A stretch of DNA of 64,000 bases. It comes from Carcharhinus longimanus. Taxonomy: Eukaryota. The stretch lies in contig JASCQW010000105.1 in NCBI GenBank assembly GCA_030264375.1, forward strand, positions 51,747,313 to 51,811,312. The letters run 5' to 3'. Below, piece by piece: positions 1-64,000 of the stretch. The notes under the pieces are model-generated. The model was not told where the DNA came from and did no database searches. It saw nothing but the letters and a program-made list of their open reading frames with translations. The position numbers were made by a program, and so were the translations under genes. How positions within the stretch are numbered: the first letter of the stretch is position 1; every line of letters starts with the position of its first letter.

Positions 1-790
1 GTGGACCAGTTCACTTATCTTGGCAGCACCCTCTCCCAAGCAGTGACTATTGATACAGAAGTTAACTGCAGAATGGCGAAGACAAGTTCTGCTTTTGGTA
101 GACTGTGCACCACTGTATGGGAACGTCGAGGAATCAGCCCAGCAGCAAAACTGAAGGTCTACAGCTCTGTGGTTCTCACTACCCTCCTGTATGCCTGTGA
201 AATGTGGACCATGTATCGAAGGCACGCAAGACAGCTCAATCATTTCCACATGACTTGTCTTAGCAGAAAATTATGCATCCGATGGCAAGACAAAGTACCA
301 GACACTGAAGTTCTCTCTAGAGCAAGTCTGCTATCAGTCCACACACTGATGAGAGCGCAGACCCGGTGGGCAGGTCACATCATCCGTGTGCCAGATGACC
401 ACATACCCAAGCAGCTCCATTTTGGGGAACTCTCTGCTGGAAGACACTCGCGTGGAGGGCAGAAGAAAGTTTTAAAGACACACTCAAGGCCTCTCTGAAG
501 TCGCTTGACATTGACACAACCACCTGGGAAATGCTGGCACAAAACTGCCCTACCTGGCGCTGCCTCATCCACAAAGGCTGTCAAGTTCATGAAGCAAGGT
601 GTATTGCTGAAGCACAACTTAAGTGTGAGCTGGGCAAGTCCAGAGCCACTAGCACAACAACTACAGTGACTACACAAGTCTGTCAATATGTGCCAGGATA
701 TTCCGTGCCCGAGTTGGTCTGATCAGTCATCTTCGGGCACACCACCTCAAAATGACTAATGGTCCTCAACGATGACAAAGGACGAACAAT
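1..790 (+). mobile_element. RTE-clade LINE, 3' part of ORF2 and 3' end (frameshifted)
   Basis: ORF 1..498 FTYLGSTLS...EVNCRMAKTSSAFGRL...LLYACEMWT is a typical RTE RT C-terminus. A C2H2-like remnant (CARIFRARVGLISHLRAH) lies near 690-745, followed by an RTE-like tail GGACGAACAA. Confidence 0.88.
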
Positions 791-2457
791 TGACTGCTTC
801 CTCACATTAGCATGGCCAGGATTAATCACTCATTTTGTTGGAGGGGAAGGTAAGGGGGTATGCATTTAACTCTTTTATGCATTGACAAAAGTATCTGACA
901 AAATTTTCAAAATACTGAGCACACCACTTTATGATTTTCATATGGTGCTGGGTAGAAAACAATAGTGTTGATCAGCTACAATTGCTTGCTTTACACACTG
1001 ATTTAAGTCTTGTTCATGTCTATTCTGACAGAAATTAAAATGATTGTGTGTAAAATGAGGGCCACTGTTCAACTCATGCTATGAACGAAAGTGAAAATTA
1101 CCTCCACATCTCTACGCTTATCTCATCAAGATTGATATTTGTTAAACTTATTAGATTTAATATTCAACCATGAATTGAAAAACCCACAAACAAAATTATA
1201 TGATTGGCTCTACCTGTTAACAGAATGCAAGGAGATCCAAAATAGTGACAGCAGCACCTAGACTGGTAATGTATGTATTAAAAAAGGTGCTATAAAACAC
1301 TACAGCATCTTTGCATTTAGTATTTGACAACTTAGAACGATCATCTTAAAGATTTTCATATTGGCCTGAAAAATGTCAGTTGTAAAAATGTAGTGGAGGT
1401 TGCAGCAAATGTCAGCAACTTAATGGAATGGCTTGCTACTTGTGTGTTCAACCCACACCTTCGTCGCCAAGGCAGTAATTTGGCAGAGTGGATCACTCCC
1501 TGCCATCTTTCATCCAATTAATTTCTACCCATCCAATGCATTTCCCATCTTAATATATGGTAATTCAATATACAAGTCAACATCAATTGCAACATGCTCA
1601 TTGAAAGCATGAGCTGATGTCAGTTGTCAGTGAGTTAATTTAGTATATCAATACAATTATGCAACTGGAAAGCTCCCATTTAAGTCAATACAGTTCTTGT
1701 TTGCCAAGCTGAATTCATCATTGCTCTCATCACCAGTGCTCATCTGTCAGACACCAGTCATTCACAAGATGAAAATCTAGAATTGCTGTCTCTGGCCACA
1801 ATCCTTAAAGTATATCTTAAATCATCTACCATACAATGGTGATTTTCTGTACACTTAGGATACAACATAAAAAATCTCCATAGCTGTCATTCCATAAATT
1901 GACATCCTAGTCATAACATTGAATGCATCAACCTTTAAACTAGTTCCGAATGAAGTCTTCTTCGTTATCACATTGCAAACAATGCATGTTTCGAGATTAA
2001 GATTAGTCACAAGATTGCATTGGAAGGAAGACCCATTATCAATAATCACAATTCTCAACACTCTTGCTTCACTCGGGTAGTCCAATGATTAAACATTGAT
2101 ACCGAGAAAAGCTGCAAGGCAATTTAAATCTTCTAAGCCTGCAATTTACTGCAGTCTTGTTCCAAATGACAATCCAAATTTAAACTTTTTTTCTCTAATT
2201 AAGTATCACTGGCGTATAATTTCTCAACACTGTTACTGTCCAGTAGCTCACTTGCAGTGTAGTGAACACTGTCGTTAAATGCAAATCTTTCTGCCAATAT
2301 CCACACTGATGCCTTTCCTGTACAGGCCACATGATAACCATCACTGACTGATAACCTTGGGTGATTTATAGCTCATGGGTAAATGGAACTACTATTTGCA
2401 TTGCACCTTTAATGTAGTAAACCATCTCAAGGCCCTTACCTTAGCAAGTTGACTTCT

Positions 2458-2746
2458 CATAGAATCCTAGAGTGCAGAAGGAGGCCATACAGCCCATTGA
2501 GTCTGCACCGACCACAGTCCCACACAGGCCCTAACTCCATGAATTTAGCCTCACTAGTCCCCCAGATACTAAAGGGCAATTTAGCATGGCCCATCCATCT
2601 AACCCGCACATCTTTGGACTGTGGGAGGAAACCAAGCATCCGGAGGAAACCCACACAGACATGGAGAGAATGTGCAAACTCCACACAGACAGTGATCCAT
2701 GCTGGGAATTGAGCCTGGGTCCTGGCGCTAACCACCGTGCCACCCC
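2458..2746 (-). mobile_element. HE1-like V-SINE (tRNA head, V domain, LINE-derived tail) with 8-bp TSD
   Basis: V-domain motif cacatctttggactgtgggaggaaacc...tgtgcaaactccacacag. TGACTTCT is duplicated at 2450-2457 and 2747-2754. Confidence 0.88.
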
Positions 2747-2864
2747 TGACTTCTGATCTAATCCGGATTAGCTAAACTCAACTCGGAAAGGAAATTAAAA
2801 GCAGAGACAAAAAGTACTTTTTTGAATTTAAAGCAAACTTTGAATGGCCTCAGCTGCTTTGTTG

Positions 2865-3345
2865 TTTCTAGGCTTGACTGTTCCAACACTCCTGGCCAAC
2901 CTCCTACTTTCTACCACCCTCTTCAATATTTAGATAATTGAGAATACTTCTGCCCGTGACCCAAGTTGCACCAGGTTCTCTTCACTCAGCAATTCCATTC
3001 TAAAATTCTCATCCTGGTTTTCAAATCCCTCCAAGGCCTAAATTGTAAATGCCCATTCCTGTAATCTCCTTCAATAATGCCCCCATCCCCACACAGCTCC
3101 GGTATCCACAGTCCTCTTATTTCTGGTCTCATGATAATCTGATTTTAATTACTTCAGTGCCTTCAGTGGCCCAGGCTGTAAAGCTGTCAAATTCTCTCCC
3201 TGCACCTTTATGCCTTCTTTAAGATGCTCTCCCAAACCTATTTAATTGTACAAGCCTTGTGTCAAATTTTGCTTTAAAATGTTCCTATTAAATATCTTGG
3301 TAGAGTTAATTCTGTTAAAGGTGCTATGTAAATACAAATTGTTCT
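2865..3345 (+). mobile_element. L2-type LINE 3' end, decayed
   Basis: SRLD-like remnant ctaggcttgact, the motif taaaattctcatcctggttttcaaatccctcc, and tail aaaggtgctatgtaaat. Confidence 0.65.
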
Positions 3346-4374
3346 TATCTGTATCATCAGTCACATCTTAATGAAGGAAGTCAGTGGCTATCAATCTGTG
3401 TAATCATGAATCATCACATTAGTCATCTAAGGCTTGTTGGTCTGAGTACCACTTGTGCAAATCTGTTTTCACTGTGATCCAAACTTTGAATTTAAACATG
3501 TAATCACTCTGGACTTCTTATACACTTACCAGTAAACGGATCTAGAAAAGTATCAGCAACAAGTTGGGGTGGGGTGCCTGCTATGTGATAAAGTAACAGC
3601 ATAGCAACAATGGTCGGGGGAATGATAAAAAAAATCTAAATTAATTTTAGAGATATAATTGGGTGGAGGGTACAGTCAGCATATGCATTCCACGTGCTAA
3701 TCAAATTTAGAAAGAACATGTATTGCTATTACACACACAGAAGAAAACAATAAAGAGTCATACTCCAACATCAAGCCACCAATTGGGAACTTAATTTTAG
3801 AAATTGGGCTATGCACACTATGATTTTCCAACCATCAATTTAAATGGTCAGAAGAACTTGCACAGCATACAATCCATTTCCAATCTGCATTGCCACCAAT
3901 GTCTCCCCACCTGGAGTGCAATGGAAATACTACATCTTGAAGCTTGTCATAACCTCTTTAACAAGCTTTTAGCCTGGTTTAGCTCATTAACATCCATTTA
4001 TTATTTCCTCCTCTCTACTCTTTTTGTTTTAAAAAGATCTGTCAGCTTCACCAGGAGAAGGAAGTTGGGAAATTTACTAAATCTGTCAGATGACATATTG
4101 AAGACAATGGTTATGGTTTTGGACTAACAATGTGAAGGTGATGATTAGACAGTTAAAGAAGTTTAATGGAGCTTCTGAATAATGCTGGGTTCAGTGCAGT
4201 ACAAGTTTGCTGTGGGCGATAATATGAAAGGGACACTATTGCATTGGCATGTCCAGTGATGAAAATTGGCTGGTGTAATCTAGGACAACAGCCCTTTAGT
4301 GCTATTGTCCTAGATTAATCCATAACACCAAGGTTAGTGAGATCACATATAAATATTCAAGTTAGAGACGGGAT

Positions 4375-5420
4375 AAGCTACTTGGCCCTGCTCTGCCATT
4401 CAATAAGATCATGGCTGATTGGATTGTAACTTCAAGCCCACTTTCCTGCCTATCCCTGATACCTTTGCATGTCCTTGTTAGTTAACAATTTAACTTTAGT
4501 TCTGCCTTAAAAATGTTCAAAGACTCTGCTTCCACTGCCTTTTCAGAAAGAGAGTTCCAAAGACTTATAACCCTCTGATTGAGAAGATTTCTTTTCATTT
4601 CTGTCTTAAATGAGACCCCCCCACCTTATTTTTAAACAGTGACTCCTAGTTCTAGATTCTCCTTGCATCCTCTCATCTCTCTTGTCAATACGCATTAGAA
4701 TTTTAAAGGTTTCGATCAAGTCATCTCTTACTCTTCTTGGACATACTCTTCTCTCCCTCACATTGAATGCAAAATAAAACCATATTATGATCATTGCTAC
4801 CTAGGGTTGCCTCATTATGAGGTTATTAATTAATCATATATCATTGCACAAAACCAGGTCTAGTACAACCTGCCTTCCGGTCAGCTGTAGAATGTGCTGT
4901 TCTAAAAAAAACTATCCCAAATCATCCATCTCATCTATGTTACTTTTGCTCATCTAGTTTTTCCAATTTACATGAAGATTAAAATCTCCATGATTATTGC
5001 AGTACCTTTTGACAAACTCCCATGATCATTTCCTTTGAACTCTGTCCTACCTTATAGCTATAATTAGGGGGCCTGTACACCATTCCTACAAGTGACTTTT
5101 TGCCTTTATAGTTTCTCACTTTAACCCAAACTGATTCTACATCCTGGTTTCCTGAGCTTAGGTTAGCTTTCTCAAGTGTGCCAATACCATCATTAATTAA
5201 CAGAGCCACCTTTGTTCTTAACTTCCCATCCTTCCCAAGTGTCATATCCTCTTCAATTTACAGGTTCCAACCTATGTCATCCTGTAGCCATGTCTCTATA
5301 AAAGCTATCAGATTGTACATACTATTTCTATTTGTACCTTCAGTTCACCTGTTTTGTTTTAAATGCTACATGCATTTAGACACAGAACCTTGGGTTTTGT
5401 CCCTCTATTATTTTTGTACT
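4375..5420 (-). mobile_element. CR1-type LINE fragments (3' end ~4375-4740; APE endonuclease remnant ~4990-5400)
   Basis: ORF 4606..4794 gives DLIETFKIL...ESRTRSHCLKIR; ORF 4994..5245 gives VESVWVKVRNYKGKKSLVGMVYRPP. Confidence 0.82.
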
Positions 5421-5594
5421 ATTTAGTCTTATCTGCTGAATAACTCTTAGATTTGTACTCTTATGTCTCTTGCTGTCATGATCTTTTTATTTTTCATATT
5501 CGTACCTTTCCCGTTTGCCTTATCTCTACACAGACAAATAAGCAACAAAACATGTGGTGCACCCCAAAAGGTCAGAAAGCAGGCATGTGGCCGT

Positions 5595-5955
5595 TTCAGC
5601 TATAGCTCAGTTGGCATTCTTGTTCCTGTCAGAAGGTTGCAGGTTTAAATTCTACTCCAGGGCTTAAGCACAGAAATCCAGGCTCACACTCCAATGTGAT
5701 ACCAACGGACTGCTGCCCTGTCAGAGGTGCCATCATTTGAGTCAGACATTACACTGAAGTGTCCACCCTCTCAGAAGGATAGAAAAGGTTCTATTAATAT
5801 CTAGGAGATGGGGTGCTGTCCCATGTTCGGGCAAATACTAATTCCTCAACCAATATCACATTCTGTTTGTGGGAGTTTGTCATGTGCAAATTGGTGACAA
5901 ACCATTTTGGGCCATCCTGACGTCATGAAAAACACGATAGAAGTCTTTCTTTCTT
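5595..5955 (+). mobile_element. DeuSINE (SacSINE1/AmnSINE1-related)
   Basis: tRNA-like head agctcagttgg, Deu-domain motif ctgtcagaggtgccatc, and tail aagtctttctttc. Confidence 0.65.
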
Positions 5956-7457
5956 TATGTTAAAATTTAAATAGTAGAGTGCATTCATAATGTGACAAAA
6001 CTGTCCAACTGGCACAAGCACCAAAGGGAAGGCCTAAAAATACATTTTTCAAGTTGCTCTGACTGGCCCTTGGCTGTTGTACCCCTTTCTGCTGTGAAAA
6101 TGCTACTCAAATTGGAATAATCAACCTCTGACATTATATGTCCCTGCTATTCCCAGTGTGTTCATGTGCCATACAAATGAGTGCTATGGTATTATTCTTA
6201 TGAGCTGACTTGGCATTACTGGGTGAAGTCAGTTCAGGTCCAAGCAAGCTAAGGGGCACCTGATCAACATTGGCTCCATCTTGGCTGTGCATGGACTGCA
6301 TTATTGCCCAACATACCTTGGCATTTATAATAAAGCCAATGTATCTCTGTAGTTCATTTAATGCTGAGATTTTAGACACCACAGAAGGTCAGAAGCAATT
6401 TATTCAATTAATATCTAACATGGGGGATCTGTTTATCAAACTGAATGTAAAATAAACAATCTCTCACTATGTCTTCAAATTTGTTGGTTCCCCGAGTTCA
6501 TATTTGATAAACAGAAGCTTAATAAATCATTACATTCTTATAAGAATAGGATTAAAAAACTGCAGCCTATTGGCACTTACTAGAAATAATAAATTCTAGA
6601 TATCAATTGCAAGCATTTCAATTATGAAATTTCTGTAAGGAAAGTTCTAGTTCTATGGAAGGTACATGACTGAAGAGTATAAACACTGCAATATTAACAT
6701 TACTGTTGCCTTCATTTTTAGTAAGATTACTTTGTTAGCTGAACATAGAACATAGAACACTACAGCACAAACAGGCCCTTCGGCCCACGAGTTGCGCCGA
6801 TCACATCAACACCTACNNNNNNNNNNNNNNNNNNNNNNNNNNNNNNNNNNNNNNNNNNNNNNNNNNNNNNNNNNNNNNNNNNNNNNNNNNNNNNNNNNNN
6901 NNNNNNNNNNNNNNNNCTTTAAACCCTATCAATTGACCACTAGTGCCCCAAGAGAGGTGTTCCCAGATGAGCTAGTAAAGTTACAAGAGGGAATACTCTA
7001 GTAATGACCATATGTGAATCACTGGGTGATGGTCATGTGATAAGCCCACCCTCTGTGCATTTAAGCTTCTGCTTATATAACAGGATATATTTCAAATCAG
7101 GACGGTGATATTAAGAGGAAGCAATCTACCTTTCATACCCTGTTTGCTGACTTTAAGGCTTCCTAGGGATATCCCTGCTCAAGATAAGGATGTCTTGAAT
7201 AAAATTAACCCAGCACCAAGATTTCCAGAAAGGCAGCCAGATCAACCAGGTCAATCTTTAGATCACATTCACTAGGGAAACAGCAGGACCACCAAATTCA
7301 TTCAGTTGTCATCGAACTCTAGTCACCATATTTCTCTGGATTCAAATTCAATGAATGTATTCTTCCCTACTTTGTACCTATTTGCATATGTATGTGAACT
7401 ATGAGTGTGCATATGTTTTTTTAAAATTCATTCATGGGGTGTGGGCATTATTGCAGA

Positions 7458-7724
7458 ACATCAGCACCAGGGACCTGGGTTCTATTCCCAGCTTGGGTCA
7501 CTGTCTGTGCAAAGTCTGCACGTTCTCCCCGTGTCTGTGTGGGTTTCCTCCCCATCCTGTGGTTTTCTCCAACAGTCCAAAAGATATGCTAGTTAGGTGC
7601 ACTGACCATTCTAAATTGCCCTTTAGTGTACCCACTGGAGTGTGGTAACTGGGGGATCTTCACAGTAACTTCACTCCTGTGTCAGTGTAAGCCTACTTGA
7701 GACACTAATAAATAAACTTTAAAC
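7458..7724 (+). mobile_element. V-SINE with alternative 3' tail
   Basis: V domain cacgttctccccgtgtctgtgtgggtttcctcc followed by tail ttcacagtaacttc...gtaagcctacttgagacactaataaataaacttt, which differs from the HE1 tail. Confidence 0.78.
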
Positions 7725-8040
7725 TGGAGAGGCCAGCATTTGTTGCTCATCCCTCAAAGTAGTGATGAGCTGCCTTCTTGAATCACTGAAATCCATGTGG
7801 TATAGCTGCTGTTGGGAAGGGAATTCCAGGATTTTAATACAGCAACAGTGGAGAAATAGTATTAAATTTCCAAATTAGGATTGAGAATGATTTGGAGGAA
7901 AACTTCCAGGTGGTGTCATTCCCATTTCTCTAGTACTTTTGACCTTCTTGATGGTAGTGGTTGCGGGTTTAGAAGATATTATCGAAGGAAGTTTGGCGAG
8001 TTCTTGCAGTACATCTTGTAGATTGTACGCATTGTTGAAT

Positions 8041-8290
8041 TATAGAATCCTACAGTGCAAAAGGAGGCCATTTGGCCCACAATCCCATCCAGGCCCTATC
8101 CCTATAACCCCATGCATTTACCCTAGCTAGTTTCCCTGACACTAAGGGACAATTTAGCATGGCTAATCCACTGAACCCACACATCTTTAGACTGTGGGAA
8201 GAAACCAGAGCACCTGGAGGGACCATGCAGACACAGGGAGAACGTGCAAGCTCCACACAGGCTGGGAGTCAAACCTGGGTCCAGCGCTAA
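8041..8290 (-). mobile_element. HE1-like V-SINE
   Basis: Same V domain and tagaatcc...cagtgc tail as 2458-2746. Confidence 0.85.
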
Positions 8291-10489
8291 GCGGCGTTGT
8301 CACTGCACTGGTGGTGGAAGGAGTAAGTATTTGTGAATGGGACAGCAGTCAAGCAGACTGTTTAGTCCTGGATGGTGACAAGCTTACGGAGTGCTGTTGG
8401 AGCTGCACTCATCCAGGCAAGTGCGGATATTCCATCTTAATCCTGACTTGTGCTTTGTAGATGGCAGACAAGCTTTGCGTAATCAAGTATGTTATTTGCC
8501 ACAGGATTCCTCGCCTCAAACCTCCTCCAATGGCCAGTAGTGTTTAAATGGCTGGTCCAGTTGAGTTTCTGGTCAATGGGAACCCCAGGGTGTTGGTAGT
8601 GGTGGGTTTAGTGATGATAATGGCATTGAATGTCAAAAGGCGATGGCTAGTCTCTCTTTCTGGAGATGGTCATTGCCTGGTACAAATGAAATTTGCCACT
8701 TGTCAGCCCAAGCCTGGATATTGTCAACCTGCGTTTGGTTATGAACTGCTTCAGTATCTGAGGAATCATTATATGGTTCTAACATTGTGCATACATCATC
8801 AGCATACATCCCCACTTCTGGTCTTATCATGGAAGAGGGTCATTGATGAAGCAGCTGAAGATGCCTGGGCCCAGGACACTACCCCAAGAACTCCTGCAGT
8901 AATGTCCTGGAACTGAGATGATTGTCCTCCAACAATTTCAACCATCTTCCTCTGTGCTGGGTAGGACTCCGAATAGTGGAGAGTTTTATCAATTCCCACT
9001 GACTTTGGTTTTCCTGGAGCAAAGTTTAGAGAGATATTTTATTGATTTACCTAGACCGGTTGAAGTGCAATAAAACTAACTTTTTCTTTGTTTAACACAA
9101 GAAAACTTGGCTGATTGGTTTTGTTATAATCACAGTGCCTGCACAGTTAAACACTCACTGAATTGGCAGGAATATCCTTTTCCCAAAAACCCTCTGACAG
9201 TCAAATGAGTGGTGGTGAAAGAGGGTCATTCAATCCTCTCCTCACCTAATTGTAACAATATGCATACATTTCACTTGTCTGAACATAAATTCAAACTGCT
9301 CACCAGCCTAAGTCTACTTTAGGTTGGCTGGTACAGTAAGTGGAAAGGGTGATTTGTGATAATATGCATTAGTCTCTGGTAAATGTATTTTGCAGCTCTT
9401 GGCAGTGAAGCCAAATTGGAATGTTATTTATATCTCCACGGGATACTTAGAATCGCAAGGCAAATTTACACCACTACTGAAACAGGGTCACAACACAATA
9501 GTCCCCACAATATCAATGCTGCGAGAGTAGGTCCCCCCAGTGACTCGCGTGGTTTTAAAAAAAGGGAATGGCTAAGCCATAGAGTTGAGAAAGTCTGTGC
9601 TGATTTTGAGTCACTTAATATGCCTACTTTGGGGAAGTATAAATCAGTCATAGTGTCAGCTGAAGATTGCAGTTCTGAAATCATTGCTGTCAGCGCATAA
9701 AATATATTTTGGCACTGATGGCTTAGTTCCTCCCATTGTTGACTTGCCAACACTCATTGTCTTGGCGCACACATGGTCATGTGGGCAAGCATTAGAGGAA
9801 TGCCAGTACATTCAGAAGGGATCACATTTTTGGGCAGGTGAGTAACAGGAAGAATTACAAATAGAATGAAATAGATCAAAGCAATATTGTACTGTCTCCA
9901 TTCTTCCCCAAAGACTAACAGCTGAATCTGTAATGATCCCCACAATTGAGCACCGAGCTGAAGAAGCTTACTTGTCTGTGCTATAATCTTCATTAATTAA
10001 TTATAGAGTCTGTGTAGCTAAAAATAAATGACATTTAACCCTGGATTGCGAATATCTTTATTGCTTAAATTCCTGTTGTCAGGAGACTCAATTAGTGAGT
10101 TTCAGCAATTGCTTAGAAATGATCTTTATGTCAACTAAGACCTATTATTTTCGACTTCAGAAATGCAACCTGTAATCTGCACCCTAATTCAATGCTTTAT
10201 CCCAGCTTTCCTTTGTACATAAAACAACCTGCTTTAATGTGGTGGATGGGAGGCAGATAAAAGCAAGCACTTCAAGCTGTGTTACCTCATTTCCAGGTCC
10301 TTGTTTTGTACAATACAAATACAAGCAAAAAAAAAGTGCACCATCTCATTTTTTTCCTAATTTCCTTCCTTGTGCAAGTGATAATGATGAGGCTGCAATT
10401 TGATTGCCAGCCCACTGTCTTGACTAAGCGGCGGTGGATCTTCCTCTCGAACAGCTGCAATTTTAGCGCCGAATCCTGATTTTACGCTA

Positions 10490-10862
10490 GAGTCATAGAG
10501 CAAAACAGCACGGAATGAGGCCCTTCAGCCCAACCAATTCATGCTGACCATGGTGCCCTCCCAGCTAGTCGCAATTGGTTCATATTCCTCTAATCCTTTC
10601 CCAACCATATCCTTATCCAAATGCTTTTGAAATGTTTCTATTGAACCTGCTTCAATCGCTTTCTCTGGCAGCTCATTCGATATACATACCACCCTCTGCG
10701 TGAAGAAGTTGTCAGGTCCCTTTTAAATCTTTCTCACCTTAAACCTTTGCCCTCTAGTTTTCAATTCCCCTATCCTGGGGAAAAAGACTACATGTGTTCA
10801 TCTTACCTATGCTCCTCATGATTTTATACACCTCAATAAAGATCACCCCTCACTCTCTTACG
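10490..10862 (-). mobile_element. CR1/HER1-like LINE 3' end
   Basis: gtcatagag...acagcacgg...ggcccttcagcc tail and accaccctctgcgtgaagaag (FFTQRVV) motif. Confidence 0.78.
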
Positions 10863-11254
10863 TCTGAACTTCAACATGCAATACTTCTCCAAACAGTTAT
10901 GGATCCTGTATCATTGTGCAGTGGTCTGAAAAGTTCCTCCTCTTTTAAATAACATATGCAGTGGAATCACTGGTTTTATTATCATCGGGTGGTTGAGTCC
11001 TAGAACTCAATCACAGTGTTAGATTCCAAGTGCTACATATCTATACTGTACTATTATTGTACAAGGAGCTTTACAAGAATTGAGTGTGAAAACTAATACA
11101 TTGTACTTTAAGGTCATTTGTATGATATCAAGTGTGTTTGATTATTTTATATAATGCCACACACCATCATTGAGAATGGAGAGCCCCAATTTCAGCCCAG
11201 CAAGATTGCGGATTCACACACATCAAAGCAACCCTAAGAAAGAGATTTTTCTTT

Positions 11255-11490
11255 GGGAGGTGCCATTTTTCAGATTAGACTTTAAAATCAAGGCCCCATT
11301 TGTTCTCTCATATTAGCATAAAAGATCCCATGGTTCAAAAAGTAGTAGAATGCTCCTGATATTGTGACGAATATTAACCCCTCAATCAACATTACTTGGT
11401 CTTGGTGGGACATGGCTGTAAGCAATTCAAAATATTTCAATGGCTGGGAAACAGTTTGGCATTTCCTGAAGTGTAAGTTTCTTTTAAATG
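11255..11490 (+). mobile_element. DeuSINE fragment
   Basis: ggaggtgccatttttcagattagactttaaa...aaagatcccatgg matches the Deu core. Confidence 0.62.
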
Positions 11491-11626
11491 TGCCATAAGA
11501 GCAGGAGGCAGATTCCAATGCATCTAGCCTTGAGCATTTAGCAACACACGCAGCCACTCATACGTACAAGTTTAAAGAGATTGGTTTAAAAGAGACTGGT
11601 TTAGAAGCGATCAGACCAGGGCTGCA

Positions 11627-12525
11627 ATCATAGAATCATACAGTGCACAAGCTGCCCTCTGGCCCATCGCATCCACACCGCCGCATTAGAAACACCTGAA
11701 TTCCCAACTAATGCCATCTGCCAGCATTTGGCCCATTGCCCTGAATGCTATGATGTGCCAAGTGCTCATCTGGATACTTTTTAAAGGATATGTGGCAACC
11801 TGCCTCATCCACCCTCCAAGGCAGCACATTCCAGACCGTCACCACCCTCTGGGTAAAGGTTTTTCCTCATTTCTCCCCAAAACCCCATGCCCCTCACCTT
11901 GAACCTATACCCCCTCATGACTGACCTTTCAACTGAGGGGGAACAGTTGCTCCTTATCCACTCTGTCCATGTCTCTCATAATCTTGTACACCTCGATCAG
12001 GTCACCCCCTCAGTCTTCTCTGCACCAACAAAATAACACANNNNNNNNNNNNNNNNNNNNNNNNNNNNNNNNNNNNNNNNNNNNNNNNNNNNNNNNNNNN
12101 NNNNNNNNNNNNNNNNNNNNNNNNNNNNNNNNNNNNNNNNTGTCCATGTCTCTCATAATCTTGTACACCTCGATCAGGTCACCCCCTCAGTCTTCTCTGC
12201 ACCAACAAAATAACACAAGTCTTTCCAATCTCTCTTCATAACTTAAGTGTTCCATCCCAGGCAACATCCTGGTGAATCTCCTCTGCATCCCCCTCTAATG
12301 CAATCAGATCCTTCTGATAATGTGATGACCAGAACTGCACACAGCACTATAGTTGTGGCCTCACCAAAGTTCTATACAACTCCAACATGACTTCACTGCT
12401 TTTGTAATCTATGCATTGATTGATAAAATCAAGTGTTGCACATGTCTTTTTCACCACCCTACTAACATACCCTTCTGCTTTCAGAGATCTGTGGACAAAA
12501 ACGCAAAGATCCCTTTGTTCCACAG
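11627..12525 (-). mobile_element. CR1-type LINE 3' region spanning an assembly gap
   Basis: atcatagaatcatacagtgcac tail; antisense motifs DLIEVYKIMR and CVQFWSSHYQK. Confidence 0.82.
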
Positions 12526-13769
12526 AATTTGGTGCATTGCATCACACATACAGCATGAATGATCAACATCAGCACCTAGTGGCCCACGAAGAGAAAGATG
12601 TTGCTGGCTGGAAGATCTGTACGCATCACTGCTTAAGTTGACAAGTCTAGATGCTGTGCATTCACCTGTTTACAAGCTTTACATTGACAGAATACAATTC
12701 TTTCCTGTTTTGGAAAAATATTTAACAAGGGCCTAGTGGACACAATCAATGACTCCCTGGACCTTTGGGAATCGCTGTGTCCTCTCATGGCACCATTGTT
12801 CTTTGGAATAATCACATTGTATTCTCCAGCAAACAATGTATCAAAGATTCACTTAATGTACTTGCAGAGGCACTGGTTCTCTAAGAACTGCAGGTTTGCA
12901 AGTCTTTACCTGCATATTTTGATATGGAGGGACTGGTGCCACCAATGCTATGTATCTCACAGCTGTCTAACAAACCTGTTGTTTTGCATCTTTATCTAAA
13001 CAACAAACATATGGAAGAATTCTCAATGTAAGAATTGTTTGAATTGTGCAGAGGAAAGGTGAGCATAAGAGAAGAAACCAAAGTAACTGATTACATTAAG
13101 GGGGAAAGATTTCACATAGTTTTTTGAAGTAAACTCAGAACAGATACTATAATTTACCTCTTAAAAATGCTAATTTATTAGTGAGAATATAGCAAAAGAG
13201 TGCAAACTGGCCATTTGATGACATTTTTGCCCAAATACAGACAATGCTACATGCATCTGCTAGAAATTGTGGCAAGAAGTTTGCAGAGGTCTAGTATAAT
13301 AAATCTCTGCCCAATATTTAGAGTAGCTACTTCCTCCTAGTAGATTCTTAATTAAGGTTGATGAGCCCTACCAATTCAGAACTGCCTGGTTGACAGGCAC
13401 CAAACGCCCGACTTCACACCCCTGCCCACATTTCTAAACAAAGACTGACACATGAAGCCAGGCAGTCAGTATTTGATTAGGGAAGACTGTTTGAAATACT
13501 GATCACATGAGACTTCTTGAAGATGAAGACATCTCAGCTCTCATCATCATCCTGATCCTTCCTAACCCTCATGAATGCGAGGCAACTTTAGCTGCACCAT
13601 TTAAAACAATTAAAAGCATCCCATTTTCACTGTGAAGTAGCAGGACAATCTTCCCAACAGTGAGTTTCATGTAAAGTACTGCATACCTGGCATCAAAAAC
13701 ATACTCTTTAGCTATCAGTTTTGCTGTGCTGGTCATATAATTCGCATGTACAATTCCCACATACCAAAG

Positions 13770-13930
13770 GTGTACTCCACAGCTAGCTAAGCATGGGAAC
13801 CAGAACCAGCACCACAGGACATCCCAAACTTAGATATAAAAGACAATCTGAAAGCCAACTTAGGACATGCAAGCTGGGTTCCAATACATGAGGAGAAACA
13901 ACCTGGGGCAGAGCCAAAAGGAGAAGTCCG
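13770..13930 (+). mobile_element. Decayed RTE LINE fragment
   Basis: ggacatcccaaacttagatat...ctgaaagccaactta resembles GxPKLRY...LKANL of the RTE C-terminus. Confidence 0.45.
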
Positions 13931-14363
13931 TGTCATCAAGCAATTTCAACATTTGAGAATACAATCAAGAGCTTGGCGCTAGGCCAATGTCTCCGTCCAT
14001 CCCTCCAACTCTTGACTTCATATGCAGTATTTTGCAATTGATTATGCAAATCAAGACTTGGCCTAACATAACGTGTGAGAGGACATCAACCTAGACTGTA
14101 AACAGGCCTCTTTTTGTTTCCTTGCTGAACACTGAAATGTTAAAGCAACAGGACACTCCATTCTATTAGACTGACCACTACACTCCGGCAACCAATATTT
14201 TGTGGCATTCTTAATGTACTAAATTATGTGCTAATGTAATTCCAAGGGACTAACAATTAAATCTGGAGATGAAAATCCATGTGGAACTAAATAATGTATT
14301 CTGATTATGTCACTTATATTTGGTTTTCTGAAAATAATCATTAATTCGCACTCTAATACATAC

Positions 14364-14429
14364 ATGCTTTCATTGGGTGAGATGCTGTCGTTCAAGTAAG
14401 ATCCATTTCTGTTTTCCATCTCTGCTAGC
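14364..14429 (-). CDS. DMD: Dystrophin exon 73 (66 nt): LAEMENRNGSYLNDSISPNES
   Basis: Lies within ORF 14231..14440(-). cag|GCTAGCAGAG...GAAAGCAT|gtatgt; 66 nt. Confidence 0.95.
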
Positions 14430-14754
14430 CTGCAAAACAAAAATCAGCAATTATCAAGGTTGCGGTGAATTGAAACAGCTTTGCGAAAATAACTAGTCAC
14501 ATTTTACATTTTTGGGACAAAGTCTTCAGGATATAACAATATCAGCATCAATCTCAGCAGGGTTTACAAGGGTCTGTGGAAACAGATAGATTTCCACAAA
14601 ATTACAAAGTTCATCTCTAGTGCAAGCCTTCCCCACGCAACCAGTAAATCTGATACTAACCTGTTATTAGTAGGAGATTAACCAGGCCCCCACCCAATTT
14701 CCCTCTTGGCCCTTGCAGGGAGACTGAAGAAAGTTTTTAATTAAAACCATCAAT

Positions 14755-16025
14755 ATCTTATCTTTATGTAGCACCTTTAACAGAATGAAGGCACTTCACA
14801 GGAATGTTATAAAACAAAATATAACACTAGGCCATATAAAGGGATGTTAGGTGGTTAAAGAGGTAGGTTTTAAGAAGTGTTGTAAAGGAGGCAAGTTAAA
14901 GAGGTTTAGGGAGAGTATTCTAGAACTTGGGGGCTAGTCAACTATATGGCTACCAATGGTGGAGCAATTGTAATTTGAGAATTCACAAGAAGCCAGAATT
15001 AGAGAAGCGCAGTTGTCCCGGCTGGAGGATATTATAGGGATATAATATCCTCCAACCCACGAGGTGGGTGTGCCGGAGGATCATAAGATCAAATTTGACA
15101 CCAGGGTTGTGAGTATCAAACTTAAATCTCAGACTGTTGCCAATGGGAGAGGTTAAGTCCTGCAAGAAGTCTCACAACACCAGATTAAAGTCCAAAAGGT
15201 ATATTTGGTAGCAAACGCCACTAGCTTTCAGGGCTCTGCCTCTTCGTCGGGTGAGTGGGGAGTTCTGATCACAAACAGGGCACATAAAGACAAATACACA
15301 GTTTACAGAATACTGATTAGAATGCGAGACTTTACAGCTAATCAAGTCTTAAAGGTGCAGACAATGTGAATGGANNNNNNNNNNNNNNNNNNNNNNNNNN
15401 NNNNNNNNNNNNNNNNNNNNNNNNNNNNNNNNNNNNNNNNNNNNNNNNNNNNNNNNNNNNNNNNNNNNNNNNNNNNNNNNNNNNNNNNNNNNNNNNNNNN
15501 NNNNNNNNNNNNNNNNNNNNNNNNNNNNNNNNNNNNNNNNNNNNNNNNNNNNNNNNNNNNNNNNNNNNNNNNNNNNNNNNNNNNNNNNNNNNNNNNNNNN
15601 NNNNNNNNNNNNNNNNNNNNNNNNNNNNNNNNNNNNNNNNNNNNNNNNNNNNNNNNNNNNNNNNNNNNNNNNNNNNNNNNNNNNNNNNNNNNNNNNNNNN
15701 NNNNNNNNNNNNNNNNNNNNNNNNNNNNNNNNNNNNNNNNNNNNNNNNNNNNNNNNNNNNNNNNNNNNNNNNNNNNNNNNNNNNNNNNNNNNNNNNNNNN
15801 NNNNNNAAAGCTAGTGGCATTTGCTACCAAATAAACCTGTTGGACTTTAACCTGGTGTTGTGAGACTTCTTACTGTGCTTACCCCTGACCAACGCCAGCA
15901 TCTCCACATCAGAGATTAAGTCAGCAGCTAGGAATTGAGTTTGGAGTGAAGACTGAGAACAATGGCTTCAGTTGTGCTGGCATTTAATTGGAAGAAATTT
16001 CAGCTCATCCAGGACTGGATAACTA
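14755..16025 (-). mobile_element. L2-type LINE 3' region interrupted by a Penelope-like insertion
   Basis: Reverse L2 tail tatgtagcacctttaac; the L2-like sequence resumes after 15922. Confidence 0.55.
15160..15910. mobile_element. Penelope-like element with inverted terminal arms (pseudo-LTRs) flanking an N gap
   Basis: 15164-15228 is the near reverse complement of 15807-15871. It has the same 3' end (gcatctccacatc) as the 58895-59100 element. Near-perfect 12-bp TSD agaggttaagtc (15148-15159) / agagattaagtc (15911-15922). Confidence 0.78.
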
Positions 16026-18184
16026 ATGTCTTCTGCTTCATGGATTCTTGCACTGGTCCCACTCCATCAAGGGCTCATTTCAATTAGGTCCAATTTCTGC
16101 GTGGAGGTCAGCTTGCCACTTCTCATTGGTTGTGTGGAATGCTAGACTTCTGCTCAGCACCATGTGAGCCAGGGAAATGGAGACTCCACCTCTGCTGCAT
16201 CCTCCTGATGATGTGCATCTTATAAGGATCTGGTGGGTAAAGGCTCCACACTGTACTCAACGTACCTAAGGACCCCTAAAATGGTAGAGACCAAGCACAA
16301 GCATACCCATATGTTCCCAATGGCTTCCACCAGTCTGTCCCACCAGGGTTACAATGGGAAACCCCAGCAGTTTGTGTGCCCTGGAGCTACAATGGAAAAC
16401 CAACAGAAGCCAGACAAATTTTTCGATCCTTTTATCTTTTATTGATCATTTCAAAAGTGAGTTTGATATATTCTTGAAAAGAAGATATTGCGAGTGCTTT
16501 AGGGAAAGAACAGGAGGGTGGGACTTATTGAGTAGCCCTTTCAAAAAAAACAGCACAGGAATAGTGGGCTGAATAGCCTCCTCTGTCCTACATGCCTTTT
16601 CTTCCTCAGGCTCAGTCGGTTATTCTTATTCTTCAGTTCATCCAGATAGGTATGCTTGTAGCAAATGAATGAGATGGTTGCCTAATCCCACATCTCATCA
16701 TTGCTGTCAGGTGAGTCAGCCTGGGGACAGAGGAATTGGATTTCTAAAGCCCCACCCCAGCATGCCTAGAAATGCTATAGCCTATATTGAACATTCCCTC
16801 TGCAAAGAGCAGCTCAGATTAGGAATTGCTATGTCTACTTTTGTTTTGTTTCAAACAGTCAAACCAACAACTTCCGAGAAGCCAAAGCTATTACCCTCTT
16901 TTGCAAAGATTATTGATTGAGCCCATACATTGCACTCATTCCTTACAATAAGAAATCCAGTAGGAGGCAGTTGAACTCATGAACCATTTTATCTGTCTCA
17001 AGTCTTTCCACTCCCTGTATCTGACTAATGAACAAAGTATCCTTAAGGAGTGATAACATTGCATTCAGATAAAAAGGAAACAGGCAATGCATGACAGTGC
17101 ATGTTTCTAGCCAAGTTCTCTTTGTAGTGATATCAATTCACAGTAACGTTATGTAGCTTCTGACATGTCACATCAAGGTAGGATGAACAACCATATTTTA
17201 AAACACTGCCATTCACCAGAGGCATGATTTTTTAAAGTGGCTACTTGAACTCCTAATTTTGGCTCCAGTTCACATTAGCTGACAGGCATTAATATGATTC
17301 ATATTAACAAAGGTTTTACATAAATTCTTTATACGTAATAGGAAGCTGTTGGATCCATAAAAGTTTTGAATTCAGAGTTAGTTTTTAGGGTACACGTTTT
17401 AGAATGCCTCACGTCTTTTCAAGGATTTTTTTGGCTTTTAATTAATGCTCTTTCTTTAATCTGCTGGGTTTTTTGGCTACAGCAGATCAGCAAGCATAAC
17501 AATCCATTTCCAAAACCCCACTGGTACCTGCAGTGATCAGTCTCGTCTTCCCCATAACTCTCATTAGCAATCTTGTCTCCTCACACATGCTGGTGTACTG
17601 CATCCAACAATAGAAAGATAGAAATTAGGAGTAGGCCATTCCGCTCTTCAAGCCTGCTCCGCCATTCATTTGACTATCGCTGATCGTCAAGTTCAATATC
17701 ACGAACTTTCCTTCCCTCCTTGATGAGTACCATATAGTGTCAGCAAGCCAACTCTTAGGGCCATGGCACGTAGCCCAGAATCTACTACTCAAAGCAAGCC
17801 ATTACCCACGACAGGATCATCACTATAGCTCTGCGCACCAATCGACATGTCTGTGTGCCTACATGCTTGTCTTTCACTGCATCCTCTAGTGCATGTGCAG
17901 TTTGTTCCAATACCATTTGGTGTTTACCCATCAGCCAGCTCAAAGTACTGTTTTGTACCTGTGTTGCTGATATCAACCACCATCAGCAATTGTTGGTTAC
18001 TCACTTCGCCTCTTTCTGGCTCTGGGTAACAGTCACTCTGCCTTTCACTGCCTGCAATTTCACAACTCAAGCTGTCTGTTGCTGCTGCGCCACCTCATGC
18101 TTCTCCACTACAGCACTCACACTGTTAATTTGGAGCATTTGCTTTTAGTGACTGGTGTATGAGGGACACCCAGGTCTTTTTAAG

Positions 18185-18491
18185 TAGAATCCCAGTGGTG
18201 CAGGAGGAGGCCATTCAGCCCACTGAGTCTGCACTTGACAGGTCTTCTCCCCCACTCTATCCCTGTAAGCCCATGCATTTACCATGGCTAATTCATCTAA
18301 GCTACACACCTTGGAGCACTATTGGGTAATTTTACCATGGCAAATCCACCTAACCTGCACATCTTTGGACTGTGGGAGGAAACCCAAGTAGACACTGGGA
18401 GAATGTGCAAACTCTACACAGTCACCAGAAGCTGGAATTGAAATCAGGTCCCTGGTGCTGAGAGGCAGCAGTGCTAACCATTGTGCCACCC
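18185..18491 (-). mobile_element. HE1-like V-SINE
   Basis: Full head (gaggcagcagtgctaaccattgtgccacc), V domain and tail. Confidence 0.87.
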
Positions 18492-19374
18492 TTATAGGTC
18501 TCTTTGTACAAGGACATAAAATAATATAATTCAGTGTCTGGTGTATACAGATTGATCTCTTTGCAAGTATATTTCTCCAAGTTGCAAGTATCTCTCACTG
18601 CAAGACCTCTTTCTGTGTTCTATTAAGCAGTGGAATTTAATAAAGGCATTACCAGTGACATTCCATTTTTTAAATACGAATTTATTCAAGCTATCAATGG
18701 ATATGCAACTAAAGCATGTAAATTAAGTTGAGTTGTTCACTCAGTCTAATTAAACAACAGAGCAAGCTCAAGTGGCCAAATAACACATTCATGTTCCATG
18801 AGAATGCATGTTCACAACAACAAACTCCTTCAGCGTGCCTTCTGAGGTTAGAAACGATTGTTGGCATAATGTTTGACATCCTATTTACATAATACCATAT
18901 AATGGTGACATAGAAATTAAGAGTCAATTTGGAAAGAAACATCACTTAACAGTGCAGTTGTGTAAATTAGTCTAGGTGTTCTGGGAAAATCATTGTATAT
19001 CAACATTGCAATTTCGCTTGAGCAGTGAATTGCATTAAAAAGCACCCATACGAAAATAGCAGAGCTATGTACAAAAAAGTTATAGTCCACTTTCATACAA
19101 CATCAGTTACAAACCTAATGATTATTATACTGAAGCACAAAAATATTCCATCCATCTTCAGCCTACAATGTGGCCATACTGCTGTAGACTGGGAAAAGTT
19201 AACTGAATATTTTTCCATATAACGTTAGTTGGAAAGCTAATTGGAGATTATTGTTGAAGATATCAATTTTGACTGAAAGTTGAGATGCAACAGAATCATT
19301 GAGAAATAATATATTTCATTGAAATGAATGATGATTAAATTGAGATCCACAAATGACACACAACTGTCTCTTAC

Positions 19375-19440
19375 CTGCTAGCATAATGTTCAATTCGTGA
19401 ATGAGTATCATCATGTGACAACTGAGGGGATGAGGCAGGT
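19375..19440 (-). CDS. DMD: Dystrophin exon 72 (66 nt): PASSPQLSHDDTHSRIEHYASR
   Basis: cag|ACCTGCCTCATCC...GCTAGCAG|gtaaga; 66 nt. Confidence 0.96.
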
Positions 19441-22149
19441 CTGCAATTGAGAAAAAGACCTGCTGTTTACAGAAGTGTAACACCGTGCAAATCATAAAGC
19501 GACAGGCTGCTTGATTTATCACCTCCCACTGATAACAATTTACCAAGGACATTGGTGTACAATTATCTGGAACACAAGACAAATCTGTGACAATACAGTA
19601 AATAGTGACTACTGTATCTGCCAATCCCATTGTGATGTCCATCTCTGCATGGTCTACTTAATTGTGATAAGACAATTGCGATAATTTATCTTTTGTGTTA
19701 CATGTGGGCAAGGTCTGGGACAAGTATGCTGCTGTGAATTTCAAAAGCCATACAACTCACACCAATCTTACTTTAATAAAATTAACTTTAAACTTTGCCA
19801 CGGGTGACTTTCTGCATTCATCATGCTCTGCTTTTAATATGCATGTCTCTTCCTGATATTTCCGAAAACCAAATGAAAAGATAATGCAACTCGATTCCCT
19901 TCATTGTGCTTGAAATGGTGCTAAATTGGAAAAGCACTTCTGATTGAAGGAAAATTATTGCCAACAGTACATAGGTAATAGAAACATTTCTATTACTGTA
20001 CATGGCTGATAAATGTCAAGGGATTTCAAATGGAGAACTGGTGATTTCAAAGGAAAAAGTCCATTTCCAACAGTTCAGAGGTTCAAACCAATAATCATTC
20101 AACAGTTCTACTTCACAGATTTAAATTAAAAGTTTGAGACAGGCAGCTTGGAGTTGTAAAATGAGATATACACATTTATTTAAAGTGAAGCCCACATTTT
20201 AAAATGAACCATACCACTATTAACTCTCTGGAAAATTATTTATTGTAAATAAATCTATTTATTCCCAGCACTGACTCTCTCCCTCTCTCTCCCCATCAAC
20301 CTGAATAAATAATAGAACTGGGAGTTTATTACTCGGGGTTGCCTAAAAATTGATAAGGTGGGTATGCAAACTACTCTGGTTTATTCAAATCTATGCACAT
20401 TTAAAACCTGGATCCAGCAAGGGAGTTGCTCCATCAAAATTACTCAATTATTCTTTTACAAAGTATTGTAACACAGTTGGCATTTTATTGGTGGCATAAT
20501 CACAATCATAGAATGATACACCACCGAATGAGCGCATTAAACTCATTGTGCCTGTGCTAGCTTTTGGAAGGAGCTACCCACATAGTTCCAACCCTTTGCC
20601 CTTTCAACATAGTCCTGCAAGTATTTCCACCAAGTCTTTTTCCAATTCCCTTTTAAAAGCTATTTATTTAATCTGTTTCCACCACCCTTCTTGACAGACA
20701 GTAGGAAAAACTTGCAGGGATATACTGGAGGAGCAGGGGAGGGGCGAGGTGATTAATTTGATTGCTTTCTGAAGAGTCGATGCAGACTTGATGGGCTGAA
20801 CAGTCTCCTTCAGTGATAAGATGTGCTGAAGATATGCAATTGCAATTATTTGTGTGAAGATAGATGAACTCCCATTTGGACAATTCATCACTGTGGGATG
20901 ATACTGAATATTCAAGCTAAGGTTTAGAAAAATTAAAGCCATAAACAACAATTTTAGGGTACACAAAGTTCCATTATTCGCACTCTGTCATCCATTTTTA
21001 TTTTTCAAAGAAAACTGTTCAAGAGACACTTATTGATACTATTTTATTATGTATCACACTTATTGCTTGGGTATTACAATGCCATACATTGAATATGATA
21101 ACATGAGGACTGTCAATTATTCATCCATTTTCACTATTTACCTGCTGGATGGGAAGGGTCTTCTCCACTTGAGGGGGATAATTAAAATTTAGGTATACAC
21201 AAGGTTGGTGATAATTTACCGCCACATCGGTGTTTTAACCAGGAAATAAACTTATGCAATCTTGAACTACTGCTGAGGTCTTTTCCTGATCTCACTGCAG
21301 GAGGAACATATTTACCCAAGCAAAAGGGAGCTTATGCTGAGCTCCCAAAAAAATTACTGGGGCAGAGTGGGAGAGCTGAGGAAATTCCTGTGTAATTTTT
21401 AAAGGGTTAGCATAATGTTGAACGTTGTGACTCTTTACGCGAAGGATATATGATAACTTCTGAAACCCACTTTTAATGTTAATAACTAAGCAGAGATTCC
21501 CCTACAAAAAAAAATGGAAGTGGGAAGTTGGAATGGAAAACACATGGTGTTGCATCAGCCGATATTCAGTTAAATGGATTTGAATATCTGAGAATGCAGG
21601 TAACAGCTGGCTGAAATAATGTCATCTATTTTGTGCTAACAACCAAGGTGAGTTTCTAACACAACGCATCTCAGCCCTAACCCATGATTACAAATTATCG
21701 CACTTTTACAATTTGCTTTTCCCTTTTCACACAGATCAATGAGAGGCTTCTCCAATTTAGCGGCAGTCAGTGCTGAATGAAGGACAATTTTGAGTTATGT
21801 AGGCTGAGTTTGTCAGAATAAAGCCTTTTCATGTCCAACCTGTACAACCTACAGAGAACTAGACACCACCATTCCAAGCTGGAGTTGAACAAGCATTTGA
21901 GGTGATGAACTACCCTCAGGACATAAATTATTTTCTTTATTTAATATAGAAACCTTAAAAATAGAAAAGGCTGGTTTTGTGACATTTTACCTTTTGAAAT
22001 GTTTCAGAAAATTTACACAATCGTGTTCAAAAGCAAACTAAGTCAAGCAACTGGGAGTGGAAACATTAAGAACACTGGTTGCAATCATTTCTTAAAAAGA
22101 AAAATAAATAAACCACGATGCAGATGTGTACATCAGCAGAAGTACTCAC

Positions 22150-22188
22150 TCATAATCTACTGGCCAGAAGTTGATCAGAGTAACAGGA
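22150..22188 (-). CDS. DMD: Dystrophin exon 71 (39-nt cassette-type exon): PVTLINFWPVDY(E)
   Basis: cag|TCCTGTTACTCTGATCAACTTCTGGCCAGTAGATTATGA|gtgagt; 39 nt; forms the end of ORF 22146..22355(-). Confidence 0.95.
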   Translation of the reverse strand, partial: SCYSDQLLASRL

Positions 22189-22439
22189 CTGCAAGACAAA
22201 AATATGGAGATGAAGTGGCAGCTGAAACTCAGGGGAAACGCAACAAGCACAAAATAAGGAGGGGGAGAAAAGCAGCAGAAAGAACAATGATGTGAATGAA
22301 CATGGGAGCAATATGAAGAAATAATATGCAATGTATGTGCAAAGATATCATGCAACTGTTTTGCAACAACAGAAATATATCTTTCAATGTAGTTAAAATG
22401 TATAAATTTAAGATAGGTGCAAAACTGAGAGCATCTCTA

Positions 22440-22794
22440 TTACACTGTTCTCCTGTGGACCATTTCCTCTTTGCCATATCTAAAAGCAATGACCTTTGCT
22501 GGGGTTCCATTCCAGGGGTCCCAGCAGTTCGACGTTACCTTGCTAAGGTAACCCTCGTTCATGTGTTGATCCAGATAACGAGTGCTTGCAGGTTATTTAT
22601 CAAGAAGGGTATAACAGCAGTTTGCTTCTGTCCTCGCTTCATGTTCAAAGGTGTACACTTTCCAGTAGGAGTCACCAGAGAGCCAGCAGGTATAAAATCC
22701 TTAGAAATATTGCCTCTTGTAGTCAAAGAGCTTGGAGGTTAATTGGTGTGCCTCACTGCTGCTCTCTCAGGTTAACTAACTCAGGATGAATCAT
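22440..22794 (-). pseudogene. Unidentified decayed reading frame (~115 codons, 2 TAA stops, 1 inferred frameshift) in intron 70
   Basis: Manual translation gives a protein-like sequence. A stop-free 138-codon antisense ORF (22326..22742+) lies in exactly the same codon register. The segment looks more GC-rich than its flanks. Confidence 0.35.
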
Positions 22795-23384
22795 AGGTCA
22801 ATTCTATTCTGTATGTTTTACTACACAATATGTTAATGCATTCTGAACAGCATTAAGAATGTAGTGCTGCTATCGATTAATGCAATAGGATTATTGCAAA
22901 AAAATATAAGTAGATGTAGTTACAGACAAAATTACTCAAGGAACAAAGGTTGCTGCATGCCATTTTAAGACCATCACATTTTTGGTTTAAAACTTCCAGA
23001 CAAGCAAAACCCTATTCGAATTTCTAAATCAACCTATTTGTAGGTTAATATGGACGTCCTCAGAATGGCCTTACACACAATGGCTGGAACTCTACCACCT
23101 CATTCACCATGGAATCAGCGCAGACGAGAGTCTGACAAAGGAAATCTCCAGTCTCGTCTGAGCAAGGCTGTAAAATCCCACCCATGGTGGCGCAATTTGA
23201 ACTATATGCATCTCCCCACTGAGGAGAACATTTGGAATTTTGTCCATTCTGCACCCATTCAGAATTCATGAAATGCCACATGAAAGTAATGATTAATTTT
23301 TACCACAAAATTAGTAGAGCTCATAACATAACCAAGAGAAACTGAAATACCATACAGAAATACCATATGGTACTCTATACCATA

Positions 23385-23506
23385 CAGGGTATACAGTATA
23401 AGAGCTGGAGTCTAATGTTGCAGTTGTATAGAACATTGGTTAGGCTGCATTTAGAGTACTGCGTCCAGTTCTGGTCGCCTTACTACCGGAAGGACGTGGA
23501 GACTCT
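23385..23506 (+). mobile_element. CR1 LINE ORF2 fragment
   Basis: ORF 23367..: GIQYKSWSLMLQLYRTLVRLHLEYCVQFWSPYYRKDVE. Confidence 0.85.
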
Positions 23507-26500
23507 NNNNNNNNNNNNNNNNNNNNNNNNNNNNNNNNNNNNNNNNNNNNNNNNNNNNNNNNNNNNNNNNNNNNNNNNNNNNNNNNNNNNNNNNNNNNNN
23601 NNNNNNTGCTATTAGGCTGATTGGAGGTAATAAATTGTCCCTAAATTAGTTTCCCTCAATGTGGAATGCCAAAGCATAGATAAAAGTCACGGGAGAAGGG
23701 GGGGACTGGTAATGACAAAATGGCGGCGCGGGCTTGTTGGGCCAAAGGGCCTGTTTCCCAGGCTGTTTTTGTTCTTAAAACAAAATCACCAAAATCCATG
23801 CAAATCCTTTGCTTGCTCAATGCCTGTCAGCATTTCATGGTTAGTAATATCTGGATGATTAGCAATTAATGAAAAACACAAAAATAAAATTATTAGTAAC
23901 AAGAAATAATATGGAATAAAAGTTTATTGGACGTGTGACCTGTTTCTCCCCCTTTTAATATCTTGGATAGGTGTCTATGCTCTTGATTTCCAACATGGTG
24001 CTTTAGGCATCACACTGACCATATTGTTACTCACAAAAGCAGCAGCAACACTAATAGCTTCTTCCACTTGCACAGTTGAAGAGCAATTCTTGTGAAATCC
24101 CCTGTGCATGTCTATTAGTGCAAGGGTTAATATTGCAGCATCTTTCTTTGGTGGTCTACAGAGTCTAATTTCAAAATCCACAATATGTCATACAAAACCC
24201 ATCCCTGAGCCAATTTATGCCCCTTTGTAATAATCCCAGCAGTATCACTGACATTTACATTCTACTGATGACAACAGCATAGCAAAATGCTGCAACATTT
24301 GCTGCCTTTCTGCTCCCCCAACCCCAAGGGCACAAAGAAAGAAAAATACTCTGCTGCAAATTTTGTTTTCTTTCTGTAAAAACAGTGTGAAGAAAATATG
24401 CAACAGAGCTAATGCAGAAAAGGAATTTAATAATTTTAAAACAGAAAATGGTTATGGCTAAGTTAAAGAGATATTGCAGATCTTAAGTTTGTTGACAACC
24501 ATATTTCATAAGTTGCTTCTCATCTTGATTTACATTTTATAATTAAGGGGTTTACAATTTATCAATAGAATGATTTTCTTATAGTGATGGCCAATAATGA
24601 ATTACAGACTATTTACGTTTGAAGTTAGAAATGACTGCTGACTATGAAAATTTCAATGTGTTTGCATGACATTCCTCTGCAGTTTTAAAGGAGACATGTT
24701 AACCCACTCAAGATAATTAGCTCCTTTGAAATCGTGGACAGAGGAACAACGCACAATTGCATGCTATTCATCTGCTAATATTTCCAAAAGTAATTACCGT
24801 TCTTCTCTCATTATCTTTTAGTATATCTCATCAGGAAAGTGCCCCCAGGGACAGCACTTCCAAGAGATCACACCTGGTTATGAAACTAAGCCTTAAGTTC
24901 GCTGGTCTAGATTTTCAGTTTCAACTTCTTTGCAAGTAGAAAAGTTTTATAGTTTGCTGACAAGTACTGACAGGACAGCCTCAGGTGTTCTTCATGTGCA
25001 GGTGGCTTCCATATAACTTCAACATGGAGCTTTCTATTTACTTAACAACCCATCACCCACTCCAATGTCCCTTCTCCTCCTCTCCTGTAGTACTCATTCA
25101 AGCGACCATTCCTCACGTGGAAGGTACAGCAGTGAGTTGCAGTAAGCAACAAGACAGTGGGAAACACCATAGACATGCACAATTCTATCCTCTCTCAACC
25201 AACACATATGTTGCAGCAAATCAACAGACAGGAATTAGGAGTTGAAAGCCTTCATGACATTTCTTTAAGTCCTTTGCTACCCCTTTAACTGGGATAGCTC
25301 AGTTAATTTACAACCATGCTATACACTTAATGTTGCAGTGAGATTAGGTAGTCAAAATATAACATTGCAACCAGTTACGCCCACTTTTTCCTTTATACAT
25401 TTTGTTCACATTAATTGTGTTAGGGACCAATCAATCCGACAGTTAACTGATTGAAGAATTTAAAGGGAACTAACTTCCAATGCGAGTTAACTAAGAAGGT
25501 TCAAAACTAAGATTATCACAGTTTGCATGAATTGGGAACCTCACTACATTTAACAAAAGGCTGTTTCATGGTGCAGGCAAACACAGGTTTCAATATATTG
25601 CATCCAGAGTTGGCCACTCATCTTGATATTTGGGCTCTTTTTTCACTACGTAACTTATGAATCCTTGCTAGAAACTTCTTCATCTGGACAGTTCACTCCC
25701 TTCTTTGGAAAACCTCCAAGAAAACTAACTGCAATTTTGGTTTGTCTCTTTCAATCCTTCCCATCTCCTGCTGGAACGCTTCTCTTCATATATAAAATCC
25801 TCATGTTATTTTATACCTAGCACCATGTCAATGTAAGTAGTGGTGAGTTACTCATGTGATCTTAGTCAGAGATCAAAGAGATGTCCATACTGCCAGGGCG
25901 GGTGAAAAGGAGTAGTGGCAATGATGACATTTCCGAAAATGCGAGGATATCCTAGTCAACAGCAGAACTTAAAAGATGCAAGAGCTAAATTTAAAAAACC
26001 AAAGGAATACACATTACAAAAACAAAGGACACACAGAGTTCCAGGTTAATGGCTTAATCCACATTCTCAATACAACAGGTATATCCAATAAAGCGTCAGA
26101 AAAAAGGATGTCAAGAAAATCGATGATTCTGAATATCATGTGAATATGGAAATTTAAGCACTCCAAACTCAGAACAATGAAAATCATTCATATTTTTGCG
26201 AAATGCCAATGGAACCGAAAACCACTGTGGTGTATGAAGGCTTTAACAAGATGCCAGGTTTTATGGTGTTTTAATAAAACAAGAAAATGCACTGATTGTT
26301 GGGACATTTTTGAAGATGTCCTTTTCTCAATGTTGGTTAATATTCATTGCTGCCCAAAGCTCGCTTGTCCCAAAACCGTAAAATCCCACTGGAGATCAAT
26401 GGATCTTCTCTGCTCCGTCCCTCACCCATTCTGATTCCCGTGGCTGGTGGGGCAGGAAAATTCTGGCCCATAGGTTTGGAGGATTGCATTGCTGTCTCTG

Positions 26501-27286
26501 ATGACTTTTGAGCAAAAGTCAGCATGGCCAAAACAAGTTTATATTCATCTCAACTTATCACTAAGGGTGGCAAAGAAAGGAGTTTTACACCTATAGGTAC
26601 AATACTTCCATTCCAACATCTCTTAACAATCCACTTATAACCAAGTCATTATCCTGACCATTTCAATTCCTGTAAATGTTTTTTTATGAACTATTTTATC
26701 TGTGCAAATTTAACTGCAGTAGTATGTCCACCAATGGCTTCAGCTGCACATCAGTGGGCACAAAGGAATGGCAGGCCCAATAACATGCCTTCGACAATCT
26801 GGTTATGCAAAATTAACTCATACACCATGAATTACAGATACAACTTCCTGACAACGGAAAAACATTGTAAACACCTACCACTGTAACCTTTCTGAGCTGT
26901 TAATATTAATGATATTATAGCAGGAAAAACAATAATGGGGTAAAGAGATTTCTTTGCAATTGGGCAGTGAAGAAAAAGAATCCAAATTGGGACAACATTC
27001 AACTTAAACAGACAAACATTTTTGATTCCGACATTCATCCTTAATACAAAATATTCTGTGAATGCAACTTAATATCTCCGGAAATGCTTTTAATGACAGA
27101 TTATTTATCCTTATAAAACTGTGTGTTAATTTGTTTAAATCCACAATATAAATTCATGCAGCAATGCAACAAAATGGGTGGGGGTCGTATTAACTTCCCA
27201 TGGAATACAAATTTTATTGGTGCGTATAAGATCACAGAGAACATTTAAGTATTATGGAAATAATAAGTGTCTCACACAATACTTAC

Positions 27287-27423
27287 GTTTCTAAGTTATC
27301 CCCCTCCAGAACTGTCTGTACTGGCAGATATCCCATCCGAGGATGTTTTGCAAAGTATCTCTTTGTTCGGAACTTGTTTTTTAATACCTTGGCGAAATCT
27401 CGGACATCTTCTCCTGAAGTTGT
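27287..27423 (-). CDS. DMD: Dystrophin exon 70 (137 nt): [46 protein letters not shown]
   Basis: cag|ACAACTTCAGG...TTAGAAAC|gtaagt; 137 nt. Confidence 0.96.
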
Positions 27424-27694
27424 CTGAGGGAAATGCAACCGTAAATTAAATTCTGCACTAATCCTTCAGCTGGAAGTTATCATTTATATTTTGCACACAG
27501 TAAAACTCTAGCAACACATCTTTGAACAAACATGTCACAGAATTAAAGAAAAGAAACATTAGTTGTATCTTTGTGACCATTACACTGTGGAGTTGCTTCT
27601 GACAATAAACATCAATGGGAGCATAGGCATCATCTTCGATGTCAAGGGAGCATCACCACAACTGACGAACCACCTGTGCTTTTTTTTTTCACAA

Positions 27695-27850
27695 TTCATT
27701 TATAGGATGTGGATGTCGCTGGCTAGGCCAGTATTTCTTGCCCATCCCTGGTTGTCTTTGAGAAGATGGTGATGAACTGGCTTCTTGAACTGCTGCAGTG
27801 CCTGAGGAGTAGGTACATCCACAGTGCTATTAGGGATAGAGTTCCAAGAT
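27695..27850 (-). mobile_element. CR1-type LINE 3' tail
   Basis: ggatgtggatgtcgctggctaggccagtatttcttgcccatccct; same family as the tail at 7427. Confidence 0.7.
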
Positions 27851-30800
27851 TGCTAAACAAGATTTTAAAATTCTATGTGAATAAGAGTTTGCTTCTCTGG
27901 CTGGCACAGCAACAAAGCTGTATTCGGTATCAATGCTGCTGCCTTGGGAATTTTCCAATCCCACCCACCACGAGAATCATAGTAGACAGGAACAGACCAT
28001 GCAAAGATCCAATGACCTCGGGTGGGAATTTCTGGCCTGGGGGCAAGTGTAGTCAGAACATCCCACCTATAAGAGTCTGCAGTGTGCTTAGGTTTGCAGT
28101 TTCCTGGAATAGGACACAAGATCTGCAAAAGACTCCCTCGAACAGCCCAGAAGAACTTTTAGACACATCAGGGTGATCTTTCCCCGTGTGTGTGAGAGAG
28201 AGGGAAAGAAGGAGTGGAGAGAGGTTTTGCGTTGGAAGATTTGGGATGCAAGTTGGAAGCTAGCAGGAAGAATATTGGGAAATGAGGTTAGAGGATGTGG
28301 GCTCAAAAGAAGACGGCAAAGTCTCACCATGATGTTGCTCCTGAGGCACAATATGTAATTGTTCTCATTTTTGAGATAGAACTTTTGAAGAATTATAAAT
28401 TAACACTGGTAGAAATAGTAAGGTGGAGATTCTTGTGCTAGAAACCAAGCTTGTGATTTCTCCAAAACTGACTTTTTAGGTTTAATTTCAATAATTGGGA
28501 CAAGCTGCCATCACTTGTCTTGCGTTCAGGGGCAGTTCACCCAATGCAGGGTTCAGATTTGCTACCAAATCCGGCACATTTGAACAGTGAACTGCAAGAG
28601 GGCCAAGTATAGGCCAGCAGTGACTGTGGAGCTGGCCGAGTCAAGCCTGCTAATCCACTGAAGGGCAAGTAAAAAAAAATGCTCCCTGCCATTTCTTCAG
28701 CATTTTCTTGCAGCCTATTAAGAATTATTGTTTAGGATGCTGCAGAACTGGAAAAGTTGCTCAGATCTTTACAGCACACATTCCACGCCTTTTTGCAGAA
28801 AGGTCCTGAAACAGATGCAATACCTTTCTTTGTATATTTAAATCCAACCATCCTCAATTTTCAAGTCTAGCCAGACACTTTAAAACAGTACGGACCAGCA
28901 TAGAGATGGCCATGTTGCCAGTGCAGATCAGATGCAGGACTATGTGCCCAGAAATTGCTAAAAAGATATGAAACGCATTGTACTCCAATGCATCCAAATA
29001 GGTTTTGCTGAATGTGGCCCGTACCAACTGCCAGGATATCGGCTCAAGTCCACTGTACAAAATTAGTTTGACATCACTGGTCAATACAGTTAAGCAAAGG
29101 TCTGTGGCCAGATTGATAGTCACAAGCATGATATTACACCAACTGTTCATAAAATCTGGAGCAGCTGTCCATGTTTAAATCTGGAAATTATGAGAAAGGA
29201 TAATAACAGCTGCCACTGGAAGTGCCTCCATAATAGAAAGTGCAACTGGAATAAGAATGAAGGTGGATTATCTCAAATCACAAACACAATTAATCTTCAA
29301 ACACTAAACTTTAAGGTTTTCAGTTAAAGGGCATTTTCAATTTGCAGAGCTATTTGTTCTTTTACTGCTGCATGGATTTATGTTAGCTAAATAAAAATGA
29401 GCTAGGAAGTATAATTAATTAAATTGTAAATGAAGAAATTGCAAATGAATGATTGCTAGGATTTTAAGCTTTTACACAAAGACAAGAATGGTTAGATCTT
29501 CTACTTTCCAAAGTATTCCATGCCTTGTATTTTGAGAATGTTGATGCAACATAAATAAAATAAACAACCCATTACTGATAGGCAGAAAAAAATGCCTACA
29601 CAATACGGCTGAAATCTTCTGTCCTCGTTTGTGGCTAGGATTTTCCAGTACTGATGGAAGTTAATGGGAATTTTGACTGGAACTCCAAATTTTCCATTCT
29701 GGCTCACAATGGGTCCCCGCCACAGACGAGACTGGAGAATTCCACCCCAGGTCACTTTAATCTTGGTTTTTTTGCTCAAAACTCTGGTTTTAACACAATC
29801 AATTCCCAATAAATGTAATGGAAATTCTTGATTTTCTAATGACTTCAGGGTCAGAAACATGGTTCCACGCTTCATTTACAAGTACAATGAAAACTTCATT
29901 AGAACAGAAATGAAAATAACTGCACGTTGGCCACCGCAGTAAAGCAGAACGGGTTTCCATAATAAAGATGGAGATGACAAGTTAGCAATCTAATAATGTT
30001 CTACATGGTTAATGGCAGCAGATGGATTTTAATTTTTATTTTGCTGTGGAAATTTCTCCAGCCGTATGCAAATACGATTTTGCACGGTAGTTTCTGTGAT
30101 GAATTAATGAACAAGTGGGAAAAGTTTAGACTGGTCGGAGAGAAAAGCAGCTAGGGGTTCTCAACCAGGAAACCCAACCTTGCTTTTAAATCTAAGCCTA
30201 ACGATATTTCCAAGGTCCACCGTGGCTGCTCACTATTGGCAAGATCTTGCAGCCCCACCAGAGTCAACTGTGATTTACATTCCCCACCCCAGCCAGGGGT
30301 CGACTTTCGTGGCACCGGAAGTCCGCTCCCGTGAAATTATTAGGAGTAATTTTTAATCAGCTGCCTGCTTCACATCTTTTCAGAATGTTATTGCTAGTAA
30401 GCCAAAATTACCCCATTATATCTTTGCTTGGGTAAAGGAAAAAGACTGACTTACACTTATATAGCACCTTTCCCCAACTCAATATATCCCAAAACACTTT
30501 ATAATTTATAAAGTACTTCCGAAGTGCAGTCACCGAGTTGGGCATAATTCCACAGAAGCAGCAAACATCCATATTTTTTCTCTCCTTTATCTGGGAAATC
30601 TATACCATCCTGATCACTGTATCAGTTGAAGACAGTTAACGCAGCACTAAACCAGAGATCATGTTTGGAATCATTCCTCATTTGTAAAGCTTAGCTGCTT
30701 ACAGGATAGTTTCAGTGAATCTGTGAGGGAATTCAGATCTCAGATCTAACACCAGCCTTCACTGTGCTTAACTTGTTATTTATTTTTCAGTCAGTGAACA

Positions 30801-31636
30801 GTTTTTCCTATTTCACCTGGAGGAGTGTAAAAGCAAATTCCCTTCCTGAAGCCTTTTCACATTGGGAGAGGGAATCTCTTTTGGCATTCAATGATTTTTT
30901 TCCAATCAACTTTAGACACGCGAGTCTCCCTACAACCATTCCGAACCAAGAATGTGAGGCCATTTCCCACAATGAGGTATGAGCAGAAGAGTTCATTCCT
31001 GCTCTCAACACTGAGGAGCAGAATTAATGATATCTATGCAAACATTCCTGAACTGGAACCACAAAAATTCTCCCAATGCCCATGGTATTGGAGCTGTCAA
31101 AAATAATGAAAGAAAGTCACCGCAACAATACATACAATTCCACAATTAAGGAAAAGTGAATTTTGAGTTCACAAGACTTTGAAAACTATTGTTTTGTGAG
31201 CTATCTTTGCTCTGATGTGTCATTCATTTACTGCAACATCAAGCTGGCCACCAAATATATTAGTATCCAATTAACTTTTGATGAAACTGGTCTAAAAGAA
31301 AGACAAATTTACATTTACAGAGGCAATGTGCATTGTTGGCAAACCTTGTGGAAGTAAATGGAGTAAAGATGGAACACCATTAAAAACATTAATCTAATTT
31401 TCACACAATCACTTCCAGCATGTTCATTTTTTAGTTCTTTATATAGTTTTTCAATTGTCTATTAATATAAAGTTGCATGACTGAATGTCAGAATAAAACG
31501 CTGCCACAACTATCTCAAACACCCAATGAAACTGGCAAACTGAAAGCTCAGTTACTGAAAGGGCTGTTTAGTTAAGAGGATACAGTGAAAGAAATGACTA
31601 TGATTCTGCATTTTGCACATGCAGTTCATAACTTAC

Positions 31637-31748
31637 CGGTGTGCAGTATTCCACCATTGGGTAATGCATTTTATGTCCTTTTGCTGTTCGACCAGAAAAG
31701 AAGCAGCTTTGGCAGACATCATAATTAAAGTGCTTTAAACTTCGGTAC
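31637..31748 (-). CDS. DMD: Dystrophin exon 69 (112 nt), ZZ domain: [37 protein letters not shown]
   Basis: cag|GTACCGAAG...CACACCG|gtaagt; 112 nt; ZZ cysteines intact. Confidence 0.96.
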
Positions 31749-33760
31749 CTGTATTGAAAAAGTTCACAAAAAAGTGGGTGAAACTACATTCCTTGCACCT
31801 CTTGAATCTAAATATATTCAATTAGAATGATTTGTGCAAAGTCTCCTTATCCTGATTTTACCTTGCCTGGACCAGGGCTACTAAAGAGAACTGTCATACT
31901 ACTTAGGGCATCAACCACCTCAGATCAAATTGCAGATCACGTCATCATCCAGTGAATGCTGTATTTTACAGCTGATCCACTGTGGAATTTTGTAAACGTA
32001 TAGTCTATACTAATACTGTTTATACCCATTGATAAGATGATCTAGGTTCAAGAATATATTTGTACTTTTCAACCAAAAATCCTGCCATCAGTGGCAGAAG
32101 CCCTCAGCGCCTCAAAAGCCAGTCTCAGTGGCCCAAAACTGACTTCTTACTTCACCCTGAGCTACCTGGAAACATCTGCAGCTTGCCAGTCTTATTTAAA
32201 TGAAGCTACAGAGTCTTGGCCTTGCCAGTTCCAGTGCAGGAATTGTTTCCTGCATCCAGTTTGCACAGGCATGCTGACACTATCAAATTTTTATTCTTTA
32301 GTCTTTGCCCAACCCCTTGCCACCCCATACCATTCTAATTCTTTCATAATACATCAGTTGTCACACTACGGTTAACACGAGGAGTTAGGAAATACTTCCG
32401 TTCCTTATTTGGGGAATGAGATTAGACCGTAGTAAACTGATCCAATCAGTTCTGTCATTTCCTCACACAAATAGGTTTTCCAATTTTTTTCAGCTTTTTT
32501 TCAAAGAGATTAGATAGCTACTTTGTTGTCTAATATAATGTACTGTATTGTATTCCATACAAATAGAAAAGATCAATGAACAGTATCAATAATGCTTGCT
32601 TTTTCAATGCCTTCTAAAGNNNNNNNNNNNNNNNNNNNNNNNNNNNNNNNNNNNNNNNNNNNNNNNNNNNNNNNNNNNNNNNNNNNNNNNNNNNNNNNNN
32701 NNNNNNNNNNNNNNNNNNNTTTCAATGCCTTCTAAAGTCTCTCCCATTTACTGCAAGTGAATGCGTGTGTGTGTGCGCGCACGTATAGGAATTGATTCAG
32801 TGGAAAGTTTCTAAGGCCAACTGAAGATAAGCTGCAGGTTATGTTCTGAAAGGTATTTTTGGGTACGTTAACATTTGAATATCAAACTAAAGTGAAAACC
32901 AATGTCAAAACTCAGCTGTGAACATCCATGTTTATCAATCCATGACTTGTAGGAGCTTAAGTCCTTCTATACAAGGTTCTGGCTGTGTTTATATACTGTC
33001 TGGGAGGGTGAATGGATATTTGTGTCATTGCATAGTCTGGTTCTCCCAAAGTTTGCTCAATGAAATTAAGTAGGTTACTGAGGATCACACAAGTTGTTTA
33101 AAGGTTTGGTTTCAATGACAGAGCAAGATTGTTTGCAAATCATTTTTTAGACTGCTGGAAATGTGAATGGAGGTCATGTGGATAAGTACTTAACTGTTGA
33201 AATGATTGAATGAAAGTTGCGCTACAGAAGCCTTGAAATTCCTGTAAATGCACAGTGACAGAACTTCAACCAGATTTTTGTTTATGTGCCCAACATTATT
33301 AGGCACGTATTCAAAAACGGTATTCCAGTTTCCCTAATACAAAGCATGTAACAACACTTGGAAGCCAGGCAACATATTTTTGTTCTTTGCTTCTTATTAT
33401 CCATCTGTACTTTGCCTGCTGTATTATTATACTCCCTATTTACAAGGTGCTGCAGTTGCAGGGAGGCAGTGGAAAACCCCCTCTGTTTACTTACTGCCTA
33501 ATTCAGGCAGAAAATTCAGGGCTACAAATTTGTCCAATGATTATTATGTGATTGTTTTGAAATAAACAGAAAGAGTAAAGCTTCTTAATTTCACACAGTT
33601 AAAACAATTTCCTTTCTGCCAATTAAAAGATACAAAATCTCCATGATGGAGCCATGAATAAAGAGTACCTACAACTTTTAATTGTTGTGTTCCAAAATTT
33701 TCCACTAAGGTTTTGGATCATTTATGAAATGATTTCAGTTAAGTAGCAGTAATAGACTAT

Positions 33761-33920
33761 GGCTGGAATTTTCCAGCTGCTTATGCCAGTGGACAGGGCA
33801 CTATTGCCACGGGTTTCCCAGCAGCAAGCGGTGCATCTAAACGGAAAACCCATTGACAGTGACAAGACAAGAATATCTCGCTGCCATCCACTGCTAGGCC
33901 GGTTGTGTGAAAAATCCTGC
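33761..33920. mobile_element. MITE-like element with imperfect terminal inverted repeats
   Basis: Starts ggctggaattttcc and ends gaaaaatcctgc. Related copies at ~26355, 27945, 29607, 35023, 35889 and 61892. Confidence 0.6.
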
Positions 33921-33935
33921 TTCCCCCTTGTGTAC

Positions 33936-34102
33936 CTGAATCCAATGATAGGACATTCCTTGCAGATATTGCACTTGGCCTGGTGTTTGGCAGTCTCTGC
34001 TGCTGCCACTCGGTGAAGCACTGGCATCCAGACCACAGACTGCGGCTCCAGCCTCATCCAATCCAGGAACAAAGCTGCCTCGATCTCTGGCTTGTTGTTA
34101 GC
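33936..34102 (-). CDS. DMD: Dystrophin exon 68 (167 nt), start of ZZ domain: [56 protein letters not shown]
   Basis: Overlaps ORF 33722..34072(-). aag|GCTAACAAC...GGATTCAG|gtacac; 167 nt. Confidence 0.97.
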
Positions 34103-35022
34103 CTTGGGTGTGGAAGGGAGAAGAAATTCAGAGCAATAAGTTCTGCATGTTTGACGATTTTTGGGAAGTTAAGGCAGTGCTGGCACAGATTTCTAAATGT
34201 TGTACATTCTAAATTCATGAACAGTTAAAGCTTCAAACAAGTAGCAGCTGCGTGGCAACTAAAAGGGTTTAGTATCAGAAAATAATGAGTTAATAGATGG
34301 TTTATCTTTCTTTGTATATCACACTGAATACAGGACAGAGCTGAAGGTAATGCTGTAACAAAGGCAATTAGCTCATGACTGTGATCCTGATGGTTATTAA
34401 GAACTTGGAATAAATGGAGAAGTTGTATTGATTTCCCATAACACAATGTGGCACCAACCACCTACTAAAGAAAAACAAACACCAGTCCCATGTGACAAAA
34501 CATACACTTATATAGAGAATAGCGTACAGTTGGAGATTAGAGGACCTAAAAGTGGTCATGTTTATTGCTTGTTTCCTTCCAAAATGTATTAAAATCACTT
34601 TGCTGCAACATTTTGAAGTCTAATTAATTCAAGTATTAACAACGTAAATCGTATTACACTTTTCACCGGAGACCAGAGATGCAGTATACAGGAAACAACT
34701 GGAAGAACAAACAGGCTGCACTCTGGAGCTCGTTAAAAAAATACTTTTCAAAATGCAAACTAAAACACTGAATCTACACTTTGAGCTAGAAACTTGATTT
34801 GGGCAATGGTGCAAAGCAGGTAGTGTCAGGTCAGCCACCCACTACATGGAGTGCAACAGAACTGAGTATCAAATGTTGCATCTAACAGATCATTTTACAC
34901 TATCTTCCGAGGCATATTTCTATCCCTTTGAGGTTTCTTCGAGCATCCTTCTGGGTAAATAAACCAGGATGGGGATAATTTTGATCCCGCATGATGGTGT
35001 AAAATAGGTGATGGCAAATTAT

Positions 35023-35165
35023 GGCTGGAATTCTCCTATCTAGTCTGCCACGGGAATTGTAGCGGGGGGAGTGGGGCTGACACCGTGGTGGACCATGCAA
35101 AGGTCCATTGACCTCGGGTGGGATTCTCCAGTTTTGATACATGTGTGGCCGAAGAATCCCACCCC
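35023..35165. mobile_element. MITE-like element
   Basis: ggctggaattctcc...gaagaatcccacccc. Its internal gaccatgcaaaggtccattgacctcgggtggga is shared with 27945-28070 and, inverted, with 26355-26468 and 61892-62005. Confidence 0.68.
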
Positions 35166-35659
35166 ATATCTCTGATTTTATATTTTTGACCTGTGCTTCC
35201 ATTGAAGTTGGTGGAAATAAAAATTGGGAAGAACCTTTAGAACAGGCTGCCGATTTGCTGTCACCAGCTTCACACTAACACATAAAAGTCAAAATGACTT
35301 CTGTTGTCACAGTAAGCTACACAGGCCAGCAGCACCAACTTGTCCCTGGTTCAGTGCTGAATTATCTGATCTCAAATGTAATAAAAGTGCAACTTGGATA
35401 CTCATTAATGAGTAGAAATAAATCAGGTTGGGGCTCCTTCCTAGATGAGAATGAAAAAATACAAATGCTGAAAAATGTGAAATAAGAACAGTATTACTAG
35501 AAATACATGGCAAATATTTAAAAAAAAACAGGTATATCAAAGGTCAAGAATTGATGCACAGAATCTTTTCTCGCCTCATCAAATACTGACAGGTGCTCCC
35601 TGTATTTTCAGTATATTTTGGCTTTCCCATTCTCAAGTATTAATTAATTACACACACAA

Positions 35660-37110
35660 AAGGCCATTCAGCCCAAAAGTCCGTTCTGCTGTTTATGCTT
35701 CATACAAACCTCCCATCCATCTTTATCTAACCTCATTAACAAATCCTTTTATCCATACCCCCAATGTGTCCATCTAGCTTCCTTTTAACTACATCTATCA
35801 CATTGAAACCACTGCCTGGGTAAAGAGGTTTCTCCTGATTTCCTCATTGAGCCACTAGTTCTTGGTCTCACCTGCAAACAGAAACATTGGCTGGAATTTT
35901 CCAGCCCCTCCATGACGTGACCCACCATGGGAGATGCAGTGGCCCAGCCAAACGTCCACGGACTTTCAGCGGAATCAGATTATCCTGGCAACAGATAGAG
36001 CTGGAAAATTGTGCAAATCATCTCTACTTCTATCACCTCCCCTTCTTAATCATAAACACCTTCATTAGGTTCTCAAGCGGTCTTCCCTTTCAAGGGAAAA
36101 ATGCCTGTTCACTATTTCCTAATAGGCATAATCATTCAATTCTGGTTATCATTCTAATAAATATTTCTTTCATTTTCCCCAGTGCCTTTGTACCCTTTTA
36201 AATTTGGAGACTAGAATTTATAGACGCCTTACAGTGCAGGTGGCCATTCGGCCCATAGAGTCTGCACCAACTCTCTAGCACAGTATCGTACCTAGACTCT
36301 CTTCCCCATTCTATTCCCGTTACCCATTCATTTCCCATGGCAAATCCAACCTACACATCTTGGGACACAAAGGGGAAATTTAGCATGGGCAATCCACCTA
36401 ACCTGCACATTTTTGTGCTGTGGAATCTTCACACTATAACAAATATTGTCTAACCGAAGTTCTATACAAGTTTAACATCATTTTTGTTTTTCAATTCTAC
36501 CCATTTAGAAATGAACCTTAATGATTTATTATTGTTATGGCCTTATTAACCTGTGTCATTACTTAACAACCTGTACAAATCCTCCAGTTCCACTATCCCA
36601 TTTAGACATTATTTTCAAAGGCGTATGCGGCCTCCTTATTCTTACTACCAAAATGTACTACCTCCGTACTTACTACGTTGAAGATCATTTGTCAATGACA
36701 TGCTCGTTTTCAACTTTATTAATGTCTTCTTCTATTTTGTCACATCCCTTCTCTGTGATAACTAGATTCTCCAAGTCGTCCAAAAACTTTGAAATCGTAC
36801 ATCTGGCTCTCAAGTCCAAATCATTTCTGTAAATTGTGAACCCAGCTCCAATCCTTGTCAAACACACTTTCCTCTATTTGCCTACAAAGTAACAACGCTT
36901 ATTCTTTACTGTTTCCTGTTCTGTCGCTAGCTTGCTATCCGTTCTATTTTCCCCTTAGTTCCACATGTTCTACATCTTAGTCATGAGTCTATTAGGAGTT
37001 ACCTTACCAAAGGCTTTACATAAGTTCAAACACATTATGTATCCCATATTCCTCTTCTCTGCACTTTCTTAGAAGAATTCAATGAGATTGGTCATGCATG
37101 ACCTCCCACT
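35660..37110 (-). mobile_element. Decayed CR1 LINE with nested MITE (35889-36013) and SINE (36216-36420)
   Basis: ORF 36685..36867 gives NDLDLRARCTISKFLDD...CDKIEEDINK; 3' tail ggccattcagccc at 35661. Confidence 0.7.
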
Positions 37111-40100
37111 TGAAATCCAATGGAAAAAATCCATGCGTTGACAGTGGGATGGTATTTGAAACCCATCACAGGTCAAACGAAAGGTGTCACTCATTGTCTG
37201 AACATGTGAAAAACCACCATTTGGCGAAACACCAGAAAACTGAGTGACCTATGGAACCACTCCTCCAGCAAGAAACAGGCTTAATAGAATAATAGGAACT
37301 ATCATGAAAACAACAAAATTATATCATGCTTCCTTCTGCAGGCATTACAATTGATGACACAACTCAATGGAGTAAAGATAATGGTGGTGAAATCCACCTT
37401 TTGCAGAATCACTTTAGTACTCCATTTTGCACCAGAGCTCAAGATGAATTTTACCCAAGTGAGAAAATGGCTGAATTCAACTCATGATCATGATGAAATT
37501 TTGAGGGTGGAAAATTGGCAGCAAATTGACTGGAAAACAAAAATGAAGCTGTGTATTCAGGTTTCAAAGACTTCAAACCATGCCAGCCAAAGTGAATAGT
37601 TTATATTTTAAGTCACCGTGGTGAGACAGGACTGATAAAGTGCAGCTGTAGATCACAAGTGATCCTTGAGCCTGGCAAACTAGCTGTTGTAATCCTGCAG
37701 TTCTTTGTTCTTCCTGTTTGAATTTTCTGGGCCTTCGAGGCTGGGAAAAGATTGTGCTCCCTAACTGGTGAATAAATTATAAACCACAGCAAACAAATTC
37801 TTAAAGCATGTCAATATGTTGTGTTCAATTTTACACATGAACTAGACGCTCCATGGTACAAATCTCATGTGTGGAACAGGATAGAAGAATGAATGGCTTA
37901 CTCCCGCTCCTTCTACATTTCTTAGTGGCTAAAGACGACAAAAAGCTCAGTTACTCTGTGGTATGGTAGAGGTTTGTAGGGATTTGTAAACAGACCCACA
38001 GCAGCACTTGCACAGTAGTGGTCCTTGTGCTACTATAGCTGCAATATTTATGTGACGATATCGATAGTTTCTTTTACCTGACAACAAGCCAACTTCGAAT
38101 TTTTTTAAAAACTGTATTCATGCATTTGTACCTGCGGCTTTTCATGTAAACAGCTATAGGGATTTGGAGCTTAATGAATATACGTGGTCAGTGAACATAA
38201 TTTCATGGTAAATGCATTTTATACCTAAGAGGATTTAACTGTAATTTTTTTTACATTCGTAAAGCATGTGATAAGAAGCTTATATCTTGCTGCACAGTTT
38301 GGACCTCAGAGCAGGTGCTGTAATCTGTGTAATCCCCGCCTATCAAAACTGTGGGCTCAGATATTGCAATGGAATAGTTCTACCGGATGGTATAATATTG
38401 TCTTACAACACTCACAATATATATTTTCTTTGACAAATAAAAATAAATTTGTAGGAGTTGAGTCTAACTGCATTCTCTATTCACACAGCCATTCCTTATG
38501 TCTCACCCTGTAAGGCAAGTGTCAACAAGGCATTTAAATATGCCAATGTCAAGCATTGTCTAATTGCAGATGCACATCTTCCAGCACATTTTTCCCATCC
38601 CAGCCCAGGCTGCTAAAGCTAATCTTTTCATTCCACACATTGCCCAGACTAAATTAGACCAGGGGTTCAATCTAGATGCTTGGGGACTGCGGTTAGTCAC
38701 TAAACCATCAATGCAGGCATCCAGTGCAATAAGTCCTCAGCTTAAGTCACCCTGTTTAAATCATTATGCTTTACTGCTGGTAACTTAAAGGGGCTGGTAT
38801 TTGTGTTCAGCATCTGGAGTTTTAATGTCATTTGATGCTGGACTTGATGTAGGGTCGCATGAACCAATTGGTGCCATTTTGAAGTCATCTCTCCTGCTCC
38901 CCAGTCATTGCCCCATCCAGAATATAGCTCATCTTCATGAGCCTGCCACTCAAAATGGCTTTCGCTCTGTAAGTTGCTTTCTAGCCTCTCACTGCTCACA
39001 AATCTCGCTCATAGCAAGGGTGTGAAATAGAGAAGCAGGAGTGTTGGCTAGCAGGAGGGTTAGCGATGAATAGAAGAATGAAGCAGCTGGAGGGCTGGGT
39101 AGCAAGAATGGCACTAAGTTGGAGGGTTGGCAAATGGGAAGCAAGTAGCATTAACATGTTTCTTTGATATTTGTTATTTTATTTCAGGAGTTATTTAATT
39201 TTCAAATGTAGCAATTTATAAGTGTACAGTATTTAAACTTGCAATGATATATTGTTCAATGTTTTTCTGATGAGAGGTCCTCCTGAAATTTACATTGACT
39301 CTGATGGAAAATCTGATCTGTTTAATGACATATAATTTAAAGTTGCACCTTTCAAGCACACAATTACAATGTTACGCAAGGAATTATTGTACAACATGTG
39401 GAAGGCCAATGGCTTACAGTTTTAAAACTTTGGAAATGCTGCCTACTCCGCTGTACACTTTGTCATCTAAAGAGTTATAAGCTATAATCAAGCTCCTTAA
39501 GACCATGCACCTAAAAAAAACCTTAGTATGTACTAATCATTCTTTTGCTGACATTTATGGTGGAAGGATTGTTGGATAATTTGGATCAGAATGTGTCAAG
39601 GGTAAATGGTAGTCTGAGTGCTTTTGTTGAGAATGGACGCTTCAAACAGCAGACATTACTTTGCCATGAGAAGGTCTTTTTGCTAAATAAACAAATAAGA
39701 ACATCTGTTACTGTGGCAGGCAATAGTCACCTATGTTATTTATTGCTCCTAAAGTGTCCCACTTGACAATAGGTACGTATGGAGCCTGAATAGTGCCAAT
39801 TGGTCTAACGTTTACAAAGGTGCTGACTAAAGAACATAGAAGTGATTGGATGTCAACATTTACACTCAAAGTCAAATACATTAGCATTAGACTTCATTAC
39901 TCTTCCACAGACTAGAGATAAATGAGACAGCAAGATAAAAGGAAAACTTGTCCTTCAAGACCATTAAGGGCTGGGAAAAGAAGATTGTGGCACGCTATGC
40001 TCATCTAAATTCTGTTCATGAAAGTTGTTCTTACTAGACTTAAATTGGATATATAAACCAGTTTTACAAAAAGTGGCTAATGCAAAACGTATAAGTGGAA

Positions 40101-41524
40101 CACAAACCAGCTGATCTCTTGCCTAGTCTAAATCTGGTTCCGTACAGTCCAGGAGTTACAAGTTGTTATTTAGAAAGCAGGATTCGGATCAAATTAATTT
40201 CATTATACAGGAATATACGTGTGGTACTGTTACTGGTCTTTTACTGCATTTCCAATACGTATAAACGCCGTAAATTTTTTTAAAGGATTCATGCAATTTT
40301 GAAGAAAAAAAGAGTTGCATTTATTACAGCTTACACAGTATTTTGATGAAGCATCTTTCCTACCCCAACTCGGTGTTAGAAACTAAATGAACAGAACCAT
40401 ATCAATAAGAACATAAGTAAGAGCAGGAGTAGGCCATTTGGCCTCCCGAGCCTGTTCCGTCATTCAATAAGATCATAGCTGATCTTTCCGTGGACTCAGC
40501 TCCACTTACCTGCCCACTCACCATAACCCTTAGTTCCTTTACTGTTCAAAAATTTATCTACCCTTGNNNNNNNNNNNNNNNNNNNNNNNNNNNNNNNNNN
40601 NNNNNNNNNNNNNNNNNNNNNNNNNNNNNNNNNNNNNNNNNNNNNNNNNNNNNNNNNNNNNNNNNNTGAAGATTTTCAGATGGATTTGGTCTGCAGATTT
40701 GACCCCAGCATAATCCTTCACAAGGGTCAAGCTGCATTCAGACTGGAGCTGCCCAAATGGAGAATGTCAGATATGTCGACTGACAGCTCACTGCTCCCTC
40801 AGAACTTATTCATTCATCTCATCACCTCAGGGCAAACCCTTAAGAGGGACATCATGCCAGAATTCTTATCGCACACGACATCCTCCTGCCACCCCTCCCC
40901 CTGCACCTTTACCACTGACTGTATTTCTCACCAATGTTAATCCAGTTCCCTCACACTGTCACTGAATAGTCCCTCCCTCCCTGTGTTAACTGTTTATAAG
41001 GAGTTTGTTGCTAGTGTTAGAAAGGTATAGATAAAACCTCTCACTTAGCCTCTGCCTCAGCCCCTCACAGTCAAAACAAATCTTGCTCAAAGGCAGAGCT
41101 AGTTGCAAGAACTGAGCTCCTGGTTCCCCATGAGGGAATCTGAAGTTCACAGTCGATGCAACAACTTTCTTGAAGAATAGGAGTTGAATGTGGTGACAGG
41201 AAATGAATTGAGCCTTGTTCCTCTCCTGAATAAGGAAGCTATCAAAAGTGGAATTTTCTCAGTATGGTTTAAAAGTACAAGAAAAAACAAGTATAGAATG
41301 AAATGGGGAGCAGTGAGATCAGAGTAGATAACCCAGGACAGACCACTCATAACTCAGCCAGAAGTAGTTTAGCCCCTGATTCACAGCAAGTTGTGGGTTC
41401 AAACCCTATTTGAGCATAAAATCCAGGCTGACACCCCCAGTACAGTACAGTGGGAGGTTCAAATTGTCAGAGTCTCATCTACTCCCTCAGGTGGATTTAA
41501 AGAGGACCAGGAGTCAGCAATTTA

Positions 41525-43295
41525 TATCCCTCAAGCTTGTTCCACCATTCTGAGAGACCTTAACTGATCTATGAGCTAAGCCCCAATAGAAATCCAGTCT
41601 TACATTTAAAATTAACAATTGACCAATTGTCATACATGCATGACAGTTTCAAACTTTCACCATCATTTGCATGTGAAAATGTTTTCTAATTTAATTTTCT
41701 TTTGGATATTTTCCCCCAGCTGTAAACCGCCCAACCAGAAGAAATAGCTTCTATCAAACTAACTATTCCCTTTAATATCTTGAAAACATCAATTACATTA
41801 CCCCTTAGCCTTCTAAATTCCACAGAATGCAATCTAGTTTATGTAACCTCTCCTTGTAATTTAACTCTTGGTAGTCTAGGTATCAGCCTGATAAACTCCC
41901 TCCAAAATCAATATATCCTTCCGCAGGTGATGCTCATAGCTGCTCACCATATCCAGATGTGGTCTAACCAGAGCTCTGTATAGATGAAGCATTACTTCTA
42001 CTTCATTGTATTCTAGTCTCCTAGATATAAAGGCCAGAATTCTGTTAGCCTTTTTGATTATTTTTTGTGGTTGTATATCACATTTTAATGATCTATGCAC
42101 CTATCTTGTAAGTCTCTTTTGACCTCCTCTGTTTCTTACTTTTTAACATTTAGAAAATATTCTATTCTATCCTTTCTTTAGATCTCACATTCATCTACAT
42201 TGAATGTATTTGTCACAGTTTTATGCATTCACATAATTTACCACTTAGTAATTTTATGTCACTCTCATTGTTTACAATGCTGACCATCTTTGTATCATCA
42301 GAAAATTTGGATATATGGTTTTCGATCCCAACATCTGAGCCATTAATAAATACAGTGAATACTATAGTTTACACTGGAACAAGAAGCAGGAGTAGGCCAT
42401 CTGGCCACTCGAGCCTGCTCTGCCATTCAGTAAGATCACGGCTGATCTTTTTGTGGACTCAGTCCCACTTAGCTGCCCGCTCACCATAGCCCTTAATTCC
42501 TTTACTATTCAAAAATTTATCTATTCTTGCCTTAAAAGCATTCAATGAGGTAGCTTCAACTGCTTCACTGTGCAGGGAATTCCACAGATTCACAATCCTT
42601 TGGGTGAAAAAGTTCCTCCTCAATTCAGTCCTAAATCTGCTCCCCCTTATTTTGAGGCTATGCCCCCTTGTTCTAGTTTCACCCACCAGTGGAAACAACC
42701 TCCGTGTTTCATAATTTTATATGTTCCTATAAAATTCCCCCCTTATTCTTCTAAATTCCAAAAAGTATGGCCTCAGTCTACTCAGTCTCTCCTCATAAGC
42801 CAACCCTCTCAACTCCAGAATCAACTCTGCACTCCCTCCAGTTGCAGTGCATCGTTTCTCAAGTAAGGAAATCAAACAGGAATAAAGAAATCAGTCTCAC
42901 CAGCACCCTTTTTGTTTTTATTCCAATTCAATCAAAACAAGTCCAATTCAGAGTCTCAACAGGTTGAGATATTCCTGATCCAAGCTGACAAGACAGGGCT
43001 CTTACCTCTTGTCTTGGGCTTGATCTCCCATGATTGGAGCAGGCATAACTCCTTCTCTAAGGCTTGATCTCATTTGCATCTTAGCCAAAAGCCGAGATGC
43101 CGCTTTTTAAAATTGATCCAAATTAAGTTAAAATGTAACCTAATGACTTCAATCAAGCACAGCATTTCGATACTACAGTTGATCTTAGCAAAAGGCCGAG
43201 AAGACTCCATCCCTCTAGCAATGAAGGACAAAATTCCATTTGTCTTCTTAATTACCTGCTGCACCTGCAAACCAATTTTTTGTGATTCATATCAA
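41525..43295 (-). mobile_element. Cluster of CR1 LINE fragments, including a younger 3' end at ~42376-42865
   Basis: ORF 41876..42100 (KKANRILAFISRRLEY...LYRALVRPHL), ORF 42459..42698 (ETRTRGHSLKIRGSRFRTELRRNFFTQRIVNLWNSL) and ORF 43070..43270 (QVQQVIKKTNGILSFIARGME). Confidence 0.85.
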
Positions 43296-44429
43296 ATAGG
43301 AAATTAATTCCTGGGAATCAGATTCTTTTAAAAAACTCCCAAATTTTGCTTCTTTTACAAATAAATGTACAATAATTTATATTTGCTTAGTTAATGGAAG
43401 TTGTAAAACCTGATTGTGCGGCAGACAGATTTTTGTGTTTGTATATGATAGTGCTCAGCTCAGATCAAATACAATGATGAGAGAGTTTCAAACGATACAG
43501 GCAGGGAATTAAGCGAATTCTGAGGAACAGTTGCAAAACTTAAAATGTGTCCAGACATTAATATCATTGGGTGGAGAGTCTTGTGCCATAAACAAAATCA
43601 TATACATCAGGTACTGACAAGCAGTTAAGTGAGCTGCAAAGATTACAGAACTTTCTGAAACACAAGTCATTATCCACAATGTGAACAAGGTTATCCATCC
43701 TTATGTGGTAATAAACAATATTCGTACGGGAACAGCTCATTCTATATAGATTCACTCAAGCAAATAGTAAAAATATTTTTATTCTCCAACAAAAAATATT
43801 GCAAGCATAAAATAATAACCTCTGAATCATAAATCCCATTTGGACCAAGACACAAAAGAGCCTGCCAACTGATTGCAGTTCCAATCAGTTACTGGATAAA
43901 TTCCAGACTGTGGCACTGATTCGTACAGCAGTTTTATTCTGGATGCGCACTGAATTTTCTGATCTTGGCTAAGACCACAAGTGAGCTGATATTACTGGCA
44001 GGCAAAAGAATAACAGGGTTCTTGCTCCTGGATTTCTATTCCATTCTCCTTGGGCGAAGTACATGTGTATGCACTTCAATTTTCACCACTGGTCTGTCAC
44101 CCAAAGTCCACTCAAGAGTAAAAATTCACAGTAATTATATAAATCACATCACATCATCCTGTACACGAGGCCACAGTCATGTCAATAACACCTCAATGCT
44201 CTCTTGCCTAACCAACAAAACCAGTACCTAAAATTTCTCATGAAGAAATGTTCTTCAATATATTGGTTTGGGTAGATATCATTTCTTCGGAAAATACAGA
44301 AAAGGAGAAAGGCCGCTGAAAATGCCACTGATGCCAGAAATTGGAAAGAGGTGAGAGAGAATGATTGTGTAGAACTTAAGCATGTTAATAAAAGCAGAAA
44401 AATACTGGGAGGGAAATGTATATTGGGTG

Positions 44430-45215
44430 GAAGTCCCTTCCAAAAATTCGAAGTGCTGGATTTGTGTCAAAACTGGAGTAAATCCCACTGATTTTTCAAA
44501 GCAAGATTTTCAAAACGAATCTCGCACACTCTGATGCAGACAGCCCTAGTGTGAAATTCTGGGGGTGAAGCCTTTTCTCACTGGAGGGGCCGTCAACACA
44601 GCGCTGAGCTGGCCACTGCGCACGCGCTGATCTGTCAGAGTGAAGATTGGCGCGTGTGCAGTAGCCCCACACTGCTGACCTCCCGATCACTGGTCAACCC
44701 TGTGGCCCCACCCCTCCACCCCCAATCGCTGTCCTCCCTCTGCCTACGAACCCAAATGCAAAGTGGCAGCGGGACCACCCCCACAATCTCCCTCCACATA
44801 GGCCCCACCTACCCATATGCCCTGCCCCACTTCTGGCTCTATCCCTTGGCACAGCCCCATGTCCGGTGGATGGTGCCAAGGTGCCTCTGAGGCATCGCCA
44901 CTTTGCCCCTTGGACAGCGCTACGAGGCTATGCTGGCAATGTTCAGGAGGCATCCCACCCCAACATGCTGAAGGGCCTCCATAATCCCGCCTCCGCTTCA
45001 CTCCAGCTGCGTTGGGCCACCAGCTGTTGTAAACCCCCGCTGAAGTGAAACACTTCTGGCTGGGGGCACTGCTAGCGGGCCAAGAGATTTCCGACACGGG
45101 CCCGCTAAGGAAATGCAAATTCTCATTTAATGCGCAGAGGCCATGGCAACCAGTGGGGAGCCCACTAAACGGCCTCTGCTGATGTCGCCATGGCTAGCTG
45201 GAGGAATCGCCCCTA
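44430..45215. mobile_element. GC-rich non-autonomous DNA-transposon-like repeat
   Basis: Abrupt GC-rich island ending gaatcgccc. It shares ggcactgcc/gtgccaagg-type motifs and end structure with 60313-60928, and has no credible ORF. Confidence 0.45.
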
Positions 45216-46846
45216 TTATGTATCAGAAAACAGAAAACAACTCAGGAAAGAATGATTGGGTACAGCATCTCAAACAAGAAATGGAAGAAGCATTAAGAAA
45301 TTAAACAAAGAGGAAGTATTTCAAATAGTCACTGATGTCGGTTGAGGATAGCTTACTATAGTCTTTTACTGGTCTCATAAACTGCTCCAACAAAGCTCAA
45401 GGCAATCTTCAAGAACAGGACTTTTTGGTCAAGGCCAGTGTTATCCATAGAAAATGTTAACCATTAACAATAATGACTACAGCAACACCTTTTCAGCTAA
45501 ACTCATAACTTTCTTGGAAAATGCCTTGCACGCAATACAAATAAATGTGCTTCACATGTTTATAATTATTGGACAAACAACCTAACCAGTAGCCAAGAAG
45601 AAAAGCACGTTCACCCTCAGCTTTCCACTGGACCATTTATCAACAAACGATTGCATACATGGTGTGAATATGAATATTGAGATCACATTTCCAGTGACAA
45701 TATCAGAAAGCAATTATTCACATCTAGATTTCAAATTAGCCACATGAGGTTAATGTATTGAACAACATTATCCTGGGCAACATGCAGCCTCTTAATATAA
45801 TAAACTATTATATAAATCTGTCATCTCAGCTGTTTCCTTATTATCAAATCTATTTTAATTTCATACCTGAACCCCACTCCTCCATCACAGGCTTTCCCTT
45901 TCCTCAGGCCTGCCACGTTTTTTGTCTTAGCAATTTACCTTTTTTCTAATGTCTTAACGCTCCTTGACAAAGATGATCTGCTACATGGTCCCATTCATGA
46001 TTCCTGCCTGGACCTGCCTATCACCTCAATACATGATATATATTTTTGCTCCTCCCCTTTTTTCTGCCTTCTGTTTCAATTTTTTGAAGGTTTCCATGGT
46101 GAGAGCAAGAGCATCGAAAACGATGAATTTATGGTTGCACCATGTACAAGTCTGCCCTGAAAAGAACAGGTGTACCTCAAAACAATTCCTTAAAAGAACT
46201 GATAAGCTGCAGGATTTCATGCAGACTATTCTTCATTCTTTTCAGCGCAAAATTTTATATGGTGTAACCATACATTTGTCTTCCTCTTGTGTTTCAGTTT
46301 TGAAAAATGGTCTAAACCCTCACCTGTCTGTCTGTTCTCTGTCCACTAGCTTGCTTTATCTGCTGGGTACTGGTGCTTTGTGCTTTTATTTCACTGTGAA
46401 GGTGTGAAGTATTACAGAAGCCAGCAGAATGCACTTGGTTGCCTGTTCAAGTTCGAAGGCTCAAAATCAATGNNNNNNNNNNNNNNNNNNNNNNNNNNNN
46501 NNNNNNNNNNNNNNNNNNNNNNNNNNNNNNNNNNNNNNNNNNNNNNNNNNNNNNNNNNNNNNNNNNNNNNNNATGAGCTCGCAAAACAAACAGCGGACAA
46601 AAATTTTGCCTACACCGCTAATAAAGCTATCTTGAAGTTAAATTGAATGAGAAGTAAAAGAGCTGTCTTTAAATCTCTTCGCTGTTTTTCTGCATGCTAA
46701 ATGAGCTATGAGATTCAATGATAATTTAATGCTGATAAGGTTAGATGAGGAACAGAGGAAGGTCACATGGCGTACAGAATACAGGCACAGACTAGTCGAG
46801 CTGAGTGATCTATTCTGGTGCTGCTAATTCTGCGTAACTTGATCTA

Positions 46847-47101
<255 letters not shown>

Positions 47102-47703
47102 TTAGGAAAAAGATGAAATACATTAGTGAAGACGTGCTCCAGGACACCATACTGCAGGAACAGAACATCAGCACAACAAATACTATTAATCCCTCTCTAC
47201 AGGGACTTAATTAATTCATATTGATGTGAACTGAACTGTTTATTCAAATGAAACAGTCCTATGTAAACCCTGTAGCGCAGCATCATTTGGATTAGATCCT
47301 AGATCCATTCATCCAACTCCCATGTGTAAATCAAATAGTAAGTTGTTGGAGTGAACTAACTTTACGAATTTCAGCCAACTGTAACCACAGGAGCATAAAA
47401 ACTCTCTCAAATTACAATACTAGCAACATAGAAGCGTAAGAAATAACTTGCATTCATCACCTTGGGATAGCCCAGTGTTTAATATCAAATAAATTACTTT
47501 CTGATGCAAATGTGGACACCTATCTCCATACTAAATTAAGGAAGCAATTAACCTGCCTCTGCTTTGTCAGGATAAACATTAACCAGGACATCAGCACAAC
47601 TCCCCACTTAAGGGAGGTGTCAGAGGACTGGAGAATTGCAAATGTTACACTCTTGTTACATGGATATAAAATTGGCTGAATAATAAGCAGCAGAGAGTAC
47701 AGT

Positions 47704-48023
47704 AATAGAATCCCTGCAGTGCAGAAGATGATTCAGCCCATCGAGTCTGCATTGACCCTCACCTAGGACCAAGCCTCTGCCCCATCTCCGCAACCCCGCA
47801 CATCCCCGATAGCTAATCCACCTAACCTATACACGAGGGACAATTTATCAAGGCCAGTTCCCCCAGCCTGCATATCTGTGGGAGGACATCAGAGCACCTG
47901 GAGGAAACCCACAAAGACACGGGGAGAATGTGCAAACTCCATACAGTCACCCAAGGCCAGACTCAAACCTGGGTCCCTGATGCTGTGAGGCAGCAGTGCT
48001 AATCACTGTCGTCACTGTGCCGC
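47704..48023 (-). mobile_element. HE1-like V-SINE inserted in a plus-strand CR1 fragment (~47610-48230)
   Basis: V domain and head present. The flanks read EDWRIANVT and QGSVLGPLL...INDVD. Confidence 0.85.
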
Positions 48024-48599
48024 TCATCAATGCACATTTTTTTGAGCTGGGGGAAGATTTGTACTGGTGCTTCCCAGGGTTCGGTACTGGGACCCTTGCT
48101 TTCCCGATATATATATCAATGATGTAGATCTTGGTGCTCAGGGGACAATTTTGTGGATGATACATAACTTGGAAGGATTGTGAACTGTGAAGAGGGCAAT
48201 ATCATCATACTGTGAGGAAATGACAGGCTTGCAGTTATATTTTTGGACTGATTACTAGTCAAATAGTATGATGACCGATACTGCTTTCTCGTCCAGAACC
48301 TTTTTAAATTTTTCCATCTTGTTTTCAAATCCCTCCATTTCTCTGTAGCTTCCTACTATCACTGTCTTAGCAATTATAACCTTTAAAATTACCTTATTAA
48401 GCCAATGAATTGCTAAGGACAGATAATGAGCATTGGATCAAGAATATAAATAGAGACCGCGCTGCAACAGTTGGAGGTAAAGAATCATAAAGAAGCTGTA
48501 ACGCTGTTGAAGAATAAACTTACTTATGGCAAAATATAAGCTTCAGACAGATTCCTTCACCATATATTGGAGGTAACACCCTCAGCCACACAACACTCA

Positions 48600-48880
48600 A
48601 TTTGCCCCGCTCCAATACTGGCCTCTTAAGCATCTCTAATTTTAATCATTCTGCTATTGGTGGGCATACTTTCAGCTACCCAAGCCCTAAACTCTGAAAT
48701 TTGCTTCTTAAACCCATTTGCTTCATTTCTCCTTTTATGCCCTCCGTAAAACCTATGATTTGACCAAGTATTCGGCCATCTAACCTAACTTCATCCCTTT
48801 TGTGGGTGAGTATCAGTTGTTGTTTGATAACCCTCCCATGAAGTGCCTTGGGATATTTTACTGCATCTTCAGTGTTGCAT
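48600..48880 (+). mobile_element. L2-type LINE 3' end
   Basis: Homologous to 3120-3340 (ttcagctacccaagccctaaactctg...gtgccttgggatattttac). Confidence 0.6.
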
Positions 48881-50512
48881 GGTTTCATTTCAATAGTATT
48901 TTCACAACATTGTTGTCTCTGGTAGTTCTATTCTATACTGTACATTCATTATATACATAAACACACACAAACTCATCTAGCTTCAGATTTCCTCCACTCA
49001 TGGGTAGCTAAAATGAACGATTAAGTCTACATCAGATTCATCCTCAAATCAAACGCTATGTTGAAGCATACTCAATGAATGTGTTATAATTTTGCCAGCT
49101 TTCATATTCTTATCCTGTTATGAACTGTTAGGTTCCACTGTGTGTCATCTAATTCTCAAGCTCAATACATTGTTCACTGATAAACATATTTGGGCCTCGA
49201 TGAGATGCCATTTATATTACAATGGCTCAATTCTAAAGCAGAAATTCATCTTTCTGAGGCCTGACTTAGTAGTAGCAGAAGCCTGGGCCAGAGCGGTGCA
49301 TTCTGAAATTGGTGAAATCTATCAATAGTGCGAGCCATTGCTACAGCAATCAAAATAGTCACATCTGGCTGAGAGATTATTCTATCAAAATGGCTACAGC
49401 AGAAAGAGTTAATACTAATGCAGCCTCAGTGTTGCTAGAATACCTCAGTGTCCAGTGCTATGGGTTGTTTATTAATACCCTCATTTTACTTTAACTAAAA
49501 TCCATATTATAGGTGCAACAATGATTAATTTTTACTATTCCATGTCCTTGCGTCAAAATTCTAAAGAGTCTTTTCACAAACAAAGCATTTCCCAATAGCT
49601 TACATGAAAAATTAAAATTGAAGCAAGCCATTTGTGGAAAACAGTCCATTTTTTATCACTAAAGGAGCTCCATTGCAAAGAAATTTCTTTAGTTTGAGGA
49701 GGGAATAAAGCTAAAAGAACCACACATCATTTATTCCATGATTGTGTATAAGTGACACCATGGTTTATTTGTGTCAACTGGTTTTGTGTTTGAACACAAA
49801 CAAGCAAGGGCTTGTCAAACATTTGCTTCATGATGACAATGTCTCCTTTAAGATTTCATGATTAGCGTTCCTGTATCTGTGGGAATCCTTGCACTGTGCA
49901 ACAAAACCTTGCTGTACACTGGCAACAGGGATACATAAAAAACTAATGTACCCTGGTGCTGTCTTGGTGGCACGTTAACAGTTTGCAGTGATGGTAATGC
50001 CAGGCTATTACATGGGGTTCGAGGCAGAACAAACAGGATTTGTGCATTCCTCTTGGGGATGTAACTAGGCATCTTCAAGTGAGCTATTTTCAATATATGG
50101 GGCCTACCTACTGTGGAATTGGTGCTTGTGAGTTAATGAGGCATGCAAATCTTGAAGTTGTATTAACTGCTGCATTTCTTCATGATTTACTAAAGGTTAA
50201 CTACTTCAATATTTTCATTTGTGTCAACTGTCTAAGCATGCAGAAAAATCTCGAAGGGAATAAAGTTAATAAAAAAGGGAAAATACAAACCTTTTAAAGA
50301 AAGTTAAGATCCATGTAAGAGAGAACCAGCAAGGTTGAAGGAAGTCTATGGTAACATATAATGTTGAACTCAAAAGCTTGTAAAATAATTTTTGTTTTTT
50401 GTCAAGGTAAGGTTGCCACAGCCAACCCAATAATGTCTATTTTTACTCTAGTGAATTAAAGAATAAGATATGGTAGCAGAAATAATTTTTAAAATTCCCA
50501 ATGCAAACTTAC

Positions 50513-50598
50513 AGCGATATTTGTCCTCAAGGTGTGCTTTGCACAGCGACATGATGCCACTTTTAAAGGACAGAACACGAATTTTCCCTGTTCGACCA
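50513..50598 (-). CDS. DMD: Dystrophin exon 66 (86 nt): [28 protein letters not shown]
   Basis: tag|TGGTCGAACAGGG...AAATATCGCT|gtaagt; 86 nt; phase-compatible with both neighbours. Confidence 0.96.
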
Positions 50599-52989
50599 CT
50601 AGATACAGGAGAGGAAAAGAAAAATCATCATTAGACTTCACCATTCGAGATACAGACCCAACAGTCTTTAGTGGGATTTACAATTGAAGCAACTAAATTT
50701 TGTATGATTTACAAATTTCATGGTGGTATAAGGTAAGTTTGAAATTCTAGAACCACGTAAACTGGTACAAACAAATCATAATTCCTTGAAATCCCACTAC
50801 CATGAGGACTAAGGTTAAATCAGATTTTAAAAATTGTGCAAGCTGCAGTACACTGATGTGCGAACTTGAGATAGAAATCCTATGAGATTGGATAACACAA
50901 GAGTATTTCTCACAAATCTAGTCACTAGCCAATGGTGTGAAATCACATCCATTTTTCGATGAACATGTTCAGAGAAGCCTATGTTTACATACAACTCTGT
51001 GCCATTCAACTGGTCACACTCAAGGTGGCTGATGGTATCACAACTAAAGGTTGTCATTATTAAGCAAGTTTGCTACTCTGTGTAAAATATTTATTACATA
51101 TCTTTTTGCAGTTTAAGCATGAAGCACTGACAACTATTTTCTGTTCTTTGCATTAAATGAATTCATAGCCCTGGGATGCAGAACATTAGACAGACGCTTC
51201 TGACAAGTGCTACTCACTCAGTTTCATAAACTCCACCTGTGCAAGATTTACAAAACCATTGACTTTTGAAGAATGCTTAAAAAGTATTTTGCTTTTGTAA
51301 GAAGAGAGCACAAAGGTAGCACATTAGGTGAATATCATATATTTAAACAAGGAAACTAAAGTCTTGCAAGCTCTTTTCCTTCAATGTGCAAATTGAGAAA
51401 ATGCCACAGGGGTCATTTTAGCCACTAGGCAAGATAGCCACAAGATTAAATTGGTTTTCTACCCTGGCCAAAATTACTCCTCGCTGGATTTCATGGATCT
51501 TCAATGGAGGTTAAAATTTCTGCCAATTGTGTTAATTACTAACATTCTTCAAATGCAAGCACTAAATCAAATTTAGAATCCTCTTTTAAAATTTTATAAA
51601 AAGATCAAGTGTGAATCAAAAATCTCAGCTGAGATTACTAAAGGGGCTTGGTAAGGATACCACATTGGGCCCTTAACCAAGCACATTGTGAGTTATGGTG
51701 CTGAGGGCTATAGTACTTGAATGCAACATATTCAACCTCTGGTATGAACTGCTCTGGGGAAGCACAGCAGGAATGAATGGACTTAGCATTGCTAATCCAG
51801 AGAGTGAAGAGAAAAAAAACCTAACAATTCCCACAGTTGAATGCTGTATATACATTCAAAACATACACGTGTAGATATAGGATGAAAATACAACCAGGCT
51901 TACTGATACAGCCCCAACATTTGAATACATTGTCCAGGCTTACATATGAATTGTTTCTGGGGTGCATTAGTGGAATAAAACACAACACTTTCAGGAGTAA
52001 ATGAGGGAAAATGTGAAGAAAAGAAATTATATCTAATCTCCTGTTAATAGGCGAATTTTCAAATAAATTTTAATTTAGTTTCAACAAATGGTTTGGAGTT
52101 GATTAATTCATACTGGATCTCAGAAATGGATGACTTTAGGCCACCCTATTTTCTGGAAGTTCAGTTCTCAGATGAAGCAATATGGTTACTGTGGTCCGCA
52201 ATGACAGTTTGCAATAAAGAAGAATGCAATGAAACCATCTGTACACTGGAGATAAATCTGAATTTATAACTGTGTGGGTATTGCCAATATCTCAGCCAAG
52301 CATACAATATACTGTCAACATTTACTGTTTTCTCACTCCCTCAGAATGCAGCGTCTCCATTATAAGGACTTTCAGGATAAGCAATCAACTCCTGGAATGG
52401 ATACAGCCACACAACAAATTCTTAATTTACACAGAGATTGAAACCCAACATGCCTCTGTTCTTTCCCAGGCTATTTTGCTTTTCATTTAAAGGAACATGG
52501 TTGCTACTAAATGACATATTTAACACTGTGTTTTTCAGCTGTGAGCAGCACAAAGCATGGCTGTTGCCAAAGATTATGCACTGTCATCTTCTGCTGCATC
52601 AGGTCTTTCAAAACAAAGTGCAAAGATGTATTTGACACTATGGACAGGGTTGCTTTCACAAATTAAATCGCGCCCACAAATAACCTTATTTCACTCAGTG
52701 ACACTTAGCTGTTTAGTATTAATTATAGGATTAAATGTACCTCTAAATTACAAACAGTGCCTTAAATTTTGCTGCATTAGTGCCTAGGCCTTTTTTGTAA
52801 TGCTGTGAAGGTGTATTGTTCAGTGACAACTGTATGGCATAGGCTAAGTAGGGCTAATATTATGATAATAAGAAAGTAAAGCAAGAGAGAAAAATAATGA
52901 AGCAACAAGAATTTTGCTTTAAATGACCAGGAATATCCAAACATTCCGACTTGAGTTAGAAGTGATAAAAAAAAGCTAATTTCATTCAT

Positions 52990-53500
52990 AGGAACATAAT
53001 AACGAGAACAAGCTTTTTAGCCCCTCAAGCCTACTCCGCCACTGAATGGGATCTTGGTTGAACTGGAAACTAACTCCATATGTTTGTCTTTGCCCTATAT
53101 CTCTTCATACATTTGGATAACAAAAATTTTCCCTTCGGGTTAATTTTTCAACATAGAACAGTACAGCACAGTACAGTACAGGCCCTCAAAATTGTGCCGA
53201 GCTTTGTCCAAAACTAAGATCAAGCTATCCCATTCCCTATCATTCTGGTGTGCCCTATGCACCTATCCAATAACTGCTTGAAAGTTCCTGAACTGTCTGA
53301 CTCCACTATCATTGCAGGCAGTCCATTCCACACCCTCACCACCCTCTGAGTAAAGGACCTACCTTGGACATCCCTCCTATATCTCCCACCATGAACCTTA
53401 TAGTTATGCCCCCTAGTAACAGCTACATCCACCCAAGGAAATAGTCTTGCACGTCCACTCTATCTATCCCCCTCATCATCTTATAAACCTCTATTAAGTC
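52990..53500 (-). mobile_element. Two CR1/HER1-like 3' ends
   Basis: ORF 53220..53432 gives TRGHNYKVHGGRYRRDVQGRSFTQRVVRVWNGLP. Confidence 0.8.
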
Positions 53501-54656
53501 GAATGTGCGTACTTCTGACAGTTATGTCAGAAATATGCACATTCACGTCTGTTTTAATGCCTTTGGCTGGGTAGAACCTAAAATAGTGCGACAGAGACAA
53601 ATGTCTCCCGATAGTTTCCAATTACTTTCACTGCATACAACTGTTATCAGCTAACCATCTATCTACAGGATGTATTACATTACCATCCACGTTCATTTTC
53701 TTTTCCTGTAATTGTATCTTTATGCACAACTGAATATGAAGGGAAGCATGACACATTTACTTCCTTGTCAGTTTCTGTTCATAACTGCATTAAGGGCAGC
53801 TTCTAAACCTAATTATATTCCATATAATGGCATGCAGAGTGCTGTCCCCTTTCTAAATGACAAAGTTAAGGATCAGCATGCTGATCCTGTAATGGTCCTT
53901 CTGCAAAACCCCAGGTAGCCACTAGGAACTTCAGGCCTTGAGTAGAAGGAAATAGTCATGTATTCGTAGGTACCGAGGAGAGGGATTAGTCTTCAAATAG
54001 TCAATGAGCTGTTTCTGTCATTGTCAGGATTTCCTTTTATTTATTTGCTTTTCTCCATCCATTGCTCAACAGACAATGGTGAGCATCGCTTTGCAGTTCT
54101 TGTGATGATATTGTGGTCACAATGCTATTAGTTGGGGGATTTTTGTACAGTGACCCAGTGACGCTGAAGTAGTGGTAGTATATTTGAAGATATGATTTAA
54201 TGTGCAACTTTACAACCTTTCAGATTAAAAAACATTGTTGCTCTTCATGCTCAGTGCAGAAATGTGCTGTTAAAACATACTTGATGAATTACTGCAGTGT
54301 ATCCTGCACATGATGCCTATTGCAACCACAAAGCAATGGTGAGGAAGGGCAAGGGCAAGGGCAAAAAAAAATCAAGTTAATGGTCACTGGTGCCAATCTT
54401 CTTAAGCTTGTTCCAGCTGGATGCATCCAATTGAGTGGGTATCCCATCACATTCCTTGCAAATGCCTTATAGATGGTAGAAATATTTTAATATGTTCAGG
54501 AAGCAAGCCAGTCTCTGCCTGCTCTTATAGCCATGATGTTGATATGAGAGTGCAGTGAAGTTCCTGGTCAATATTAATCCCAAGAAATTGATGGTGAAAT
54601 TGCAGAAATTCCTCTTGTTGGAGATAACATTACTTGACATCATGAGCGTAAATGTT

Positions 54657-55085
54657 CATCATAGAGCTTTACAGCACAGAAAGAGGCTTTTCACCCCATC
54701 ATGTTTGCACTATTTTTGAAATCCCATTTTCCAGCACTTGATCCATAGCCTTGTATAATATGGCATTTCACGTGTTCATCTAAATACTTCTTAAATGTTG
54801 AGGTTTACCTCTTCTACCACCCTTTCAGGCAATGAGTTCCAGATTCCCATCCCCTTCGGTGAAAAAGTTTTTCCTCAAATCCTCTGTGTAAATCCTGCCC
54901 CTTAATTTAATTCAATGCCACCTAGTTATTGACTCCTCTACTAAGGGGAAAAGATTCTTCCGATGTATGTGTGTCATAATTTTGTTCACCTCAATCAGGT
55001 CCCTCCTCAGCCTTCTCTGCTCCAAGGAAAACAACCCTAACCGAACCTAGCCTAGCCTAGCCTAACCAGTCTCTCTTTGTAGCTG
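54657..55085 (-). mobile_element. CR1-type LINE 3' end
   Basis: catcatagag...acagcacagaaagagg tail; SYKERLVRLG motif. Confidence 0.75.
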
Positions 55086-55213
55086 AGGCTCGATGAGGTG
55101 GGGGGGGATGGGGNNNNNNNNNNNNNNNNNNNNNNNNNNNNNNNNNNNNNNNNNNNNNNNNNNNNNNNNNNNNNNNNNNNNNNNNNNNNNNNNNNNNNNN
55201 NNNNNNNNNNNNN

Positions 55214-56330
55214 AGTGGAGCATTGTGAGGTTATCTGTGGGCTTGCGGTACAGTGAGGTGCTAAGGTGACCATCCTTGATGGAGATGAATGTGTCCAAGA
55301 ATGCAAACGATTCTGGGGAGTAGGGCATGGTGAGTCTGATGGTGGGATGGAACTTGTTGATGTCATCATATCGTTGTTTCAGTGATTGTTCACCATGGGT
55401 CCAAAAAAAAAGAAAATGTCATCAATGTATTTAGTATATAGCATCGGTTGAAGGTCTGTGTGGTGAAGAAGTCTTGTTCAGGCCTGTGCATGAAGATGGT
55501 GGCATATTGAGGTGCAAATTTGGTCCCCATAGCTGTTCTGTGTGTCTGGATGAAGAACTGGTTGTTGAAGGTGAAGACATTTTGGTCCAGGATGAAGCAG
55601 ACGAGTTGTAAAATTGCATCTGGAAACTGGCATTGAGTGCTGAGGCAGTTGCAGCAATGCCAACTTCGTGGGGGAAGCTGGTGTAGAGTGCCGAGACATC
55701 CATTGTGACGAGGAGTGCTCCTGGTTCAAGTGCTCCATGTGTGCTGAGTTTCTGTAGGAAGTCCATAGCATTACAAGAAAAGCTGGGGGTTCTTTGTACA
55801 ATGGGTTTCAGGTTGCCCTCGACATAGCCGGAGAGGTTCTCACACAAGGTCCCATTGCCCGATATGACGGGATGGCCGGGCGTGTTTGCCTTGTGTATCT
55901 TCGGAAGGCAGTAGAGATCTCCAATGCGGGAAGAACACGGAAGGTGCTCTGAAGGTCCAGATCATAAGGTCTTGATCAGCCTGTTGAGTTGACGGGTGTG
56001 TTCTTTGGTCGGATCTGCGAGTAACTGTCTGTAGCGTTCCTTGTTGTTCAGTTGTCAGTACACTTCTTCGCAATAATCCATTCTGCTCGGTATGACAATG
56101 GCCCCTCCTTTGTCTGCTGGTTTGATGACAATGTTGCAGTTGCTCTTGAGAGCGTGGATGGTGTTGCGTTGTGCTTAGGTGATGTTCAGGGCTGTCTTGG
56201 GAGTGTGTTTGATGAATCTGGTGTTGACACACCTCCTGATGGCTTGGGCATACATGTCAAGTCAAGGGTAGCAGCCTTCAGGAGGAGTCCAATTGGACTC
56301 TTTCCTCTTCGGTTGCTGCACTACAGATCT
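55214..56330 (-). mobile_element. Penelope-like element reverse transcriptase relic (frameshifted)
   Basis: ORF 55431..55847 gives DFLQKL...LLVTMDVSALYTS; ORF 55062..55328 gives FLDTFISIKDGHLSTSLYRKPTD; NIVIKPADKGGAIVI lies near 56090-56135. All are PLE RT motifs. Confidence 0.9.
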
Positions 56331-56334
56331 CTGT

Positions 56335-56620
56335 CAGACTATCTACCTTCTCCGTCCTATCAGCCTGTATCACGCACTCATTTTCAAAAACATAGCCCCT
56401 CTCCTTAATGAACACTGAAGAAAAGTATTCATTCAGCGCCTCACCTACCTCTTCTGACTCAATGTACAAGTTCCCACTACTATCCTTGACTGGCCCTAAC
56501 CCCACCCTGTCATTCTTTTATTTCTCACATAAGAGTAAAAAGCCTTGGGGGTTTTCCTTTATCCGACCTGCCAAGGACTTCTCATGCCCCCTCCTAGCTC
56601 TCCTAAGCTCTTTTGTTCAG
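56335..56620 (-). mobile_element. CR1 LINE ORF2 fragment
   Basis: ORF 56278..56505 gives GPVKDSSGNLYIESEEVGEALNEYFSSVF. Confidence 0.82.
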
Positions 56621-56947
56621 TTCATTTCTTGAAATTTCAGATTAAGTTTCTCCCATTTTTTTCTAATATTTTGTGTTGCTTTTCATATCTAGGAGCTAAC
56701 AGAGAGTAATCTAACAGCTTGCTTCTGATTATCAACAATTGCTCACTCAGAGTTGTTAGGGCAGAGGCAGGGAAGATGGGGAGATTGGGGGTGGACATTA
56801 GATGATGTCACCTGAAAGGGACACAATGCTTTAATGCAAAGCATATCACTGTATATATGTCTGAAAATAAAAGTTTGCCAAACACTTTTCTTCAGAAGTC
56901 AGTGACAATTTTTTTGACAGCAGCTTCTAAACATTCTATGTAGTTTC

Positions 56948-57294
56948 CATAGAATCACTAGTGTAGGAGGAGACCATTTAGCCCACTGAGTCTGCACCAA
57001 CTATCTGACAGAGCGTATTACCCAGGCCCATCCCTCTGCCCCATTCCCTTAACCCTATACATTTAACCCATTAATCACCCAACCTACGCATCTAGGGACA
57101 CTAACGAGCAATTCAGCATGGCCAATCCATCAAACCTGCACATCTTTGGAGTGTGGGACGAAACCGGAATACCCAGGGGAAACGTATGTAGACACAGGAA
57201 GAATATGCAAACTCTACACAATCACCCAAAGGCAGAAGTAAACCCAGGTCCCTGGTGCTTGAGGCAGCAGTGTTAACTATTGTGCCACTGTGTC
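56948..57294 (-). mobile_element. HE1-like V-SINE
   Basis: Head, V domain and tail as in the other copies. Confidence 0.85.
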
Positions 57295-57554
57295 ATCTAA
57301 ATAACAAATTTCTAAATTTGAGAGCTGAGTTTTTCTCAATAATATTTTGTGGGTCAACATTGTTGCTGAACTTAATCTTATTCAGGTAAAGGGACAGCAA
57401 CTGTCACTGCATCGTTAAAAGTCAACAGACATTGTGCTACCCAGGTAGGCACCTTAGACATGGGTGCTTGTTGGAAATGAATCAATCTTGTAACTGCCCC
57501 CCCCACCCCCACTAATAGCGCTGTTTTAGTTATACTATTCAATGCAACACATAC

Positions 57555-57756
57555 GTGTCATAGACATTGAGGAGCCAGTTGAGACACATGTCCACACAGA
57601 GAGGCACATTGACTAGGTTACTGTGTTCCTGTTCCAGTCGATCGTAGATTGAAGTCAGGCAATTAATTATCTCCAAAATATCCATCAGTTGATCATTTTG
57701 CTTTAGGTTGTGCTGGTCAAAGGCCTCACAAGCACTTGGCAGAGAGAGAAGATCCA
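57555..57756 (-). CDS. DMD: Dystrophin exon 65 (202 nt), EF-hand region: [67 protein letters not shown]
   Basis: Lies within ORF 57539..57823(-). Boundaries cag|TGGATC and GACAC|gtatgt; 202 nt; near-identical to mammalian dystrophin. Confidence 0.97.
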
Positions 57757-58920
57757 CTGTGGAGAAATAGAACAAACACATTAAAATTATGTTTGAATTT
57801 TGGACAGGATTCCCAATAGCCAAATCAGTAAGATGGCATCACTTTGCTGCAAATCATCCTGCATATGATTACCTTGTAATACATTCCGAAGCAGTATAAA
57901 ACTATTCAGCATCAATCCTCCTCTCAACACTGCAAACCAGAAATAATTTATTCATCAATAAAACAAGTAGTGTTTGCGGAGGAAGCAGAAGCATCAGCAC
58001 ACGCGCCCCTTTCTTCACTTGAATAACATACAAACTTACAATACATAGGCTGAAAAATTTAAAGCAAAGATTTACTCTAATGCAGGCTGTGACTATCAGC
58101 AGCAAAAATCCCACTGCAGATACAGGTTGTGAGATTAAATAACAAAATACCAGTGCAGGTACAGACTATGAATCTTAGTAATAAAACCCAACCAGAAATT
58201 CAAATTATGAATATAAGCAACAAAATGGCACTGCATTGTCAAACTGTGAAATTTTATGAACTGATCAACCCTCGGTTCAATACCTTATCCCTCAAAAATA
58301 TGCATTCCTCCAACACAAATGACTGCTTATTCACTGTTGTAAACGCATGGTGCATTTCGGCAGTATCTTTGTTCTTGTTGTCACTAATTTGTTGCTGTCG
58401 CTATCGCTATATTCTGCTGAAGCACCCTATGGTACATTTTAGTAGGTTCGTAAACATGAAGATATGAATGATAATGGGATTGGTAACATCGTCACTGGTC
58501 ATGTCTACAGTCACAAAGCATTAATCTTTAAATGACCTTTATTTTTCAAAAAATAAGCTTGCTAAAGTTTGAGCTCTGGCAAGGAAAACGTAAAGGGGTA
58601 GAAAGTAGGCCTGATTTCCAGGTGACACATTGGGAGTTGTCTACCTTGGCTGCATAATTCCTAAATTTACACTGCACGCCTGCTGCCCCTCGCCTTCATT
58701 AACTGATGGAGGACTGCATCCCAGAATGGCCATGATGTATTGACCACTACACATGCACAACTCAAGTCTGCTATGATGCAGATGCACAAAACATCATGCA
58801 TATTGAGTTACAAATGTGTGTGCATCTGTTGGGGTGGGAGGAGCATATCACACCACAACCTCATGATATCTGAAACTATGCTGCACCTTTAATTCCAACA
58901 GGTTTATTTGGTAGTGAACG

Positions 58921-58957
58921 TCACTAGCTTTCGGAGCACTGCTCCTTCGTCAGGTGA
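58921..58957 (-). ncRNA. Minimal type I hammerhead ribozyme motif (PLE type), intact core
   Basis: Minus strand reads UCAC-CUGACGA-A-GGAGC-AGU-GCUCC-GAAA-GCUA-GUGA: stem I UCAC/GUGA, perfect stem II, palindromic AGCU stem III. Confidence 0.75.
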
Positions 58958-58970
58958 ATGGGGAGCCCAC

Positions 58971-59007
58971 TCACCTGATGAAGGAGCAGCGCTCTGAAAG
59001 CTAGTGG
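58971..59007 (+). ncRNA. Minimal type I hammerhead ribozyme motif (PLE type), slightly degenerate
   Basis: UCAC-CUGAUGA-A-GGAGC-AGC-GCUCU-GAAA-GCUA-GUGG, with a G-U pair at the base of stem II. Confidence 0.68.
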
Positions 59008-60312
59008 CATTTGCTACCAAATAAACCTGTCGGACTTTAACCTGGTGTTGTGAGACTTCTTACTGTGTTTAGCCCAGTCCAATGCCAGCATCTCCACATC
59101 ACCTTTAATTGCCAGACTTAGGAAGTGCACAAACCCAAAAAAACTCATGGTTCCTTATTTAAAAAATCTGACAGATTAATCTTTTTAATGCAGCATGTTA
59201 TGCTTTGCTTGAAAGGGTAGTGGAAACTGGCTCCGTGATATCTTTCTAGTGGTAACTGGATTAAAACTCGATGAGAAAAATGTGCAGGTCCAAGGGGATA
59301 GAATAGGGCAGTGGAACTAATTGGATATGTCGTTCAAGAGCCAGCACCAACATGATGGGCTGAATCAACTCCTATTGCATTCTAGTGACATGCCAACTAG
59401 TTACAGGAAGCAGCAGCTTAAGTTTAATATAAAGACAGTTTTAGGAACAACACATTCTACCTGAAAAAGTCCTCAACATAATGAAATGTTCCTATAAGTA
59501 ACCCTGGCACAAGGATTTGTTTGTTAACTGTTTCTTCCTGAAACACAGTAGTACGATAAGGTCAGTAAATTTTGAAATACAGCCAAAGTCTTATACAAGT
59601 TTGCAACAGCAGGTTAAAAAGTCTCAAGCTGAAACAAAGAAGTGGCAGGTTTAATTCACACCTGTTAAAAAAAAGGAACAGTAATATATTTGCACAGAAA
59701 ACAATGATCTTGAGTGACCTGCAAGTCTTTCTACTAACACATGTCACAGCGTATTAGCTAAATGATACATGTTCCTCTAAATGCACAGGAATCAAGGACA
59801 AGCCTTTGCAAAAGTCATTCTGATATGTATTTTGTTGCCAAGGTATTGGTTATTTTGTGTTCCTTTAACAGATATAAATTAGGAGCAACCTACTTCAAGT
59901 GAAACACATTATTTAATTAGTTGAGTCACCTTTACAAAGCTCCTCTTTCAAGGGGTCAACTACATAATTTGCAAGCAAACACAAATTTAACTATATCAAG
60001 TTGCATGTCTTGTTAGGCATCAGAATTCAACAAACTATTTGTTACAACTGCTCCCACAAGAGACTGATAAACCACAGTTCTCTTAATATCAATTTATTTG
60101 TGGAATTGCAAAGGTACAACCAGCACAACAGCACTTCTAGCTGTGGGATAACAAGCAATAGTGAGGACCCCTTGAGGAAAGTAATCAATAACAGCTAATT
60201 GATTTCTTCAAGCAGTTTAATTAGAGACAAAGCTCCAATCTAAATGGACCAAACTTTGTAAAGACATACACAACTAGTTCAGAATACATGCGTACTCCAA
60301 ACTGATATAACA

Positions 60313-60928
60313 GGCGGAATTTCCAAAAAAATGGCAAAATATCAGATTCCGACTGAGAACTAGCATGTTTCTCTTCAGAAACACAGTTAGGTTCGAGAGG
60401 TTGTGGTTTGCAATGTCACTCGGGCCCAAAAGAGATGGCAAGACCAGTTTCACAGAGATAGCAACCTAATTTGCAATTGCTCCCCCCTCACCACAGAAAT
60501 ATCAGGGGTCACTCTCCCACCCATGCTGTTGTCAACACGCACCCCTATCACACAAGGGAATTCCCCTCCCTGTTATAGGAGAGGGAACTCTCTGGCACTG
60601 CCCACCTCAGTGCACCTTGGCACTGCCAGGAGACNNNNNNNNNNNNNNNNNNNNNNNNNNNNNNNNNNNNNNNNNNNNNNNNNNNNNNNNNNNNNNNNNN
60701 NNNNNNNNNNNNNNNNNNNNNNNNNNNNNNNNNNNNNNNNNNNNNNNNNNNNNNNNNNNNNNNNNNNNNNNNNNNNNNNNNNNNNNNNNNNNNNNNNNNN
60801 NNCTGATAGGGATGGAGGGACGATTCTTCCTGTTTCAATGTGGAAGTGAAAGGTGACTTTGGTGTGATATTTTCTGCTCTCATTGCCAAACCCACCCAAC
60901 TCCTAAACAGGAGTGGAAAATCCCAGGC
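60313..60928. mobile_element. Non-autonomous DNA element with TIR-like ends, spanning a gap
   Basis: ggcggaatttcc ... ggaaaatcccaggc ends resemble the MITE family TIR. Confidence 0.45.
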
Positions 60929-62289
60929 TTGGACTTCATGGATAAGTACTTGTGATGCAATATTTATTCATGTTCACGAAATTGCCCAGAACACACTGTG
61001 GGCTTGTTGCTTGTGAGATAGACACAAGCCTCATTTGCTTAATTAAGACTCTTGACATACAAATCGTCCACAAGTATCATCTTGCTCGCAACGTTGATCA
61101 GCCTGCTACGCTAAACTTTATTGATTAATTATGTAAAAAGTTTTTAATCCCTTTAAGGCTACCAACAGATAAACTCTTTCTACAAATGAGTACTGAGTCT
61201 TGTTATACTGTAGTTATTGACTATGGGTAATACACTATGGTGTAACCTCAGCACGTTGAAACTTAAATTGTCAAATCTCATCATTTAAGCTGATGAATAA
61301 TGGCCACTTCAACGTAATGGAGGATAGCTAGTATAAATGAAACTGTTCTCCTGAAAAGAGTCAATGCACTCAGGAGGGAGATAATTTGGTACGGTTTAGA
61401 AAAAACATTCCATCGCTGACATTGACCTCAACTGAGAAATGCATTCAAACCAAACTGCAATTACCAAAATTGTTTTTGCATCAGCTTTTAACAGCCACCA
61501 CATCATGACAAATTTTTTGTAGCAACCGTGGAGCACCGTAGTTTTATGGATAAATAACTGTTCTAATTTAGCTAGAAAAACTTGATTAATGGTTGCTGTA
61601 AGATCAGAAGAAGTGCTATGATTTTTGCGAAGAGAAATCTGTAAATACTGGAAATTGCAGTTGATCTGTCCACATCTTGGATAAAAGCCCTTTATCCATA
61701 CTCCCAAACCAATGACAAAAGGTCTCTTCTGGAAGCATTAGCCATACTTTTGTCTTTACAAATGCACATGGGCCACCTGAGTATTTGCAACATTTTCTAC
61801 TTGTATTTTTGAGAAATAGTAGTCAGCGTACAATATTTGGAGTGACCTTGGTTCAGTGATAACTTTCCTGCCTCTTAGAGTGCAGAGAGAAGGGGCTGGA
61901 TTTTATGGCCTCTCTTGTCCCAAAACCGTAAAATCCTGTCCGAGATCAGTTGACCTTTCCACGCTCCGCCCCACGCCTGTTCCAATTCCCATGGCGGGCA
62001 GGCGTGATCTCTGAATACTGGGTTGACATCCAGTGAGCTACTAAAAGGGAGCCAAGAGCTCTTTCTCCCTATTGTAGCCTTGATAAACAGGATTCCAATC
62101 TCTGCATCCTGAATTGACATTCCATTTGTTCAACGTGAGTGGTGGCATCTCCATTCCTCCCCCATCAGATCTAGCCTATTTTCCTGGTATGGGCTGTGAG
62201 TCAGCCCAAAAATCTGACCACATAAAAGATCTTTGTTAGGAAATAGCCCAGAACATGATCTGCTGGAAGCAGTATTGGCAGACTCAGAA

Positions 62290-62830
62290 GTCACACTTCA
62301 GCTATACAAATTCCTGGTTAGACCACACCTGGAGTACTATGAAGAGGTCCGGACACCACATCTTAGAGACATTATATTGGCCTTGGATCATGTGTAGACA
62401 AAAGTTACAAGGATGATACCTGGACTCCTAAATCCAATTTTCAGGAGAGATTACGCAAACTAGAATTGTAAAGTTTGATATTTAGAAAGTTAAGGGTTTG
62501 TTTGAATTTTTCAAGATATTATCGGGAACTGCGAGAGAAGACAGAGATAAATATGTTCTGAGGATTGGAGAATCTATGGTGAGAGAGTATAGACTAAAAA
62601 CGAAGGGTCAGTTGTCTCAGGAGTGAAGTTTATAAAGGATAGTGGTTTGGAACTTTTCCACAAATGGCAGTTGATGCTGGGTCAACAGTTAATTTTGATC
62701 AGAGAATTACAATCTTTTGTTAACCAAAGGCATCAAAGGAACATGGGGAAAAGGTGGAAATGTGGAGTCAGGTAACAATTATGCCATGATCTCATTGAAC
62801 GGTGGAACAGGCTTGAAGGGCTGAAAGGAA
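62290..62830 (+). mobile_element. Decayed CR1 LINE 3' region
   Basis: ctggttagaccacacctggagtac (LVRPHLEY) and tail ccatgatctcattgaacggtggaacaggcttgaagggctgaa. Confidence 0.8.
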
Positions 62831-62913
62831 CAGGAATAGCCAATGTTCTAAAAAATTTCCAAGTCCTTTGCACTGCTTAGCAGAGGAGAGAAAGAAGTGA
62901 AGACAACACTTAC

Positions 62914-62988
62914 AGCAAAGAGCTTTCTGCAGTCTTCGTAGCTTCATGGCTGTTCTGTACGCAGAAAACCTTACATTATTTAGGTCGG
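62914..62988 (-). CDS. DMD: Dystrophin exon equivalent to human exon 64 (75 nt): (A)[24 protein letters not shown]
   Basis: Reverse complement reads cag|CCGACCTAAATAATGTAAGG...GCTCTTTGCT|gtaagt. Size equals the 75-nt exon 64. AMKLRR is the dystrophin form (utrophin has AIKIRR). Confidence 0.96.
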
Positions 62989-64000
62989 CTGTAGGAAGAT
63001 AATAATATTTTCAACAGAGTGTCTCAAAACTAAATCTGTATTGTACTAAGCCATTTGAGTAGGTATATATTTCAATTCACACAATTTAAACATGATATGG
63101 TTATTTTGTAACTATAGCTTCATGAACTTACATTAGCTAAACTATAATGATGCTCAAAATCAAAAAAAGGGCCCTGAAACTACGCCATCAGCTATGAGCA
63201 TGTAAACACTTTCACCTGGAGGCATTTCGTATCATTTTATTTGAGGTGACAAACAAGTTGCCAACTCAAGTAAAATGATTGCGGAATAAATTTCACATAA
63301 ATCTCTTTCACGCCAATATCAGATGCTTTAAATTCAGGACCTTGGGAAATAATGGATGAAGGAAATGGTGGCAAAATTCTAATATTGAAATCACATTTTA
63401 TTTATAACTGTCATGTTAATTCCAAAGTGAGATTTCAGCCTTAAGTGATTCATGTCTCATTATTTTCAAAGACTATTTTCTAAGACTTAGAGGGATATTT
63501 GTCTCCCATTAACTCCCTTTCTTTTCCTTGTGCCTAAAGTGTTGTGTGCATGATCAGTGGTGCTCTTGTAGGGATTACAAATTTTACACATTCCTTGATA
63601 TATTTGTTCATCAATAATCTTAGTTCAATAAAATTTCAGTACATAGGTGCTAATGTAATCATTGATTTTTATTATCCAGCCATCTGGAATTTGGTCCAGA
63701 AATGTCCATTTTATAGACAGCAGTTACAGGCTACATACTAAATCAATTGCAGTTCATGGGTCTAATACCATTCAATAGGAGTTCCACGCTTTAAAATAAA
63801 GTGCAATTTATTTCACAAATGTCATTTTGGGGCTGGCAGACCACAAGATTTCTCAATTGTACTCATTTTACAGATTTTCTATCATAGGTGCCTGCCAATT
63901 CACTGAGGTCATCAATTCTCCAAATCAGTAATTTGGACTGAAGTAGTTAATTTTAACATAATTTGGCTTGATAAGAAAGTAGGATCTTCTTACCTTTATG

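Follow-up and report, generated by a model that had tools for sequence, protein, structure and literature searches.

A head-to-head pair of Penelope-like terminal-repeat ends with hammerhead motifs in a dystrophin intron of Carcharhinus longimanus

Background

As far as the available text of the relevant reports goes, an inverted tail-less terminal repeat (pLTR), a tail and a target duplication are typical of insertions of Penelope-like elements (PMC3846280, PMC8557442, PMC8969392). Both the head-to-head layout and pairs of hammerheads on opposite strands have already been published (PMC3846280, PMC4209133, PMC8557442). A close counterpart of the insertion considered here is Pen2a_Av of Adineta vaga (PMC3846280; scheme in PMC8557442), which, in the parts of these accounts that describe it, likewise has a head-to-head inverted, truncated pLTR without the 30-40-bp tail, a tailed direct pLTR, an 8-15-bp duplication, a pLTR that runs into the ORF start and a TATA-like motif readable both ways. 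The copy in the dystrophin intron differs in having no ORF between its arms, in an inverted arm ~25 nt shorter than usual and in belonging to a family of tens of thousands of copies.

Three further systems bear on the comparison. The minimal hammerheads of Schistosoma, in the portion of their description available, are of type I, lack helix III, carry an extra base between positions 9 and 10.1, a G10.1-C11.1 pair and a palindromic 15.2-16.2, and have a short helix I, all of which is found here as well; stem II has 5 bp in the dystrophin copy versus 7-8 bp in Schistosoma, the two cores lie ~20 nt apart here, and the motif of the dystrophin copy is known from sequence. PAc, an element of Anolis carolinensis (PMC11167929), has two 3' termini that bound the tail, a hammerhead upstream and insertion from uncleaved RNA, as here; its ORF starts inside the hammerhead and its start sites lie >100 nt into the ORF, whereas here the tail stops at the ATG. 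Finally, the non-LTR retrozymes, in the available part of their report (bioRxiv 10.64898/2026.07.22.740005), are also non-coding, carry a type I hammerhead and derive from Penelope-like pLTRs, but they are head-to-tail tandem units with ribozymes on the same strand, in contrast to the single head-to-head unit with a unique junction described below. A search by title and abstract, outside Repbase and subscription journals, returned no report on the family described below or on twin priming in Penelope-like elements.

In this work, we analyzed a stretch of 64,000 nt of the C. longimanus genome (contig JASCQW010000105.1; hereafter the window), in which a preliminary description had noted a palindrome with two hammerheads inside dystrophin. 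We conclude that this palindrome very probably goes back to a single ancient insertion without coding sequence, composed of two terminal-repeat ends, joined head to head, of an abundant Penelope-like retroelement that bears an endonuclease. It likely arose in one integration event, with reverse transcription primed from both cut strands of the target, and its hammerheads are likely inactive passengers. What is new beyond the published layout is a pile-up of arm 5' ends at 127-146 nt from the element 3' end, which was replicated in random DNA.

Results and discussion

Structure and age of the insertion

The palindrome is imperfect and two-armed, as previously described, but measures 153 bp instead of ~140 nt; its arms (58888-58962 and 58966-59040) are 75 nt each, 85% complementary and separated by a loop of 3 nt. 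RNA folding confirmed a long hairpin on both strands (-126/-130 kcal/mol, z ~ -15), and for each strand 0 of 200 shuffles reached so low a value. The single-copy 3' extension is present and 61 nt long, although ~35 nt of it are simply the family's normal tail. The target duplication (cacctttaatt) is exact and bounds the element at both ends, and the first two bases of its right copy are also the last two bases of the Penelope insertion. The 5' ends of the arms lie 137 and 139 nt from the element 3' end, while the inverted arm stops ~60 nt short of that end. With an inverted tail-less arm, a tailed arm and no ORF between them, the unit agrees with the inverted, truncated, ORF-less insertion that had been proposed. 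The features are collected in Table 1.

Table 1 Features of the insertion and of the neighboring dystrophin exons (positions in the window)
Feature	Position	Strand	Remarks
Downstream dystrophin exon	57555-57756	-	202 bp; 1.1 kb from the element; match to dystrophin structure, E 7e-36
Left target-site duplication	58884..58894	+	11 nt; microhomology, its last bases being also part of the inverted arm's outer end
Inverted tail-less pLTR arm	58888..58965	-	spans positions 139 to ~59-64 from the element 3' end
AATAAA of inverted arm	58903..58908	-	dystrophin sense orientation, within the hairpin
Minimal type I hammerhead motif, dystrophin sense strand	58921..58957	-	stem I 4 bp, CUGACGA, bulged A, 5-bp stem II, GAAA-GC-UA, stem III absent; predicted cut after 58925
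Head-to-head junction	58953..58975	.	no untemplated gap; genome-unique
Forward pLTR arm	58966..59101	+	last 136 nt of the element
Candidate 5' splice donor AG/GTGAGT	58969..58976	-	consensus-like; antisense of hammerhead stem I, dystrophin sense orientation
Minimal hammerhead motif, antisense strand	58971..59007	+	closing pair of stem II now G.U by decay; cleavage predicted after 59003
AATAAA of forward arm	59020..59025	+	
Penelope tail	59066..59101	+	~35 nt, bounded by the two 3' termini of the family; in tandem copies stops at the ORF start codon
Right target-site duplication	59100..59110	+	11 nt
Upstream dystrophin exon	62914-62988	-	75 bp

The intronic location also holds, since the element is flanked by two minus-strand exons, the 202-bp one of which matches dystrophin structures; by human dystrophin exon sizes, we take them to be exons 64 (75 bp) and 65 (202 bp) and the intron to be intron 64. 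Contigs of a related organism (X6) enter the element from both flanks, and the insertion is therefore old and shared. In an unrelated sequencing run, both insertion ends are joined to their flanks, and the runs did not reveal an empty site.

Contigs bridging the palindrome centre were found in none of four sequencing runs, and the centre is known from one assembly only. This gives some room to another history, in which a long inverted insertion later lost its middle or was collapsed by the assembler, particularly as long inverted copies do exist, often on assembly gaps (an arm runs into a gap in 26 of the 90 loci surveyed below; another example lies at 15151-15911 of the window). Nevertheless, solo arms without any partner share the end positions 134-144, and a 15% difference between the two arms offers an assembler little reason to merge them. 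We therefore regard deletion or collapse as quite improbable, and a short unit inserted as such is retained here.

The parent family and the usual shape of its copies

The arm is the pLTR of a Penelope-like retroelement with reverse transcriptase (RT) and GIY-YIG endonuclease (EN), which bears out the suggested Penelope origin. Among loci chosen for RT/EN sequence, many have the arm next to RT and endonuclease fragments (e.g., L146, L130 and L163). Pfam RVT_1 was matched in L163 (E 4e-11) with the arm downstream, linking RT to the repeat; GIY-YIG (PF01541) was matched in L143 at E 2e-4, with 22.0 bits against a cut-off of 22.6, a clear match being obtained in 1 of 4 fragments, and E was below 0.01 in 3 of the 6 RT/EN fragments. 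YIDD, a CxxxxCxxC linker and GIY-YIG-type motifs are visible in the translations; the linker, situated between RT and EN, can be read in L139 and is degenerate in L130, L142 and L146. The parent is an endonuclease-bearing (EN+) element and probably belongs to the Neptune type (Neptune/Nematis), because the linker is a feature of that type (PMC8557442); PAc, by contrast, is a Poseidon.

In L152, the pLTR is followed by the ORF, and the outer 3' end of the element (L152:2627-2800) coincides with the A of the start codon (ATG) of this ORF, while L146, L134, L136 and L142 are inverted units. Many family copies include a few extra bases of the ORF start. A gap-free frame of ≥350 aa, as expected of an intact parent ORF, was absent from the 44 RT- or EN-selected loci, and the long "open frames" considered as parent ORFs were rejected as mostly N gaps. 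The window itself contains a broken RT remnant of the family on the minus strand (55220-56290), in the next intron, which stops at an assembly gap. No terminal repeat was found beside it, and its two broken fragments gave no Pfam match; its identity comes from DNA links instead.

The family is abundant. The element matches 3,943 candidate loci genome-wide, 40 of which were scored, and a degenerate 28-nt tail pattern has 14,166 exact matches in the genome (control, 0). In eight arbitrarily chosen blocks of 100 kb each (together 800 kb of random DNA, including 101 kb of N), 21 tailed arms were present, or ~30 per Mb of non-N sequence, which extrapolates to ~70,000 copies genome-wide.

The shape of the copies was surveyed in the first 91 of 100 tail matches listed (90 loci), picked regardless of junction. 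An adjacent inverted arm was present in 43 of the 64 resolved loci and undetected in 21, among which very short arms can escape (e.g., L068). Its outer end lies 24-45 nt from the element 3' end in 35 of the 39 arms uncut by gaps, so the 30-40-bp tail is one-sided; in the random blocks, a tailed arm was likewise combined with a tail-less one in 9 of 11 terminal pairs (one internal pair was dropped). Target duplications accompany 22/38 copies versus 23/1482 swapped-pair controls, and peaks of loose ends at 59064-59067 and 59101 in four sequencing runs correspond to the family's two 3' termini. Arm lengths are graded, from ~35 nt to over 700 nt, and short double-hammerhead units make up 8 of the 43 inverted copies, with 4 more units in the 800 kb of random DNA. 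An inverted tail-less arm joined to a tailed arm is thus the family's usual insertion shape at all sizes. The dystrophin unit is a common form of it and not the "extreme" truncation once supposed, as arms of such length are the commonest class of family copies.

A few head-to-head units depart from this shape: L072 (G000:C1:8755828-8756009) and L219 have a tail on both arms, and both arms are tail-less in L227 and in second copies within L055 and L082.

Palindrome centres and the question of a self-propagating unit

Do the short palindromes move as units? A strict pattern recovered at least 776 pairs of head-to-head hammerheads whose centre measures ≤30 nt, and this number, the four short copies in random DNA and the clustering of arm lengths would all be expected of an ORF-less double-hammerhead family that propagates itself in a retrozyme- or SINE-like manner. 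A self-propagating non-autonomous family was one of two possibilities named in the preliminary description. The centres tell against it. The junction of the dystrophin copy matches itself alone genome-wide, the very observation that the same description had set against an independent family, and no other examined family locus has this centre within 3 mismatches. Among the first 50 of the 776 pairs, inspected by eye, nearly all centres differ. Moreover, arm lengths form a continuum, tandem units are absent at the locus, and the motifs lie on opposite strands. We consider self-propagation of the palindrome very unlikely; the locus is not a non-LTR retrozyme, and an insertion derived from the parent element is the preferred reading.

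Stem I in antisense resembles a splice donor, and the motif has a CAG upstream of it; the spread of spliced palindromes was therefore also tested, and rejected. The predicted junction occurs only 9 times, 8 of them in the Penelope-like family, where either arm may have the tail and the copies belong to different subfamilies, a recurrence that fits repeated independent joining and further weakens the idea of a mobile unit. A few short microhomology joins recur among the first 50 of the 776 centres.

Several of these 50 centres contain short repeated or re-inverted pieces of the arms, as if the growing strand had jumped more than once before joining.

Formation of the inverted arm

From the positions of the ends, we infer a route by twin priming and run-off. 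The element's protein would make staggered cuts in the target, 11 nt apart. One target strand would prime at the outer start site, so that the tail is kept, and the other at a more internal position, which in the dystrophin copy lies ~25 nt deeper than in most copies and has a short microhomology. Synthesis of both cDNAs would then end a little upstream of the hammerhead, most probably at the RNA 5' end, and the two cDNA ends would be joined head to head. A precedent is provided by the anole element, which in vitro cuts both target strands and extends them from two RNA sites on either side of the tail, needs the ORF start for binding and uses uncleaved RNA (PMC11167929). Target homology at priming is reported to be absent in that system, which differs from the frequent overlap between duplication and element end seen here.

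In many copies, target duplications share 2-6 matching bases with the element ends (by eye; L050, L053, L061, L066, L070, L089 and others), which suggests microhomology at priming in vivo.

The main competitor is a fold-back, in which one cDNA snapped back and was copied, or an antisense template primed itself; self-priming on an antisense template is the route favored for rotifer elements in the available part of PMC3846280. Partner arms do resemble each other, being closer to one another than to other copies (0.158 vs 0.197; 17/25 pairs, p 0.0015), and in 13 of 55 head-to-head pairs the two arms reach equally far to within 5 nt, which is also true of the dystrophin copy (137/139). However, the tail-less arm is the longer one in 29 of the 55 pairs and the tailed arm in 13, and because the tail-less arm so often reaches further upstream, a simple fold-back of one tailed cDNA is insufficient. 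In addition, solo and paired arms end at the same place, and both strands were extended in vitro (PMC11167929). The excess of longer tail-less arms, the likeness of partner arms, which also accords with joint synthesis, and the extension of both strands in the anole system make twin priming by one complex the most likely route, with self-priming as a rival that is less probable but deserves to be taken seriously.

Pile-up of arm 5' ends

Where do the arms stop? Their 5' ends crowd 127-146 nt from the element 3' end, shortly upstream of the catalytic core. Among the survey loci, 30 of 55 arms at risk end in this bin, which was chosen post hoc, versus 54 of 297 in neighboring bins (p 6e-8); in random DNA, with the bin fixed beforehand, the figures are 14/19 versus 14/94 (p 8e-7), both p-values being generous because paired arms are not independent. 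In raw counts (n=141), 44 ends fall into the 20-nt bin and 9 and 4 into the flanking bins, and a bias against long arms caused by gaps cannot produce such a contrast. The pile-up remains when unaligned bases are added to the paired arms (33 vs 19), and both subfamily groups show it.

The mode of the arm ends is at 130-134, and a TATA-like motif starts at 163. A distance of ~30 nt between the two corresponds to the usual spacing of a TATA motif and its start site. The pile-up is likely a product of reverse transcriptase running off the transcript 5' end, with both target strands primed, as judged from end positions. A predicted hairpin lies just upstream in some copies and could stall reverse transcription instead, a second small peak is present at 143-144, and some arms run further. 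A further point against a TATA-based start is that Drosophila Penelope has a TATA-less internal promoter, according to the part of PMC2377424 available. Two other sources of the ends were tried and rejected. Run-off at the ribozyme cut site (position 98) would concentrate ends there, yet 8 of 128 fall at 95-101 without a clear peak, and a spliced template ending at the CAG acceptor is not matched by the solo arms ending at 143-144, which by eye have no common upstream exon.

Tentatively, and as a possibility that we would not yet call the probable one, the thousands of double-hammerhead palindromes in the genome may be the modal product of concerted twin priming: the protein would bind the pLTR-ORF junction at the transcript's front, each cut strand would prime at one of two start sites, and both cDNAs would run off the RNA 5' end ~30 nt below the TATA-like motif, upstream of an uncleaved hammerhead. 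The stub ends give retroelement biology a testable model of the origin of inverted pLTRs and of the role of the hammerhead, combining twin priming, run-off at the transcript start and uncleaved RNA. If concerted twin priming is true, the genome holds a base-resolution map of transcription start and of Penelope second-strand synthesis.

Hammerhead motifs and the dystrophin transcript

Two minimal hammerhead motifs, one per strand, were confirmed. CUGANGA-A-5-bp stem II-GAAA-GCUA occurs on the plus strand at 58975-59003, where G.U closes stem II, and on the minus strand at 58953-58925 with a perfect stem II, so the better-preserved motif is on the dystrophin sense strand, as had been stated. A 4-bp stem I is possible in both arms, and both have the core, stems I and II, the palindromic 15.2-16.2 and no helix III, which agrees with type I minimal hammerheads in a pLTR. 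A loose hammerhead pattern has 6 matches in the whole window, two of which are the palindrome motifs. In the Rfam scan proposed as a check, positions 57000-61000 matched none of the hammerhead models at E≤10, and the identification as ribozymes is accordingly based on the motif instead of a covariance model; matches to miRNA hairpin models, the only ones obtained, were discarded as generic.

Are the motifs active? Compared with the hairpin, the hammerhead fold of the dystrophin strand is less favorable by 53 kcal/mol, and the probability of the hammerhead stems is near zero. During transcription of the dystrophin pre-mRNA, the antisense arm would be made first and would lock the sense motif in the 75-bp hairpin, and cleavage would not be expected. 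A dimer in cis is impossible because one RNA has a single sense motif, the other being on the opposite strand; cofolding of two arms gave an alternative intermolecular stem II and no active dimer. Burial of the sense motif, as first suggested, is thus predicted, but the accompanying idea that it protects the dystrophin pre-mRNA is superfluous, since a lone minimal hammerhead did not cleave in the work reported in PMC4209133, the motifs lie on opposite strands and the cores decay in sister copies. In the available part of PMC4209133, dimers cleave at a low level, and opposite-strand hammerhead pairs, 100-700 bp apart, come from truncated elements.

The forward arm departs from the majority of its sisters at 7 of 135 nt, with CpG transitions at 5 of these, and the inverted arm at 7 of 77 nt; 56 sister arms differ from the majority by 7.6% on average. 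All 11 core bases are intact in only 27 of 54 sister arms, and CpG core bases are changed in 23 of 112 cells. The motifs thus decay as neutral DNA does and are likely inert passengers. A point against this is that non-CpG core changes are fewer, at 12/499 (2.4%), than changes in downstream bases, at 160/2971 (5.4%), but the sisters were chosen by their likeness to the dystrophin copy.

One could still imagine that the host has retained a regulatory ribozyme or hairpin on the dystrophin pre-mRNA, given an intact core on the sense strand, both insertion ends in the contigs of the related organism (X6) and a donor-like motif and AATAAA in dystrophin sense orientation. Against this, the divergence of the arms (5% and 9%) is inside the range of the sisters, an intact core survives in half of the sister arms as a matter of chance and age, and the motif is without stem III and buried in a hairpin. 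Host retention therefore appears highly improbable, and the reading as an inert repeat end is kept. For dystrophin, the insertion is probably without consequence, being a single decaying repeat end among tens of thousands, and passive ends of this kind dominate genome-wide hammerhead counts in such animals.

Two side observations concern splicing signals and the neighboring sequence. Stem I in antisense reads CAG/GTGAGT in the dystrophin copy and CAG/GTAAGT in L094 and L146, both consensus-like; every palindromic copy would accordingly carry a donor and AATAAA on both strands. At 15151-15911, the window contains a second family copy in a dystrophin intron, which consists of a long inverted tail-less arm, a 432-N gap and a tailed arm and has an imperfect target duplication of ~12 nt.
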